In this document: piece by piece, positions 1 to 64,000 of the stretch
How the letters are laid out: the number at the start of each line of letters is the position of its first letter
How positions within the stretch are numbered: position 1 is the first letter of the stretch
Source of the DNA: Vulcanimicrobiota bacterium
GTDB taxonomy: Bacteria > Vulcanimicrobiota > Vulcanimicrobiia > Vulcanimicrobiales > Vulcanimicrobiaceae
Assembly: GCA_963820825.1 (NCBI GenBank)
Contig: CAWGBN010000002.1
Location: 256,001 to 320,000, forward strand
Reading direction: 5' to 3'
DNA length: 64,000 bases
The notes under the pieces: model-generated
What the model was told of the DNA's origin: nothing
The model's input: only the letters and a program-made list of their open reading frames with translations
Databases searched by the model: none
Translations under genes and position numbers: made by a program

Positions 1-396
1 CCCGATCACGGCGTTCTCCGGCTCGAGTGCCAAGTCGAGTACCGGAGCGCAATCGAGCGTACATCCGGCACGCCGCAGGTCGAAGCCGATCTGAACGCCG
101 GCGAATCGTGCCAGCTCGAGATCGCCGGCCGCACCCAACGCCATCATCGACGGCATCGGCTCGACACCGGCGCGCAAACGCGCGACCGGGCCGCCCTCCT
201 GGTCGATCGCAATCACCGGCACGAGCGCACCGCCACGCGCGCGCAGCGCGTCGGTCACTGCGCGAACCTCTTGCAGCGACGCGTTCTCCTCGGGGAAGAG
301 GAGATAGCCTCCGTAGTGCGGTTCGGGGAGCCTCGCGTTCGAGCCGGCGACGCCGGCCATGATGACGCCGCGTGCGAGTGCGAGCGTATCGCTCAC
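1..396 (-). CDS. nagZ: GH3 beta-N-acetylhexosaminidase (NagZ-like), N-terminal part, runs off the window
   Basis: Manual translation from GTG at 396: MSDTLALARGVIMAG...VIAIDQEGGPVARL...MPSMMALGA...APVLDLALEPENAVIG. Contains the GH3 DQEGG and APVLD motifs; GTGA overlap with the ABC ATPase stop. Not in the ORF track. Confidence 0.8.
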   Translation of the reverse strand, partial: MSDTLALARGVIMAGVAGSNARLPEPHYGGYLLFPEENASLQEVRAVTDALRARGGALVPVIAIDQEGGPVARLRAGVEPMPSMMALGAAGDLELARFAGVQIGFDLRRAGCTLDCAPVLDLALEPENAVIG

Positions 397-1361
397 GCGA
401 CGGCGCGTCCGGTCTGCGGATCGAAGCGCCGCACCGATTCCGCGGGCAGGTCGAGCGCGATTCGATCGCCGACGCGCGCCGGCTCCGACGCGGGAACGCG
501 CACTGCGAGCCGGCCGCGCCCGGTCTCGACTTCGAGAAATGCGTCGGCGCCGGTGCTTTCGCGGCGCACGACCGATCCGCTCAGCGTACCGTCCGGACGC
601 AGTCGAATGCGCTCGGGCCGGATTCCGGCGATCGTTCCGCGATCTTCGAAGAGATTCATCGGACGCTCGCCGAGAAAGCGCGCGACGACCAGCGACCGCG
701 GCGAATCGTAGACGCGTTGCGGTTCGCCGACGTCCTCGATCCGGCCGTTTACCAGCACGGCTAGCAGATCGCCCACCCCCATCGCCTCGGCGTGATCGTG
801 CGTCACGTAAAGGATCGGTCCGGTAAATCGTTGGCGCACGCCGATCACTTCGTCACGCACCGAGCGGCGCAGCGCGGGATCCAGATGCGCGAGCGGCTCG
901 TCGAGGAGCAGCGCAAGCGGATCGGAGAGCAGCGCTCGCGCGATCGACGCACGTTGACGCTCGCCGCCTGAGAGCTGCCGCGGGCGCCGGTCCAGATGCT
1001 TGGCGACGTGAAGCGCTGCCGCCGTCGCCGCGAGGTGCTCGTCGGTGCCTTGGCGGTGTCGCAGAGCGAAGCGAAGATTCTCACGCACGCTCATGTTTGC
1101 AAAGAGTGCGTCGTCCTGCGCGACGAGCGCGATTCTGCGCCGCTGCGGCGGCTCGCCGGCCACTGAGCGGCCATCGAGACGCACGTCGCCGCTGCGCGCG
1201 CGCAGCAGACCCGCGACAACGCGCAGCAAGGTCGTCTTTCCCGCGCCCGAGGGACCAACGACGGCCAGCGTCGTGCCCTGCGGAACCTCGAGTGAGACTC
1301 GATCGAGCGCACGGCGCGCTTCGTCTCCAAAATGAAAGGTCAGCTCGGTGGTCGAGAGCAC
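393..1361 (-). CDS. ABC transporter ATP-binding protein (MalK/PotA-like, C-terminal TOBE domain)
   Basis: Walker A GPSGAGKT, LSGGERQR signature, LLLDEP Walker B, YVTHD H-loop. Confidence 0.93.
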   Translation of the reverse strand: MLSTTELTFHFGDEARRALDRVSLEVPQGTTLAVVGPSGAGKTTLLRVVAGLLRARSGDVRLDGRSVAGEPPQRRRIALVAQDDALFANMSVRENLRFALRHRQGTDEHLAATAAALHVAKHLDRRPRQLSGGERQRASIARALLSDPLALLLDEPLAHLDPALRRSVRDEVIGVRQRFTGPILYVTHDHAEAMGVGDLLAVLVNGRIEDVGEPQRVYDSPRSLVVARFLGERPMNLFEDRGTIAGIRPERIRLRPDGTLSGSVVRRESTGADAFLEVETGRGRLAVRVPASEPARVGDRIALDLPAESVRRFDPQTGRAVA

Positions 1362-1663
1362 TATTGCGCGCGCCGATCCAGGCTCCGATACTCCTCGCGC
1401 GCCGCCGCGTCGCCGGTGCGCGCGCGGGTTACGACGTCGCGAAGCCAGGTAACCGTCGCGTCGTCGGCCTTCCTGCCCGCAAGAACCAAGCGCAGGGCGA
1501 TCAACGCGAGATCCGGCGTCCGCGCTCCCAGTCGCGCCAATCCCTCGTAGAAGGGCGATGCGCCCTCCGCTTGCGGGCGCCGTTCGAGCAAGGCTCGCAC
1601 CACCTCCGATTTCGAAGGCTCACCGTCGAGAAGATAGCCGTCGAGCAACTCGAAGTCCATCAC
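1361..1663 (-). CDS. hypothetical protein (about 100 aa)
   Basis: Protein-like composition; its stop overlaps the ABC ATPase start by 1 nt. Confidence 0.65.
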   Translation of the reverse strand: MMDFELLDGYLLDGEPSKSEVVRALLERRPQAEGASPFYEGLARLGARTPDLALIALRLVLAGRKADDATVTWLRDVVTRARTGDAAAREEYRSLDRRAQ

Positions 1664-1665
1664 TC

Positions 1666-3120
1666 ATGGGCTTCGCCAGGCGAACCGGTTTGCTCTGCGC
1701 GCTCGTACTCGGCACGCTGGGAGCGAACCGGAACGACGGCGACGTCTCGGCACTGCTCGCGCGCATGCGCGCCGCGGCAGGTCCGGTCTGGCAGGCGCAT
1801 CTGGTATCGGTATCGCGCCTCTCGTTCGGCAACTCGCAGAACCTGGTCTCGAGCGATAGCGCCGGCCTGCGGATCACCGTACGGCATTGCGCCGGAGAGC
1901 TCTGCAACGGCAGCTATTTCGACGGCGCGCATCTATACTCGGTCAACATGAACGGCACCGCGGTACCGGAGTCGCTCGAGCCGGAACCCTTTCTGCGGTC
2001 CCTGCGCCTCATCGCGTCGCTGCAGTTTCTGGCACCGTCGTTCACGGCCCGCGGCGGCCGGATCGGCGACGTAAGCAGCGCAACGTTTGCCGGTAGGAGC
2101 TATCGAACGATCGTGGTCGGCGAGGTCAACGCGGTCCCGCTGCGTCTCTATATCGATCCGCAGAGCGCGCTCGTACGGCTGGCGCGCGAAATCGGAGGCG
2201 GGGAGACCTTCGAGTATCGCGCCTATCGCCGCGTCGGCCCGTTTACGCTGCCGTTCGAGGTCTTACACGACGGTCAGCCGTTCGAGCGCTACGACGATCG
2301 CGCCGCCGTCTCGTCTCCTTTTGCGCCCCCACGCGGACCGACGCCGGCGTTTCGCGGTGCACCGGCTGCCGTACCGACCGACCCGCGAGCGGTCACGCCG
2401 ATCATCGATTGCATCGTCGCGGGCGTTGCGGTGCGATGCTTGGTCGACACCGGCAACTCCGGGCTCTCGATGAGCAGCGAGTTGGCAAGCCGGCTGGGTG
2501 CGCCGGTGGTCGGTAACTACGAGGTTCGCGGTCTCGGCGGCTACACCACGCAGGTCGTCCGCGCCGGACCGCTGCGCGTCGCCAATGCGACGTTTCCCGA
2601 CGCGTACTACGCCGTTCTCACCGATCTTCGCCGCTACGGTTACGACGTCGTGCTCGGCGCCGACGCGCTCGCATCGACCGGCCTCCAGATCGATGCGGGC
2701 AGCCATACCATCCGTCTGGCCACCTCCGGCGCGCACGCGCGCATCGCCGTTCCGGTTTCATTCGAGAACTTCGTTCCGGTGATCGACGTCGGACTCGGCA
2801 GCGTGCATGCGGCGCTTGCAGTGGATACGGGCGACGAGTCGAATATCAATCTTGCGTACGACTTTTATGCCAAGCATCCGGGACTCTTCAGCATCGCCCA
2901 GCGACGGTTCGTGAGCGGAATCGGCGGCAGCAGCGTCGAGTTGATCGGGGAGATTCCGGCGGTAACGCTCGGCGATTACCGGACCGGTCCGCAACGAATC
3001 GGAACGACTCAGACGCTGCGCGGAACGGGCTTCGGCCACCTCGGCGCAGCATTCTTACAGCAGTTCCTCGTCGAGCTCGATTATGCCGCCGCACAGCTCC
3101 GCCTCGCACCGAGGACGTGA
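1666..3120 (+). CDS. secreted retropepsin-like aspartyl protease with two catalytic domains
   Basis: Signal-like N-terminus MGFARRTGLLCALVLGTLGA; two DTG motifs (LVDTGNS, AVDTGDES), each followed by an LG motif. Confidence 0.8.
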   Translation: MGFARRTGLLCALVLGTLGANRNDGDVSALLARMRAAAGPVWQAHLVSVSRLSFGNSQNLVSSDSAGLRITVRHCAGELCNGSYFDGAHLYSVNMNGTAVPESLEPEPFLRSLRLIASLQFLAPSFTARGGRIGDVSSATFAGRSYRTIVVGEVNAVPLRLYIDPQSALVRLAREIGGGETFEYRAYRRVGPFTLPFEVLHDGQPFERYDDRAAVSSPFAPPRGPTPAFRGAPAAVPTDPRAVTPIIDCIVAGVAVRCLVDTGNSGLSMSSELASRLGAPVVGNYEVRGLGGYTTQVVRAGPLRVANATFPDAYYAVLTDLRRYGYDVVLGADALASTGLQIDAGSHTIRLATSGAHARIAVPVSFENFVPVIDVGLGSVHAALAVDTGDESNINLAYDFYAKHPGLFSIAQRRFVSGIGGSSVELIGEIPAVTLGDYRTGPQRIGTTQTLRGTGFGHLGAAFLQQFLVELDYAAAQLRLAPRT

Positions 3121-3680
3121 CCGCAAAGCTCATTCGCCGCCTCGCCGCATGCGCGTTTGCCGCAAGCCTTCTCTACTCTCCGGGCGCGAACGCGATGGCG
3201 CTCGACCGCTGTACGGTCGTTGCGGCCGAGATGATGGACGTCGTCGACTCATCTGATGCCCGGCCCGGTGATTTCTTCCGTTTCCAAACCGTGAACGCGG
3301 TGACGGCCGGCAGACAAGTCGTGATTCCGTCGCGCACGGTGGGATACGGCGTCGTGACGGTCGCCGCGCCGGCGGGGCGCGACGCGCGTCCCGGAGTCCT
3401 CGTCCTCGAGCCGCGATACCTCGTGCTGCCCGACGGAAGACACCTCGGCGTCGTGCTCAACCATAACGTGAACTCCGATCCGCTCGATAAGGCCGGTCCG
3501 ACCGACGGTATTCCCGGCTATCTCGGCGCAATTCCACTGCTCGGCGTCGGGGCGGCGATCGGTATCTTCAATCATTTTCGAAAGGGCAAGAACATCGTCG
3601 TTCTGCGGGGGACGGTCTTTACAGTCTTTCCGAGCGATGATCCCTCGGTCGAACGCTGCCAAGACCATCCTTCGTATTAG
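3117..3680 (+). CDS. secreted hypothetical protein
   Basis: Signal peptide ending ANA; GTGA overlap with the upstream gene. Confidence 0.75.
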   Translation: MTAKLIRRLAACAFAASLLYSPGANAMALDRCTVVAAEMMDVVDSSDARPGDFFRFQTVNAVTAGRQVVIPSRTVGYGVVTVAAPAGRDARPGVLVLEPRYLVLPDGRHLGVVLNHNVNSDPLDKAGPTDGIPGYLGAIPLLGVGAAIGIFNHFRKGKNIVVLRGTVFTVFPSDDPSVERCQDHPSY

Positions 3681-3736
3681 CGTAGTCTCTTTATAACCCG
3701 AGAGGACGACGCGGGATGCGGTCAAACGTCGCGTGC

Positions 3737-4495
3737 ATGCACTTTCGTGCGAACGACGGGGCCGAGCTCGCTTTCGAAGAGCGCGGATCCGGCGAGCCCG
3801 CCTTTCTCTTCATTCACGGCTGGCAGGCCGATCGCAGCGTCTGGCACGATCTCGCTGCCGCCCTCGGCTCCGCCGCGCACGTAATCGTCCCCGATGCGCG
3901 TGGCAGCGGCGAATCGCAGCCGGCGAAAGGACCATTTACGCTCGATCGCTTCGCCGCGGATCTGCGCGAGCTCGTCGACGCGCGCGGCTTCGGACCCGTC
4001 GTACTCATCGGTCACTCGATGGGGGCGACCGTCGCGTTACGCTTTGCCGTCGATTACCCGGAGCTCGTGCGCGCACTCGTGCTGATCGCGCCGGTGCCGG
4101 CAAGCGGCGGCGGATACTCGCCCAAAGGCGCGGCCTACTTGCGTTCAACTGCAGGCGATCCCGCGGTGCAGCGGGGTTGGCTCGCACGCACGCTCGCGCA
4201 GCCGCCCGACGAGGCGAGGCTCGAACGGCTCTGCGCCGCCGCGGGACGAACGCCGCGAGACGTCGCGCTGGAATCCTTCGAATCGTGGGCGCATTCCGAT
4301 TTTGCCGAAGCGACGCGAACGATCGCGGCGCCGGCGCTGGTCATCGCTCCCGAGCACGACGCGCGCGAGACGCGCGAGCGCGTTGCGGAGCTGCTGCCCA
4401 ACTCGCGCTACGTCGAACTGCCGGGATGCGCGCACTATGCGATTCTCGAGCAACCGCGGGCGATTGCGGAGCTGATCTCCGAGTTCGTCGCTTGA
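3737..4495 (+). CDS. alpha/beta hydrolase
   Basis: FIHGW oxyanion motif, GHSMG nucleophile elbow, C-terminal His (CAHY). Confidence 0.9.
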
Positions 4496-7155
4496 ACGCC
4501 GAACGCAAGCGGCTCGAGACTGGGCGCGAGAAAGCGCTCTGGCACCGCTGGGGACCCTACCTCAGCGAGCGGCAGTGGGGAACCGTGCGCGAGGATTACA
4601 GCCCGTACGGCACCGCATGGGAGTATCTGCCGCACGATCACGCGCGCTCGCGCGCCTATCGGTGGGGCGAGGACGGCATCGCCGGCATCTGCGATCGCTA
4701 TCAGCTCCTCTGCTTCTCCGTCGCGATGTGGAACGGTAAGGACCCCATCCTCAAGGAGCGGCTCTTCGGACTGACCGGCAACGAAGGCAACCACGGCGAG
4801 GACGTCAAGGAGTACTACTTCTTCCTCGACGCGCTTCCGTCGCACGCCTACATGAAGATGCTCTATCGCTATCCTCAGGCGGAGTATCCGTACGCGCAGC
4901 TCGTCGACGTGAACCGGCGGCGCACGCGACTCGATCCGGAGTACGAGCTGATCGACACCGGCGTTCTCGACGGGGATCGCTTCTTCGACGTCTACGTCGA
5001 GTACGCGAAGGCCGCTCCCGACGACGTTCTCGTTCGCATCACCGTTGAGAACCGCGGACCGGAGCGCGCGCGGCTGACGCTGCTGCCGACGCTTTGGTTT
5101 CGCAACACCTGGTCGTGGAAGCCCGGCGTAGCCAAGCCGGTACTCGAAGAAGAACCGGGATTGCCCGACGTCAGAATCGTTCGCGCGAGCCACGAGCGCC
5201 TCGATACCTATCGGCTCTACTGCGAAGAGTCCGACGAACTGCTCTTTACCGAGAACGAAACCAACGCCCAGCGTCTCTTCGGCGCGCCCAACGCCTCACC
5301 GTACGTAAAGGATGCGATCGATGCGTACGTCGTCGCCGGCAATCGCGAGGCGATCGATCCGGCGACGTGCGGAACGAAGTGCGCGGCGCGCTACGAGCTC
5401 GACGTCGCGCCGGGTCAGCGCCAGATCGTCCGGCTGCGGCTCTGCGATCGCGCGCGCGGCGAGCCGTTCGAGGGATTCGAACGCATCTTCGAGCAGCGCA
5501 TCGCCGAGGCCGACGAATTCTACCGCGACCTCAACGCCTTTCCGGTCACCGACGACGAGCGCGCGGTTCAGCGGCAAGCCTTCGCGGGACTCCTCTGGAG
5601 CAAACAGTTCTATAACTACGTCGTCCACGATTGGCTCGACGGCGATCCGCTCCAGCCGCCCCCGCCGCCGCAGCGCACGCATGGGCGCAATAGCGGCTGG
5701 GATCACTTCTATAGCGACGACGTCGTGGCGATGCCCGATACCTGGGAGTATCCCTGGTTTGCCGCTTGGGATTTGGCCTTTCACTGCGTCGTCTTTGCCA
5801 TGATCGATCCCGAGTTCGCCAAGGTCCAGCTCTCGCTGCTCACCCGCGAATACTACATGCATCCCAACGGTCAGCTTCCGGCCTACGAGTGGGCCTTCGG
5901 CGACGTCAATCCGCCGGTGCACGCCTGGGCCGCCTATCGCATCTTCAAAATCGAACGCAAGCAGACCGGTCGCGGCGATCTCTTCTTCCTCGAGCGCGTC
6001 TTTCAGAAACTGCTGCTCACCTTTACGTGGTGGGTCAATCGCAAAGATCCATCGGGGCGCAACGTCTTCGAGGGCGGATTCCTCGGGCTCGATAACATCG
6101 GCATCTTCGATCGCAGCGCGCCGTTGCCCGGCGGGGGTTCGCTCGACCAAGCCGACGGCACGAGTTGGATGGGCGTCTTTACCCTCAACATGCTCGCGAT
6201 CGCGCTCGAGCTCGCGCGCGAGATGCCCGTCTACGAAGATATCGCCTCAAAGTTCTTCGAGCATTTTCTGCTGATCGCCGACGCGATGAACAAGATCGGC
6301 GGCGACGAGGATCGCGGGCTCTGGGACGACGAGGATGGTTTCTACTACGATTACCTCCACGCCGACGGCAACGTCATCCCGCTTCAGATCCGCTCGCTCG
6401 TCGGACTCGCGCCGCTGCTCGCGGTCGAGACGTTCGATGGGACGATCCGCGACAAGCTCCCCGGCTTCGCCAAGAAGCTCGAGTGGTTCGTTGCGAACCG
6501 TCCCGACCTCATCGAGAATATCGCGGAGATGAACCTCGGGGGCGTCGGGATCCGGCGCATCCTCTCGGTGGTCGACCGCGACCGGCTCAAACGGCTGCTG
6601 CGCCGCATGCTCGACGAATCGGAATTTCTCTCACCGTACGGCATTCGCTCGCTCTCTCGCGAGCACGACGCACACCCGTACTCGCTCCAGCTCGACGGGC
6701 GGGAGTACCGGATCGATTACGAGCCGGCCGAATCGACGACCGGACTCTTCGGCGGGAACTCAAACTGGCGCGGCCCGGTATGGTTTCCGATCAACTATCT
6801 GATCATCGAAGCGCTGCAGAAGTATCACTACTTTTACGGCGACGACTTCAAGGTGGAGCTGCCGACGGGTTCGGGACGGATGATGACGCTCTGGGATGTC
6901 TCGATGGAGCTCTCGCACCGGCTCATCGGTATCTTCACTCGCGACGCGCAGGGGCGGCGTGCGGTCTTCGGCGCGAGCGAGACGTTCCAGCAGAACCCGC
7001 TCTGGCGCGATCACGTTCCGTTCTACGAATACTTCCACGGCGATAACGGCGCCGGGCTCGGCGCGAGCCACCAGACCGGCTGGACCGCGCTCGTCGCTAA
7101 GCTAATTCAGCAATGCGGCGAGTATTGCCGTCAGGGAAAGCACCCGTTTGATTGA
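4492..7155 (+). CDS. GH63 / MGH1-like glucosidase
   Basis: [61 protein letters not shown] start overlaps the upstream TGA. Confidence 0.9.
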
Positions 7156-9114
7156 CGGCACTTTGCCGATAGACTTCGGCCGCTCGATCTGCGGCGAGCT
7201 GCTCGAAGCCGAGCGGCGCGAATGGCTGGTGACCAACGGATTGGGCGGCTTCGCCTCGGGGACGATCGCGGGAACGCTCACGCGCCGGTATCACGGGCTG
7301 CTCGTCGCGGCCTTGAAACCGCCGCTGCAGCGCACGCTGCTCGTTGCCAAGTTCGACGAGACGGTCACCTACCGCGCAACTCCCTACACGCTGGCGACGA
7401 ATCGCTGGAAGGACGAATATCTCGCGCCCCGCGGATTCGACCTGATCGAGCGCTTCTATCTCGAGGGGACGACGCCGGTTTGGGAGTACGCGCTTGCCGA
7501 CGCGCTGATCGAGAAACGAATCTGGATGGCGCCGGGCGCGAACGTCACGTACATTCGCTATCGCGCGTTGCGCGCGGCCGAGCCGCTGGCGATCGAGCCT
7601 GGTCGCGCTCGCCAACTACCGGGATTTTCACGGCAACACGCATGCCGGCGATTGGCAGATGGGGATCGCGCAGGGTGCCGGCGGCGTCACGATTACCGCC
7701 TACGACGGGGCCACGCTCTTCTCCATCGTCGCCGACCGCGCGACGGTTACGCCGCAGAACGTCTGGTATCGCGATTTCGTGCTCGCGCAAGAGACCGCGC
7801 GCGGATTGGACGACCGCGACGATCATCTTGCGGTGGCGCGATTTACCTTCACGCTGCAGCCCGGCGAGAGCGTCACGCTCGCGGCGGGAGTTGGTCGCGC
7901 CGATGACTTGGGCGGTGTCATCCTGAGCGTAGCATCGCGCAGCGATGCGAAGTCGAAGGACCAAGAACCATGGTGGGTTGGGCAGCTCGAGCGCGCGGCG
8001 GAGCAATTTATCGTGGCGCGCCCGACGGCGAGCGACCCCGACGGACGAACGATTATCGCCGGGTATCATTGGTTCGGCGATTGGGGGCGCGACACGATGA
8101 TCGCCTTGCCGGGGTTGACGCTCGCGACCGGGCATACCGAGATCGCCCGAAAGATCCTTACCGCGTTCGCTCCCTTCGTCGACCGCGGTATGCTTCCGAA
8201 CTTCTTCCCCGAAGCCGGCGAGTCGCCCGAATACAACACTGCCGATGCGGCACTTTGGTACGTCGAGGCGGCTGCCGCGTACGTCGACGCGACCGCCGAA
8301 TCGTGCGACGCTACGCGTGCTCTGGCCCTCGCTGCGCGACGTCGTAACCTCGTATCGCGCCGGCACGCGCTACGGGATTCACATGGACGGCGACGGCATC
8401 GTCGTCGCAAGTGCACCCGGCCTGCAGCTCACGTGGATGGATGCAAAAATCGGCGACTGGGTGGTAACGCCGCGGATGGGAAAGCCGGTCGAAATTGCGG
8501 CGCTTTGGTATAACGCGCTCGAACGGATGACCGCGCTCGCCGCGCTGCTCGGCGAGCCCGCCGACGAGTACGCCGCACTTGCCAAACGCGCCCGCCGAGG
8601 CTTCGAGCGGTTCTGGAACGGCGATGCCGGCTATTGCTACGACGTCATCGACGGCCCCGGCGGCAACGACGCGACGTTGCGGCCGAATCAAATCTTTGCC
8701 GTCTCGCTGCCGCATTCGCCGTTGAACGCGGCGCAGCAGCGCGCGGTCGTCGACGTCTGCGCCGCGGAGCTGCTCACCACGAACGGCTTGCGAACGCTAG
8801 CGCCCTCCGATCCGCGATCTGTCGCGCGATACGGCGGATCGCCGCACGATCGCGACGCCGCCTATCATCAAGGAACCGTTTGGCCATGGCTGCTCGGAGC
8901 ATTTACGATCGCTCACGCGCGCGTCTATCGCGATCGAGACGCGGCGCGTTCGTTTCTCTCCCCGCTCGCCGATCAGCTCAGCGACCACGGTCTCGGTTCG
9001 ATCTCGGAACTCGCCGACGCGGCTGCGCCGTATCGGCCGAACGGAGCGATCGCGCAGGCTTGGTCGGTCGCCGAACTCTTGCGGGCCTGGAAAGAGGTTG
9101 GGCGGCTCCCATAG
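7148..9114 (+). CDS. amylo-alpha-1,6-glucosidase (glycogen debranching enzyme family), frameshifted near 7600 and 8300
   Basis: [56 protein letters not shown] and AQAWSVAE are spread over three frames. Confidence 0.88.
7916..7961 (+). repeat. REP-like palindromic element inside a coding sequence
   Basis: TGTCATCCTGAGCGTAG-hairpin(GCATCGC/GCGATGC)-GAAGTCGAAGGAC; a related copy lies at 24819-24860 on the minus strand. Confidence 0.75.
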
Positions 9115-9132
9115 GCCAAGCTTGAGCGCGCA

Positions 9133-9177
9133 CGGGATGGAGCTCCCGGTAACTGCCGAACGGCTGATGGCTCCTGA
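9133..9177 (+). ncRNA. fluoride (crcB-motif) riboswitch aptamer
   Basis: CGGGATGGAGCTCCCG-GTAACT-GCCGAACGGC-TGATGGCTCCTG matches the GGnGATGGAGyTCnCC..AAC..GCTGATGrCTCCT architecture, with a GGAGC/GCTCC pseudoknot; directly upstream of a cation:proton antiporter. Confidence 0.88.
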
Positions 9178-9206
9178 TCAAACTTTTCTTTGACGGGAGC
9201 TTTTTT
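9170..9206 (+). terminator. riboswitch expression platform: intrinsic terminator that also sequesters the SD
   Basis: GCTCCTGATCAAA...TTTGACGGGAGC followed by TTTTTT and then ATG 9207; the 5' arm overlaps the aptamer pseudoknot strand. Confidence 0.8.
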
Positions 9207-10346
9207 ATGTGGCTAATCGCCGGTCTCTGGTTGTCACTCGCCGCCGCCAGCGGCTTCATTGCGATTCGTCTCAAGATGCCGGCCGCGCTGGTCGAAATCA
9301 TCATCGGGATGCTCGCCGGCAATCTGATTGCCCTTCGCACGAACGCCTGGATCGATTTCGTCGCCGGATTCGGCAGCATTCTCTTGACGTTTCTAGCCGG
9401 CGCCGAGATCGATCCGGTCGTCTTGCGCCGTCAGCTCGTGCCGTCGTCGGTCCTCGGCGCCGCATCCTTCGGCGCGCCGTTCTTGGCGGCGATGGCTTAC
9501 GCCCATTTCGTCGGCCACTGGACGCCCGACGCATCGAAGATCGCCGGGATCGCGATGTCGACCACCTCGGTAGCGGTCGTGTACGCGGTGATGATCGAGT
9601 CGGGACTCGCCGGCAAAGAATTCGGGCAGCTGATCCTCGCCGCATGTTTCTTCACCGACCTCGGCACGGTCGTCGCGCTGGGCCTGCTCTTTGCAAACTA
9701 CAATCTTTGGCTGGCCGCATTGGTCGCCGGGATCGTCGTCGCAATCTTCCTCGTGCCGAGGCTATTGCCACAATTGATCGAGCGCACGGGCCGCTACGTC
9801 AGCGAGCCCGCGCTGCGCGTGCTCTTCGCGGTCATCTTCCTGCTCGCCGCGCTGGCCACGAATGCCAAGAGCGAGGGCGTTCTGCCCGCCTACTTTCTCG
9901 GGCTCGCCTGCGCCGGCCTGATGACCGCGATGCCCGACGTCAAGCGCCGCCTTCAGACGATGACGATGACGCTCCTAGCCCCATTCTACTTTTTGAAGGC
10001 CGGAACGTACATCGAGTTCGGCGCGGCGCTTGCAAACATCAGCCTCATCGCCGCGCTGTTCTTCGTCAAGGTTGGAGCGAAGATCGTCGGCGTGCTTCCC
10101 ACGGCCCGCTTCGTCTTTCGGTACGGCGCGAGCAATGCGAACTATTTGACTCTGATGATGGCGACCGGCCTGACCTTCGGCACGATCTCGAGCCTCTACG
10201 GCTTGACCCATCACTACATCACGCAAGGCCAGTATACGGCGCTCGTGACCGTGGTGATCTTGACGGCAATTATCCCCACGGCGATCGCTCAGGCACTCTT
10301 CAAGCCGATCGAAGAACCCGAGGAGATGGAGGCCGAAGTCCCGTAG
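9207..10346 (+). CDS. cation:proton antiporter (CPA2/Kef-type)
   Basis: About 12 hydrophobic segments; LTFLAGAEID, STTSVAVV, ACFFTDLGTV motifs. Confidence 0.88.
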   Translation: MWLIAGLWLSLAAASGFIAIRLKMPAALVEIIIGMLAGNLIALRTNAWIDFVAGFGSILLTFLAGAEIDPVVLRRQLVPSSVLGAASFGAPFLAAMAYAHFVGHWTPDASKIAGIAMSTTSVAVVYAVMIESGLAGKEFGQLILAACFFTDLGTVVALGLLFANYNLWLAALVAGIVVAIFLVPRLLPQLIERTGRYVSEPALRVLFAVIFLLAALATNAKSEGVLPAYFLGLACAGLMTAMPDVKRRLQTMTMTLLAPFYFLKAGTYIEFGAALANISLIAALFFVKVGAKIVGVLPTARFVFRYGASNANYLTLMMATGLTFGTISSLYGLTHHYITQGQYTALVTVVILTAIIPTAIAQALFKPIEEPEEMEAEVP

Positions 10347-10354
10347 CCAGGCGA

Positions 10355-12505
10355 ATGCTTCGGCACTTCGGGGCCGACCCGTTCGCGTATCTCGGGATGC
10401 ACGCCGCGGACGGCGGCGTCGTCGTGCGCGCCTCGATGCCCCAAGCGACCCGCGTCTTCCTCCGCGAGCGCGGCGGAGCGGAATGCTTCGAGCTCGAGCG
10501 CATCGGCGGCGACGGCCTCTTCGAAGCCCATCTGCCGAATCGAGCGCCCTTCGATTATTCGTTCGTCGTCGAAACCGCGCACGGCCGCGAGGAGATCGAG
10601 GACCCGTACCGCTTCGGGCCGATTCTCGGCGACGTGGACGTCTACCTCATCGCCGAGGGAACGCACCTTCGGCTCTGGGATGCGCTCGGATCGCACGCGC
10701 GTACGATCGGCGGTATCGCCGGCGTCGCCTTCGCGGTCTGGGCACCGAACGCGCGGCGTGTCAGCGTCGTCGGCGATTTCAACGATTGGGACGGACGCCG
10801 CCATCCGATGCGCAAACGCGTCGAGTGCGGCGTGTGGGAGATCTTCGTTCCCGGCGTGCTCGACGGTTCGCGATATAAGTACGAGATCGCCGCAGCGAAC
10901 GGCGATCTACTCCCGCTCAAAGCCGATCCGCTCGCGCGATACGCGGAGCGTTCGGCCCGCGAATGCCTCGATCGTGTGGAACGAACCTGCGCCGCAGTGG
11001 CGCGACGACGCGTGGATGCGCCGCCGCAGCGAACGAAACGCGCTCGATGCGGCGATCTCGATCTACGAGGCGCACCTGGGTTCGTGGCGGCGCGGCGAAG
11101 AGGGCCGCATGCTCACCTACGCGCAGCTCGCCGACGAACTGCTGCCGTACGTGCGCGAGTTGGGCTTCAGCGCACGTGGAGCTCTTGCCGGTCACGGAGC
11201 ATCCGTTCGACGGATCGTGGGGATATCAACCGACGGGGATGTTCGCGCCGACGAGCCGGTACGGCACGCCCGCCGAGTTTCGCGCCTTCGTCGAACGGGC
11301 GCACGAGCTCGAGCTCGGCGTGATCCTCGACTGGGTACCGGGACATTTTCCGAACGATCCGCACGGCCTCGCGCTCTTCGACGGAACGCATCTCTACGAG
11401 CACGGCGACCCGCGCAAGGGTTTTGCGCCCGATTGGAACACGCTGATCTACAACTACGACCGCCGCGAGGTCGCGAACTTCTTGATCGCCGGCGCGCTCT
11501 ACTGGTTGGAGGAGTTTCACATTGACGCGCTGCGCGTCGATGCGGTCGCGTCGATGCTCTATCTCGATTACAGCCGCCGTCCCGGCGAATGGGATGCCGA
11601 ACCACCACGGCGGAAACGAGAATACTCGAGGCGATCGCCTTTCTTCGCCGTCTCAACGAGACGCTCTACGCGCGCGCCCACAGCGCGGTAACTATCGCGG
11701 AAGAGTCGACGGCGTGGCCGATGGTCTCGCGTCCGGTGAGCGCCGGCGGGCTCGGCTTCGGCTACAAATGGAATATGGGCTGGATGCACGATACGCTGCG
11801 CTACTTCGGCTACGATCCCGTCTATCGCGGATACCACCAGAACGATCTGACCTTCGGGCTGGTCTATGCATATAGTGAGAACTACATTCTCCCGCTCTCG
11901 CACGACGAGGTGGTGCACGGAAAACGCTCGCTGCTTTCGAAGATGCCCGGCGACCGCTGGCAGCGCTTCGCGAATCTTCGGTTACTGCTCGCCTTGATGT
12001 TCGCCCACCCCGGCAAGAAACTGCTCTTCATGGGCGCCGAGCTCGCGGCCGTGCTCGAGTGGAACCACGACGCGCAACTCGACTGGGGGCTTCTGCACGA
12101 CGAGCTGCACGCCGGCGTTCAGCGTCTGGTCCGCGATTGCAACGCGCTCTATCGCCGCTTGCCGGCGCTTCACCGGCTCGATAGCGATCCCAACGGCTTC
12201 GAATGGATCGACTTTCAGGATGCGTCGCAGAGCGTGCTGGCCTTCGCGCGCAAAGGGGCCGGCGCGAAGGACCACGTCATCGTCGCGATCAACGCGACGC
12301 CGGTCGTGCATTACGGCTATCGCATCGGCGTCTTGCGCTCCGGGAGTTATCGAGAAGTGCTCAACACCGATTCGCAGTTCTACGGCGGAAGCAACGTCGG
12401 AAACGACGGAGCGATCGCAACCGAGGCGATCGCGGCGCACGGCCACCCGCAGTCGCTGGCGTTGACGCTTCCACCCCTTGGCGCGGCTGCGTGCTGCAGC
12501 CGTGA
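10355..12505 (+). CDS. glgB: 1,4-alpha-glucan branching enzyme (several frameshifts)
   Basis: [77 protein letters not shown]. Confidence 0.93.
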
Positions 12506-14701
12506 TCGCAACGCGCAGGCGCCGCGGTTCTGCCGGGACGCCCCTATCCGCTCGGCGCGACGTGGAACGGCGCCGGCGTGAACTTCGCGCTCTTCTCCGA
12601 GCATGCCGAGAAGGTCGAGCTCTGTCTCTTCGATCCGCGCGGCCGCCGCGAGGTGCAGCGCATCGCGCTCCCGGAGTATACCGACTCGGTCTGGCACGGC
12701 TATCTGCCCGACGCGCGCCCGGGTCTGCTCTACGGCTACCGCGTCTACGGACCGTACGATCCGGCCAACGGCCACCGCTTCAACCACCACAAGCTGCTGC
12801 TCGATCCGTACGCCGCGATGCTCTCGGGAGCGCTGCAGTGGAGCGACGCGCACTTCGGCTATCGCATCGGCTCGCCGCGCGCGGATCTCTCCTTCGACCG
12901 GCGCGACGACGCTGCCGGCATGCCCAAGTGCGTCGTCGTGGACACGGCCTTCACGTGGGGCAACGACCGGCTGCTGCACACGCGCTGGCACGAGCTCATC
13001 GTCTACGAGCTGCACGTGCGCGGCTTCACGATGAAGCATCCCGGCGTGCCGCCAGCGCTGCGCGGCACCTTTGCCGGCCTCTCTTCGCCGGCGGCGATCG
13101 AGCATCTCGTCGCGCCTCGGCATCACCGCGGTCGAGCTGCTGCCGATCAACTACTTCGTCGACGAGCGCCACCTCGTCGAGCGCAGGCCTGCGCAACTAT
13201 TGGGGATATAGCCCGATCTCGTTCTTCGCCCCGCATCCGCGCTATTGCTCGCAGCCAAATCTCGGCGAGTTCAAGACGATGGTCGACGCGCCTGCACGAC
13301 GCCGGCATCGAAGTGATTCTCGACGTCGTCTTCAACCATACGGCCGAGGGCAACGAGCTCGGACCGACGCTGAGCTTTCGCGGCATCGACAACAAGTCGT
13401 ACTATCGCGCTGGCGGAGCGATCCGCGCTACTACGTCGACTATACCGGCTGCGGCAACACGCTCAACCTCGGTCATCCGCACGTGCTCAAGATGGTCACC
13501 GACGCGCTGCGCTACTGGGTACGCGAGATGCACGTCGACGGCTTTCGTTTCGACCTGGCGACGACGCTGGCGCGCACGCGACGGCCATTTCACCACGCAC
13601 AGCAACTTTCTCGCGGCGATCGAACAAGATCCGGTACTCTCGCGCGTCAAGCTGATCGCCGAGCCGTGGGACCTCGGCCCGGACGGCTATCACATCGGCG
13701 ATTTTCCGGCGGGGTGGTCGGAGTGGAACGACCGTTTCCGCGACGGCGTCCGGCGATTCTGGCGCGGCGACGGGAGCGATCGCCCGAGATGGCGACGCGA
13801 CTTGACCGGATCGAGCGATCTCTTCGACCGGCGCGGACGCCGCCCGCGCGCGAGCGTCAACTTCGTCACCGCGCACGACGGGTTCACGCTGCGCGATCTG
13901 GTTTCGTACGACCGCAAGCACAACGAGGCGAATCTCGAGGAGAACCGCGACGGCGCCGACGAGAACTACAGCTGGAACTGCGGCGCCGAGGGCGATGACG
14001 CGACGATCCGCAGATTCTCGCGCTGCGCGAGCGCAACAGCAAGCGCAACCTGCTCGCGACGCTGTTGCTCTCGCAAGGCATGCCGATGCTGCTGGCCGGC
14101 GACGAGCTGCAGCGACACGCAGCGCGGAAACAACAACGCCTACTGCCAAGACAACGAGATCAGTTGGCTCGACTGGTCGGCCTTCAATCCGGCCCTCGCC
14201 TTCGATTTTGCCCGCGCGGCGCATTTCGACCGGCACGACGCGACCGGAAGCGACCTCATCGAGTTCGTTCGCAACTTGATCGCGCTGCGGCGAACGCATC
14301 CGGTCTTTCGGCGACCGCGCTTCTTCCGCGGGGTCGAGACCGAGCCGTCGCCGCTCAAAGACATCACCTGGTACGCACCCGACGGCCGCGAGATGACCCA
14401 CGACGATTGGCAGAATAGCGAGCTTCGCTGCTTCGGTGCGCTGTTCGGCGGCGACGTCGGCGACCGATTCATCAGCCTGCAGGGTTATCCCGAGGTCGAC
14501 GACAGCTTTCTGATGATCCTCAACGGTCATCAGACCGCCGTCGAGTTCGTGCTTCCGGTCGCGACGGGCGTGCGGCGATGGACGCATCTGCTCGATACCG
14601 CGCGCGCCGGCGCCACACCGATGCTTCCCGTTGCTCCGGGATCACGGTTGACGATCGCGGATCGTTCGTTTTCGCTCTTTGCCGGGCAGCTCTCGGAGTG
14701 A
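12502..14701 (+). CDS. glgX: glycogen debranching enzyme / isoamylase (several frameshifts)
   Basis: [75 protein letters not shown]. Confidence 0.93.
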
Positions 14702-16680
14702 TCGAGCCGCACTATCACGATTATTGGGGCAATCGAATTGAAACGCCGGAGTCCACGCGGCTCGTGCTGCTCGCGGCGATGGGTTATGGCGATGAGGCCG
14801 CCGACGTCGATATCGATGCGAATGCCGCGGGCTTGCCGCCGGTTATCGTCATGCGGCTCGGTAATGCGCAGCGGCTGCCGGTTGAGGCGGGGCAATGGTC
14901 GGTCGAGCTCGAGGACGGTAGCGCGCTTCGCGGCGCACTGACGGAGCTTCCGCTCGGGTACCATCGGCTGACAACGTGTAGCGACCGGCACGATGCGGCG
15001 TGCGCGCTGATCGTCGTGCCGGCGCAGTGTTATCTGCCGCGCACGATGCACGACGGGCGAGTCTGGGCACTCGCGACGCAGCTCTACGCGCTGCGCTCGG
15101 AGCGCAATTGGGGGATCGGCGACTTCACCGATCTCGCCACGCTCGCCGGTATGGCTGGACGCGCCGGCGCCGGCGCGCTCGCGCTCAATCCGCTGCACGA
15201 GCTCCATCCGAGCAATCCGCGAGCGGCGAGCCCGTATAGTCCGTCGAGCCGCCTCTTCTGCAACGTCTTCGCGATCGACGTCGAGAGCGTTGCCGAACTG
15301 GCCGACTCGCCGCACGCGCAGGCAACGATCGCAAACCCTTCGTTTCGAGCCGAGCTGCGCGCGGCGCGCGATGCGCCGCTCGTCGACTACGCGCGCGTTG
15401 CGAAGATAAAGCTCGGCGTGCTCGAGGTGCTGCACGCGGTCTTTCTTGCCAACCATGCGAAGCGCGCGAACGATGCGCGATGGCGCGCCTTTCACCATTT
15501 CGTCCGCGCCGAAGGGCTTGCCCTCGAGCGGCTTGCGCTCTACGAGGCGTTGGCGGAGTATTTTCGCGCGCGAGACTCGCAGTGTTACGGCTGGCAGGAT
15601 TGGCCGCGCGAGTATCGCTCGCCTGATTCGCCCGAGGTTACGCGGTTCGCGCGGGAGCATCGCGAGCGCGTCGACTTCTACCGTTACCTGCAGTGTCTCG
15701 CGCGGCAGCAGCTCGGCGCGGCAGCGCGCGCGTCGCGCAACAACGGCGTCGCGCTCTATTGCGATTTGGCCGTCGGTGTCGAGCGCAACGGCGCCGATGC
15801 TTGGGGCGATCAAGATGCGATTCTCGGTAACGTCTCGCTCGGGGCGCCGCCCGATCCGCTCAACCGGCAGGGCCAGAACTGGGGGCTTGCGCCGCTCTCG
15901 CCGCGCGCGCTGCGCGCGCGCGCCTACGAACCCTTCGTCGCGCTGCTGCGGGCGAACATGCGCTATGCCGGAATTCTGCGCAGTCGACCACGTGATGGCG
16001 CTGCGCCGCGCCTTCTGGATTCCGCGCGGGGCGCCCGCGTCGGAGGGTGCGTACGTTCGCTACCCGCTTCGACGAGATGCTCGGCATCCTCGCGCTCGAG
16101 AGCGTGCGCAATCGTTGCGCGGTCGTCGGCGAAGATTTAGGCACCGTACCCGAAGGCTTTCGCGAACGCATGGCATGCCGCACGGGCGCTCTCGTCGCGC
16201 CTCTTCTACTTCGAGCGCGACGCGCACGGAGCGTTTCTGATGCCGGAGCGTTATCCGCGTCTCGCCGCGGCGAGCATCGGCACGCACGATCTTCCGACGC
16301 TGGCAGGATGGTGGACCGGCGACCGCAGCGACGAGCGAAGATCGCGCCGCCGATCGCCTGCTGCTCGTAGATCGCGCTGGAGCGCGCCGGTGCGATCGAC
16401 GCCGCGGGTGCCGCCCGGCTGCGCGACGACGCGAGCCGGCGGAACGCTGCCGTCGTCCCCGAGCTCGTCGGCGCGGTTCACCGCTTTCTGGCGGCGACGC
16501 CGTCGATGCTTGCGGTGGTCGCCATCGAGGACGTGCTGCACGAGACGGAGCGCAGTCAACGTGCCAGGAACGGTCGACGAACATCCGAACTGGCACCGTA
16601 AGCGCTCGCTACCGCTCGAACGCTATCGAGGCCGACGGCACGTCGGAAGCAAACCGAGCAGGTTCTTCGTGACGAAATGA
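14698..16680 (+). CDS. malQ: 4-alpha-glucanotransferase (GH77), frameshifted in the 3' third
   Basis: [63 protein letters not shown]. Confidence 0.92.
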
Positions 16681-19191
16681 AAGCCGTCGTCATGGCCGGC
16701 GGCGAGGGCTCGCGCCTTCGCCCGCTGACGTCGAGTCGCCCCAAGCCGCTCGTGCCGGTTGCCAACAAGCCGGTGATGCATCACATCGTCGACTTGCTGC
16801 GCCGCCACGGCATCACCGACGTCGTCGCGACGCTGCATTACCTCGCCGACGAGATCGAGAACTATTTCGGCGACGGCTCGGAGCTGGGCGTTTCGATGGA
16901 GTACGTCGTCGAGGATACGCCGCTGGGGACGGCGGGCGCCGTGAAGTTAGCGCAGTCGCTGCTCGGCGACGAACGTTTCATCATCGTCTCCGGCGATGCG
17001 CTCACCGACATCGACTTGAGCGAGCTGATTGCGGCGCACGAGCGCAGCGGCGCGGTCGCGACGATCGCACTGCAGCGGGTCGCCAATCCGCTCGAGTTCG
17101 GCGTCGTCGTCACCGACGAGCGACGGGCGCATCACGCGCTTCTTGGAGAAGCCGTCGTGGGGCGAGATCTTCTCCGATACGATCAACACCGGGATATACG
17201 TGCTCGAGCCGGAGATCTTCGAGTACATGGAGGCCGGCAAGAACTACGATTTTCGCGCAGATATTTTCGCATACGATGCTGCGCGACGGCCGACCGATCT
17301 ACGGCCACGTGATCGGCGGATACTGGAGCGACATCGGCAACCTGCAGCAGTATATGCAGGCAAACTACGATGCGCTGTCGCGGCGCGGTGCGCGTGGAGA
17401 TTCCCGGCAACGAAGATTCGGCCCGGCGTGTGGGTCGGCGAGAACGCCGCATTTCGCCCGAGGCCGCATGTTGCACGGACCGGTCTGCATCGGGCGCAAC
17501 GTCACGATCGAGGCCGGTGCGGTGGTCGAGGAGTTGAGCGTCGATCGGCGCCTCGTCGATCGTCGCGGCGAATGCGCGGCTGCATCGGACGATTGCTTGG
17601 GAGGACGTCTACGTCGGCGAAGGCGCGTCGCTGACGGGCTGCACGCTCGCCGACCGCGTGATCGTCAAAGACCGCGTGTCGATCATGGAGGGCGCCGTGA
17701 TCGGCCGCGGCAGCACGCTCGGGAGCGGCTCGACGGTGCCCTCGAACATCAAGCTGTGGCCCGATAAGTCGGTCGCGTCGGGCTCGATCGTCTCGATGTC
17801 GCTGATCTACGGCATCAAGTGGCCGGGCTCGCTCTTCGGCGCCGACGGCGTGAGCGGACTAGCGAACATCGAGATCACGCCGGAGTTCGCGCTGAAGCTC
17901 GGCCAGGCGCTCGGTTCGGTGCTGCGGACCGGGTCAGATCGTGATGACCAGCCGCGACGCGCATCCGGCGTCGCGCTTGACGAATCGCTGCATGATCTCG
18001 GGGCTGCTCTCGGTCGGCGTCAACGTGCAGCGACTTGCGCGAGACGCCGATGCCGGTTTCGCGCTATGCCGTGCGCATGTCGGGCGATGCGTGCGTGCAC
18101 ACCGGGATCTCGCCGTACTATTCCGATCAGTTTCTGCTCGAGTTCTTCGACTCGCACGGCGTCAACGTCGATAAGAATACCGAGCGGAAGATCGAGAACA
18201 TCTTCTTCCGCGAAGATTTCCGGCGCACGCCGATGGAGGCGGTCGGGAATCTCAATTTCCCCGAGCGCGTGGTCGAAGGCGTACAGCAGCGGCTTCTTGG
18301 AGGCGCTCGCGCCGCAAGCGATCTCGGATGCGAATATGCGCGTGGTCATCGACTACGCGCACGGCAATGCGTCGCTGATCCTGCCGCGGATCTTGAGCAA
18401 CCTCGGCGTCGAGATGATTGCGCTCAACGCATTCTTCGATAACGCGAAGGTGCTAACGTTTGCGGCGAATCGGCGCGAGCATTTGGAGCAGCTCGGCAAC
18501 GTGACGACCTCGCTTGGCGCGGCGCTCGGGATTCTGCTCGACCAGCGCGGCGAGTCGCTGGCATTGGTTGACGATCGCGGGCGGATCGTCGAGGGGAGCC
18601 GGCTGCTGACGCTGCTGACCGCGCTCGTGGCGCAGCGTCGTGCCCGGTGCGCGGATTGCGGTGCCGGTGATGGCGCCGCAGCGCCATCGAGGTGGTGGCC
18701 GAGCAGCACGGCGCGACTGTCCTTCGCACGCGCACCGACCGGCGGTCGCTGATGGCGTTGGCAGCGCGGGAAGGCTCGTCACTCGCCTTCGCCGGCGGGG
18801 CGAACTACGAGCTGATCTTCCCCGAGTTTGCGCCGGTCTTCGACTCGCTCTACGGCGCGGCGAAAGTGATGGAGCTGATCGCGGCACAGGGCCGTCCCTT
18901 GAGTGCGATCGTCGACGAGTTGCCGCCGTCGCACCTCGCATCGCGACGCGATCACGTGCCCGTGGGAACGCAAGGGCCAGATCATGCGCCGGCTCCTCGA
19001 CGAAACCGATGGCCAAGAACGTCGAGCTCACCGATGGCATTCGCGTGGCACGCGAAGGCGGGTGGGTGCTCGTGATCCCCGACGCGAGCGATCCGCTGTT
19101 CAACGTCTGGGCCGAGGGGCGCTCCGACGAAGAGGCCAACCGCTACGCCGACGAGATTGCCGGCCGGATTGATGAACTAGCGCGTTCCTAA
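16677..19191 (+). CDS. fused mannose-1-phosphate guanylyltransferase / phosphomannomutase-phosphoglucomutase (many frameshifts)
   Basis: [21 protein letters not shown]-transferase start, EKP, hexapeptide region, [15 protein letters not shown] domain, C-terminal [15 protein letters not shown]. Confidence 0.88.
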
Positions 19192-19280
19192 GTCTGCAAA
19201 AGGCTGAACTTGCCGCCTACGCGATCATAGCTTTCAGGATGTCGGGGCGGCGGTAATACCGACGATGGCCCCACGCCAGC

Positions 19281-20549
19281 CTACTTGGTTATCATCGTCC
19301 AGTGATACAGCTGTGCGGAAACGCCATAGTGTAGTCGATTGCAGGTTAAATCTCCCTGATTTAATGGTTGACCGTCATTCCCGCTGAGATTTATAAAACT
19401 AGTACCGTTGTGCGTTATTTCAAGATCGGTTGATTCAAAGAATGCTGGAAGTAAGTTGCAATAGTCCGACCATGTTCCATCCTTAACCGCGTGTTCTTCG
19501 AAGAAATCCCAGCCCGTATTGCCCATTGTGGTCAAGGTTTGACCGGACGACCGGTACTTCTCGTCCCAACGTCCGCTCTGGTAATTATATAATTTTGCAA
19601 CCCAGATATTTCCGCCAGGCAAATGCGTCGTTTGTACGGTGTATTCCCCGATGCCCGAACCAAAGTCACGCACGTATTGGCTTATAAACTCGGCATTTAC
19701 TATGAGCGGTACCGCCGGATTATTTACCATCGCGTTGCACCAATCCCAAAACCAAACCTGCGCAGGACCGCTGCTATATGCCGTAACGACTTCAATACAA
19801 GCTCCGTCTGGAGCGAGCATTGTCGGAGCATACAGGTAGCTACCAGAGTCGGCATCAAACCGCAGCGCCGGGTTTACGCTCTGGTTTGCATACGCCGCTT
19901 TGATCGCATTCGAAGCGCCCATAAAGAACCCGCGACCTGCATAAACTCGGAGCGGCGTGCCCGCGGGAGCGGGCAGCGATTTGCTATGGAGGAACAGTAG
20001 CCGCTGTTTGGACGGATCCTTCACGGATAATACGGTTGCGGGCGCAGTTATCGGTAGCCCCTTTTTTTCCTCATGCATAGCAGCGGAAACTTCTCTGAAG
20101 CTTGTGGCTGCGGTGCTTAGTGCCAGCGACGGCGACATGGTTGCCGCCGTCGAGGTTGCGGGGCTGGAGGAGCTTGTCGCGTTTCCCGATGGGGTGCCCG
20201 TCGCATTTGCCGACGGGGCAATCGTCGGGGCGGCGCCGCTCGATAACGAACTTGGTGATACCGAACTACCTACCGAAGCACCACCTAATGGCGAACTTGT
20301 TGCAAAGGGCACGTAGTCCTTGTACTCTGTCACGAAAGTCGCGCGAACTTGGCTCGGCGGTGGCAGCGGTTGCGGCGCTACTTGGGCGACCTCCTCTGGG
20401 GGCGCAGGCGTAGCCTTTATCAAGACAACCGTCGGAGCTGGCGCAGGCTTTACGTTCCCGCCCCTGCAACCAGACAGCAGTACGAGGATACTCACGCTCG
20501 CGGTAAGCATCCCAAACCTTGAGATTCGAGCAGTGTGCATGAGAGCCAT
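19281..20549 (-). CDS. hypothetical lipoprotein with an S/T/P-rich linker and an aromatic C-terminal domain
   Basis: Lipobox LSGC; 422-aa intact ORF; C-terminal YAPTM..GACIEVVTAY..VWFWDWC. Confidence 0.75.
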   Translation of the reverse strand: MALMHTARISRFGMLTASVSILVLLSGCRGGNVKPAPAPTVVLIKATPAPPEEVAQVAPQPLPPPSQVRATFVTEYKDYVPFATSSPLGGASVGSSVSPSSLSSGAAPTIAPSANATGTPSGNATSSSSPATSTAATMSPSLALSTAATSFREVSAAMHEEKKGLPITAPATVLSVKDPSKQRLLFLHSKSLPAPAGTPLRVYAGRGFFMGASNAIKAAYANQSVNPALRFDADSGSYLYAPTMLAPDGACIEVVTAYSSGPAQVWFWDWCNAMVNNPAVPLIVNAEFISQYVRDFGSGIGEYTVQTTHLPGGNIWVAKLYNYQSGRWDEKYRSSGQTLTTMGNTGWDFFEEHAVKDGTWSDYCNLLPAFFESTDLEITHNGTSFINLSGNDGQPLNQGDLTCNRLHYGVSAQLYHWTMITK

Positions 20550-20817
20550 TGCGACGTGCCTCCATCGGTTGAAGATGCCGAGGCGCCAAGCCGCCCCGCA
20601 TCACGGTAAGACTAGCCACTCAGCTAGCACGTACTAGCTAGCTGGTGCGGTTTCCTATTGAACTGCAGTCAGGGTTGCCATCAGCGCACCAAAGCCGGTG
20701 CCGTGCCTAACCGTAAACGGTCGAAGACCTCTGTCCAGTCGATCGCCTGGTTTTGCGTGGACAGTCTCCTCCTTTTAATTTGAGCGGTACGAGTAATTAG
20801 AGTGGTACAAGGCTCGC

Positions 20818-22467
20818 TTAACAGTTCGGCGGAACGGTAAGAATCGTCATGTCACTTTTCATGGCGTCTTGCGCATTCTTATACGCCGCGGGATCGGAAT
20901 CGATATTTCGTATTAGAATTTGCCCCGGGTCAATGCTGGTAAAGTTGGCGGTGCTCGGATCGGGTGTCGGAATCGTTATTAGCGACGTCGTGGGCGGCGG
21001 AGTGGCAGTTGGGCTCCTACCTAGTGCGGATGCATCGCGTGGATCATAGGGCCCACGTCGTTCGGCCCATAGCTGAATGTCGCTAAATGTCGGCATCGTA
21101 ACATGTTTGCTCCAGTAGCATGCCTCGCGCTGAATGTGCGCATTTTCAAATGCCTCTTCCACGGAACTAACGTCACTGAGACACTTGATGCCTGACGTAA
21201 CACCCGTAACGCCCGAGCAATCCGACGCGATGGCCCCGATCGTCGAAAGCGTTCCCTGAAAACCGCTGGGTGCTGGGGCCGGCGGGGGAGGTGGGGTTGG
21301 AAGGCTGTCGATGAACTGGATAGCAGCGGTCGCCAGGAAGAGATTCCTGACGTAGTCGTCCGCCACATAGGTGCCTACATTTTCATTGGTCACTTGGGCC
21401 AATAGACTTGGCGAAGTCGACAAGTATGAGGCCAGGTCTCGCGAGTCTATTTGCGTTTGCGCGTTGAACGCCAGAGTTTCGGCATCTGTTGTGCTTAAAG
21501 GTGATGGCGTTGCAGTAGCCGTCGGGCTCGTGGCGCCGGTGACTTGCCCGCTGGACAACAGTTTGTTCGCTGCAGCAATATCGCCTTGATAGTCAGCTAG
21601 AACATCATTAAATAGATCGCTGCACGTGGGCTTAGAGGGCGAAACAGAGGGGCTCGGTGACGGCGCCGAGCTTGGCGAAGCTGACGGTGCAGCTGAATGC
21701 GCTGTCTTAGCCTTAGTGGTTTTTGTTGAGCTACCGCTGCCTTGTTGGCTGCTCTGATGGCGTCCGCGTTGAGTTGGATTTGGCGATGCTAGGTAGCCAT
21801 CTAACTGGTAAGCGTCGTCGAACCCTAGGGGAGCGACGCCAACTTCGGAGCCACCGACATCGCTTACCGAGTGCATAGAAACGTAGACTACGTCGCTATA
21901 TCCAGTTAGAGAAGCGACGGAATCAGGGATCGGAGGCGTCTTGTTTTTTTTTGATTTATCTGAAGCGCTGTTATTCTTTTTATTGCTTGCCGAACTACTT
22001 GCTGAAGGTGTGGGAGATGCAGTCCCCGATGGTGACGAACTAGGACTGGCCGTTGCGGGTGTAACGAGCGCCGTATTCCAACAGCTGCGCAATGTTTCGA
22101 ATTTGCTGCGCCATTTCATCTCTGCCGCGGGGTTCTTGACGATCGTTATCTCGTATGCAATATCTGCCATGACAATCCCGCGCATCGCCTGAAGACTGAG
22201 CTGGTGAGGGTCGGGCGATGCTCCTGGACTTGAAGTCCCGAACAGCGTGAGGTCCATTACCGTTTCGCCCTGCTTTACGCTCCCTTTTGAGCGAAGCATT
22301 GCGGACTCGTACTTCAGGAAGAATCCAATTGCGGCCGCGCCGATCGCACTGATGATGGCAACGGTCCACGCATGACCATCCCAGGTCCAGGCATTGGCGC
22401 GCCTGGGTGGAGAGAGAGTAGCAACCAGTCCGGCCAGAGCAATGAGGGCGAGGAAGCGTCGCAGCAT
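20818..22467 (-). CDS. secreted hypothetical protein (549 aa, low-complexity linkers)
   Basis: SD GGAGG upstream of ATG; signal peptide ending ANA; intact long ORF. Confidence 0.8.
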   Translation of the reverse strand: MLRRFLALIALAGLVATLSPPRRANAWTWDGHAWTVAIISAIGAAAIGFFLKYESAMLRSKGSVKQGETVMDLTLFGTSSPGASPDPHQLSLQAMRGIVMADIAYEITIVKNPAAEMKWRSKFETLRSCWNTALVTPATASPSSSPSGTASPTPSASSSASNKKNNSASDKSKKNKTPPIPDSVASLTGYSDVVYVSMHSVSDVGGSEVGVAPLGFDDAYQLDGYLASPNPTQRGRHQSSQQGSGSSTKTTKAKTAHSAAPSASPSSAPSPSPSVSPSKPTCSDLFNDVLADYQGDIAAANKLLSSGQVTGATSPTATATPSPLSTTDAETLAFNAQTQIDSRDLASYLSTSPSLLAQVTNENVGTYVADDYVRNLFLATAAIQFIDSLPTPPPPPAPAPSGFQGTLSTIGAIASDCSGVTGVTSGIKCLSDVSSVEEAFENAHIQREACYWSKHVTMPTFSDIQLWAERRGPYDPRDASALGRSPTATPPPTTSLITIPTPDPSTANFTSIDPGQILIRNIDSDPAAYKNAQDAMKSDMTILTVPPNC

Positions 22468-22878
22468 TTAACCTCCCACGGAATAAATCACCCTGCAAAC
22501 ACCAAGCTGCCGCTGACGACGCCCGCAAGCCCCTTCTCGCAGGGAAGAATGAGCATGACAGCTTGCTTTGGACTGGCTATTCCGGCTAGCCCATTTGAAG
22601 CCTCTTGCTGAGCCTTCCCCGTGCGGGCGGTGCGGGGCGCCAAAAGCGCTCAACGGCAAGCCGCGGTAGGCGGAGCCGTTCGGGGGCCTGGCGTTGGTCC
22701 GACCAAACTGCGACAAACCTCCACGACACGGATACCCGAATCATTGCCGCGGTGCCACGACGATGCGCTCTACGGAGCCCGGTGCGGTCCTCTGCTGAGG
22801 GCCCAATGCCTGGCGCGAAAGTGTGACTCCGCTGGCCTTAGGGCCACCCCGCTTTCCAGCCAGATAGTACAGGCTAAG

Positions 22879-24432
22879 TTAATGGCCGACGCCGGATAAA
22901 TGCCCGCGCGCCGCCGCTTCCGCAACTAACGCCGCACGATTGTTTACACCATAGGCTCGGAATACGGCCTTCAGATGATTCCTAACCGTATGCTGGCTTA
23001 GACCAAGTTCAGAAGCAATTTCGGCAGTAGTCATCTTGCGGCAGAGCATGCCGAAGACTTTACTCTGCATGGGCGGCAACTTAACGGGTGGATTCGACGC
23101 CGCCGACGCCCGATCGCGAAGCTCGCGGGCGAGCCACGATTGGGGGAACGCCTCGAGCTTGTCCTCGGCGAGGTGGCGCCAGCGCTCCTTCTTCGTCACT
23201 TCAAATAACCTGATCGCCGTACGCGCGGCACGCCAATCGAAGCCGATCCGGTCGAAAATAACCCACGCAGCGCGCAAGACCTCTTCAGCGCCGGCGCCTT
23301 TGCCGGACATCCGAACGACGCCCTCGGTGTACGCGGCATAGGCTTCGAGGCGATGGTCGAAGGCGAAAAGATGCAGCGGCGAGCGGATCCGGTCGAGTCC
23401 TTTATACCGCGCGAGATAGTACCGCCCTCGCTCCGGGTCGATCTCGACCGTGGCTCTGGCGAGGAGGAGCAAAGCCAGTCGCTCCTCGCCGGCCAAGGCG
23501 TTCCAATCGATTCGCTCGGCGACGTTCTCGGCCTGAGCGATTTCGTCGAGTGCCCAGTTCTGCTCCCCGACGATGCGCGCGAAGTACGCGCGATCCAGCA
23601 ATAGGATTACCCTGAAGGCGTCGCTAGGGATCCGGCGCTCCGCGGCGCGCAGATACCGAAAGCATCCCAGCATATCGCCGCGCAACGCGCACGACCAACC
23701 GACGGTGACGAGCGCCTGGAATCGCTGCGTCGTAAAGTCTTCCGGCCACTCGATGGGCTGATCCACCTCGCTTCGCGCTAGCGCTACGGCTTCGTCGAAG
23801 GCAAGTTCGCGTCCGAGCAGCGCGAGGTTTTGAACGGCGTGAAACCACTCTTCACGATACTGCTCGCGGTGTTTTCCGATCAAACCGATCGCCTTAATTA
23901 ACGATTGCGCCGCCTCACGATAGCGCTCTTCATGGCAGTGGATGAACGAACGCAGCAGCTCGTTGGAAACTTTTGTCGCGTGCGACTTCTCGCGAGCCAT
24001 TTCGGCCGTAAGGCGCCATGCTTCATCGGTACGGCCCTCGAGCATCTGACGTCGGGCGATGTGGTAGGTGAGTTGGGCCCGATCGGCTGCCGAAGACAGC
24101 GTGCGCTCCGCTTGAGCGAAGTGCTCGTCGGCGCGCTCAAAATCATGCATTCGCGAGTAGCCGACGCCGAGGAGCATCGCCCACTTCCCGCGCTGGCCGG
24201 CGGGGCGCCCCTTCGGAGGACGCCGGATGAGAAACGCTACGGCGCGGTTTTCGTCGTGCTTGAGCAGAATTCGGGCTCGTAGCAGGTCGTCTTCATAGGT
24301 CGTGGCCGCGCCATCCGAAACGGCGGCGTCGTAGGCATCTCCTGCAGCGAGGAATTCGGCATTGGCGTAGTGACTGAGCATCGCATCGCGCCACTCCCGC
24401 ACCCCAGCTTGCTTCTTTGGCATAGCCGTCAT
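22879..24432 (-). CDS. TPR-like helical-repeat protein with a C-terminal LuxR-type HTH (transcription regulator)
   Basis: C-terminal TTAEIASELGLSQHTVRNHLKAVFRAYGVNNRAALV; helical TPR-like body (e.g. LLGVGYSRMHDFERADEHFAQA); no receiver domain or Walker A. Start ATG 24432 or 24423. Confidence 0.85.
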   Translation of the reverse strand: MTAMPKKQAGVREWRDAMLSHYANAEFLAAGDAYDAAVSDGAATTYEDDLLRARILLKHDENRAVAFLIRRPPKGRPAGQRGKWAMLLGVGYSRMHDFERADEHFAQAERTLSSAADRAQLTYHIARRQMLEGRTDEAWRLTAEMAREKSHATKVSNELLRSFIHCHEERYREAAQSLIKAIGLIGKHREQYREEWFHAVQNLALLGRELAFDEAVALARSEVDQPIEWPEDFTTQRFQALVTVGWSCALRGDMLGCFRYLRAAERRIPSDAFRVILLLDRAYFARIVGEQNWALDEIAQAENVAERIDWNALAGEERLALLLLARATVEIDPERGRYYLARYKGLDRIRSPLHLFAFDHRLEAYAAYTEGVVRMSGKGAGAEEVLRAAWVIFDRIGFDWRAARTAIRLFEVTKKERWRHLAEDKLEAFPQSWLARELRDRASAASNPPVKLPPMQSKVFGMLCRKMTTAEIASELGLSQHTVRNHLKAVFRAYGVNNRAALVAEAAARGHLSGVGH

Positions 24433-24478
24433 GATTAGGCGGCGGGGGGCAAGCCCCCGCCGCCGCCTCGATTTGCCG

Positions 24479-24679
24479 CTAGTGGCCTCCTCCTCCGCCG
24501 GTTCCCTCTCCCGGCATCGTGCCACCGCCTCCGTCGGTTGGGCCGGGCATCGTTCCGCCGGCGCCGTCCATCGGTCCGGCGATTGCGCCGCCGGCCGCGT
24601 GAATCGAAGCGCCGGAACCTCCGGAGAATCCGGTTAAGAATCCAAATAGCAGTGCGAGCCCGTGAAGAAACAGGAACAT
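24479..24679 (-). CDS. 66-aa putative exported Gly-rich peptide with a repeated P-x-DG-x-GGTMPG core
   Basis: SD AAAGGA 9 nt before ATG; MFLFLHGLALLFGFLTGF hydrophobic leader; GPMDGAGGTMP / GPTDGGGGTMP tandem repeat. Confidence 0.72.
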   Translation of the reverse strand: MFLFLHGLALLFGFLTGFSGGSGASIHAAGGAIAGPMDGAGGTMPGPTDGGGGTMPGEGTGGGGGH

Positions 24680-24721
24680 CGGGACTGTCCTTTCTGCCGC
24701 ACAAGCCACGGCAAGTACCAA

Positions 24722-24733
24722 TGAGCTAGCTCA
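24722..24733. promoter_or_regulatory. perfect 12-bp palindrome TGAGCTAGCTCA, candidate operator
   Basis: About 43 nt upstream of the peptide ATG; the AGCTAGCT core recurs at 20636-20643. Confidence 0.4.
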
Positions 24734-24818
24734 ATCGGCCAGCTTACTTGGATTATCGGACAGTTTAGGGGGCGGTCAATAGGGACAGGGGGTTACTTCG
24801 TCGCTTTCTTGAGCGTTC

Positions 24819-24895
24819 GTCCATCGACTGCGGCGTTGCGCGCCTGCGCTCAGGATGACAAAGTGGGGGCGCTTCGCTCAGGATGACAAGGTGGG
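24819..24895 (-). repeat. REP-like element plus a partial tandem copy
   Basis: Reverse complement of 24819-24860 is TGTCATCCTGAGCGCAG-hairpin-GCAGTCGATGGAC; CGCTCAGGATGACAA(A/G)GTGGG occurs at 24847 and 24875. Confidence 0.75.
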
Positions 24896-26137
24896 CGTCA
24901 GTTTGCGGGCGAGCAGCGTCAGAACGCGGGGCCAAGCGTAGCGTTTCGCCGTTGCTGCGCCGCCGTCGCGGATCGCCGAAGCGAGTTTTCGGTTAGCGAT
25001 CAGTTCCGACAAATATATCGCAAGCTCGTGCGGATCGGCGGTGTCGCAGACGATCGCGTTGTCGAAGGGCTGCACGTAATCTTCGCCGGTCGAGCCGGTC
25101 ACGGCGATGCCGCCGGCGGCCATCACCTCGAGTCCGACGAGCCCAAAGGGTTCGCGTCCGCTGTTGGCCAGCACGCCGTCGGCGATGCAGTAGAGCGCGA
25201 GGAGCGCCTCCTCCGGTACGAAGCTGCGGACGTTGAGCACGTTGCCGGATGCCGATGCGATCGCGGCGATTGCATCGCGCGGATCGCGCGAGGCAAGCGC
25301 GAGATCCCGCACGTCCAACCCAAGATCGCGCGCGTGCGCAAAGATCGCGTCGCCGTAGGCTTCGCGACCACCTCGCACCACCAGCGCCGCATCCTGATGC
25401 TCGGCCGCAATCGCGGCAAAGGCCTCGATCGCCTGCATCCAGCGCTTCTCTTCTTCGAAACGCGCGACTTTGACGTAGAGCGGGCGGCGCTGCCGCCACA
25501 CCTTCTCCGCGAATCGCACCAGTTTCTTCGGCGCGCCGTCGAGCAGTCGCTGCGGAATGCCGTTCGGAATGACGAGCGATTCGACGCCGCGTAGTTGCAG
25601 CTCGAACTTCATATAGCGGCTGACCGTCGTGATCTGCGCGGCGCGCGCGAGCGCATCCCAGTCGATCGTATCGAAGCCGTAGGTGTTGTTCGCGTTCCAC
25701 GTCAGAACCGCGCGATCGCGCAGGCCGCGCTCGCGCAACCGCGCGTCGAGCGCGATCGCGGCCGGGGCGGTCTGCCAATCTTCGGCGATGACCAGCACCG
25801 CTTCGCCGCGCGCGGCTGCCGGCTCGACGATCGTCTCGACGACAAACGGCGGCACGCTAGCCGTAAAGTCATTCATCTTCGCGATCTCGCCATCGTAGAC
25901 GCTGCCGGGGTAGTAGGCCGAAATCCACTGGCACCAACGGCGATATTCGAGATTCGGCGAGAGCCGCTCGACCGGCGCGCTCGTCGGATCGCCGACGAAG
26001 AGCAGGGTCGTGCAAACGCCCGCTTGAGCGAGCGCGCCGCTGAGCTCGGTAACTCGGGTGCCGAGTCCACCGACCATCGAGTACCGGTCGGGTCCTTCGA
26101 ACGAGAGCAACACCGCATTGCGCGGCAATGGAGTCAT
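24878..26137 (-). CDS. glycosyltransferase family 4
   Basis: VGGLG, IPNGI, ARFEEEKR, EPFGLVGLEVMAAG motifs. Confidence 0.88.
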   Translation of the reverse strand: MTPLPRNAVLLSFEGPDRYSMVGGLGTRVTELSGALAQAGVCTTLLFVGDPTSAPVERLSPNLEYRRWCQWISAYYPGSVYDGEIAKMNDFTASVPPFVVETIVEPAAARGEAVLVIAEDWQTAPAAIALDARLRERGLRDRAVLTWNANNTYGFDTIDWDALARAAQITTVSRYMKFELQLRGVESLVIPNGIPQRLLDGAPKKLVRFAEKVWRQRRPLYVKVARFEEEKRWMQAIEAFAAIAAEHQDAALVVRGGREAYGDAIFAHARDLGLDVRDLALASRDPRDAIAAIASASGNVLNVRSFVPEEALLALYCIADGVLANSGREPFGLVGLEVMAAGGIAVTGSTGEDYVQPFDNAIVCDTADPHELAIYLSELIANRKLASAIRDGGAATAKRYAWPRVLTLLARKLTPTLSS

Positions 26138-26235
26138 CCGCCCGCTCTTTGCCGAATCGAACCGGTGAATCCCGCAGTTCGACGCGAGCGTGCGATTGGA
26201 GCGCAAAAGTACCGCCGATTAAGGGTAAGACTGCA

Positions 26236-26868
26236 ATGATGCACGTTCCAAAGGGCGCCATGGCCGGCGGCGCGTCGTTCGTATTCTTCGCGCTGGCATC
26301 GCCGGTCGCGGGCAGCACGGGATCTACGGCCGCCTCACCTCCCCAAGAGAGCGCTCCTCCCCCGGGCTACACCTTCCGGCTCGACGTCGCCATGGCGATG
26401 CGCCACTTTCCCTGGCTTCACTTCCACCTCGAAGGCGCCGGCGTCTACGATCCGGGCGAGAGCTACGTCGTGCACTTCACGTCGGTTCCGTGGTTTGCTC
26501 CGCGAAAGCAGCACGATGCCGACCTTTCGATGCTCGATCCGTGGATGTGGCCGAAGCATTATACGTTTCAAGAGGTCGGTGAAGCCAACGGCAACCGGCT
26601 CTTCGAACTGCACGCAATCAACGACCCGACGCTGCGCAGCGCAACTGTCGCGATCGGTCCTCGCGGGAAGGCGCGCCAAGTCGATGCGAGCTACACCGAC
26701 GGCACGCACATCGAAACCCGCGTAACCTCAAGCGACGTCGACGGCTTCTTTCTGCCCGCGACCATAAGCGCCGATATCGACGAGCCGCATATGGCGCTGT
26801 CGGCCAACGCAGACTTCACGAATTATGCGTTCGGTAACGCGCCGGCGCCCAATAGCCCATTACGGTGA
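26236..26868 (+). CDS. secreted hypothetical protein
   Basis: Hydrophobic N-terminus, beta-rich body; GTGA overlap with the next gene; start uncertain. Confidence 0.7.
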   Translation: MMHVPKGAMAGGASFVFFALASPVAGSTGSTAASPPQESAPPPGYTFRLDVAMAMRHFPWLHFHLEGAGVYDPGESYVVHFTSVPWFAPRKQHDADLSMLDPWMWPKHYTFQEVGEANGNRLFELHAINDPTLRSATVAIGPRGKARQVDASYTDGTHIETRVTSSDVDGFFLPATISADIDEPHMALSANADFTNYAFGNAPAPNSPLR

Positions 26869-27236
26869 GCGAGCTCGCGCAGCGCGCCTGCGTCCCATGC
26901 CGTGGCGGCGTGCCGCCGCTGACCGATGAGCAGATCGCGCCGCTGCTCGCACAACTCGACTCAGGATGGCGCGTCGTCGAACGCAGCGATCCCAAACGCG
27001 GGCCGATCAAGATTCTCACCTGCACGTTTACGTTTCAGAACTTCGCGCGAGCGATGGAGGCGGCGCAGCGAATCGGCGAGACGGCCGAGGAGCAACAGCA
27101 TCATCCCGACCTGCACGTCGCTTGGGGACGGCTCGTCGTCGACGTATGGACGCATAAGATCGGCGGATTGACCGAGAGCGATTTTGTCTTCGCCGCCAAG
27201 TGCGACGCGCTGCTCAAAGAGCGGGCGCAAAACTAA
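26865..27236 (+). CDS. phhB: pterin-4-alpha-carbinolamine dehydratase
   Basis: CVPCRGGVPPL, AEEQQHHPDL, WTHKIGGLTESDFVFAAKCD. Confidence 0.92.
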   Translation: MSELAQRACVPCRGGVPPLTDEQIAPLLAQLDSGWRVVERSDPKRGPIKILTCTFTFQNFARAMEAAQRIGETAEEQQHHPDLHVAWGRLVVDVWTHKIGGLTESDFVFAAKCDALLKERAQN

Positions 27237-27266
27237 AAGAGGAGACCGGCTCGCACCGATCCCCTC
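27235..27266 (-). terminator. intrinsic terminator oriented on the minus strand
   Basis: Minus strand GAGGGGATCGG-TGCGAG-CCGGTCTCCTC-TTTT pairs fully (with G-U) only in this orientation. Confidence 0.6.
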
Positions 27267-27424
27267 CCCTCGCTACCACGGGCCTTGGCAAGTCCGTGAT
27301 GCGGCCTTAATAATACGACACAATTCCGCCGGGACTCTGCTCCCCGCGTGCCGGGGGCGCCGCGAAGCAAGCAACCAAGCTGGCATAGCAGGGAATTTAG
27401 GACCACCTAAGTATATTGTGAGGC

Positions 27425-28540
27425 GTGCTTAAGTGGACGCCGCTTTGGCTTCTCCTCCTGCTCGCCGTGCAGCGGCCAGTCGCCGTGCCGGCGATTCCGC
27501 TCTTCGCGCACCAATACGGGGTAACGTGCGCGAAGTGCCACTCGGTCATTCCGCACCTCAACGAATTCGGCGCCGCTTTCTTGGCATACGGCGAGCGCTT
27601 TCCGGGGATATCGTCAGGTCCGGCATTCCCGCTCTCGGTGAAAGTCAACGCGGTCGACTCGAGCGAGTATCAAGGCGAGGGAACCGACGGCCAGGGGCTT
27701 CCCAAAGCGATCGTCGACGAAGTCGAAGCCTTCACCTCGGCGACGATCGGCTCGCGCGCCAACTTCTTCGTCGAGCAGTACGTCGTCGACGGCGGCGAGC
27801 CCGGGTTGCTGCGCGATGCCTGGATCAACGATCGCGTCAATCCCTGGAACGCGCGGATTCCGGCCTATTTGCAAGGCGGGCAGTTCACGCTGCCGCTCCC
27901 GGTCGATCCCGAGACGTTTCGCGACACCTATCAGGAGTACACGCCGTACGCGCAGACGGTCGGCGCGAATCCGTTCGACTTCTTCGACCCCGCGATGGGC
28001 GCGCGGCTCGGTGTCGGCGATCCGTTGCGCGGTCTGAGCGGGCAACTCTTCGCCGGACCTGGATATACGCGCCAGAGCGGACTTGCCGTCACGGGCGTCG
28101 ACACCGAAGTTTACGCACAAGATGCGATGGGCCCGTTCACGCTCAGTGCCCTTCGCTACGACGGCCTGCGTCCGGTGGCAGGCGGCCCGAACGATCGCTT
28201 CGAGCGCACCGCCATCGGCTTGACCTACGGCCAGTGGTCGCGCTTCTCGAGCGAGTTTGTGTTGATCAACGGCTGGGATGCAAACTGCGCGACTCCGGGA
28301 TTCACCGGCTGCAGGTCGAGCGGCGGCTTCGAGCAACTGCGCTACGCGTTCAACCGCCGGCTCTTCGCCGAAGCGCGTTACGAGGGGACGAACGATCCGA
28401 CGAATGGCTTTACGCGCGACGGCGTGATCCTGCTCGGCTACGGCCCGACCGAAAACACGCGTTTGACGATTGAAGATGTGATCGCGCATTCGCCCCAGAC
28501 GACCAACACGATGAATCTTCAGCTCACTTTCGCCTATTAG
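27425..28540 (+). CDS. monoheme cytochrome c fused to a putative outer-membrane beta-barrel (Cyc2-like N-terminus)
   Basis: Signal peptide, AIPLFAHQYGVTCAKCHSVIPHLNEFG (CxxCH), terminal aromatic QLTFAY. Confidence 0.75.
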   Translation: MLKWTPLWLLLLLAVQRPVAVPAIPLFAHQYGVTCAKCHSVIPHLNEFGAAFLAYGERFPGISSGPAFPLSVKVNAVDSSEYQGEGTDGQGLPKAIVDEVEAFTSATIGSRANFFVEQYVVDGGEPGLLRDAWINDRVNPWNARIPAYLQGGQFTLPLPVDPETFRDTYQEYTPYAQTVGANPFDFFDPAMGARLGVGDPLRGLSGQLFAGPGYTRQSGLAVTGVDTEVYAQDAMGPFTLSALRYDGLRPVAGGPNDRFERTAIGLTYGQWSRFSSEFVLINGWDANCATPGFTGCRSSGGFEQLRYAFNRRLFAEARYEGTNDPTNGFTRDGVILLGYGPTENTRLTIEDVIAHSPQTTNTMNLQLTFAY

Positions 28541-28542
28541 CG

Positions 28543-29085
28543 ATGAAGTCTACCGTCGCCGCGCTGCTCCTCGCTTCGACGCTCGCATCTGCGCCTGCGC
28601 AACCGCGTGCAATCGACGCCGCCCGCTCGCGCGCAGCGTTCAGCGTCTCCCACATTTGGGTCGAGCACGTGACCGGCAGCGTGCCGATTCTCTCCGGGAC
28701 GGTCACGCTCGCGGAGGACTCGATGATTCCGACCGCTGCCACGGCCGTGCTCGATGCGACGCAGATCGCGACCGGCGAGCCCGATCGCGACCGCTCGCTC
28801 GAGTCTGCGGACTTCTTCGACGTTGCGAAGTTTCCACGCTGGAGCTTCAGCAGCACGAAGGTCGTGGCGCGAAGCACCACCGCCTTCGAGATGGACGGCA
28901 ACCTTACCATCCACGGAGTCGCGCAGCCCGAAAAACTCGACGTAACGGCCAGCGGAACACCGGCACATCCGGTCTATCACGCGACCGCGCAGGTCGACCG
29001 TCACGCCTTCGGCATGGCGACGACGCGTCTCGATCCGACGATCGGCGGCACCGTCGACGTCACGCTCGACATCGTGCTGCAGTAA
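28543..29085 (+). CDS. YceI-family lipid/polyisoprenoid-binding protein
   Basis: S..FSVSH, IATGEPDRDRSL.SADFFDVAKFP, GNLTIHGV, DRHAFG. Confidence 0.9.
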   Translation: MKSTVAALLLASTLASAPAQPRAIDAARSRAAFSVSHIWVEHVTGSVPILSGTVTLAEDSMIPTAATAVLDATQIATGEPDRDRSLESADFFDVAKFPRWSFSSTKVVARSTTAFEMDGNLTIHGVAQPEKLDVTASGTPAHPVYHATAQVDRHAFGMATTRLDPTIGGTVDVTLDIVLQ

Positions 29086-29117
29086 CCGATGAAAAATGCG
29101 TCGTACATCTTGCAGGT

Positions 29118-29504
29118 ATGAACCCACCGGCGACGATTACAACGAGCGCCTATTCCTATACCGAAACCCTCGCTCGCCTCTCGGCCGCGATCACCGGTGC
29201 GAGCAATACAGTCTTCGCCAGGATCGATCAATCCGCCGCGGCCAGCTCTGTCGGATTGAATCTGCGTCCGACGACGCTCATCATCTTCGGCAATCCGAAA
29301 AGCGGAACGCCGCTGATGGATACCTATCCGCTGGTCGCGCTCGACCTTCCGCTCAAAATTCTCATTTGGGAAGAGCCTGACGGCGTCAAAGTCGCCTACG
29401 TGCCGATCTCGACAGTCGCCGCGCGCTACGGCGTCACCGGCATGGAGGCGCGAATCTCCGCGATGGACGGCGCACTCGAATCACTGCTTCAGAGCGTCGT
29501 CTAA
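29118..29504 (+). CDS. DUF302 family protein
   Basis: VFARIDQ..A..VGL.LRPTTLIIFGNPKSGTPLM..ALDLPLKILIWE. Confidence 0.88.
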   Translation: MNPPATITTSAYSYTETLARLSAAITGASNTVFARIDQSAAASSVGLNLRPTTLIIFGNPKSGTPLMDTYPLVALDLPLKILIWEEPDGVKVAYVPISTVAARYGVTGMEARISAMDGALESLLQSVV

Positions 29505-31582
29505 TTCTGCAGCGCCGCCGTCGCGCTCCGCACCGATTGCAGCATTCGATCGTAGGCCGACTTCAAAACGCTCTCGTCGCCGGCGGCGAAGACGATCTCC
29601 GGGAAGCTCGTGTAGACGCGGTCGATGGTGTGATAGTAGGAGTTCTCTAAAAGGCCGCCCGGGATGAAGAACGCGTCGCGTGAGGCCTGCTCGTGCGCCG
29701 CAATCGAGGCCATCGCGGCCGTATCCCCTTTGCCTTCGGCCTGCTGCATCGCAAGATCGGTTTGGTGCGCGACTTGCTGATACTGCGTCAACGCTTGCCG
29801 TAGCTCGCCAAGGGTGATCGCGCCGTTACTCTTCTGAAATGCCGCGGTCGCCAGCGGCGTTAGGTCGTCGAGCAGCTGCGAGGGAACCTCCTCGATTCGC
29901 AGCGGTTCGACCGTTGCATTCGCGGCTCGCATCGCTTGAATGCCGGTGAGCTGCGCCATCGCGACGGCTTGCCGCATCCCCGGATCATAGGTGCGCAGAC
30001 CGTCGATATTATCCTCGGCGGTGTGGTGCGCGCCGAAGTAGCCGTAGTAGCCGTTCGACGTGCTGAGAACACCGAGCATATAGGAGAAGTTCTGATGGTC
30101 GGAGCCGCCGGTGATTGGGTTGAGCAGCGGCTCGAGGCGCTGGTCGCGCGCGCCGAGCATGCCCATACCGTCGGCGGCCGGAACGACGTCGCAGATCTGC
30201 TTCACGAACGCATAGAGTCCGGGAGAGGCGCTCACCACGAACGGGTCGCCGGTCGTGAGCTGGTCGGTATTGATATACTGAAAGACGTTCTTACGCAGTT
30301 CGGGTCCGTACTGATAGATGTAGGCCGCCGAACCGAACAGCCCGAGCTCGTGTCCGTCCCACGACGCGAATTCGATCGTGCGTTTGGGCTTCCAGCCGCG
30401 CTGCGCGAGTGCGTGAAATGCATCGGCGTCTTGGAGCAGCACCGTCGTGCCGCTTCCGGGATCGATTGCGCCAAAGGTCATAGCGTCGCGGTGGCTGCCG
30501 ATCATCACGATCGAGTCGGGCTCTTCGCTGCCCTTCATGTCACCAAAGACCAGCCAGATCGTCTTGAGCTTCCGCTCGAACTTCGTATGCACGCGGGCGA
30601 TCACGTTCCCGCCGAAGTGCTGCACGAACTCGAACATCGGATGCCACGATTGCGGAACGACTCTACCGGTCATAGCTGCGAGCAGCGTACGCGCGGTGCT
30701 CTGCGTAAGGCTCAACTCCGGAATCGTCGCGTGGGGGATCTCGTTCCAGCTCTGGTGCGCCGCGCCGACGACGGGTGCGTGGCCTGCCATCGTTGGATCG
30801 CCCGGCGGAAAGGCCAGGAACCCGCGCGGGGACATTCCGCTCATCCGCTCGGCCATGTGCGTATTCTTGTAGTTGCCATCCGGCCACATCGCGCCGCCGC
30901 CGTAGCCGCTCGTCGCCGGCTCGAAATACTCCAAGATTCCGGCCACGCCGCGCTTGCGAAGTTCGTTGTACGGGATCCAGCTTCGGTTGGCGTTGCGGAT
31001 GCCGCCGCCGCCCGGTGCGCCGAGGCGCACGAGCGCGATCGCGCCTTTGAGGCTCACGTGATCCGCATCGATCTCTGCGAGGTCATCTTTGGTCGCCGCG
31101 TCGACGTAAACGACCGGACCGGTGACCGTGCCGTCGCCCGACTCTTCGAGAAACGGCGGCCCCGCCATCATCTCCCAGCGCGTATGGTGTCCCGGCACCC
31201 CTTCGAGCAGATCGAAGGCCTGACGATGGGGCGCGAGCAGCGTCAAACTCTGCTCGAGCGGCCCGGTGAACTCGACTTGGTACTCCTGGATTCGCGTGAC
31301 GAACCCGTCACGCGCCAATCGCTGCTTGACGTAGAGCGCGGTTGCATAATCGGCAGCCGAGCCGGCGCGGTGTGGAACGGATGAGAGGTGATGCTCGATC
31401 TCCATCGCGTTCGCGCCGCTCGGCGCGGAGAGCATCGTCTTCTCAGCTTGGAGTTCGGCCGAAACCGCCGGACCGGCGGCCCAGCCGATCAGCGCCGTGT
31501 CCGAAGAAACCGTCGACGGCGCCGCCGCGCCGAGTAAGACGAGCGCACAAATAATTGCAAGAAACGTTCGCATGGAGGCCAT
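29501..31582 (-). CDS. M28B peptidase (glutamate carboxypeptidase II / transferrin-receptor-like, PA domain)
   Basis: Signal peptide; PHRAGS, GSHRDA, IDPGSG, SWDGHELG, YINTD, GGSDHQNF, HHTAED. Confidence 0.88.
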   Translation of the reverse strand: MASMRTFLAIICALVLLGAAAPSTVSSDTALIGWAAGPAVSAELQAEKTMLSAPSGANAMEIEHHLSSVPHRAGSAADYATALYVKQRLARDGFVTRIQEYQVEFTGPLEQSLTLLAPHRQAFDLLEGVPGHHTRWEMMAGPPFLEESGDGTVTGPVVYVDAATKDDLAEIDADHVSLKGAIALVRLGAPGGGGIRNANRSWIPYNELRKRGVAGILEYFEPATSGYGGGAMWPDGNYKNTHMAERMSGMSPRGFLAFPPGDPTMAGHAPVVGAAHQSWNEIPHATIPELSLTQSTARTLLAAMTGRVVPQSWHPMFEFVQHFGGNVIARVHTKFERKLKTIWLVFGDMKGSEEPDSIVMIGSHRDAMTFGAIDPGSGTTVLLQDADAFHALAQRGWKPKRTIEFASWDGHELGLFGSAAYIYQYGPELRKNVFQYINTDQLTTGDPFVVSASPGLYAFVKQICDVVPAADGMGMLGARDQRLEPLLNPITGGSDHQNFSYMLGVLSTSNGYYGYFGAHHTAEDNIDGLRTYDPGMRQAVAMAQLTGIQAMRAANATVEPLRIEEVPSQLLDDLTPLATAAFQKSNGAITLGELRQALTQYQQVAHQTDLAMQQAEGKGDTAAMASIAAHEQASRDAFFIPGGLLENSYYHTIDRVYTSFPEIVFAAGDESVLKSAYDRMLQSVRSATAALQN

Positions 31583-31678
31583 CGTTTGCGGACGACGGCG
31601 CGCGCACCTCGGAGGGTTCGAACGGTAACCGGGCCCCCGTGGCCTCCGTGCCGCGAGGGCCTGATTACCGTGGCGTCC

Positions 31679-32059
31679 CTACAATCGACTCAGGGAGGTC
31701 TCGATCAGGTCCAATAACCGTGGATCGTCGGTCTGCGTCTGTGCGTCGGTAAGGAAGAATCGTGCCGCCGCTTTCGCCGACGCGGCGTCGTTGTAGCGTC
31801 CGACGTTGTCGTACGCAATGCCGACCTCGGCCATCCACGTGCCCTCGAGCGTCAGATCGAGCGCGCGCTGGTGGCCTTTGTCGCTCTGCGCGTTGGTCGC
31901 ATAGTCATCGGCTACGGCGCGGCAGTTCGCGGCGATGCCCGACCAGTTCTGCGTCTGCATCGCTGACGTGCAGAGGGTCTTGTCTTGAGATTGATCGGCG
32001 CTCGCGATCGCCGGTATGCTGACGATCGCGAGCGCGGCGAGGATGGCGATGGTCCTCAT
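31679..32059 (-). CDS. secreted hypothetical protein
   Basis: SD AAAGG; signal peptide ending ASA; Cys pair. Confidence 0.7.
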   Translation of the reverse strand: MRTIAILAALAIVSIPAIASADQSQDKTLCTSAMQTQNWSGIAANCRAVADDYATNAQSDKGHQRALDLTLEGTWMAEVGIAYDNVGRYNDAASAKAAARFFLTDAQTQTDDPRLLDLIETSLSRL

Positions 32060-32105
32060 TATTGCAGCCTTTCAAGTAGTAATTCAAAGTGTGGCCGTCG
32101 AGACA

Positions 32106-32429
32106 TCACCAGTGGCGCGCCTCCTGCAGCTCCGATATGACGCCCTCCGAGAGCGAGTGCGTAATCGGATCTTCCCATTTAGCGAAGAGACGGATTGCCG
32201 AGTCGGATGAAATGCGTTGGGGAATGAAGAGTTCGACCGCGTATTTGAGGCGCCGCGCCATCGCGTTCGCCCGTTCGTTGAGTCGCGGTGGAAGCGTCTG
32301 GACGCCTTGCGCCCGACGCCGTGCGATTACTTGGAGCTCCCTCTCGACCCGATCGGCGAGCTCTGCCGCCTCGCCTTGAAAGCGCACGGTAGATTCTTCC
32401 CAATCCCGGTCGTAATCGCACGGTCTCAT
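32106..32429 (-). CDS. hypothetical protein (107 aa)
   Basis: Strong SD AAGGAGG before ATG 32429; helical composition. Confidence 0.5.
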   Translation of the reverse strand: MRPCDYDRDWEESTVRFQGEAAELADRVERELQVIARRRAQGVQTLPPRLNERANAMARRLKYAVELFIPQRISSDSAIRLFAKWEDPITHSLSEGVISELQEARHW

Positions 32430-32575
32430 TCGATGCCTCCTTGCCCATTTCGCGTCCAAAATGGCACATCTCGAGCCCCATAAGGGGGCCCGCTCCACCT
32501 GGATTATTACACGTTAATGCGTCAACGGTGTGGCGACGTTGAGTTAGAATCGTGGCCGGCTGGCGCCGGCCCATT

Positions 32576-32591
32576 GTGGGGGTTCCCCCAC
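32576..32591. promoter_or_regulatory. inverted repeat GTGGGGG-TT-CCCCCAC, candidate operator
   Basis: Perfect 7-2-7 dyad about 60 nt upstream of the Vgb-like gene. Confidence 0.4.
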
Positions 32592-32648
32592 TATGCTTTT
32601 CACGCCGGGGGGCTACGATGGCAATGACCCTTGAGGAGGGGTTTGCAG

Positions 32649-33692
32649 ATGATTTTGAAGCCGCAGCATCGCTTTCTGCCCGGCGCTCTCGCCGGATTCG
32701 TCCTGGCCGGCGCCGTCGCCGCATGCAGCGGCGGATCGAACTCCACCGCGGCCTTACCCCCGGCGGCCTCGGCCCCTGCGGAGCGGCGCGCCCCCGCCCC
32801 CGCGCCCACGAGCACCGAGTTCTTCACCGGCATCACGGCGAACAGCAACCCGCGCGGGATCACCGCGGGCCCCGGCGGGATGTGGTTCACGCAACCGGGT
32901 TCCAACCAGATCGGGCGAATCACCTCGACCGGCGTCGTTACCGAGTTCGCCGCGCCGGCCACGACACTGAACAACATCGTCGAGGGACCCGACGGAAACA
33001 TGTGGTTCACGCAAGGCGGCGCGGATAGCATAGGACGCATAACCCGCAACGGACGTCTGCACACGTTTGCCGTCGGCAACGAGGCCTACGGGCCGTGGGA
33101 CATTACCACTGGTTCCGACGGCAATCTCTGGTTTACGTTCCGCTCGCCGAGCACCAACGCGATCGGCCGCATCACTACAGCGGGCGCCGTCACGCTCTTC
33201 ACCAACGGACTCTCGCCGGGTGACGTCGCCGTACACGACATAGCGACCGGATCCGACGGCAACGTCTGGTTCGCCGAAGAGTTCGGCAACCGAATCGGCC
33301 GCATCACGCCCGCCGGCACGATTACCGAGTTTACCAACGGCATCACCGCTAACGCCGGACTCGTCGACATCACGCCCGGTCCCGACGGCAATCTGTGGTT
33401 TACCGAGAACTCCTCGAATAAGATCGGACGCATCACGACCTCCGGCGTCGTCACCGAGTTTTCGCGGGGAATCACGGCGAACTCAGGCCCCGGATCGATC
33501 ATGGAATCCGGCAACTACGTCTGGTTCACCGAACTCAACAACACCCGAATCGGCCGCGCGAGCACGAGCGGCCACATCGTCGAGTACCCGATTCCGACGG
33601 CGGTGGCTGCCGATCTCGCGAGCGGCGCGCCGCACAACTCTCTCTGGATTACCGACTACACCGGGAACGGCATCGTTCAGTTCATGCCGTGA
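32649..33692 (+). CDS. Vgb (virginiamycin B lyase)-like beta-propeller lipoprotein
   Basis: SD GAGGAGG; lipobox VAAC; repeated GPDGNxWFT...IGRIT blades. Confidence 0.88.
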   Translation: MILKPQHRFLPGALAGFVLAGAVAACSGGSNSTAALPPAASAPAERRAPAPAPTSTEFFTGITANSNPRGITAGPGGMWFTQPGSNQIGRITSTGVVTEFAAPATTLNNIVEGPDGNMWFTQGGADSIGRITRNGRLHTFAVGNEAYGPWDITTGSDGNLWFTFRSPSTNAIGRITTAGAVTLFTNGLSPGDVAVHDIATGSDGNVWFAEEFGNRIGRITPAGTITEFTNGITANAGLVDITPGPDGNLWFTENSSNKIGRITTSGVVTEFSRGITANSGPGSIMESGNYVWFTELNNTRIGRASTSGHIVEYPIPTAVAADLASGAPHNSLWITDYTGNGIVQFMP

Positions 33693-33710
33693 ACCGCGAG
33701 TCGATCGTGC

Positions 33711-36431
33711 TCAAGTCTCGGTTCGGCTCTGCGACGATGCGACGAGCGCCGCGAGTTGCGAGCGAGACTTGAGACCGAACTTTGCGTAGATCGACGTCAA
33801 ATACTTCTCGACGGCCTTCTCGGTGATCGAGAGCTCCGCTGCAGCCGCACGATTCGGTTTCCCCGCGGCGATCAGCAGCGCGAGCTCTCGTTCGCGCGCC
33901 GTCAACATCTGCAGGGCACCGTTGCCTCGGTCCCCCATCCCTTGCACCTCGAGACGTCGCGCGCTCCCCGTCGCACCGCAGCGCAGGTAGATCGCGAGCG
34001 CCGCTTCCCGGCAACCGGCATGTTCGAGCGCGAACGCTTCGAAGAGCGGCCACCCGAGCGCGCCGAATCGCTCGGCGGCGTCGAGTCCGTGCTTCACCGT
34101 CTCGTTCGACTCCGCTCGTTGCGACGCCGCGACGGTGTCGAGCAGCGCCAGGAGCGCCTTGTTTACGCGGTCGCCCGGACGAGCGGCTCCCGCGGCGACA
34201 ATCGACCGCAGCTCGCCGGCGCGCTCGGGTATAAACCTCGCGATTGCCGCGACCGGGAGCATCATCCCGAACGAGGTCGTCAACGAGTCGAGCACGCGTC
34301 CGAGCAAGAGGCGGACGTCGCGGGCGCGTCCTTTTGCGGCGAGCGCGAAAGCGTGGGCCGCGGCGACGCGCGCGAGCGTTGCGGTGAACGGCTGCAGCGC
34401 GGCCTCGCTTGCGAATTCCGGTTCGTAATATGCTTCGAGCATCGCGTCGTCGCCCGCAGCGAGCGCGAGCGGAATCGCCACCTGCGTCTGCATCGCGCGC
34501 ATCAGGAACTTGCGCGACGGCCTCGTGGCGTTGACGATGCTGCGCGCTTCGGCAAGGTTGCCCGCGTACAACTCGACCTGAGCGAGCAGCACCGTTTGAT
34601 CTTCGAAGCGCAGTGTCCGCGCCAACTCGCGCGCGATCCGGTGGTGCGTTCGAGCCAGGTCGGTCTCGCCGACGCAGAGTGCCTGAACCGCAAAATTCGC
34701 ATGGGCGACCTGAATCGGCCCGGGATGGCCGCGCAGTTCGTAGATCGCGATGCCCTCCGCGAAGCACGCCTTCCATTCGTCGATCTCGGCGCGCAGCGCG
34801 TGCAGTTCGCTCGCACCGAGAAAGTACTCGGCCGTCGCGTCGGCGCCGGGCTCCAAATCGGCGCGATCGACTCGGTCCAGCGCGTTGCGCGCGGCTTCCA
34901 AGTCTCCGTCGCGCGCAAGCATCATCGCCAGTCGCGTGAGCAGGCGCGCTCGAAGCGCCGCGTGTTCGCTGGTGACGAGCGGGAGCGTCTCGCGGACGAG
35001 CGCGATCGCCGCAGCCCTTCGGCCGCCGTCGTAGAGGTGCCCGGCCATCAGCGCTCGGCTTAGAACCGCTTGCGGCACGTCACCGAGTTCGATCGCAAGC
35101 TCGACCGAGCGTTCGTAACGCGCGAGCCCGTCATCGAGATCGCCGGAGAAGATGAAGGCTTGCGCGGTGCGCGACTCAACGCGCGCGCGGGCCGCACGAT
35201 CGCTCTCGAAGCCCATCGCCGCGCGCTCGAAGAACGAGGCCGCATCCTGATAGGCGAATATTGCCATTGCCGCATCGCCGGCCATCTCGTAGTATCCGGC
35301 GGCGCGGTCGCGCCGGTCGGCCTGCCAAAAATGGTGGGCGAGATCCTCGGGTGCTCCGGCCTCTTCGCGAGACCGCTCCAGATGCTCGGCAATCGCGAGA
35401 TGAAACGGACGTGCCGCCTCGGCTTCCATCTCACCGTAGACGACGTCGCGCGTCAGCGCGTGACGGAATTGATAGGCGCCGCCGGCACCGTCGACCGAAT
35501 CGATCAGTTGCAGGCCGCGCAGTCGCTCTAACATCGGTTCGAGCGCGATCGGATCGTCTCCGAAGACCGTCGTTAGGCCATCGATTGTGAAGGTTCGTCC
35601 GAAGACCGCAGCGCGCTGGAGCAGCGAGAGCTCGTCACTCGAGCAATCGCGCAGGCGCTCGCGGATGAGTGCGTGCAACGAGAGCGGCAACGCGAGTGGC
35701 GAGATTGCCGCACGCGAGCGCTGCGAATCGACGGCGCTGCGGAGCAGTTCTTCGGCGAAGAGCGGGTTGCCGTCCGAGCGTTCGCGGACCGCGCGCAGTA
35801 CCGGCGCGGGAAGCCTGACCGTATCGGCTAGTGCGCCCGACATCAGCTGATCGGTCTCCTCGTCCGCCAAGCGGGGGAGCGTGACGACGGAGACCTCCGG
35901 CTCGCGGACGAGCTCCCCGAACCACCGGAAGAGCGGGTGCGTGGGCAGCAGCTCGTTGTCGCGGTAGGTGGCGATAAAGAGTAGCCGTTTACTTGCCGCT
36001 CGCTGGGCGAGGACGAGCAACGTCTGAACGAGATCGACCGAGGCCCAGTGGAGGTCTTCGAGTGCAACGATCGTCACGCGCTTTGCGGCGACGAGCTCGA
36101 ACCGCCGGGCGATGGCATCGATCCGGTCCTCTTTAGAGGACGCAGCCAGATCGCCGGCATCGAAGTCGGCGATCTGCCCGAGAGAATCGAGCAGCGGCCC
36201 GAGCGGTTTCTGGGCGAAGGCGCGGCACGCGCTCCAGGCGACGGCCGAGGTGCGACGGTTCACGCGCCCGATGAACTCGTGGAGCAGGCGCGACTTCCCA
36301 ATGCCCGGCTCGCCTCCAACCAGGACTAGTCCGCCGTGTGACTCGCCGGCGGCGCGCCGGCGAGCGGCAAGGTGCTCCAGTTCGTCCGACCGGCCGACAA
36401 AAGGCCGGCAAAGGATCCGCGTGGATATCAA
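33711..36431 (-). CDS. LAL/MalT-like regulator: AAA ATPase + TPR + LuxR HTH
   Basis: FVGR, GEPGIGKS Walker A, LEDLHWA Walker B, GNPLFAEEL, FRHALTRD, C-terminal LTARERE..AVEKYLTSIYAKFG. Confidence 0.92.
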   Translation of the reverse strand: MISTRILCRPFVGRSDELEHLAARRRAAGESHGGLVLVGGEPGIGKSRLLHEFIGRVNRRTSAVAWSACRAFAQKPLGPLLDSLGQIADFDAGDLAASSKEDRIDAIARRFELVAAKRVTIVALEDLHWASVDLVQTLLVLAQRAASKRLLFIATYRDNELLPTHPLFRWFGELVREPEVSVVTLPRLADEETDQLMSGALADTVRLPAPVLRAVRERSDGNPLFAEELLRSAVDSQRSRAAISPLALPLSLHALIRERLRDCSSDELSLLQRAAVFGRTFTIDGLTTVFGDDPIALEPMLERLRGLQLIDSVDGAGGAYQFRHALTRDVVYGEMEAEAARPFHLAIAEHLERSREEAGAPEDLAHHFWQADRRDRAAGYYEMAGDAAMAIFAYQDAASFFERAAMGFESDRAARARVESRTAQAFIFSGDLDDGLARYERSVELAIELGDVPQAVLSRALMAGHLYDGGRRAAAIALVRETLPLVTSEHAALRARLLTRLAMMLARDGDLEAARNALDRVDRADLEPGADATAEYFLGASELHALRAEIDEWKACFAEGIAIYELRGHPGPIQVAHANFAVQALCVGETDLARTHHRIARELARTLRFEDQTVLLAQVELYAGNLAEARSIVNATRPSRKFLMRAMQTQVAIPLALAAGDDAMLEAYYEPEFASEAALQPFTATLARVAAAHAFALAAKGRARDVRLLLGRVLDSLTTSFGMMLPVAAIARFIPERAGELRSIVAAGAARPGDRVNKALLALLDTVAASQRAESNETVKHGLDAAERFGALGWPLFEAFALEHAGCREAALAIYLRCGATGSARRLEVQGMGDRGNGALQMLTARERELALLIAAGKPNRAAAAELSITEKAVEKYLTSIYAKFGLKSRSQLAALVASSQSRTET

Positions 36432-36629
36432 ATATACCGCCCTAAGAAGGTTGTCGAGGCAGGATTCAAGCAGCGCTTAGCCGGACTGAGCAGTCAAGGC
36501 CGGGAGGGGCTCGTTTAGCGTTGGCTGCGGCCGGGCATCGTTTCCCTACCAGTCTTGCCTACAACTCTACACTACCTCCCCAACGTAGGCTCTTCCCTTA
36601 AGCTTAAGCTTTCAAGGAGCCTAACCCAA

Positions 36630-37757
36630 ATGCGTTACGTCAATACAATCTTCTGTGCGGCGGCCCTCATCGGCTTGGTGGGCTGCTCCGCTATGAATTC
36701 CGGCTCCTCGGGTTCGTCATTGCCGAATACCGGCGGCCAATCGGCCGCGCCGGATCGCGAAGTCAGCAATTGGACTCCGGTTAACTCAGCCGGATGGAAG
36801 CAGGATGCGGGCCCACGCACGGGTGGCAGCCACCCGCCACAAACCGGGCAACGCGGAGGCTACTACGCTTCGCAGTTCCGTTCGGCAGTTGGTGTCTATG
36901 GCTACTCCCCCAAGCCGAACAAAACGAATAGTGGGCCAGTCTGCTCACCGCCGGGTAACCGGTACAACGTCAACGGAATCGCCTCCGATGAAAAAGGGAA
37001 CTTGATCGTTCCTGGATCGTCGACCGCTTCCGGCAAGAGCACCAAGCATTGGCAGATCGAAGTCTTCCAAGGCAGCACGCAGCCCCTAATCTGCGGGCAA
37101 CTTCTCGGAACGATTCCGGACATGACCGGTCAGCCCGTAGACGCTGCGTCGTTCAACGCGACCCTCGCACCGATCGCCGTGAGTGAAATCAACTTCACCA
37201 CGAAGCTCGGTGAAGTCGTCCTTTGCACGCTCTCCTCGCTCTCGTGCGGCGCACCCATCACCAGTTCGGCCATCACGGGATACGGCGCGGGCGTTGCGAT
37301 GGATGCGAACGGAAACTGCTGGCTCTCGACCGCAAAGAGAATCAGCAACGGAATTCCGGTTGGATTCCGGTTGATCTACTGGGCCGGCTGTACCGGAAAC
37401 GGCCAAGTCGCCAGCGTTCCCGCTGGACAGTCGTCCTACGGCGGCCTGTTCGTCGACAACTCCGGCAACATCGGCTCGTTCGATTCGTTCAACAGCATGC
37501 TCTTCGTCTACAGCGGCTGCAACCCGACTTGCGGTCTAGTCGGAAAGTTCGCACTGCAAGGTCAGTCGTTCTACGGAAACCTCAACGGGTCGGGCTACAA
37601 GCTCGCCGTCGGCGATGAGTCGAACGGTTCCGTCGACGTCTACAACTACTCGTTACCGACCTTTACGCTGCGATACAGCTTCAACGCGGGTCTCAAGCAC
37701 CGAGATCTCGTTGAGTCGGGCATCTTCTCGCCGACGAACCAGCGGATGCATCACTAG
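36630..37757 (+). CDS. hypothetical lipoprotein (probable beta-propeller)
   Basis: SD AAGGAG; lipobox LVGC; repeated D..GN turns; several Cys pairs. Confidence 0.8.
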   Translation: MRYVNTIFCAAALIGLVGCSAMNSGSSGSSLPNTGGQSAAPDREVSNWTPVNSAGWKQDAGPRTGGSHPPQTGQRGGYYASQFRSAVGVYGYSPKPNKTNSGPVCSPPGNRYNVNGIASDEKGNLIVPGSSTASGKSTKHWQIEVFQGSTQPLICGQLLGTIPDMTGQPVDAASFNATLAPIAVSEINFTTKLGEVVLCTLSSLSCGAPITSSAITGYGAGVAMDANGNCWLSTAKRISNGIPVGFRLIYWAGCTGNGQVASVPAGQSSYGGLFVDNSGNIGSFDSFNSMLFVYSGCNPTCGLVGKFALQGQSFYGNLNGSGYKLAVGDESNGSVDVYNYSLPTFTLRYSFNAGLKHRDLVESGIFSPTNQRMHH

Positions 37758-37803
37758 CCTCCGCCGCGGTATGATCGACGCTTCAACGTAGAAGCGGATA
37801 ACC

Positions 37804-37839
37804 AACGGGGTGGCCGGTGCGGCCGCCCCGTTTTAATTT
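37804..37839 (+). terminator. intrinsic terminator
   Basis: AACGGGGTGGCCG-GTG-CGGCCGCCCCGTT followed by TTAATTT. Confidence 0.75.
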
Positions 37840-37868
37840 GCGCCTCCTCCTCCCCTTGCGCCGTTCTG

Positions 37869-37909
37869 AACTTTGTGATACAAAGTTAATAACTTTGCAA
37901 CGCAAAGCC
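37869..37909. promoter_or_regulatory. tandem palindromic operator (ACTTTG-N5-CAAAG, two copies)
   Basis: AACTTTG-TGATA-CAAAGTT at 37869 and AACTTTG-CAACG-CAAAG at 37891, 22 bp apart. Confidence 0.7.
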
Positions 37910-37937
37910 ACTGATCCGACGGCTCGAGGAATTTCGC

Positions 37938-39101
37938 ATGCTCAAACGCCTGACCGCCATCACCTTCATCTTCGGCTGCACCGCGGCCGCATGGATGATT
38001 CTCGGCGGAACACTGGTAACGCGCACCGCCGACTCCGATTCGAAGCAGCGCGAACGGCTCGTCGCCCAGTGGGGGAGCGCGCAGACGCAAACGGCACCGC
38101 AGGTCACCGCAAGGCTGAGCGGCAGTTCCTACACGGTCGTTCCGATTCAGCGCAGCCGAGTCGACGTGGCGCTCCAACTCGAGCAGCGCCGGGACGGACT
38201 GCTTTGGTACAATCTCTATAATGTCCGGTTTGCCGGCCGCTACCGGATCCGAAACGTAACCAACGCCCGACGCCTGACCGTGCGCTTTCCGTTTCCATCG
38301 AACGATGGAACCTATGCGGATTTCAGCGCCGTCATCGGCGGTCGGCGCGTCGCCGACCCGACCGCACTCGACCGCGGCTGTTTGAGTTTTTCGCTGGCGC
38401 CCGGGGATGAAACCACGCTCGACATCGGTTACCGCTCGCGCGGCATGGGAACCTGGATCTATCGCTTCGGAGACGGCGTCCAATCGGCGAACGATTTCGA
38501 TCTGACGATGACGGCGAACTTCGACGCGCTCGACTTTCCGCCGCAGACGCTTCTTCCGGTTACCGAAGAACGCCGCAGCGGCGGCGCGCGACTCGAGTGG
38601 CGCTACTCGGCGCTCGTCACCGGCGACGGAATCGGAATGGCCTTCCCGACGCCGCTGCAACCCGGACCGCTCGCCCAGCGCATCACTTTTTGGGCGCCGG
38701 TCGCGCTCTTCTTCTACTTTTTCGTGATGCTCGTAGTCACGACGCTACGCCGGATCGAGCTCCATCCGATTAATTACTTCTTTCTCGCCGCATCGTTCTT
38801 TGCGTTCCATCTACTCTTCGCGTATCTCGTCGACCGCATCCCGATCGCCGCGGCTTTCGCGATCTGCTCGTGCGTCACGCTCTTCCTGACGATCTCCTAT
38901 CTGCGGCTCGTCGTTGGGTGGAAGTTCGCCGCAGTCGAAAGCGGCCTGGCCCAGCTCGTCTATCTCGTCCTCTTCTCCTACGCGCTATTCAACGAAGGGT
39001 GGAGCGGACTCACCATTACGATCGGCGCGATCATCACGCTCTTCGTGGCGATGCAGGCCACCGGCCGGATCGACTGGAACGAGCGGCTCGCTCCGTCATG
39101 A
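37938..39101 (+). CDS. inner-membrane CreD-like protein
   Basis: N-terminal TM, WG..Q, periplasmic domain, C-terminal multi-TM with HPINY..FHLL..YL..I..AF. Confidence 0.75.
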   Translation: MLKRLTAITFIFGCTAAAWMILGGTLVTRTADSDSKQRERLVAQWGSAQTQTAPQVTARLSGSSYTVVPIQRSRVDVALQLEQRRDGLLWYNLYNVRFAGRYRIRNVTNARRLTVRFPFPSNDGTYADFSAVIGGRRVADPTALDRGCLSFSLAPGDETTLDIGYRSRGMGTWIYRFGDGVQSANDFDLTMTANFDALDFPPQTLLPVTEERRSGGARLEWRYSALVTGDGIGMAFPTPLQPGPLAQRITFWAPVALFFYFFVMLVVTTLRRIELHPINYFFLAASFFAFHLLFAYLVDRIPIAAAFAICSCVTLFLTISYLRLVVGWKFAAVESGLAQLVYLVLFSYALFNEGWSGLTITIGAIITLFVAMQATGRIDWNERLAPS

Positions 39102-39124
39102 GCGCATCGGCGGCATTTACGAGA

Positions 39125-39150
39125 AGAGGCGGCGCGCATGCGCCGCCTCT
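39125..39150. terminator. hairpin between convergent genes
   Basis: AGAGGCGGCGC-GCAT-GCGCCGCCTCT. Confidence 0.6.
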
Positions 39151-39174
39151 CGCTACTGCCGGCTTCGGTTGGCG

Positions 39175-40377
39175 CTAGTACAGACCGATGCCGTCGGGCG
39201 TTCCCCATCCGGCCGGACCGGAGTAGGTCTTGTATTGGTGCGTCCCGGCGGTGCAGAGGTACTTGCCGCCGCACGAACCGTCGCTTCCGCTGGTGATGGT
39301 GTTGAGATTGGCCTTGCGCGTGGCCTGCGTCGCCTTCCAGAATCCCGACGGGTCGCTCTGGGTGGAGGCGTTGCCGGCGAGACCGAAGACCGCCGCGTTT
39401 AGCGGCGTCGCGACGCTCGTTCCGCCCACGGTGAACCAGCCGCTGTAACCGTAGGTGTCGTATTCGGCAACTTGCCAAGCGACGGCCGAGACGTCGGTAA
39501 TCGTGCGCTTCGTGCAGCTGGGATCTTTCTGCCATGAGGGTTTGGCGATGAGCGAGCATCCGGCGCCCGCACCGTTCCAAACCGTTTCGTGATAGGTCGA
39601 GCCGCTCTTCGAAAGCACGGTACCGCCGACGGCAACGACGCTCTGAAAGACCGCGGGCGCGCCGATCTGGTTGTAGCCCGAATCGCCCGAGGCGGCGAGA
39701 TAGACGACGCCGGCCTTATTGAAATCGGAGGTGCTCACGCAGCTATCCGAACCGAGGCACGACCAGCTGTTGCTGATGATGTGCGCGCCGAGGTTGACGG
39801 CCGTAACTTCGGCGGTCTGCAGATTGCTGCTCGTCGAGCTGTTCGCTTCGATGAGGTCGATAGTGCACTTGGGACAGGCCGCTGCGACCATCTCGACGTC
39901 GAGATCGATCTCGACGCCCCAGCCGACGCTTCCGCCCGGATAGCCGCTCTGTTGTCCGTTCTGATTGTACTTGTTGAACGGCGCCGTCCCGAGTCCGAAC
40001 TGCGAGCGATAGGCCGCGAGGTCGGAGGAGACGTTCGGATTGTCGTAGGCGTCGACGATGGCCACAACCTGGCCCGCGCCGTTGGTCGATGACGGCAGAT
40101 GATAGCGCGTCTGGAAGTCCGCGGGGGCCCACCCCGCGACGTCGGGATTGATGCCGCTCTTCGATTGAATCAGCGCCATGCACTCCGGAACGCCGGTGAC
40201 TTGCGGACAGGCGGGAGTTGCGAGGTTTTTGGCCTGCCACTCCGGCATGTTGGAGCGCACCGATTGCGCGCCCGATTGACCGGGACTTGCCGGTAAGTTG
40301 GAAGTGCCGCCGGCATTGCATGCCGCCGCCGCAAGCGCCGCCAGCAACGGCGCAACGAGTTTGAGTGATCTGTTCAC
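39175..40377 (-). CDS. S53 (sedolisin-like)/S8 serine peptidase lipoprotein
   Basis: Lipobox AAAC; VEIDLDVE (ExxxD), SGDSG, GGTSVATP, GWGTPDG. Confidence 0.88.
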   Translation of the reverse strand: MNRSLKLVAPLLAALAAAACNAGGTSNLPASPGQSGAQSVRSNMPEWQAKNLATPACPQVTGVPECMALIQSKSGINPDVAGWAPADFQTRYHLPSSTNGAGQVVAIVDAYDNPNVSSDLAAYRSQFGLGTAPFNKYNQNGQQSGYPGGSVGWGVEIDLDVEMVAAACPKCTIDLIEANSSTSSNLQTAEVTAVNLGAHIISNSWSCLGSDSCVSTSDFNKAGVVYLAASGDSGYNQIGAPAVFQSVVAVGGTVLSKSGSTYHETVWNGAGAGCSLIAKPSWQKDPSCTKRTITDVSAVAWQVAEYDTYGYSGWFTVGGTSVATPLNAAVFGLAGNASTQSDPSGFWKATQATRKANLNTITSGSDGSCGGKYLCTAGTHQYKTYSGPAGWGTPDGIGLY

Positions 40378-40513
40378 GGCTGCTCCTTACTCTCAGATCG
40401 ATTGATCCGGAGGGCAGTGATTAGGCTTGCCTTACTCGGCTACCTTGGCCGAGCAGCAGGGCCGCGGGTGTGCGCCAGGGGATCCCTTGCTTGTCGGTCC
40501 AAAGAAATGGACC

Positions 40514-40900
40514 ATGCGGAAGTTTTGCTCGCTCCTCGCCATCGCATCGATCGCCGGCATCTGCGGTTGTTCGAATAGCGCCGCAAACGGCAGCACGATC
40601 TTTCTGAGCAACTGCGCGAGCTGCCACGGTGCGCACGGCGAAGGCGTACCCGGCACGTTCCCCGCGCTCGCCTCGAATCCAACGGTAGCCGGCGATCCCA
40701 AGACCGTCATCCACATCGTCAAGTACGGTCTCACCGGAAAGATCGAGGCCGGCGGAAAGGCGCTCAATGGGATGATGCCGGCATGGAGTCCGCAGCTTCA
40801 CGACGCAGACATCGCAGCGGTCCTCACCTACGTCCGTTCGTCGTGGGGAAATCATGGCGCTCCGGTGACCGCCGCGGACGTCGCCGCGGTCTCGAAGTAG
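40514..40900 (+). CDS. class I cytochrome c lipoprotein
   Basis: Lipobox ICGC; NCASCHG, FPALA, MMPAW, IAAVLTYVRSSWGN. Confidence 0.9.
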   Translation: MRKFCSLLAIASIAGICGCSNSAANGSTIFLSNCASCHGAHGEGVPGTFPALASNPTVAGDPKTVIHIVKYGLTGKIEAGGKALNGMMPAWSPQLHDADIAAVLTYVRSSWGNHGAPVTAADVAAVSK

Positions 40901-40927
40901 CATCGATTTCGCGAAGCGCAGCGCACG

Positions 40928-41539
40928 ATGAATAAGATTCGATTCGAAGCCTTCTCCGACGGCGTCTTCGCCTTCGCGATCACGCTCTTGGCGCTCGGCT
41001 TCGTTCTGCCCGAAATGCACTACGCAACGAACGGCGCGCTCGCCGCGGCTCTCCTGCGCCTCTGGCCGGATTTGCTCGCCTATGGGCTGAGCTTCTCGGT
41101 CATCGGTCTGATGTGGCAGAACCATCACGCACTCTTCCGGCTCGTCCACCACGTAGATCGCAAGACCGTCTTCTGGAATCTCTTGCTGCTGGCAGCGACC
41201 GTGCTGATCCCGTTCGCTACCAAGACGCTGGGATCGTATCCGACCTACTCGGCGTCGACGTTCCTCTACGGCCTCGTGCTCTCGATGAGCGCGGCGTTCT
41301 ACAACCTCATGCTCGGACATTTGGCGCGCGCCGGCGCTTTCGAACCCGAGGTCGATCCGTCGGCAATCGCCGCCACGATTCGGGGATACCGGATGGGACT
41401 GATCGTCTACGTCGCCGCGACGCTCGTCGCGCTCGTCGTTCCGCTGCTCAGCTTCGGGGCATACTTGGCGATCGTGATCTACTTTCTCGTGCCGCGCGGA
41501 GCCGATTCCGATGCGCCGCTCAGCGCGCGGCGCTGGTAG
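40928..41539 (+). CDS. TMEM175-family K+ channel (DUF1211)
   Basis: RFEAFSDGVFAFAITLL signature; W.NHH; six TM segments. Confidence 0.9.
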   Translation: MNKIRFEAFSDGVFAFAITLLALGFVLPEMHYATNGALAAALLRLWPDLLAYGLSFSVIGLMWQNHHALFRLVHHVDRKTVFWNLLLLAATVLIPFATKTLGSYPTYSASTFLYGLVLSMSAAFYNLMLGHLARAGAFEPEVDPSAIAATIRGYRMGLIVYVAATLVALVVPLLSFGAYLAIVIYFLVPRGADSDAPLSARRW

Positions 41540-41640
41540 CGAGCGCGCGATCCAGATCGTCTATTAGATCGTCGACCTCTTCGAGGCCGACTGAGAGGCG
41601 GAGAAGATCGTCGGTAATATCGAGCTCCGCGCGCCGCGCG
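41520..41640 (-). pseudogene. 3' fragment of a cystathionine gamma-synthase/lyase-family gene
   Basis: RRAELDITDDLLRLSVGLEEVDDLIDDLDRAL is the conserved C-terminus of the Cys/Met PLP enzymes; the upstream part is absent. Confidence 0.75.
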
Positions 41641-41683
41641 CGTAGCAACATGGCCCGTACGATCACACGCGTGCGCAGCGGCG

Positions 41684-42001
41684 TCAAGAACTCGCCGATT
41701 CTTTTTCGCGGGGCTCGTCGATGGTGTAGAGCCACCACGCCGCGACGCCTCGCCTCGCCTTGCGATCGTAATAGACTTCGATCGTGCCGCCGTCCGCAAT
41801 CTGCAACTCGAACCAGTGCCGGTTTAAGTAGGCGTCGCCGCGATCGGTCTTCGTCGAGCGCCAGGTTCGCAGTACCGCGTCTATCACCAACGCTCGCTGC
41901 TCCCATAGGAACGCTCGCGGAACGGGCGGCTCGCTCCCGCTCGCGGGGGTAATGAACCCTTCGCCGGCGGGCACGATCGGACGGCTAACGAATCGCTTCA
42001 C
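41684..42001 (-). CDS. small hypothetical protein (DUF6504-like)
   Basis: EPPVPRAFLW..V..W..YLNRHWF..EVYYDR..WWL pattern. Confidence 0.65.
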   Translation of the reverse strand: MKRFVSRPIVPAGEGFITPASGSEPPVPRAFLWEQRALVIDAVLRTWRSTKTDRGDAYLNRHWFELQIADGGTIEVYYDRKARRGVAAWWLYTIDEPREKESASS

Positions 42002-42156
42002 GATTAGGCATCGCCGTTTTCGGTCAGGCGTCACAGAGTTCCTCAACCGCAATGCACGCAAGAGCACTCGCCTGGCGCCGCCACGTTTGCAAATCGGTCG
42101 ATGAGGAACTATACTAGCGCTCAGCCGCTTCCGGCTTTCCGCAAGGGAGGTTTTTC

Positions 42157-43140
42157 ATGCGCCTGCACTCGGCCATCGGTCTGGCCGCTCTCCTGGCCGG
42201 TTGCTCCGGGACGACGTCACAGTTGCCCTTGAGGCCGTCGGAACTTGCGCCCACGCTACGTAACGTTCAGCACAACTCCTGGAGCAAGAAAAGGCCAATA
42301 CCCCATGCGGTGATCGGCGCGGGCGCCGCCGCCGTCGGAAATAAGATCTATGTCGTCGGGGGCCTCGATAATACTCTGTCGCCGTATGGCGTTACGCAAA
42401 TTTACGATCCGTCGAAGAACACGTGGTCGAAAGGCGCTCCGATGCCGACGCCGCGCTGGGACATCGGCGCCGTCGTCGTCAACGGCATCATCTATACGGT
42501 CGGCGGAAATGCAACCGAGGGCAATCCATCGGCGGCCGTTGAAGCCTACGACCCAAAGACCAATAAGTGGTCGGAGAAGGCGCAGCTACCGATCGCGAAC
42601 GCGCCCGTTGTCGCTACGCTCGGCGCCTTCATCTACGCAATCGGTGGATACACCAGCGGATCCGGGCGGATCGCCAACGTCTATCGGTATAACCCCAAGG
42701 CCGATGCGTGGTCGACTCGCCAATTGATGAGAGTCGCCAAATCGAATCCGGAAATCGGCGTCATCGGTAAGTCGATCGTTGCTGCCGCCGGTCTGGCAAA
42801 TTCGGGCTACACCGGCGATAACGAAGCCTACAGCGCCGGTACGAACAGGTGGAAGACAAAGGCACCCGACCCGACGCCGCGAGGGGCGCCGTGTTCTGCA
42901 GCGATTGGAACGATGCTTTACGCTGCCGGCGGCGAGATTACCAGCGGCATCACGAAGATCGTGGATGCATATACGTTGAAAACGAACTCTTGGAAAAACC
43001 TGAAGGCAATGCCGCAAGCCGTGACCGGACCGGCTTCGGCCACGACCGGCGGCCTTCTCTATTGCATCGGTGGAGCCAATCAGGGCTACCCGAACGGCAG
43101 CGCGACTTTCTACCAAGACGTGCAGGTTTATCAGCCGTAG
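42157..43140 (+). CDS. Kelch-repeat lipoprotein
   Basis: SD AGGGAGG; lipobox LAGC; six IYxxGG...YDP..N.W Kelch blades. Confidence 0.9.
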   Translation: MRLHSAIGLAALLAGCSGTTSQLPLRPSELAPTLRNVQHNSWSKKRPIPHAVIGAGAAAVGNKIYVVGGLDNTLSPYGVTQIYDPSKNTWSKGAPMPTPRWDIGAVVVNGIIYTVGGNATEGNPSAAVEAYDPKTNKWSEKAQLPIANAPVVATLGAFIYAIGGYTSGSGRIANVYRYNPKADAWSTRQLMRVAKSNPEIGVIGKSIVAAAGLANSGYTGDNEAYSAGTNRWKTKAPDPTPRGAPCSAAIGTMLYAAGGEITSGITKIVDAYTLKTNSWKNLKAMPQAVTGPASATTGGLLYCIGGANQGYPNGSATFYQDVQVYQP

Positions 43141-43146
43141 CGTTGC

Positions 43147-43737
43147 TTACTCGAACTGCAGCGGCGCTTTCAATGACGGCTTCGCAGTCCCGCACGTAAC
43201 CTTTCCGGTCAGCGTCGCCGGGCCGGAGTACTTCGGCCGGTTGCGATTCACGGCATATAAAGCGAAGCCCGAGCCCGTTACGTTGAACGAAGCGGAGAAG
43301 CTATCGAGGGTCTTCTTTCCCGTCGTGATGGCCCACGCGACCTTGCATTTGCCCTTGTAATGAAGGTCGCTGAACGAAATCGAGTATTGCCACTCGGCGC
43401 CGGTCGGAATGTAGCTCGACGGTCCCGTGAGACCGACGTCATCGCCGCTCGGAATGCCATAAACGCAGCTGATGCACGGCACGCCGTTTTGAGCCGGCCC
43501 ATCCGAAACGAAGTTGATGAGAATTCCCGGCGTGCCGGCATTCGGATGCATCGTAAGCGGTCGGAAGAGCTCGCGGCCGCCGCTCGCCTCGGGTGCGGAA
43601 TCGAGAACTTGATCCAGAGTTGACGTCTCAGAGGCCGCTCCGGTCGCGGGAGTCGCATAGTTGGGTGCTCCGTTCGAGCACGCCGTAAGGGCGACGACGA
43701 TCAATAACAAAAGGCCGCGCCTGGTAAACACGTGCAT
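43147..43737 (-). CDS. hypothetical lipoprotein
   Basis: SD AGGAGG; lipobox LTAC. Confidence 0.8.
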   Translation of the reverse strand: MHVFTRRGLLLLIVVALTACSNGAPNYATPATGAASETSTLDQVLDSAPEASGGRELFRPLTMHPNAGTPGILINFVSDGPAQNGVPCISCVYGIPSGDDVGLTGPSSYIPTGAEWQYSISFSDLHYKGKCKVAWAITTGKKTLDSFSASFNVTGSGFALYAVNRNRPKYSGPATLTGKVTCGTAKPSLKAPLQFE

Positions 43738-43854
43738 TGCGCCTCCTAAATAAACGCGAAGAGTGATTCGTCGTATTGCGACGCCCGAGCCGGGCCTCCT
43801 CCAAACGTAAGAGATCCAGCGGTTTTTTCATCCGGCGGGCGAAACTCTGGTGCC

Positions 43855-45087
43855 ATGCGCTCAGCGGCAGCAAAACGACTTCTTGCGTACGGCACGTTGG
43901 CCGCCCTCGCAGCCTTAAGCGCTTGCAACGCGAGATTCGGCTCGGGATCGAGCGCATTCGTACCCACCGCCCATTTTGCGGCGGCGCCGCGAAATACCAA
44001 GATCGCGATCGAAGGGCCGGGAAGCAACGCGGCGCTCGACGACCTCGTCGTTCGTTTCATGGTCGCGCAGCAGGTTCCCAACGCGCAGTTAGCGGTTTCG
44101 GTAAAGGGAAAGACGACATTTTCCCACGCGTATACCTACCGGAGCCTCGCGAAGTCGACGACCCATCCCAATACGATCATGCGACTCGCGAGCAACACGA
44201 AAGCCTGGGTCGATGGTGCGCTCTACAATTTGATCGAGGCCAAGAAGGTCGACCCATCTGCAAAGGTCTTTGCATATTTGGGCATCACAAAGCCCCTCCC
44301 AAAAGGCACGAAGGTCGATAAGCGCATCTACGACATCACCATCGAGGACATGATCCTTCACGAATCGGGATGGGACGATAGCAAACCGCCTCATTACGAC
44401 CCGACCTTCAAGATGCGAGAGATCGCGCTCGCGCTGCATCTCAAGCGGGCCGTCGGCCAAGTCGATTACGTACGGTACCAGCTCGGGAAGCCGCTGCAAG
44501 AGCCTCCGGGCACCACCTACGCCTACTGCAACTTCTGCTACACGGTTCTCGGGATGGTGATCGCCAAAGCGTCGGGAATGAATTTCTCCGACTATATTGC
44601 AACCCACGTCGCCGGTCCGTTAGGCGTTTCGAACGTTTTGGTTTCGCCGACGCTCGGCACGCGGCTCAAAAACGAGGTTGCAAAGTATTACTCCGCCTAC
44701 GACGGCTTATCGGCCGTCTACGTACGATCGAAGAAACGGTACCCATACCCGTATAGCGGCGACGACATGGTCCTCGAGGTTGCCGGCGGCGCCGGTGCGC
44801 TGGCGACCAATGCGGATTCGATGCTCCGGTTCATGAACGAGTACCTGATTTGGGGCGTCGGAACCCCCGAACCGGGGGCCGATTGGGCGCGCGAAGGTTC
44901 GATGCCGGGAACGAACACGTGGGCCGAACAGTTGCCTAACCGCAGCAACTACGCGTTCCTAGTCAATACGCGCCAATACATTTACGGGCGTAACCCCACC
45001 GCATTCGAAGCGTTGCAATCGGAACTCGAGCACCGGATCGATCCACATCTCGATACGGCCCTCGAGCGCCAATTTCGCGACTTTTAG
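43855..45087 (+). CDS. serine hydrolase (beta-lactamase class C / S12 family) lipoprotein
   Basis: Lipobox LSAC; SxxK (ASNTK), LHESG, PG..YAYCN. Confidence 0.85.
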   Translation: MRSAAAKRLLAYGTLAALAALSACNARFGSGSSAFVPTAHFAAAPRNTKIAIEGPGSNAALDDLVVRFMVAQQVPNAQLAVSVKGKTTFSHAYTYRSLAKSTTHPNTIMRLASNTKAWVDGALYNLIEAKKVDPSAKVFAYLGITKPLPKGTKVDKRIYDITIEDMILHESGWDDSKPPHYDPTFKMREIALALHLKRAVGQVDYVRYQLGKPLQEPPGTTYAYCNFCYTVLGMVIAKASGMNFSDYIATHVAGPLGVSNVLVSPTLGTRLKNEVAKYYSAYDGLSAVYVRSKKRYPYPYSGDDMVLEVAGGAGALATNADSMLRFMNEYLIWGVGTPEPGADWAREGSMPGTNTWAEQLPNRSNYAFLVNTRQYIYGRNPTAFEALQSELEHRIDPHLDTALERQFRDF

Positions 45088-46034
45088 GGCTGCGACGTAA
45101 CGGTCAGGCGAACGGCGGCGGTGCCCGACGTGACGTGTCCGACCGCGGCGTTCTGACTCACCGAATCGATTTGTAACGTCCCGACGTGCTCGTCGACGTG
45201 CAGCGTCGCATGCGTCGACGGATCGACGATCGACTTCGACTTAACGATATCGAACGTCTGCCCGACCTGCACGCCGTTGTTGCTGCCGATGTTGATGATG
45301 ACTTGGCGTCCATCGATCGCCGCGATGTGGCCGGTCAGCGCCGGCGCAGCCGGAGCGGAGAAACGGCTCGGGTCGAGTGCGAGGACGATTTTGTTCGCTT
45401 CGTCATCGATGAGATGGCCCATGTCGCTGTTGACGAACTGTTCGTTGCTATACGAGCCGCCGGCGTAACCCGCGAATCCGCTGGCGTTCCACGACGTACC
45501 CGAACGCGTCGCTTCGTCGGAGAAGCTCTGCACGATTTGGCCGGTCCGCGCGTCGATCACCCGCACCGCGACCTTGATCGTGACCCGATGCGTCGAGACG
45601 CTGCCGGCTGCGGCACCGACGTAACTGGGCAGAAAGCTGCCCGCGCTCGCGCCGCTGGCGCCGGTTTGATCGAATTGCAAGATGTTTCCGGTGATCAAAT
45701 ATCGCGCACCGACCATTCGTCCCGCAGTGACCGCCGTCTGCGGGTCGACCTCGCCGCTCGCCCCCAGTTGGTGTTCGCCGAGCGTCGAATTCAAATGCGT
45801 CCGGTCGACCACGCTAAAGCGGCCGTCGTTGACCATACGGTCGGTAACGAGATCGCTCAAAGCGACGCCGGGCTGGAACGATCCATACCAGTCCGACGTC
45901 AACCCCTGCGTGGAGAAGTTGAGAACGGCGACCGCCGGATGAGATGCGTTCTGCTGCGCCGAGCCTAGCATCGGCCAGAACGCGAGGCTCGCAACGATGC
46001 CGAGGCCGAGCAAACGAAGTGAACGTCGTGCCAC
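45084..46034 (-). CDS. CsgG/HfaB-family protein
   Basis: VAVLNF, GRFSVVDR, GRMVGARYLITGNI..F, VRVIDARTGQI; SD AGGAGG. Confidence 0.85.
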   Translation of the reverse strand: MARRSLRLLGLGIVASLAFWPMLGSAQQNASHPAVAVLNFSTQGLTSDWYGSFQPGVALSDLVTDRMVNDGRFSVVDRTHLNSTLGEHQLGASGEVDPQTAVTAGRMVGARYLITGNILQFDQTGASGASAGSFLPSYVGAAAGSVSTHRVTIKVAVRVIDARTGQIVQSFSDEATRSGTSWNASGFAGYAGGSYSNEQFVNSDMGHLIDDEANKIVLALDPSRFSAPAAPALTGHIAAIDGRQVIINIGSNNGVQVGQTFDIVKSKSIVDPSTHATLHVDEHVGTLQIDSVSQNAAVGHVTSGTAAVRLTVTSQP

Positions 46035-46095
46035 AAGGAATCCTCCTGAGCGCGGGTGGGAACTGCGCCATTATCTCACGTTTAAGCAGAATCTG

Positions 46096-47073
46096 CTAGT
46101 TCGCAAGCTGCTGCAGAAGTTGGGCTTCTCGTTCGGTTGAGAGCCCGGGCTTCGCCGCAGAAGTAGATTCGGGCTGCGAAAGCCAGTCGACCAGCGCGCG
46201 CACGGTCTCGAGCGGGGAATGATGTTTGAGTCCGGCGCCGACCGCCTTCGCATAGCTCGCCTCGAAGAGACCCGCATATTGCGGATCGTCGAGCCACATC
46301 GGGATATCGGTCCACGGCTCGATGCCGGCGGCAATCAACGCTTCGCTGCGAAGTGAAACCGCGTGCGACACGATCTCACGCTCCGCCGCCACGGCGACGC
46401 ACGTCCGGACCAGTTCCCCCAAGGAGAAGCGCCGGTTTGGGCCGACGATGTTGTAAGCGCCATCTCTTCGTTGCGATACCGCTAGTACGGCGAACGCCGC
46501 CAGGTCGCGAACGTCGGCGAACTGCACCGGACGAGACGGCGGCTCCGGTACGATGAACCGCCCGCCGCGCAAGGCTCGCTGCGGCCAGTACGAAAATCGC
46601 CCGGTGTAGTCCCATGGCCCAACGATAAGTCCGGGACGGAAAATCGTCGCGCGTTCGCCGAAGCGATCGCATACGATTCGTTCGCAGGCGGCCTTGTTTC
46701 CGCCATATGCCATCGCTTCGTCACTGGAGTCGAACTCAACGATCGTCGAAGATTCTTCGTGGACCACCGGCCGGGAGAGATCTGCATAGACGTTGAGCGT
46801 CGAGATGAACAGATACCATCCGGCGTCCAGGCCGGCCGAGCGTTCGAGTTGCTCCGGGCGTTGACCGCTTACATCGATTATTGCATCCCAACGCTCGTGG
46901 ATCGCGTTGGGCAGCCGCTCATTGCGATCTCCGAATATTTCACGAACGCCGGACGGCAAATCGCATAACGACTGACCGCGGTGAAAGCAGATCACCTCGT
47001 GTCCTTGCGCATGGAGACTCTCCACGATGTGACGGCCGACAAAGCGCGTGCCGCCGAAAACGAGCACCTTCAA
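46096..47073 (-). CDS. NAD-dependent epimerase/dehydratase (atypical SDR)
   Basis: GGTRFVG, YGGNK, RPGLIVGP. Confidence 0.9.
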   Translation of the reverse strand: MKVLVFGGTRFVGRHIVESLHAQGHEVICFHRGQSLCDLPSGVREIFGDRNERLPNAIHERWDAIIDVSGQRPEQLERSAGLDAGWYLFISTLNVYADLSRPVVHEESSTIVEFDSSDEAMAYGGNKAACERIVCDRFGERATIFRPGLIVGPWDYTGRFSYWPQRALRGGRFIVPEPPSRPVQFADVRDLAAFAVLAVSQRRDGAYNIVGPNRRFSLGELVRTCVAVAAEREIVSHAVSLRSEALIAAGIEPWTDIPMWLDDPQYAGLFEASYAKAVGAGLKHHSPLETVRALVDWLSQPESTSAAKPGLSTEREAQLLQQLAN

Positions 47074-47098
47074 CCGAGGGGTCTTCGTTCTTACGCCG

Positions 47099-47893
47099 CT
47101 ACCACGAGATCACGATCTTGCCGTCACCCTTCAGGCCGCCGCCGCGCGTTTGCTGCATCTTGGTCGCGGACTTCTCGACGAACGACGAGCCGCCGCCGCC
47201 ACCATCACCGTAGTAGCCGCCCCCACCGCCACCACCGCCGGCGGCGCACTTCTTCGCACCCGTCCCACCGTCAAGGCGTCTTCCGCTTCTGCCGGCCGCG
47301 CCTCCGCAGCCCTTGCTGCCTCCGAGAGACGGTCCTTCGTCGGGTCCCGCCGAGCCGCCGGCACCGCCCGTTGTCTGTGACCCTCCCGCGCCGCCGCCGC
47401 CAGCGATGCATCCTCCACCGCCGCCGTCATCACCGGTCGTCGTGCCGCCCTTACCGCCCGCGCCACCGAGACAGAAATACGAGCTGCTATCGTAATAGAA
47501 GCCAAACCGGCCGCCGCCGCCGTACGCGCCGGAGTCGGAGGCATTTCCGCCGCCGTTGTAGCCCCCCGCCGCACCCTTGCCCTTTCCGCCAACGAAGATC
47601 GTCAATGACTCGCCTGGATTAACCGGGATGGTCGCCTTCACGGCCGCTCCCAACCCGCCCGGATATCCCTGGCTCGGCACCGATTCGCCGTCGCCTTGAG
47701 CACCGTACGCGGTAATCGTTATTTGCCGTACGCGAGAGGGCACGGTGAAGCTTTGAGGTGCGCCCGTAAATGCGAACGTCTGGGAGCCGCGAGGGCCCGC
47801 CGCCGGAGGCGTCGAGCTCACGGCGCTGCTGCTGCACGCGCTTAGCACCAGGATGCCAAGGCAGGTCGGAGTGAGCGCGCGTTCCTGTCGCAT
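47099..47893 (-). CDS. glycine-rich-domain lipoprotein
   Basis: Lipobox LSAC; TF.FTG..QSFTVP..ITAYGAQG, GYNGGG, GGGGGSSF, GDGKIVISW. Confidence 0.8.
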   Translation of the reverse strand: MRQERALTPTCLGILVLSACSSSAVSSTPPAAGPRGSQTFAFTGAPQSFTVPSRVRQITITAYGAQGDGESVPSQGYPGGLGAAVKATIPVNPGESLTIFVGGKGKGAAGGYNGGGNASDSGAYGGGGRFGFYYDSSSYFCLGGAGGKGGTTTGDDGGGGGCIAGGGGAGGSQTTGGAGGSAGPDEGPSLGGSKGCGGAAGRSGRRLDGGTGAKKCAAGGGGGGGGYYGDGGGGGSSFVEKSATKMQQTRGGGLKGDGKIVISW

Positions 47894-47989
47894 GGGCCGT
47901 CCTCCGCTAGAAAAACTATTCTAGCACCAACGCACGCGCGCGTCGATTCTTGGAGCAAAAGGGGCAACCGCGTCTCCGAAGGAATTCAC

Positions 47990-48794
47990 ATGCATTCGAT
48001 CTCTAGCCGAAATTCGACGCACGTGCAAAGCCGCCGTCGCGACCGCAATCGCCGTCGTATATCTCGCGGCGTGCTCTAGCGGTAACCGCACCGCCGCCAT
48101 TCCGAGTGACGCGGAACGCCTTGCCCAACGCACGAGCCTCACCCTAGCGGACTTCAAGCGCGTCGTCTCTTGGGGTTCGAAGGGAAAGGCCGCGGTGGCG
48201 CAGTGCCCGCAGGGCGATAAAGTGATTGCCGGCGGCTCGAGCAGCAGCGACGGCAGTTCCGTCGGGACCGGCTATACCGATAGCCATCGCAATTCGTGGA
48301 TCGTCAAACCCCATGCAAATGCCAGCGCCGAAGCTTTTGCCACGTGCATCACGCGAAAGGCACCGGGGAGTTCGTTCGAATGGCGCGTATCGCTGCCCGT
48401 TAGCGGACTCGCGGGCGCGCGGTGTCGTAGCGGCTACGGACTCATCACCGGCTACGCCGTCGGAGCCACGGCCTCGTCGTGGTTCGACGGCGGTACCAAC
48501 ACCTTTTGGGTGAGCGGCGGAGCAACGGCGTACGCTTCGTGCGCACGCGACGACGACGGCATCGTCATCGAGCACGCTTGGAACAAAAGTCAAACGCCGA
48601 AGACCGTTTACGCCGGATGCGGTCACGGCTACACGGTCATCGGCGGCTCGATGGGCGACAGCCAGTGGCCGGGACCGCCGATTCAGGAGCACCCGGGTGC
48701 CGCTTCAGGTCCGGGCGTGCACGGCTACAACGGCTGGTGGGCCTTCAGTAACGCGCAGAACGAGCTCACCTGGGCCGCCTGCGTTCGCAGCTAA
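47990..48794 (+). CDS. Cys-repeat lipoprotein with an apparent 1-nt frameshift just after the start
   Basis: The 48195 frame stays open upstream through ...AVVYLAACSS (lipobox); ATG 47990 with SD AAGGA is one base out of frame; three C-x-x-G-x-x-(V/L)I-x-G repeats. Confidence 0.7.
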
Positions 48795-48815
48795 GACATC
48801 CGCATCGCGGTAGTC

Positions 48816-49097
48816 CTAGAGGGCGAGTTCCTTATCCAACACGAAGACCTTTACCGTCTCCCGCAAGAGTCCGTCGCCTTCCATAGCGTCGGCGGTCTCC
48901 GGTAAAGAGATGGCCGACATGAACTTTGCCACGTCGCCGGTCTCAAAGCAGGTGCCGACGTAATTGTCTTCGCCCATCCCATAACTTACTGGATGCGAAA
49001 TCCCGTACGCGGTCCGGAAGAAATCGCCGTGCGTGCGAAAACCCGCTTCCCACTCTGCCTGATCTTTGCACTTGGCAATGACGAGGATCTTTGCCAT
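48816..49097 (-). CDS. small hypothetical protein (possible dimeric alpha/beta barrel)
   Basis: 93-aa ORF with SD GGAG, co-oriented with the upstream membrane gene. Confidence 0.7.
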   Translation of the reverse strand: MAKILVIAKCKDQAEWEAGFRTHGDFFRTAYGISHPVSYGMGEDNYVGTCFETGDVAKFMSAISLPETADAMEGDGLLRETVKVFVLDKELAL

Positions 49098-49108
49098 CTT
49101 CTCAACTC

Positions 49109-50848
49109 CTACAGCGCTCCGTGCGGTGATTGTTGAGCGACGAGCTTCGTATACCGGGCACGAGCGCGCTCGGCCTCAACGTGATCGTACGCTCTTGCCG
49201 CCTCGCGCGCAAGTTCCTCTAACAGTTCGACTTCTTCGGGATCGAGTTGCGCACCATTTGCGTGCGCTCCGTAAAGCGTAAAGCTGACGAGCTCGTGGCG
49301 TACGGTGACGGGGACCGCGAGCGTATAGATCGAGGCGTTCTGCGGATCGAGATGCGAGCGCAGGTCGTCGAGCCACACGATCCGCTCCTCTGCAAGCAGC
49401 ATCCGCACCAACAGCTCGTTCGCATCGAACCCGGGCGGTGCAACGGTCGTCTCGCGGCTGGTTGCGACACCCTCGAAGCGCGAGCCATCGGGAGAACGGC
49501 GATAGAGCGCCGCACCGGCGAGCTCGAGCGTTTCGACGGGTATCTGCACGAGCCCGTCGACGATTGCCGCCTCGTCCGTGGCATACGGCAGCGCCGTTGC
49601 AGCGCGACGAAGATGTCGCTCGGCGATGCGGCGCGCTCGAAAGAAGACCGCTTCGACGAAACGCTCGACGGTGCGGTTGATCCGGTCGAGGAGAAAGCCG
49701 ATCGCGATCGTCGCCAGCAGCTCGAGCCCGAGCGCGAGCCGCCCGACTGCGACGACCCGTGAAAAAAACCAATCCAATATCGAGACGAAGGCGATCACGG
49801 CAAGCGAAAGCACGCCGAATACAAGCGCCCGGTTCAAGACGAAGTTGACGTCGAGCACGCGCAGGCGGAAGACGGCGTAGGCGATGCAGATCGGCATCAG
49901 CACTACCGCAAACCCGATCACCTGCCCGACGGCGAACGGCACCCCGGGAACGAAGTAAATCGCATATGCCACGAAGGATATGAGCGTGCCGAGCGCTACG
50001 AACGCAAAGCGTTGGCGGTCGCTGGGCGTCGCCGTCGCGAAGTTTTTGGCGAGAATCAGGCCCGCTAGAGCAAAAGCGAACAACGGAATGACGGTACTCG
50101 GAACGACATCCCAAGCCGGGATCGCCTCCACGCGGTAGTAGACGCGCCACTCGATCACATACAGTACGAAGGCCAGTGCGAGAAGGACCCAGACAAACGG
50201 ATCGATCCGGCGCCGCCATCCCAAGACGTCGCCGTTGGGGAACCTCAGGACGAAGGGCAACAACGGCAGCACGCTCCACGGCCCCAAAATCGTGCTGAGA
50301 ACGAAGGTAAGACCAAAATACGCCGGCGAGGGGAGCACGTGCGACCAGTACATGAACGCGGGGCTGGTGCCGAAGTATCCGACGGCAAAAACGTAAAACG
50401 ACCACGACATGATCGACGGCCGCAGGTAGACGAGCAGGAACGCGACGATCAGAAAGACCGTCGGCGGGATGTAGGCGAGTACGCCCCCGATCCGCTGCAA
50501 CGCGCCGAAGTTTGTCTCCGGCAAGGCCTGCAGCGTTACGGTATAGGCCGTTCCGCCGCGCTCGAACGTTAACGTTTCACGTTCGCCCGCATACGGCGAG
50601 CGCACCCGCGAGGGTATTTGATAATTCCCTTCGTCCTCAAGGCGATCGCCGGCGCGCACGCCGGCGCGATCGGCCGGCGAGCCGCGATCGATGGCGACGA
50701 CGCCGGCCACCCGGGGCGCCAACGTAATTCCGAACGTGCCTTCGCCCCAATTCTCCGCGAAATCGACGTGCCCGACCGGCACGTAGAATAGGACGACGAC
50801 AAGGAGCGTTATGAGGACCAGGACTCCGCGCGAGATAATTGGTCGCAT
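49109..50848 (-). CDS. membrane sensor-like protein: PDZ + multi-TM + GAF
   Basis: SPADRAGVRAGD PDZ motif, about 8 TM helices, C-terminal LAVPV..ELV..LYG.H..EEVELLEELA GAF. Confidence 0.8.
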   Translation of the reverse strand: MRPIISRGVLVLITLLVVVLFYVPVGHVDFAENWGEGTFGITLAPRVAGVVAIDRGSPADRAGVRAGDRLEDEGNYQIPSRVRSPYAGERETLTFERGGTAYTVTLQALPETNFGALQRIGGVLAYIPPTVFLIVAFLLVYLRPSIMSWSFYVFAVGYFGTSPAFMYWSHVLPSPAYFGLTFVLSTILGPWSVLPLLPFVLRFPNGDVLGWRRRIDPFVWVLLALAFVLYVIEWRVYYRVEAIPAWDVVPSTVIPLFAFALAGLILAKNFATATPSDRQRFAFVALGTLISFVAYAIYFVPGVPFAVGQVIGFAVVLMPICIAYAVFRLRVLDVNFVLNRALVFGVLSLAVIAFVSILDWFFSRVVAVGRLALGLELLATIAIGFLLDRINRTVERFVEAVFFRARRIAERHLRRAATALPYATDEAAIVDGLVQIPVETLELAGAALYRRSPDGSRFEGVATSRETTVAPPGFDANELLVRMLLAEERIVWLDDLRSHLDPQNASIYTLAVPVTVRHELVSFTLYGAHANGAQLDPEEVELLEELAREAARAYDHVEAERARARYTKLVAQQSPHGAL

Positions 50849-50937
50849 TACGGGTTCACTCTTGCGGCGGCCCGCGCCGCGAACCCCTTTGCCCGCTACG
50901 ATCTCCCGAGCCACCCCGTTACAAGCGGGCGCCGTTT

Positions 50938-50946
50938 TGCTATAAT
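50938..50946 (+). promoter_or_regulatory. extended -10 promoter TGCTATAAT
   Basis: Perfect TGnTATAAT in an intergenic region. Confidence 0.6.
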
Positions 50947-50996
50947 CGGGCTCCGGCCATTTATGACTCCTCCATGGCCGCGAGATCGAGCGTACT

Positions 50997-51221
50997 ATGC
51001 AATATCATTGGCAGAAATCGGCGAGAGGCTCGACCCCGAGTCGCCGCCCCGTCGTCCAAGCCGCCTACCTCTTAGCTCTGATCGCGTTCGCGACGGCGTC
51101 CGATCTGCCGCAGCCTTCGAATCCTCTCTTCGTGCGCACGGCCATCGCGCACCAAACGACTCCGACGCCGACACCGTGCCCCTCTCCGCCCGGACCGCTT
51201 TCCACTCCCGTGCCTTGCTGA
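50997..51221 (+). CDS. putative small secreted Pro-rich peptide
   Basis: Hydrophobic AAYLLALIAFATA segment; C-terminal TTPTPTPCPSPPGPLSTPVPC; TGATG coupling to the next gene. Confidence 0.45.
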   Translation: MQYHWQKSARGSTPSRRPVVQAAYLLALIAFATASDLPQPSNPLFVRTAIAHQTTPTPTPCPSPPGPLSTPVPC

Positions 51222-51871
51222 TGAGCATGCAAGTCAAGGGAGTTCACATCTTCAACACCGTTACGGCGGTCGTAGCCTTTGCGCTTAGCGGGTATACGTT
51301 CGTCCACGACCGCATCGACGAAAGCCGTTCGGCGAACGAGGCGACGGAGCGGATGTTGTTCGGCAGCTACACCCTCGGAATGAAGTACGAACAGCTATTG
51401 CTGTGCTCGAAGAACGATCTCTACGCTCATTGCAGCCATCGCACGCAGAATATCGATTTTGCTAAGCTCTCACCGCTGGCCGAGGTCGTACTCGGCGTTC
51501 AAGTCAACTGGCCGGCCTTGCGCGGATCCGGCCCGTTGGAAGATCCGGCCAACGCAAGCGATCCGACGAGTGCAAGCAACATCGTAAACTCAGCGCTCGA
51601 CACTCACTACGTCAATCGGAGAGTCTCCGCCGCATTCGTCCTCGGACGCTCTATGGAACTGCTCTTCGACCTCGCAGACAATCCTTCGACGAAGCGAACC
51701 AGCAGCAGTCTCGACTTGTACTCCAGCGTTGCCAAGAACAACGTCGACGACACGCTGGTTCAACAACTCGACGGTCTCTGTAAGGAACGGCAGATTGACA
51801 ACGTTCCACAAGAGCGGGAAATCTCGAAATTGGACTCGTGCATCTCGGGAAACTTTCTCCCGGAACTATAA
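51221..51871 (+). CDS. hypothetical membrane-anchored protein
   Basis: N-terminal TM, helical body, Cys pairs. Confidence 0.7.
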   Translation: MSMQVKGVHIFNTVTAVVAFALSGYTFVHDRIDESRSANEATERMLFGSYTLGMKYEQLLLCSKNDLYAHCSHRTQNIDFAKLSPLAEVVLGVQVNWPALRGSGPLEDPANASDPTSASNIVNSALDTHYVNRRVSAAFVLGRSMELLFDLADNPSTKRTSSSLDLYSSVAKNNVDDTLVQQLDGLCKERQIDNVPQEREISKLDSCISGNFLPEL

Positions 51872-51900
51872 ACCTCGTATCGCCAAAGTGCTCGGGTTCA

Positions 51901-52593
51901 CTATGGCCGAATCGGATACTCCTGCTCGGTGTCGTACTCGCCGAAGAGATCGTTCGAGTGCAGATCGTACGCACCGAGTCGATTCTTCACAATCTGAACG
52001 GCGATCTTCGGCTCGATCGGAGCCTTTCCGACGTAATCCTTGCGCTTGATGAGTATCACGGGATAGGCCTTGACCGGAACTGCAACGAGAAAGGTCTCCT
52101 CAGCGGAACTGCGCGGCGGCACGTAAAAATTCGTCGGCTGTCCGCCCACCGCACCGCTTCGCAGCTTGGCAAATGAGAAGAGCAGCGCGACGGGTCGCCG
52201 GGGAACGTCGGCCTTGACCCGGTCGTTGGCGGGCGTTTCAATTCGATCGTAGCGGCTCGAGCTTCGCCCGATTACTTCGCCGTATACGCTGAGCGCCTCA
52301 GCCGCGATGTCTACCGGCACGTTTCCGGTGTTCTGAAGCCGCTTGTGAATGGTGAGAAAGACGACACCGTTCACCGTCGAGCTTTGATCGACGATCGTGG
52401 GTAGGGAGAACGATGGTGCTTCCGAGAGCGGTTTGATGCGCTGCTCGTAGACGAAAGTGTACAGCGCCCAGAGACCCGCGGCGACGATGGCAACGATTTC
52501 GACGGCGATACGAACGTGTTCGGCGAACGTCGGAACGGAGTGCACCCGCACCGCACGACCGCGGCGATCCTCCTTTTCGTGCTGGTTCACCAA
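51901..52593 (-). CDS. hypothetical membrane-anchored protein
   Basis: Single N-terminal TM (IVAIVAAGLWALYTF); beta-rich body. Confidence 0.75.
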   Translation of the reverse strand: MVNQHEKEDRRGRAVRVHSVPTFAEHVRIAVEIVAIVAAGLWALYTFVYEQRIKPLSEAPSFSLPTIVDQSSTVNGVVFLTIHKRLQNTGNVPVDIAAEALSVYGEVIGRSSSRYDRIETPANDRVKADVPRRPVALLFSFAKLRSGAVGGQPTNFYVPPRSSAEETFLVAVPVKAYPVILIKRKDYVGKAPIEPKIAVQIVKNRLGAYDLHSNDLFGEYDTEQEYPIRP

Positions 52594-52611
52594 ACGTGAT
52601 TTCGCCGGTGC

Positions 52612-53613
52612 CTAGTTGTGACGGCGGCTAAGTGCCACGCTGTACACCGGTGCGCTGGCGTCCACGATCTCCTCCGTCTCGCCGCCCCCTGCCGGGTAGT
52701 TAAAAACCAGTACGTCCCATCTCACGATGTACCGATCGAAATAGTACTCGTTGGTAACGATGGCTTTGCTGCCGGCAATGATGAACTGGGTCGCCTCGTA
52801 GGCGTCGGTCAGCGGCGTCGAACCCGCGTACGTTCCATTTCGTCCGCTGATCGCATAGCGCACGATGTACGGCCTAATCGGCTGCCCGACGGCGAGGTAT
52901 CCTCGGTTCCACTGCAGACCTGCGCTCCAGCTGAGTCCGTACTCAAGGGTTACGGCCTTTAGCGATTTCGCTCGGCGCGGCAGTTTGGCGAGTTCGTAGT
53001 CGTAGCCGTAGCCGTGCGCGGGGATGCCATCGACAAAAAGATCCCCGGCGTTGTCGTAGGTACAGTATGCATAACCGGAGATCTCGCGATCCGTATAGGT
53101 CTTCGGCGTACCGCTTGCTTTACGGTAGACCGCGACATTGGCGCCGCCTCCGCTCACGTCGCCGGCGGTCGTCACGGCGAGATTACCGCTGGCCGGGTCG
53201 ACGGCACACGCGTAAGGACCACTTCCCGGCACCGGCAATGTGCGGATCGGCTGCGTGACGCCGTGCGCGTATTCGACAACAGTGTTCTCTTTGTAGTCGG
53301 TCACGTAAACGTCGCCCTTTTTGTCGGTGCAATCGCCGTACGGCAACGAAAGGCCGGTCAGTTGACCCTCAAGCTGACCCTGCGGGTAGGAGTACACGTC
53401 GATCGTCCCGGCGGTGACATAGAGCAGATCTTTTGTCTTCGCATCGGCGGCCATCCACGACTTGGCGCCATCGTTGCGCGAGGCTCCCGCCGCGGCCGGG
53501 ACGGCGGGACGGCCATCGGGCGCAGCCGGCAGACCGCTGCAGCCCGCGAGGAACGCGACCGCGAGGCACGGGCCGAGCGCCTGACGCGCAGATCGCCGAA
53601 CCACACTCTCCAT
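52612..53613 (-). CDS. beta-propeller-like lipoprotein
   Basis: Lipobox LAGC; SWMAADAK..DLLYV, C.D..GDVYV, C.VDP.SGNLAV, C.YD..GDLFVDG. Confidence 0.82.
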   Translation of the reverse strand: MESVVRRSARQALGPCLAVAFLAGCSGLPAAPDGRPAVPAAAGASRNDGAKSWMAADAKTKDLLYVTAGTIDVYSYPQGQLEGQLTGLSLPYGDCTDKKGDVYVTDYKENTVVEYAHGVTQPIRTLPVPGSGPYACAVDPASGNLAVTTAGDVSGGGANVAVYRKASGTPKTYTDREISGYAYCTYDNAGDLFVDGIPAHGYGYDYELAKLPRRAKSLKAVTLEYGLSWSAGLQWNRGYLAVGQPIRPYIVRYAISGRNGTYAGSTPLTDAYEATQFIIAGSKAIVTNEYYFDRYIVRWDVLVFNYPAGGGETEEIVDASAPVYSVALSRRHN

Positions 53614-53653
53614 ACGGCATGAGAATTCGACGAGCAACCGGCACTTCCGGCCG

Positions 53654-54898
53654 CTACAATGCTCCCGTGCCTTTCGGACTGCCGAGTCCGGTGGGGCCAT
53701 CCCACCCGCGACCGGAGATGCAGAGCGGCGCGCCGCAAGCACCGTCGCTGCCGGACGTAACGTCGTTGAGGCTCGCGGTGTGCGCGTACAGGTTTTCCAA
53801 AGGCTTCGTGGCGCTCTCTCCTGCGAGCGCGAAGGCTGCCGCGACGATCGGCGTAGCCACCGACGTGCCGCCGAAGACGAGCCATCCGCTCTGGTGGAAG
53901 GTGTCGTAAGCCGCCACCCCCGTGTGCGGATCCGCGTCGGCCGCGGCATCGGCCTCCGCGCGCATCGAGCACGCAGTCTTCAGGTCGCCTTGGAAGCTGG
54001 GCTTGCCGTAGATCTTGCTGCAGCCGCTCCCCGCACGTAACCATGCGGTCTCCGCGCGCGGGCTAATCGACGTTAAACTCGTTCCGCCGACGCCGACGAC
54101 GCCCGGAAGTGTGGCCGGCCACTGCGCCGTTGCGTTGTGTCCGCCGTCGCCGGTCGCGGCCGTAATCACGGCGCAGCTCGCGTCGAAGTCGTCGTCGTAC
54201 GTTTTCGTTCCCTCGTTCCCGCTCCAACTGTTGCTGACGTAGCCGGCATGGGCGGTTGCGTATCTTTCGGCGGCACCGAGATCGCCGATATTGGCCGACG
54301 CCGCCTCTACCAAGAGAATCTTACAGTTCGGGCAAATTGCCGAGACCATATCGAGGTCGACCGACTCTTCCGCGGCCCATCCGGTATTCGTCTTCGCGGT
54401 ATATGCCTGCTTGGCAAAGCATCCACTGGCGACCGTGCACGCCGGCAGCCCGTACTGGGAGCGGTAGGCGTTGAGATCCGATGCCGCGTTCGGATCGTCG
54501 TAGGCGTCGACGATCGCGACCGTCCGATCGCCGCCGTCGTTCTTGCTGTCGTCCGTTAGCTCGTACGCCGCCTGCAGATCGCCGGGAGCGTAACCGCCCG
54601 GCGTGTTCTCTGCAACGGCTCCGCGAATATCCGTGCGCAGCCAAGCCTGGCAGCGGGCAAAGCCCGCGCCGACGTCGCCGCAGACGCGGACCGACGGACC
54701 TTGGCGTGGCCAGAGTCCTCGCTGCGCGGCCGTCGCACTCAAGGGCAGCGCCGGCTCGCTCTGCTGTATGCTCGAAGAGCGCTGCCCAGCGTGCGAGCGG
54801 CATGATGCACTCGACGTTGCGAGCGGCAGCGAGTTCGATTCGGTGCAGGCCGTCAACGCAGCAATCGCGGCCGTCGCGGCAATGATCGTGAAGCGCAA
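53654..54898 (-). CDS. S53/S8 serine peptidase lipoprotein (paralog of 39175-40377)
   Basis: Lipobox LTAC; VAIVDAYD, EESVD, TGDGG, GGTSVATP, WDGPTGLGSP; TTG start with SD AAAGGA. Confidence 0.88.
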   Translation of the reverse strand: MRFTIIAATAAIAALTACTESNSLPLATSSASCRSHAGQRSSSIQQSEPALPLSATAAQRGLWPRQGPSVRVCGDVGAGFARCQAWLRTDIRGAVAENTPGGYAPGDLQAAYELTDDSKNDGGDRTVAIVDAYDDPNAASDLNAYRSQYGLPACTVASGCFAKQAYTAKTNTGWAAEESVDLDMVSAICPNCKILLVEAASANIGDLGAAERYATAHAGYVSNSWSGNEGTKTYDDDFDASCAVITAATGDGGHNATAQWPATLPGVVGVGGTSLTSISPRAETAWLRAGSGCSKIYGKPSFQGDLKTACSMRAEADAAADADPHTGVAAYDTFHQSGWLVFGGTSVATPIVAAAFALAGESATKPLENLYAHTASLNDVTSGSDGACGAPLCISGRGWDGPTGLGSPKGTGAL

Positions 54899-55055
54899 TG
54901 ACTTCGGTTCCTTTCGCAATAGGGTAACGCAACCAGCATGGCACGCGTTCCCTTGCAAAGGCTGAGAAGCCTCAAATCCTATTTATCGCGCCGACGCGAA
55001 ATCGACTCCGCTCAACATTTTGCCGACCTCCGCCCAGGAAGCTGCCCGATTCGCG

Positions 55056-55907
55056 TTAGCGATGCTCCGGCGGGTAATCGCAGTCGGATTTCGCTGCGCA
55101 TTTTGAATCCGACACGCCGGCTCCCGATGGCCGCACGACGACTGCCGTATAGTACGCAAATTGGACTCCGCTCGGCGGCGTTCTCTGATTCGTCCCGAGA
55201 TATGTGTTCGATTGGTTGAAATACGCTCGGTAAAACTTAGCGCAGCAGTTTGCGCAGCAAGGATCGCAGACTTCCGGATTCACTTCATCTCCGCGCGGGT
55301 CGACGATCATTTCGGCAATCTCGTGACTCACCGCCATGGCGTACACGTCGTGTCTATCTGCGAGCGTCAGGTTCGAGCCGTGGGCTCCAAAGACAATATA
55401 TGGCACCTTCGCGGCTGCAGAAAATCCGTGATAGCCGGCGTCCGCACCGATTCCTCCGCCGAAGATGTGCTGCGGGCACGGCACGATCACGCAGGAATCC
55501 TTCGAGAGCCGGTTCGCTTTGACGATCCGGCGTATCCAGCTTTGTAATTCGAGGTCGGAGAAACGCCGCGACGACATTTGCGCCGCGTAGCCGAGCAGCT
55601 TTGACGATATGGAGACCGAGTTCGGGCCGTACTGGCGAATCATTTCGCCGAGCGGGACGATCGCGTGCTTTGCATAGCGCACCATCGTTCGCATATCGGC
55701 GGTCGAAAATGCAAATTCTCCCGTTGGGGTTTGGAAGGTAACGTGCGCAAAATAAATCGTTCCGCTGAACAGCGGCGTCGCCGTCACTCTCGGTCCGCCA
55801 TGAGGCATCGAATTTCGCTTTAGGAATCTTTGAACCGCAGGATGGCGAGCGACCGCCGGTGAGTCGTGACCAAGGCGGTGCAGCCGCTGCAATAGCGCGA
55901 TCGGCAC
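55056..55907 (-). CDS. hypothetical protein with an HExxE..DP motif (Phi-1/EXORDIUM-like); start uncertain
   Basis: GYH, AVSHEIAEMIVDP, EVCDPC. Confidence 0.6.
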   Translation of the reverse strand: MPIALLQRLHRLGHDSPAVARHPAVQRFLKRNSMPHGGPRVTATPLFSGTIYFAHVTFQTPTGEFAFSTADMRTMVRYAKHAIVPLGEMIRQYGPNSVSISSKLLGYAAQMSSRRFSDLELQSWIRRIVKANRLSKDSCVIVPCPQHIFGGGIGADAGYHGFSAAAKVPYIVFGAHGSNLTLADRHDVYAMAVSHEIAEMIVDPRGDEVNPEVCDPCCANCCAKFYRAYFNQSNTYLGTNQRTPPSGVQFAYYTAVVVRPSGAGVSDSKCAAKSDCDYPPEHR

Positions 55908-56032
55908 GCCCGTTCCGAAGCCGACGGCATCTCGCTCTTGGCGGAACGCCGCGGGCCCGCTGCGCTGAAGATAGCGCGCGTTTTTGAGCGCTCGAGTGTA
56001 GCAGCGGACGGCTCGCGTCTTCGAGGAACGGC

Positions 56033-56464
56033 CTAACGGCAATACTTGTTCGAGACCTTCAAGAAGAAGTACCCCACTTGCTTGCCGTGCGCGTTGGTTG
56101 CGTCGAATTCGACGTCGGCGCGACCGCAGGACGGGCCCGAGGTTATCAGCCACTCCGTTTGGCTGCTGCCGACGCGCTCTGCGTTATAGCAGATCTTCCC
56201 GTTAAAACAGCTCGCGATATGGCCCAAGTAGGAGCCTACCACGTGCGGGCCGCTGACCGTTACCACGATCCCCGCTTTGGTATGGCGCGTTAGGTGAACG
56301 GGGCACGGCTTGACGTTAATGTGCACGCCGCCGCAGTCTTTGTCGGGCGAAACGGCCGGCACGGCCGCGGCGCCACCTTGGAACGCCGGCACTCCGGATG
56401 CCGTACACGCGCCGAGCATCGAAGCGGACGCGACGATCGCCAAAATGTGAAGACGTCGAAACAT
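56033..56464 (-). CDS. hypothetical lipoprotein
   Basis: SD GAGGGGAG; lipobox LGAC; multiple Cys. Confidence 0.78.
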   Translation of the reverse strand: MFRRLHILAIVASASMLGACTASGVPAFQGGAAAVPAVSPDKDCGGVHINVKPCPVHLTRHTKAGIVVTVSGPHVVGSYLGHIASCFNGKICYNAERVGSSQTEWLITSGPSCGRADVEFDATNAHGKQVGYFFLKVSNKYCR

Positions 56465-56552
56465 TGGGAACTCCCCTCGAAACAGCAGCTCTTGCCTTAT
56501 CTACTCCCTCAATAGTCAAGAAACCCTGAAAAAACGGCTCAGGGCCGCTCTT

Positions 56553-57197
56553 TCAGCACTTCGTTTTGACGAGCTTGCCTCGATAGATCATGATGACCGC
56601 GTCGTTGTAGCTGGCAAAGTCGCCGCCCTTGAGCGGAAAACCGAGGCCTCCCAGCATCGGGCCGTACTTACCGGGCATCGTGGTGACATAGCAGTACGGC
56701 AGCACCTGCCAGAGGCTGCCGACGTCCTTGGCGGCTTCAATCGTGTACGTCGTCTTCGGCTTGAGCCCGGGGCCGCCCAGCGTTAATCCGGCCGCCAACT
56801 TTGTGCCGAACTTAATAAAGCCGCTGAATTTCAGCTGGAGGTAGAATAACGCATCGGTGCTGGGCGGAAACCCGCCCGGGTCGTAGGCAGTCGTGCTGCT
56901 GATGACGGTCATGGACACCCCAGGTCCGGTGAAGCTTGGGTATATTACCTTCCCGCCCCAGTTCTTGAACTTTGGAACGCAGACACTTCCGCCTTTGACG
57001 CTGAGCTTCTGCGGTTTCGACTGCGCGTAATCTTTGGTGTTCTTCTGCCCCTTGCAAGAGGGTATCGCGGCCGCATCACTGATGCGGTCGACGGCGGGTC
57101 CGATGCTTTGACCCGGGAGCATTTCCGAGCGGCCACTGCAACCCCCGAGCAGCGCGGCGGCAGCGGCAATGGCGACAGCATAACGTAGAGGAGTCAT
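56553..57197 (-). CDS. hypothetical lipoprotein
   Basis: SD AGGAGG; lipobox LGGC. Confidence 0.8.
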   Translation of the reverse strand: MTPLRYAVAIAAAAALLGGCSGRSEMLPGQSIGPAVDRISDAAAIPSCKGQKNTKDYAQSKPQKLSVKGGSVCVPKFKNWGGKVIYPSFTGPGVSMTVISSTTAYDPGGFPPSTDALFYLQLKFSGFIKFGTKLAAGLTLGGPGLKPKTTYTIEAAKDVGSLWQVLPYCYVTTMPGKYGPMLGGLGFPLKGGDFASYNDAVIMIYRGKLVKTKC

Positions 57198-57321
57198 GAC
57201 AACCTCCTAACGGCGCAATGATACCACACGTCCGTTGAGCCAACAAATCTTTCATCAAATTCGAAAACGGTTCCGCAGCCGGCGGGCCCGCCTCGGGATA
57301 TGAACCGTCGCGAGGAAGATT

Positions 57322-57388
57322 CATCCATGATGGCGCCGCAGCGCGTACGGCGGAACGGACACTTGGACGACCGACTTGGACAAGTGGA
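57322..57388 (-). promoter_or_regulatory. duplicated promoter/operator element, copy 1
   Basis: The 41-bp core 57348-57388 differs from 61166-61206 at 2 positions; internal ACTTGGAC direct repeats. Confidence 0.7.
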
Positions 57389-57403
57389 TCACGGTTTATG
57401 CTT

Positions 57404-59701
57404 TCACAACGACACCGTATAGACGGTTCCACCGCCGTACGTGCCCCCTTGCGTCGTGGTGCCGTATAGGAGGCCGTTGATGTTGACAAGTCCGGCTCTC
57501 GGTCGTGCGCCGTCATAGCCGTTTCCGAAGTCCCAGAGGACGGTCAACGTGCCGTCGTGCGTGATCGAATAGAGCGTCCCTTGCCCGAAGGTGCCGCCGC
57601 TGGAGGTCGTCCCGTAGAGCGTGCCGTTTACATTGACGAGTCCGCCGTACGGATCGGTGCCGTCGCCCGAGCCGCCGCCGAAGCTGTGGAGGACGGTTTC
57701 CATTCCGTAGGGCGTGATCGAGTAGATCGTTCCGCGACCGTACGCACCGCCGTTAAGGGTCGTTCCATACATCGTGCCGTTGAGGTTGACGAGTTGCCCA
57801 TACTGCGGGTTGGTGCCATCCCCCGAGCCGCCGCCGAAGCTGTGGAGCACAGTCTCTTTGCCCGTTTTCGAAGCGATCGCGAAGACGGTTCCGTTGCCGT
57901 ACGCTCCGCCTGAAGTGGTCGTACCGTAAACCGTGCCGCCGACGTCGAGCAGCGGAGCGTGCGGAGCCGTACCGTCCGCGGAGCTGCCGCCGAAATTGTG
58001 GAGCACCGTCTCCCCTCCCGACGTCTTGACCGAGAAGGCCGTCCCAGCGTTATATACGCCACCTGACGTGGTCGTGCCGTAGAGCTTGCGCCCGACTCTA
58101 ACGAGGCCGCTAATCGGGTTCTGGCCGTCCGAGCCGGTGTAGAAACTCTTCAGCACGCTTTCCGTTCCGAAGCCGGTGATCGAGTAGATCGATCCGGCGT
58201 TGTAGGCGCCACCGGATGGAGTCGTGCCGTAGAGCGTGCCGTTACGATTGACTAGGCCGGCATATGGGTTTGCGCCATCCGGACTACCGGTGAAGCTGTG
58301 TAGTACGGTCTCCGCGCCGTAAGAAGGTGCGATCGAGTAGATCGTTCCCGCGTTGGACGCGCCCCCATTGACCGTCGTGCCGTACAGCGTACCGCTGACG
58401 TTGAGTAACGGAGCCATAGGATCTGTGCCATCACCCGAGCCGCCGCCAAAGTTGTGGATCACGCTCTCCGAAATGGGAATCGGGAGCGCAAAAACGGTGC
58501 CTACATTATTCGCGCCGCCCTCGGACGTCGTTCCATAGAGTGTACCGCTGAATGCATGGAGCTGCGCTGTGGGTTCGTAGGCGTCGGAGCCAAAACTATA
58601 AAGCACAGTTTCCGCGCCGCTCGGCGTGACGCTGAAAACGGTTCCATCGTAACCGCCGCCGTAGATCGTCGTGCCATAGAGCGTTCCCCCGAACGCAAGC
58701 AGTGCTGCCACGGGATTTGCGCCGTCCCCTGAGCCGCCGATGAAGCTGTGCAGCACGGTTTCCGCGCCGCTCGTAGTAATGCTGAAAACGGTTCCGCAAC
58801 CGGTGCTGTCGTTGCAGTCAGATCCACTGCCTCCATATTCGGTCGTGCCGTACAGCACGCCGTCGAGATCAGCGAGGCCCGCCATAGGGTTTTCGCCGTC
58901 GCCCGGGCCGAAGTCGTGCAGGACCCTTTCTGTGCCGCTGGTTGTAATACTGAAAACCGTTCCGCAGCCAGAGCCGAACAAGCATGCAGAGCTCCCGCCG
59001 CCGGCAGTCGTGCCGTAAAGCACGCCGTTCAAGGCAACCAAGCCCGCGCGAGGATCGGAACCGTCGCCAGAGGCACCAAAGCTATGCAGCACCGTTTCAC
59101 TCCCGCTCGGAGTGATGCTGAAAACGGTTCCTTTATTGTGTGTTCCCCCTCCAGCGGTCGTGCCGTAGAGCACGCCGTTCAGCTCAACAAACCCCGCTTG
59201 GGGCGTGTTTCCGTCGCCGGAACCACCAAAGGTGTGCAGCACCGTTTCGATGCCGCCGGACGTTACACTGAAGACGGTTCCAGCGTAATTCGACCCGCCG
59301 TCTTCGGTCGTGCCGTAGAGCGCTCCATTGAGGGGAGTCACTTTGGCCTTGGGGTGAGCACCGTCACTGCCATTCTCGAAGCTGTGCAACACCGCTTCGC
59401 TACCGCCCGTGGTGATGCTAAAGACGGTGCCGGCGCCGCCGGCGCCGCCGTAATAGGTGGTGCCATAGAGCAGGCCGTCGAGAACAACCAGTCCTGCCAA
59501 GGGACCCGCGCCATCCGCGCCGCTGAAGCTATGCAGGATCCGAAAGCCTCCGCTGCTTGTGCCGTGCCGAACGTTCGCGCTATGACGAACGTTCGCACCG
59601 TGCATTGCCGCTGAGGGAAGGACGCCATTGCTGCCGCTGCACGCGGCTAGAAATGCCGCGCTGACGCACGCGCTGACCAACTTTTCTAAGCGCTTACTCA
59701 C
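57404..59701 (-). CDS. choice-of-anchor tandem-repeat (GloVer-type) lipoprotein
   Basis: Lipobox LAAC; about 14 repeats of LYGTT..GG...GTVFS.T..G.ETVLHSF..DG..P. Confidence 0.88.
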   Translation of the reverse strand: MSKRLEKLVSACVSAAFLAACSGSNGVLPSAAMHGANVRHSANVRHGTSSGGFRILHSFSGADGAGPLAGLVVLDGLLYGTTYYGGAGGAGTVFSITTGGSEAVLHSFENGSDGAHPKAKVTPLNGALYGTTEDGGSNYAGTVFSVTSGGIETVLHTFGGSGDGNTPQAGFVELNGVLYGTTAGGGTHNKGTVFSITPSGSETVLHSFGASGDGSDPRAGLVALNGVLYGTTAGGGSSACLFGSGCGTVFSITTSGTERVLHDFGPGDGENPMAGLADLDGVLYGTTEYGGSGSDCNDSTGCGTVFSITTSGAETVLHSFIGGSGDGANPVAALLAFGGTLYGTTIYGGGYDGTVFSVTPSGAETVLYSFGSDAYEPTAQLHAFSGTLYGTTSEGGANNVGTVFALPIPISESVIHNFGGGSGDGTDPMAPLLNVSGTLYGTTVNGGASNAGTIYSIAPSYGAETVLHSFTGSPDGANPYAGLVNRNGTLYGTTPSGGAYNAGSIYSITGFGTESVLKSFYTGSDGQNPISGLVRVGRKLYGTTTSGGVYNAGTAFSVKTSGGETVLHNFGGSSADGTAPHAPLLDVGGTVYGTTTSGGAYGNGTVFAIASKTGKETVLHSFGGGSGDGTNPQYGQLVNLNGTMYGTTLNGGAYGRGTIYSITPYGMETVLHSFGGGSGDGTDPYGGLVNVNGTLYGTTSSGGTFGQGTLYSITHDGTLTVLWDFGNGYDGARPRAGLVNINGLLYGTTTQGGTYGGGTVYTVSL

Positions 59702-59791
59702 CGATCTAACCCGCTTTCTAAAAAGCGACGCGAGAGCGCGCGATGCCGATCGGAGCGGCGCATGCCATGATCATCCTGTTCGTCGCGCGGC

Positions 59792-61088
59792 TCACAACGA
59801 GTACAACTTGAAGAGCGTTCCATAATAATAGCCGTTACCGACCTGCGGGCCGCCTCCATTGGTACTGCCGTAGAGCGTGCCCCCGAGCATGGTGAGGGGC
59901 GCCTGCGAATCTCCGCCGCCCGGTGTGCCGCCGAAGGCCCAAAGAGGGGTTACCGCGCCTGAGGGCGTCATCGAGAACACCGTTCCGTCGTCGTACACGC
60001 CGCCGCCGCCAGTCGTGCCGTAGAACAAGCCCTTGCCGGAAACGAAGATGAGACCTGCGCCACGGATTGAAGCCGCTATAGCTACCATCGGAAAAGGTGT
60101 CGAAGTGGTAGACGACGGCCTCCGCGCCGGAGGGCATGACCGAGTAGACCGTACCGCAGCCGCCACGACATTGATTGTTATAAGCGTTGCCACCGCCCTG
60201 AACAGTCGTGCCGTAGAACGTGCCATTGACGTTCACGAGCCTTCCTCCATTCGGCGTGCCGCCGTCGTAAGGATAGCCGGCGAAGCTGTGGAGCACCGTC
60301 TCCGTACCGGTCGCCCTAGAGACCGCGAAGACCGTTCCCTCGTTGTTCGCGCCCCCGTACTCGGTCGTCCCGTAGAGCGTGGGGCCGACGTGGAGCAGCG
60401 GAGATATCGGGTGTGTGCCGTCCCCGAGACGCCGAAGCTGTAGAGGACGACCTCCGCGCCGGAAGGCGTCATCGAGAAGACCGTTCCCCCGTCGTACACG
60501 CCCCCATTCTCGGTCGTGCCATAGAGCTTGCCCCCGACATAGGTGAGGCCGGCATATGGGTTTTGGCCGTCCGAGCCGGGGTAGAAACTGTGAAGCACGC
60601 TTTCGGTTCCGGAGGTTGTGATCGAGTAGACTGTCCCGGCGTTGTACGCGCCTCCATCGTTGGTCGTGCCGTAGAGCGTGCCGTTGGCGTTGACGAGGCC
60701 GTCAGACGGATTGTAACCGTCATAAGGGCCGCCGAAGCTGTAAAGCAGGCTATAGCGCCGGAAGGCGCCATGGAGTAGACCGTTCCGATGCGGTTGGCAC
60801 CGCCGTGGTTGGTGATGCCGTACAGCGTGCCGCCGACGTTGACGAGCGGCCCTGGGGATAGGCGCCGTCTCCAGGAGCGCCGCCGAAGTCGTGGAGATAG
60901 GTCAAGGTCTCGCTGGCCTTTTTGACTCGGTGCCCCGCGTGGTCGCCAAAGGCGGCCCGCGTGCGGACTGATTGCGTCCCGACCTGCGATCCGACCGAGG
61001 TAGGCGTTGACGTAGAAAAACCGTTGCCGCACGCGGCTAAGAGCGCTGTGCTAAGGCACGCGCCGACGAACCCGTATGATCGTTTCAT
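59792..61088 (-). CDS. GloVer-type tandem-repeat lipoprotein (several frameshifts)
   Basis: Lipobox LAAC; the same repeat is split over several frames. Confidence 0.8.
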
Positions 61089-61139
61089 TTACCCTCCCCG
61101 CAACGGACGGTGGATGATGCCACCACAATTGGAACATTC

Positions 61140-61206
61140 CATCCATAATGACGCTGCGTCGCCATCGGCGGAACGGACACTTGGACAACTGACTTGGACA
61201 AGTGGA
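61140..61206 (-). promoter_or_regulatory. duplicated promoter/operator element, copy 2
   Basis: Near-identical to 57322-57388; lies upstream of the GloVer gene at 61088. Confidence 0.7.
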
Positions 61207-61238
61207 AGCCTTGCCGCCGCGGAGAGCCGCCGGCCGGC

Positions 61239-63747
61239 CTATTCGATCAGCAGCGCCTCAGAGGAAGCGTGAGCCTCGGACCAGGTGCTTCCTTCGGAGA
61301 TCAAAGCATCCGTCTCCGCACCGAGCGCGTCGCGGGCGGCCGCTACGATCTGCTCGTGTTCGCTTCGCTCGGTGAAATCGCGATGCAGCCCGAACTCCGC
61401 GACGCGAGCGTCGACGAAGCCGAGCAAACGGGCAGCGCGTCGCCGCTGTTCGCCCGCGAGCGCGGTGTCGGAAATGGGCCGTAGCGCCGCGACCGCGGCG
61501 AGATGTTGGATCGCCCACACGACCGCGCTGGTCATGCCGCGTTCGCGCGCGAGAGCGAGCGCTTCGCGCGCGTTCAACACGCTCGCGTCCCAGCGGCAGA
61601 GCGCGACTTCGTACGCGGCAAGGTTGCACAGATCGTAGGCTACGGCGTCGGGGTCGTTCAACGCGCCGTCGGCCTCGAGCGCTTCGTTCGCCAGGCGTAA
61701 CGCCTCGACCGCGTTTCCACTCTTGAACTCGAGTTCGGCCAGGTTCAGCGCCACGTGCGCGGCGGGCCGCGAGGCGCCGAGCGCTTTGAAGAGCGTCAGG
61801 GCTTCGGCGAAGAGGCGCCGCGCCGAGTCGGCATCTCCGCTTCCAAGTTCCAACGCGGCGAGGTAGAGTAGGGCGGCTCCGACCGCGCGACGCGCGCCTA
61901 ATGCACGGCATTCGTCCAGCGCCGCACGTAAGTCCGATTCCGCTGCCTTCGTCTCTCCCAACATCCCTCGAGCGGCGCCGGCGAACAAACGCGCCAGCGC
62001 GCTCCCCCGCGGTTCGCCCAGCTCGGAGAAGTCGGCCAAAGCTCGCTGTGCCGACGCTGCGGCATTCCCATACTGCTGCGCGAGCATCGCAAGGTGTGCC
62101 GCCGATAAGTCGAGCCACGCTCTAATGCGATCCGGTCGCGATCCGTCGCACACGTCGAGCCCGGCGCGTACCCAAGTGAGGCCCTCTGACGGCGCCAACG
62201 TGAACCAAACGGCGCGCAGCGCGACGACCAGTCGCAGGCCGATGCTGAGGTCGCCCTCGGGGGCGAAGGCCCATCTCAAGGCGGTGCGCCAATTTTCCAA
62301 CTCCGGCTCGGCGGCCGCCTTCCATGGAAGGTCCGGCGTCGCGTCCCACTGCGCTTCCAGTCGCTCGGCCAACGCGAGGTATGCCTGCGCGTGCGCCAAT
62401 GCTGCTGCGCCGAGCTCGCCGTGCGCGATGAGCTGCTCGTGCGCGTATGCGCGCATCGATTCGAGCAAGCGAAACCGCGTTGCGCCGCCGATACTCTCCG
62501 TATGCACGAGCGATTTCTCGACGAGCGATGCCAGGAGATCGAAGGACGCTTCACTCGCATTCTCGCCGGTTACGGCTGCTACGGAGTCGAGCGAGAAGTC
62601 GCCTGAGAAAACGCCCAACGTCCGAAGGAGTTTGCATTCACTCTCCGACAGCAGGTCGTAACTCCAATCGATCAATGCACGCAACGTCTGTTGGCGAGGA
62701 ATCGATCTGCGCCGGCCGCTGGTCAGTACGCTGAAGCGTTGGTCGAGTCTCTCGGCGATCTCTGTTGTCGAAAGCACGCTCGTACGAGCGGCGGCGAGCT
62801 CGATCGCCAACGGTATACCGTCGAGCCGCGTGCAGATCTCGCCCACGACCGGAGCAATCTCGTCTGTTAAGCTGAAGGCGGCGTGCGCAGCCTCTGCGCG
62901 CTCGGCGAAGAGTTCGACGGCACCGTAACGCCGCGCTTCCGCTGCGCTCAGCGTCTTCGTGGGCGGCACCGCCAGTGCCGGCACACGATAGACATGCTCT
63001 GCGGTAATGTCCAAGGGCTCGCGACTGGTCGCGAGAATTCGAATATTTGGAGCGCGATGTAGAATCGCATCGACGACGCGTGCCGCTTCCTCGATCAGGT
63101 GCTCGCAGTTGTCGACGATGAGCACCAGACGGCGGGGTTGCAGATACTCCAAGACGACGTCGAGCAGCGGACGTCCCTCATGCTCTGCGAGGCCGAAGGT
63201 TGACGCGATCGCCTGGACGGGTGAAGCGGCTTCGTTAAACGTCGCCAGCTCGACGAGCCAGACGCCGTCGCCGGAGTCTTCGAGTAAGGCCTCACCGACG
63301 TCTAGCGCGAGTCGCGTCTTTCCGATGCCGCCGGCGCCGACCAGCGTCGTCAGGGGGTGTGCATATACCAGCGGCGTGATCTGGGCAAGTTCGATCTCGC
63401 GGCCGATCAAGGGAGTCACTTGCCGAGGCAGATTGTTTAGAATGAGCTCGCGCCGACGCGCCGGTCCACGGCCCAACCGTTACCGCTTCCACGCGCGCGG
63501 GCGCCGAGCGCGCCGCGGCCTCGAACTGCGCGCGTTGGTCGGCGTCGAGCGCCAGCGCGTCAGCCAAGAGCGCGATCGTCTTAGATTGGGGCTTGCGCCG
63601 GTGCCCGCGTTCTAGGGCGCTGATCGCGAATGCGCTCATTCGGGCGCGTTCAGCCAAGGCTTCTTGCGATAGTCCGGCGGCAAGCCGATAGTGCCGCAAA
63701 AGCTTCCCGAAGTCCGGGGAAAGGGGCAAGCGTTCGGCGTCCTGCAT
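61239..63747 (-). CDS. XRE-HTH + NB-ARC/STAND ATPase + TPR regulator (frameshift near 63470)
   Basis: FGKLLRHYRLAAGLSQEALAERA..LERG (XRE), then NNLP..LIGR, GAGGIGKT, LIVDNCEH, LDGIPLAIELAA, RQQTLRALIDWSY and a TPR tail. Confidence 0.9.
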
Positions 63748-63800
63748 TCCCGCAGCAACCTTCGCCGCGACTCGATTAGCTCCCGTAGGCCCTTCGGCGG

Positions 63801-64000
63801 TTACTGCCGCAGTTTGATTCCCGTTCCGTACCCTTTCTTGCCGCCGTATGTCGTCGTTCCGTAAAATGCGCGGTGCGAGTAGAGGAGTGCGTCGCGCGGA
63901 CTACCGCCGTTGGCGCCCCCCTTAAATCGGTAGACCATCTTGTACGCCGGATTTGATGACGACGGCGCAAAGCTGAAGATGGTCCCGCAGCCGATCTCCG
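63801..64000 (-). CDS. C-terminus of another GloVer-type repeat protein (runs off the window; frameshift near 63920)
   Basis: Manual translation GCGTIFSF..VYRFKG / ANGGSP..FYGTTTYGGKKGYGTGIKLRQ-stop (TAA at 63801-63803). Confidence 0.7.
   Translation of the reverse strand, partial: EIGCGTIFSFAPSSSNPAYKMVYRFKGGANGGSPRDALLYSHRAFYGTTTYGGKKGYGTGIKLRQ

Follow-up and report, generated by a model that had tools for sequence, protein, structure and literature searches.

The question raised by this locus is whether a 66-codon ORF and the regulator gene that follows it encode a peptide signal and its receptor. The earlier note on the window (the whole 64,000-nucleotide stretch of DNA that was analyzed) had proposed that they do, in the manner of the RRNPP systems. 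We favor the possibility, and lean modestly towards it, that the cassette pairs an RRNPP-like peptide signal with a cytoplasmic receptor built on a MalT-like TPR plus LuxR chassis. Sequence comparison establishes both genes as genuine and conserved, the regulator as a TPR domain with a LuxR helix-turn-helix, and the conservation of the pairing, the promoter palindrome, the hairpin and the TAATC box; we infer that the peptide is exported, processed, taken up again and bound, and in which direction regulation runs. The RRNPP-analogous reading of the pair is partly supported, those parts of it that could be computed from sequence having been borne out.

The precursor gene (24479..24679, minus strand) encodes a 66-aa product, MFLFLHGLALLFGFLTGFSGGSGASIHAAGGAIAGPMDGAGGTMPGPTDGGGGTMPGEGTGGGGGH, arranged as a hydrophobic leader (MFLFLHGLALLFGFL), a Gly-rich linker, two cores and a Gly tail. 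The tandem 11-aa cores and degenerate Gly-rich tail that the earlier note had described were found again, with the copies at P36-G46 (PMDGAGGTMPG; 24542..24574, minus strand) and P47-G57 (PTDGGGGTMPG; 24509..24541, minus strand). Core copy 1 lines up with the P-x-D-G-G-G-[ST]-M-P-G core of the family, with P36, D38, G41, G42, M44 and P45 either invariant in the orthologue alignment or conserved to at least 90%. Judged by comparative sequence evidence, the ORF is a real, conserved coding gene under purifying selection, beyond what chance would give: (i) a Shine-Dalgarno sequence, GAAAGGA (24688..24694, minus strand), lies 7-12 nt before the ATG and is kept, as is the start codon, at 26 orthologous loci; (ii) codon-position entropy across these loci is 15.2, 7.5 and 24.1 bits for positions 1, 2 and 3; and (iii) pN/pS in the peptide frame is 0.42 (leader) and 0.22 (core), and in the two alternative frames 0.70 and 2.11. 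The conserved Shine-Dalgarno sequence, third-position variation and pN/pS of 0.22-0.42 bear out the previous observation of this ORF, which had been described with a good ribosome-binding site and a hydrophobic leader. A profile built from the 26 orthologues retrieved 69 protein clusters, several of them in Candidatus Cybelea, and those with a name are all called 'hypothetical protein'. Neither the 66-aa peptide nor the peptide of the host's second cassette, whose core is (H)LDSVGGGPVP, has an exact entry with these starts in the protein collection. An ESM Atlas query with the 66-aa peptide reached unnamed Bacteroidota clusters with a best score of 0.78, too low to be of use.

The peptide stop codon is 46 nt from the regulator ATG at 24432, with both genes co-oriented, and the spacer contains a GC-rich stem-loop of 13 pairs (24438..24467, minus strand) that is terminator-like and has no U tract. 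The 76-nt stretch folds with an MFE of -37.2 kcal/mol and a z of only -1.24, 23 of 200 shuffles folding as well, and so does no better than shuffled sequence. Of the 26 orthologous spacers, 21 contain a comparable stem, with compensatory changes in 5 of 10 predicted pairs, and 34 of 35 paralogue spacers have strong stems, a count made without a shuffle control. This conserved hairpin between the peptide stop and the regulator start could be taken to mean that the small ORF is a leader ORF whose translation alone tunes the regulator (attenuation), or, given how abundant spurious ORFs are in GC-rich genomes, that it is a chance ORF. We consider either form of this explanation highly improbable: purifying selection acts on the amino acids and in the peptide frame only, leader and core are both conserved in the product, and the paralogues encode bona fide lipoprotein signal peptides. 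Moreover, the peptide gene is downstream of and convergent with the regulator gene at two loci, and attenuation therefore cannot work there. A TAATC box (24433..24437, minus strand) adjoins the stem on its 3' side and precedes the conserved start of the regulator by 8 nt. The box is invariant in a 21-sequence spacer alignment and recurs in class 2 paralogues; it may be the -10 element of a leaderless or short-leader regulator transcript.

The regulator gene (22879..24432, minus strand) encodes 517 aa from the ATG at 24432; the orthologues begin at the second ATG, at 24423, which gives 514 aa. As far as profiles and a structural model can tell, the protein is an all-helical TPR domain (residues ~5-446; 23095..24420, minus strand), presumed to be the ligand-binding part, followed by a C-terminal LuxR/GerE-type helix-turn-helix (residues ~454-508; 22909..23073, minus strand), with no further domain. 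The AF2 model (pLDDT 95.4) has 27 helices, with helical repeats from residue ~5-6, and the regulator family profile matched consensus TPR proteins in the PDB at E 1.4e-22. The GerE/LuxR helix-turn-helix (residues 456-504, E 7.5e-8) was the sole Pfam family above the cut-off; in a profile search it matched GerE in the PDB at E 5.9e-15, and it superimposed on the phage VqmA DNA-binding domain with an rmsd of 1.2 over 68 residues. What had been proposed as a helical-repeat N-terminus joined to a LuxR helix-turn-helix is thus upheld by profile (TPR at E 1.4e-22, GerE at E 7.5e-8) and by fold (Z 17-20), and the proposed lack of receiver, AHL-binding and ATPase domains is likewise confirmed, no such family having matched in Pfam at E <=0.01 or in NCBIfam. 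Response-regulator matches were confined to the helix-turn-helix (residues ~430-510), with no receiver domain carrying a phospho-acceptor Asp, and neither a signal peptide nor a TM segment was found in the regulator sequence. The TPR part is the more variable of the two domains, with a mean pairwise identity of 0.345 vs 0.466 for the helix-turn-helix.

Does the fold of the TPR domain point to a peptide ligand? In VIA-align comparisons the domain scored Z 20.5 with the LGN TPR, 20.5 with MalT domain III, 20.1 with RapI, 19.0 with phi105 Rap carrying a bound peptide, 17.8 with AimR and 16.9 with NprR, so that its likeness to Rap, AimR and NprR is at the same level as that to other long TPR proteins (LGN, APC subunits). 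Co-folding of TPR residues 1-450 with peptide residues 30-66 scored 0.02 against a mark of 0.32, in a run without controls, and weighs neither for nor against the pairing. MalT domain III (1hz4) aligned to residues 71-430 as well as the peptide receptors did. MalT/LAL regulators likewise carry a TPR-like superhelical sensor directly before a C-terminal LuxR-type helix-turn-helix, but they also have STAND NTPase and arm domains, both of which are missing from the present regulator, where the TPR part starts at residue ~5; the sole NCBIfam MalT match was to the helix-turn-helix (E 0.003, 15.6 bits vs a cut-off of 537). MalT domain III is a small-molecule sensor that binds maltotriose, and we know of no peptide gene paired with MalT.

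This likeness gives some weight to a different scenario, in which the peptide is an output (a surface, periplasmic, antimicrobial or metal-binding product) and the TPR domain senses a small molecule or a partner protein. MalT domain III plus LuxR helix-turn-helix is the closest architecture (joint-best Z of 20.5, 342 residues aligned), 21 of 92 regulators are without an adjacent peptide, and some core classes are rich in Met and His (L002). With regard to the last point, several classes have Leu, Val or Pro in place of Met, which makes a common metal-binding role unlikely. We think this regulator-plus-cargo scenario rather unlikely, as it leaves three observations unexplained: the adjacency of the two genes across clades less than 35% identical while all other neighbors change, the presence of 2-5 identical short units per precursor that end at the C-terminus, and the tracking of receptor clade by peptide type.

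These observations come from a survey in which 95 family loci were fetched and three dropped (upstream region cut by a contig end, or regulator split), leaving 92. The earlier note had named regulator homologues without a neighboring small peptide ORF as evidence that would speak against the pairing. An adjacent, leader-bearing small ORF with a core was found at 71 of the 92 loci (66 by script and five more by eye), 28 of the 71 belonging to one orthologue group in one genus, and the paralogue loci having been chosen non-randomly, from the top of the hit list; this outcome speaks for the pairing. Of these small ORFs, 69 are upstream on the same strand and two are downstream and convergent. Their leaders are hydrophobic or of lipoprotein type, and their cores are short and of an acidic-glycine type (DGGG[ST]MPG, DSGGxM[TP]G or DSVGGGP), often repeated and usually near the C-terminus. 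At the remaining 21 loci there was either no such ORF (15) or only a divergent lipoprotein (6). The six divergent lipoproteins, all from one clade (L086, L087, L089, L090, L096 and L097), were rejected as a fifth peptide class because what they carry after the lipobox Cys, a Gly/Ser stretch and then [LVIM]P, is common in host lipoproteins (132 of 255 predicted).

The core patterns used in this survey were defined once the peptides had been seen. Under the first rule set, an exported-like upstream ORF was present at 68 of 92 loci and the motif as well at 55. The same rules applied to the other ORFs of at least 400 aa in the host genome found an exported-like upstream ORF for 126 of 1199 and the motif for one, which turned out to be the second cassette of the regulator family. 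Genome-wide, 44 small ORFs of the host satisfy the script rules, which corresponds to 0.003 expected per 340 nt of sequence; only three of the 44 have at least two cores, and two of these three are the host's two cassettes. Peptide class required 18 changes on the regulator tree, as compared with 48.4 on average after shuffling (none of the 200 shuffles reached so low a count), although such clustering is expected from shared descent alone and is no proof of co-evolution.

Several traits that pheromone propeptides commonly show recur among the 66 script-found precursors: 26 have a lipobox, 28 have at least two cores (maximum five, in L002 and L095) and 47 have the last core no more than 12 residues from the C-terminus. 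In the sister bacterial family (L055-L057) each repeat unit ends in PPY and the last unit is the end of the protein. The class 1 leader, the host's own included, lacks a basic N-region as well as a clear A-x-A cleavage site, and Sec export is for this reason assumed rather than evident. The Gly-rich composition and repeated cores would also suit a RiPP or bacteriocin precursor (Gly-rich, multi-core or microcin-like) with the regulator as its pathway-specific activator, and LuxR-family regulators are often found in biosynthetic clusters. We give this little credence, since no modifying-enzyme, immunity or exporter gene is conserved beside the pair and the paralogue precursors are mostly ordinary lipoproteins. 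More generally, the neighborhoods of orthologous loci showed no conserved exporter or protease gene beside the cassette and no downstream neighbor of the regulator common to them; an upstream GT4 glycosyltransferase is common only to the five nearest orthologues, with a C-terminal fragment in a sixth (L010). Four other identities for the peptide were considered by eye, against the consensus motifs, and rejected: RTX calcium-binding repeats (the GGxGxD order is absent), PEP-CTERM/LPXTG-type C-terminal sorting signals (no TM helix or basic tail follows the motif), a double-glycine leader (the leader consensus is absent) and Met/His copper-binding repeats (Met varies from one class to the next).

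Upstream of the peptide gene, a consensus scan found a promoter-like TTGACC-16 nt-GATAAT (24752..24779, minus strand; 10 of 12 matches), and the ATAAT box is conserved when the upstream regions of the 26 orthologous loci are aligned. A palindrome, GCTAGCC-N5-GGCTAGC (24725..24743), separates the -10 box from the Shine-Dalgarno sequence and is a candidate operator for the LuxR-type helix-turn-helix; being downstream of the -10 box, it could alternatively be a 5'-UTR RNA hairpin. Allowing up to one mismatch, the 2.98-Mb genome contains 7 copies of the palindrome, 3 of them inside this 4.2-kb locus. A narrow pattern located it at positions -63 to -70 relative to the peptide start codon at 14 of 26 orthologous loci, and by eye most of the remaining loci have a CTAGCCC-N4-5-GGGCTAG variant. 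A palindrome in the promoter of a signal gene resembles a lux box. Similar palindromes are also present in paralogue promoters, and the sequence therefore carries no specificity. The regulator-plus-cargo scenario draws on this as well: the promoter palindrome points only to probable control of the peptide gene by some member of the regulator family.

Further copies of the palindrome lie next to two neighboring genes, which are possible local targets of the regulator. A weaker copy with 2 mismatches (22572..22590) is ~105 nt upstream of a gene in the ORF list (20818..22467, minus strand) whose 549-aa product is Ser/Pro-rich and has a signal-like segment at its N-terminus; this protein matched no Pfam or NCBIfam family, and its gene is not conserved beside orthologous regulators. 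Two overlapping palindromes with GCTAGC half-sites (20611..20642), the sole exact GCTAGC pair with 8-18 nt spacing in the genome, are 60-90 nt upstream of a gene (19281..20549, minus strand) for a predicted 422-aa lipoprotein with an LLSGC lipobox. No Pfam or NCBIfam family was assigned to the lipoprotein, homologues of it occur in 16 of 251 genomes of the bacterial family, and its AF2 model (pLDDT 30.7, from 6 sequences) is unusable.

Taken as a peptide-signaling cassette, the locus could work as follows. The small gene would be transcribed from its sigma-70-like promoter with the palindromic operator and translated from the strong Shine-Dalgarno sequence, and the precursor would be exported via its hydrophobic leader, a role that falls to a lipoprotein signal peptide in most paralogues. 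Extracytoplasmic cutting would yield short peptides that contain the P-x-D-G-G-G-[ST]-M-P-G core, of which the host precursor has two copies. The core peptide would then be re-imported, most simply via an oligopeptide ABC importer of the host genome, which encodes 9 SBP_bac_5 (OppA-type) binding proteins as well as signal peptidase II, and would be bound inside the TPR superhelix of the cytoplasmic regulator. Binding would alter occupancy of GCTAGCC-N5-GGCTAGC by the C-terminal LuxR-type helix-turn-helix, probably as a dimer, at palindromes in the peptide promoter (feedback) and upstream of the two neighboring secreted-protein genes. The stem-loop after the peptide gene and the TAATC box would allow the regulator to be expressed separately from the peptide. 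The host is an uncultured soil bacterium, Candidatus Cybelea (Eremiobacterota, or Eremiobacteraeota), that encodes an Omp85 protein, in agreement with the previous guess of a probably diderm non-Firmicute. In such a host a precursor anchored as a lipoprotein has to be set free before it can pass the outer membrane.

There is precedent for this type of arrangement in the RRNPP/RRNPPA systems (Rap-Phr, NprR-NprX, PlcR-PapR, PrgX, Rgg-SHP and AimR-AimP), in which the gene for a cytoplasmic TPR-type receptor likewise sits beside a small propeptide gene, export being predicted in the present case. Further points of likeness are a core close to the precursor C-terminus, variable gene order, similar receptor folds and several paralogous cassettes per genome, as in multi-copy Rap-Phr. 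That some propeptides contain the pheromone in tandem copies is also an established feature of RRNPPA systems (PMC11343458). The differences are also clear: RRNPP/RRNPPA receptors have an N-terminal XRE-type helix-turn-helix or, in Rap, a three-helix bundle, whereas the helix-turn-helix here is C-terminal and of the GerE/LuxR type; their described hosts are Bacillota, whereas this one is a diderm member of Eremiobacterota in which many precursors are lipoproteins; and the D-x-G-G-x-M-P-G core is unlike known RRNPP pheromones. The literature consulted, PMC10075063 included, describes RRNPP systems only in Bacillota and their mobile elements, phages and plasmids. None of Rap, NprR, PlcR, PrgX or AimR was among the best 60 of 170 PDB sequence matches (E <=1) to the regulator. 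We regard the cassette as analogous to RRNPP and probably not a member of it. LuxR-type AHL receptors and LuxR solos share the C-terminal GerE/LuxR helix-turn-helix and a palindrome in the signal-gene promoter, but they sense through an autoinducer-binding domain, which matched nothing here and has a TPR domain in its place; no LuxI-type synthase gene is next door, and the proposed signal is a peptide with a gene of its own. We found no published account in the literature of such a peptide paired with a TPR plus LuxR helix-turn-helix protein.

Members of the regulator family are found mainly in one bacterial family. A related-locus search with the single protein returned 5 close relatives. Five closed genomes gave 3-8 regulator matches each, some of them gene fragments, or about 3-6 gene copies. 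In the ESM Atlas the family is centered on Vulcanimicrobiota (= Eremiobacterota) clusters (scores 0.97-0.98). Regulators of ~530-570 aa from Actinomycetota and Acidobacteriota, with TPR_12 and GerE domains, have the same two-domain layout (0.95-0.96), a likeness seen in language-model features. A tblastn search of plasmids gave no match, and a scan of viral contigs gave no pattern match. A broader reading, which we offer tentatively, is that Eremiobacterota (Baltobacteraceae and a sister bacterial family) possess a peptide pheromone family of their own, independent of RRNPP and with several cassettes per genome. It would, perhaps, combine a multi-copy and often lipoprotein-anchored precursor with a dedicated TPR plus LuxR helix-turn-helix receptor in the cytoplasm, and might include a shared palindromic operator and a receptor gene that is insulated by a terminator and separately expressed.

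If this reading is correct, peptide signaling through intracellular TPR receptors would have evolved more than once, with a DNA-binding domain of another class at the opposite end of the protein, and gene-encoded peptide quorum sensing with an intracellular receptor would exist in a diderm phylum outside Bacillota. It would also suggest that MalT-like TPR sensor domains can be converted into peptide receptors, and would make the TPR plus LuxR regulators of Actinomycetota and Acidobacteriota (~530-570 aa) candidates for the same logic. The short, unmodified ligand and receptor pairs with a defined operator would be testable in vitro and usable as orthogonal switches. For Eremiobacterota, which are widespread in soils and peat, the cassette would provide a first handle on cell-cell communication.

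The small ORF is a gene. It lies on the minus strand at 24679-24479, has a Shine-Dalgarno (SD) site, GAAAGGA, in front of its ATG and encodes a 66-aa product in which a hydrophobic N-terminus and a Gly-rich linker precede two 11-residue copies (PMDGAGGTMPG and PTDGGGGTMPG), with a Gly-rich tail at the end; 46 nt separate its stop codon from the regulator ATG at 24432. The earlier note's description of this ORF and the adjoining protein was correct throughout, and only the regulator start has been refined. We found an equivalent ORF upstream of 26 orthologous regulators (53-86% identity), a set that leaves out four more loci with no match to the N-terminus pattern (L013 and L033, truncated or split, and L019 and L021, with a variant start). 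Across the orthologues the SD and start codon are kept, and in the protein alignment both the leader, MF[LMV]F[LF]HALA, and an acidic-glycine core, P-x-D-G-G-G-[ST]-M-P-G, are conserved. Over 16 ungapped leader codons the summed entropy by codon position was 15.2, 7.5 and 24.1 bits; pooled pN/pS was 0.42 for leader codons and 0.22 for the core (from 18 sequences with D[GS]GG[STN]MP), and the other two frames of the same DNA, which contain many stops, gave 0.70 and 2.11. Selection at the protein level contradicts the idea that this is a leader ORF or a chance ORF, which we regard as very improbable. The peptide profile matched 69 protein clusters in public data, several from Candidatus Cybelea; wherever these are named the name is 'hypothetical protein', and none of the 69 has a Pfam domain.

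The co-oriented regulator ORF, also on the minus strand, encodes 517 aa from the ATG at 24432. Orthologues start at the position of a second ATG (24423, MPKKQ...), and therefore the protein is probably 514 aa long. GerE/LuxR HTH (residues 456-504) was the sole Pfam family over cut-off, and no receiver, autoinducer-binding or ATPase family was detected with Pfam or NCBIfam. A profile built from an alignment of 72 family members matched consensus TPR proteins (E 1.4e-22) and GerE (5.9e-15) in the PDB, and a confident AF2 model (pLDDT 95.4, pTM 0.89; 27 helices) predicts a TPR superhelix over approximately residues 5-446 followed by a four-helix LuxR domain. Sequence divergence is greater in the TPR part (mean pairwise identity 0.345) than in the HTH (0.466). 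This architecture is that of the C-terminal half of MalT, a sensor domain plus LuxR HTH, although the NTPase of MalT is missing. Foldseek matches to the model were generic TPR proteins, NprR and a phage Rap among them, and the structural Z scores for LGN TPR (20.5), MalT domain III (1hz4; 20.5, with 342 residues aligned over model residues 71-430), RapI (20.1), phi105 Rap with its peptide (19.0), AimR (17.8), NprR (16.9) and PlcR (12.7) count as tied. Because long TPR proteins match each other so broadly, the modelled fold is compatible with a peptide as well as with a small-molecule ligand.

We read 95 family loci, 60 of them hand-picked from the upper part of the match list of a 401-genome search, 30 delivered by that search, one from a search of the window's own genome and four added; exclusion of L013, L033 and L077, where a contig end cut the upstream region or the regulator was split, left 92. 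The earlier note had proposed looking for small peptide ORFs beside homologues of the regulator, and such ORFs are present in 71 of the 92 loci. By a first script, 68 loci have a leader-bearing ORF of 30-130 aa upstream on the same strand, and in 55 loci such an ORF carries the acidic-glycine motif; a second script with a broader core pattern was positive in 66, and five more were recognized by eye (L058, L065, L081, L084 and L098). Two of the 71 ORFs are directly downstream and convergent (L045, L049). No peptide ORF was found in 15 loci, and a further six had nothing but a divergently transcribed lipoprotein. In one peptide-less regulator clade (L046, L048, L050) a conserved ORF of approximately 150 aa (…HGYPRYxTHAIxYxYRV…) lies directly upstream. 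As a control, the first rules were applied upstream of 1199 other ORFs of at least 400 aa in the window's own genome; 126 (10.5%) passed, and only one did so when the motif was included, namely a second cassette. Genome-wide, 44 small ORFs meet the second rules (0.003 expected per 340-nt window) and just three have at least two cores, two of which are the two cassettes; these exact figures are flattering because the core patterns were composed after the peptides had been seen, but the size of the contrast is independent of this.

The regulator of the second cassette, on the window's contig and outside the window (G000:C2:142534-144500; locus L002, 1444-3471), is 30% identical to the window regulator. 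A 121-aa ORF with a lipoprotein signal peptide lies 90 nt upstream, and its product has five H(L/M)DSVGGGPVP copies with His/Met-rich spacers between them. Downstream of this cassette are aquaporin-like and cyclase-like genes. Nine peptide labels mapped onto a maximum-likelihood tree of 72 regulators need 18 changes, compared with a mean of 48.4 when labels were shuffled (0 of 200 shuffles as low), and the window-type class forms a single regulator clade with support of 100. Shared descent by itself would cluster labels, so this shows a stable peptide-regulator association and not co-evolution.

The peptides themselves fall into several classes. The window type has an uncharged hydrophobic leader and one to three DGGG[ST]MPG cores, and a related form of 38-41 aa has the leader MALFFAFL and the core IVxPxDSxGGxxGG. 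The remaining classes have lipoprotein leaders, followed by DSGG[GVIA]M[TP]G[DK] at the extreme C-terminus (doubled or tripled in some, as in L040 and L044, and flanked by two Cys in some), by the variant core D[DS]GGxLP, by five DSVGGGP or DVGGGGPV units or, in the sister bacterial family, by two or three PPY-terminated units, with the final unit at the very end of the protein (SGGGQPPY, EGSHPPY, ADGTLPPY). In that family (L055-L057) the PPY-ending repeats replace the D-x-G-G core. In the set of 66 precursors from the second script, a lipobox is present in 26 and two or more cores in 28, and in 47 the last core is no more than 12 residues from the C-terminus. A layout of identical short units with the final one at the protein's end would be expected if the precursor were processed into multiple copies of a single small peptide, and the available text of PMC11343458 describes tandem pheromone copies in Rap-Phr systems. 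The main rival explanation makes the peptide no more than a product of the regulator, with the TPR domain sensing something else; we consider this unlikely, if still a serious contender, as it is strained by the deeply conserved adjacency, by multi-copy precursors that have the core at their end and by peptide types specific to regulator clades. In the lipoprotein-type precursors L037, L038, L041, L043, L061, L064, L067 and L071 a Cys pair brackets the core (for example, C-P-N-D-S-G-G-I-M-T-G-D-G-S-G-T-C), which would allow a disulfide-closed mature peptide. Separately, in 132 of 255 predicted lipoproteins of the window's own genome the 16 residues after the lipobox Cys include a Gly/Ser stretch followed by [LVIM]P, counted without a control region; this seems to be a linker or sorting feature common to the lineage.

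A promoter-like TTGACC-16-GATAAT lies in front of the peptide gene. In the 26 aligned orthologous upstream regions the -10 box is conserved, as is a palindrome of the GCTAGCC-N5-GGCTAGC type between this box and the SD. In 14 of the 26 loci a narrow pattern allowing at most one mismatch places the palindrome at -63 to -70 relative to the peptide ATG, and these account for 14 of the 15 such sites within 113,636 nt; by eye, a CTAGCCC-N4-5-GGGCTAG variant is present in most of the others. Paralogues with otherwise unrelated flanks have similar palindromes at -45 to -66, and the sister family (L055-L057) has TGGCAC-N4-GTGCCA instead, immediately upstream of a GGGCTATGAT box. Of the seven sites with up to one mismatch in the window's own genome, three are at this locus: a single one precedes the peptide gene, and an overlapping pair lies 60-90 nt before a 422-aa lipoprotein gene. 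A 549-aa gene has a two-mismatch site about 105 nt upstream. GCTAGC is about 4.5-fold under-represented in this genome (223 observed, 1011 expected from base composition), which makes its clustered occurrences at 20611-20642, 22585 and 24725 conspicuous; the sole exact pair spaced 8-18 nt is at 20623/20637. We take the palindrome as a candidate operator for the HTH of the regulator family. It may alternatively be an RNA hairpin in the 5' UTR, since symmetric changes suit either.

The spacer that separates the peptide stop from the regulator start contains a GC stem of 10-13 bp in 21 of the 26 orthologues, with compensatory changes in five of ten predicted pairs. The window's own spacer stem alone did no better than shuffles (z -1.24); 34 of 35 paralogue spacers fold to -15 kcal/mol or lower, a count made without a shuffle control. 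An invariant TAATC directly follows the stem, and the regulator ATG comes 8 nt further on with no SD between the two. This arrangement suggests that the stem is a terminator for the peptide transcript and that the regulator has a separate transcript with little or no leader.

Only the peptide-regulator pair is conserved at the locus. The upstream GT4 glycosyltransferase gene (24878-26206, minus strand; Pfam E 1.8e-17) is common to the five nearest orthologues, with a C-terminal fragment in a sixth (L010). No counterpart of the downstream 549-aa or 422-aa gene was found within 1.5 kb of orthologous regulators, and the 422-aa family is sporadic (16 of 251 genomes). The possibility that the peptide is a RiPP or bacteriocin seems improbable to us, there being no conserved enzyme, immunity gene or exporter. 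Further away, on the plus strand, are a pterin-4a-carbinolamine dehydratase gene (26865-27236; Pfam E 1.3e-26) and a 371-aa ORF (27425-28540) with a signal-like N-terminus, a CxxCH haem motif (CAKCH) near its start, the C-terminus ...TFAY and no Pfam family at E up to 0.01. Outer-membrane beta-barrels often have such a C-terminus, and the product may be a haem-bearing outer-membrane protein.

A regulator match at E up to 1e-10 is present in 248 of 401 genomes of the phylum: 243 of 296 in the window's own bacterial family, 3 of 5 in the sister family, 1 of 30 in a third and 0 of 69 in 18 others. These tallies, and nothing else presented here, draw on five genomes flagged unpublished (G213, G238, G246, G248, G359). 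A profile search of 1.84 billion representatives gave 693 clusters at E up to 1e-30. The nearest regulator clusters in the ESM Atlas are from Vulcanimicrobiota, and close relatives occur in Candidatus Cybelea sp. and Candidatus Eremiobacteraeota bacterium. In five closed genomes there are 3-8 matches apiece, fragments of broken genes among these, and the window's own genome (a 2.98 Mb assembly, 85% complete, with the window on contig 2) has two. Regulators split into two adjacent open frames or bearing single in-frame stops were seen in L033 (G388), G203, G144 and G324, which suggests that individual cassettes decay often. The earlier guess of a diderm non-Firmicute host is borne out, as the genome encodes both an Omp85/BamA-type protein and signal peptidase II. 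In a 14-genome control set the Omp85/BamA family was detected in seven, which we take to be all diderms, and was not detected in Bacillus subtilis, Corynebacterium glutamicum and Lactococcus lactis.

We somewhat favor, as the best-supported reading, the possibility that the cassette encodes a peptide signal and its cytoplasmic receptor, on evidence that is comparative rather than functional. The precursor would be exported, cleaved to core peptides and taken back up, for which nine OppA-type binding proteins in the window's own genome are available. A core peptide bound in the TPR groove would then alter occupancy of the palindromes by the regulator, thereby feeding back on the peptide gene and controlling a local regulon that is small and variable. 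Such a mode of working would be analogous to that of RRNPP systems, but the module differs in domain order and HTH class and so does not belong among them; the available text of PMC10075063 places RRNPP systems in Bacillota and their mobile elements. We found no published account of a peptide paired with a TPR-LuxR regulator in the available parts of the literature on RRNPP (for recent work, among the matches listed), LuxR-TPR regulators, Eremiobacterota quorum sensing and Cybelea. The comparative evidence is strong, and the module would represent a variation on a known peptide-signalling design.
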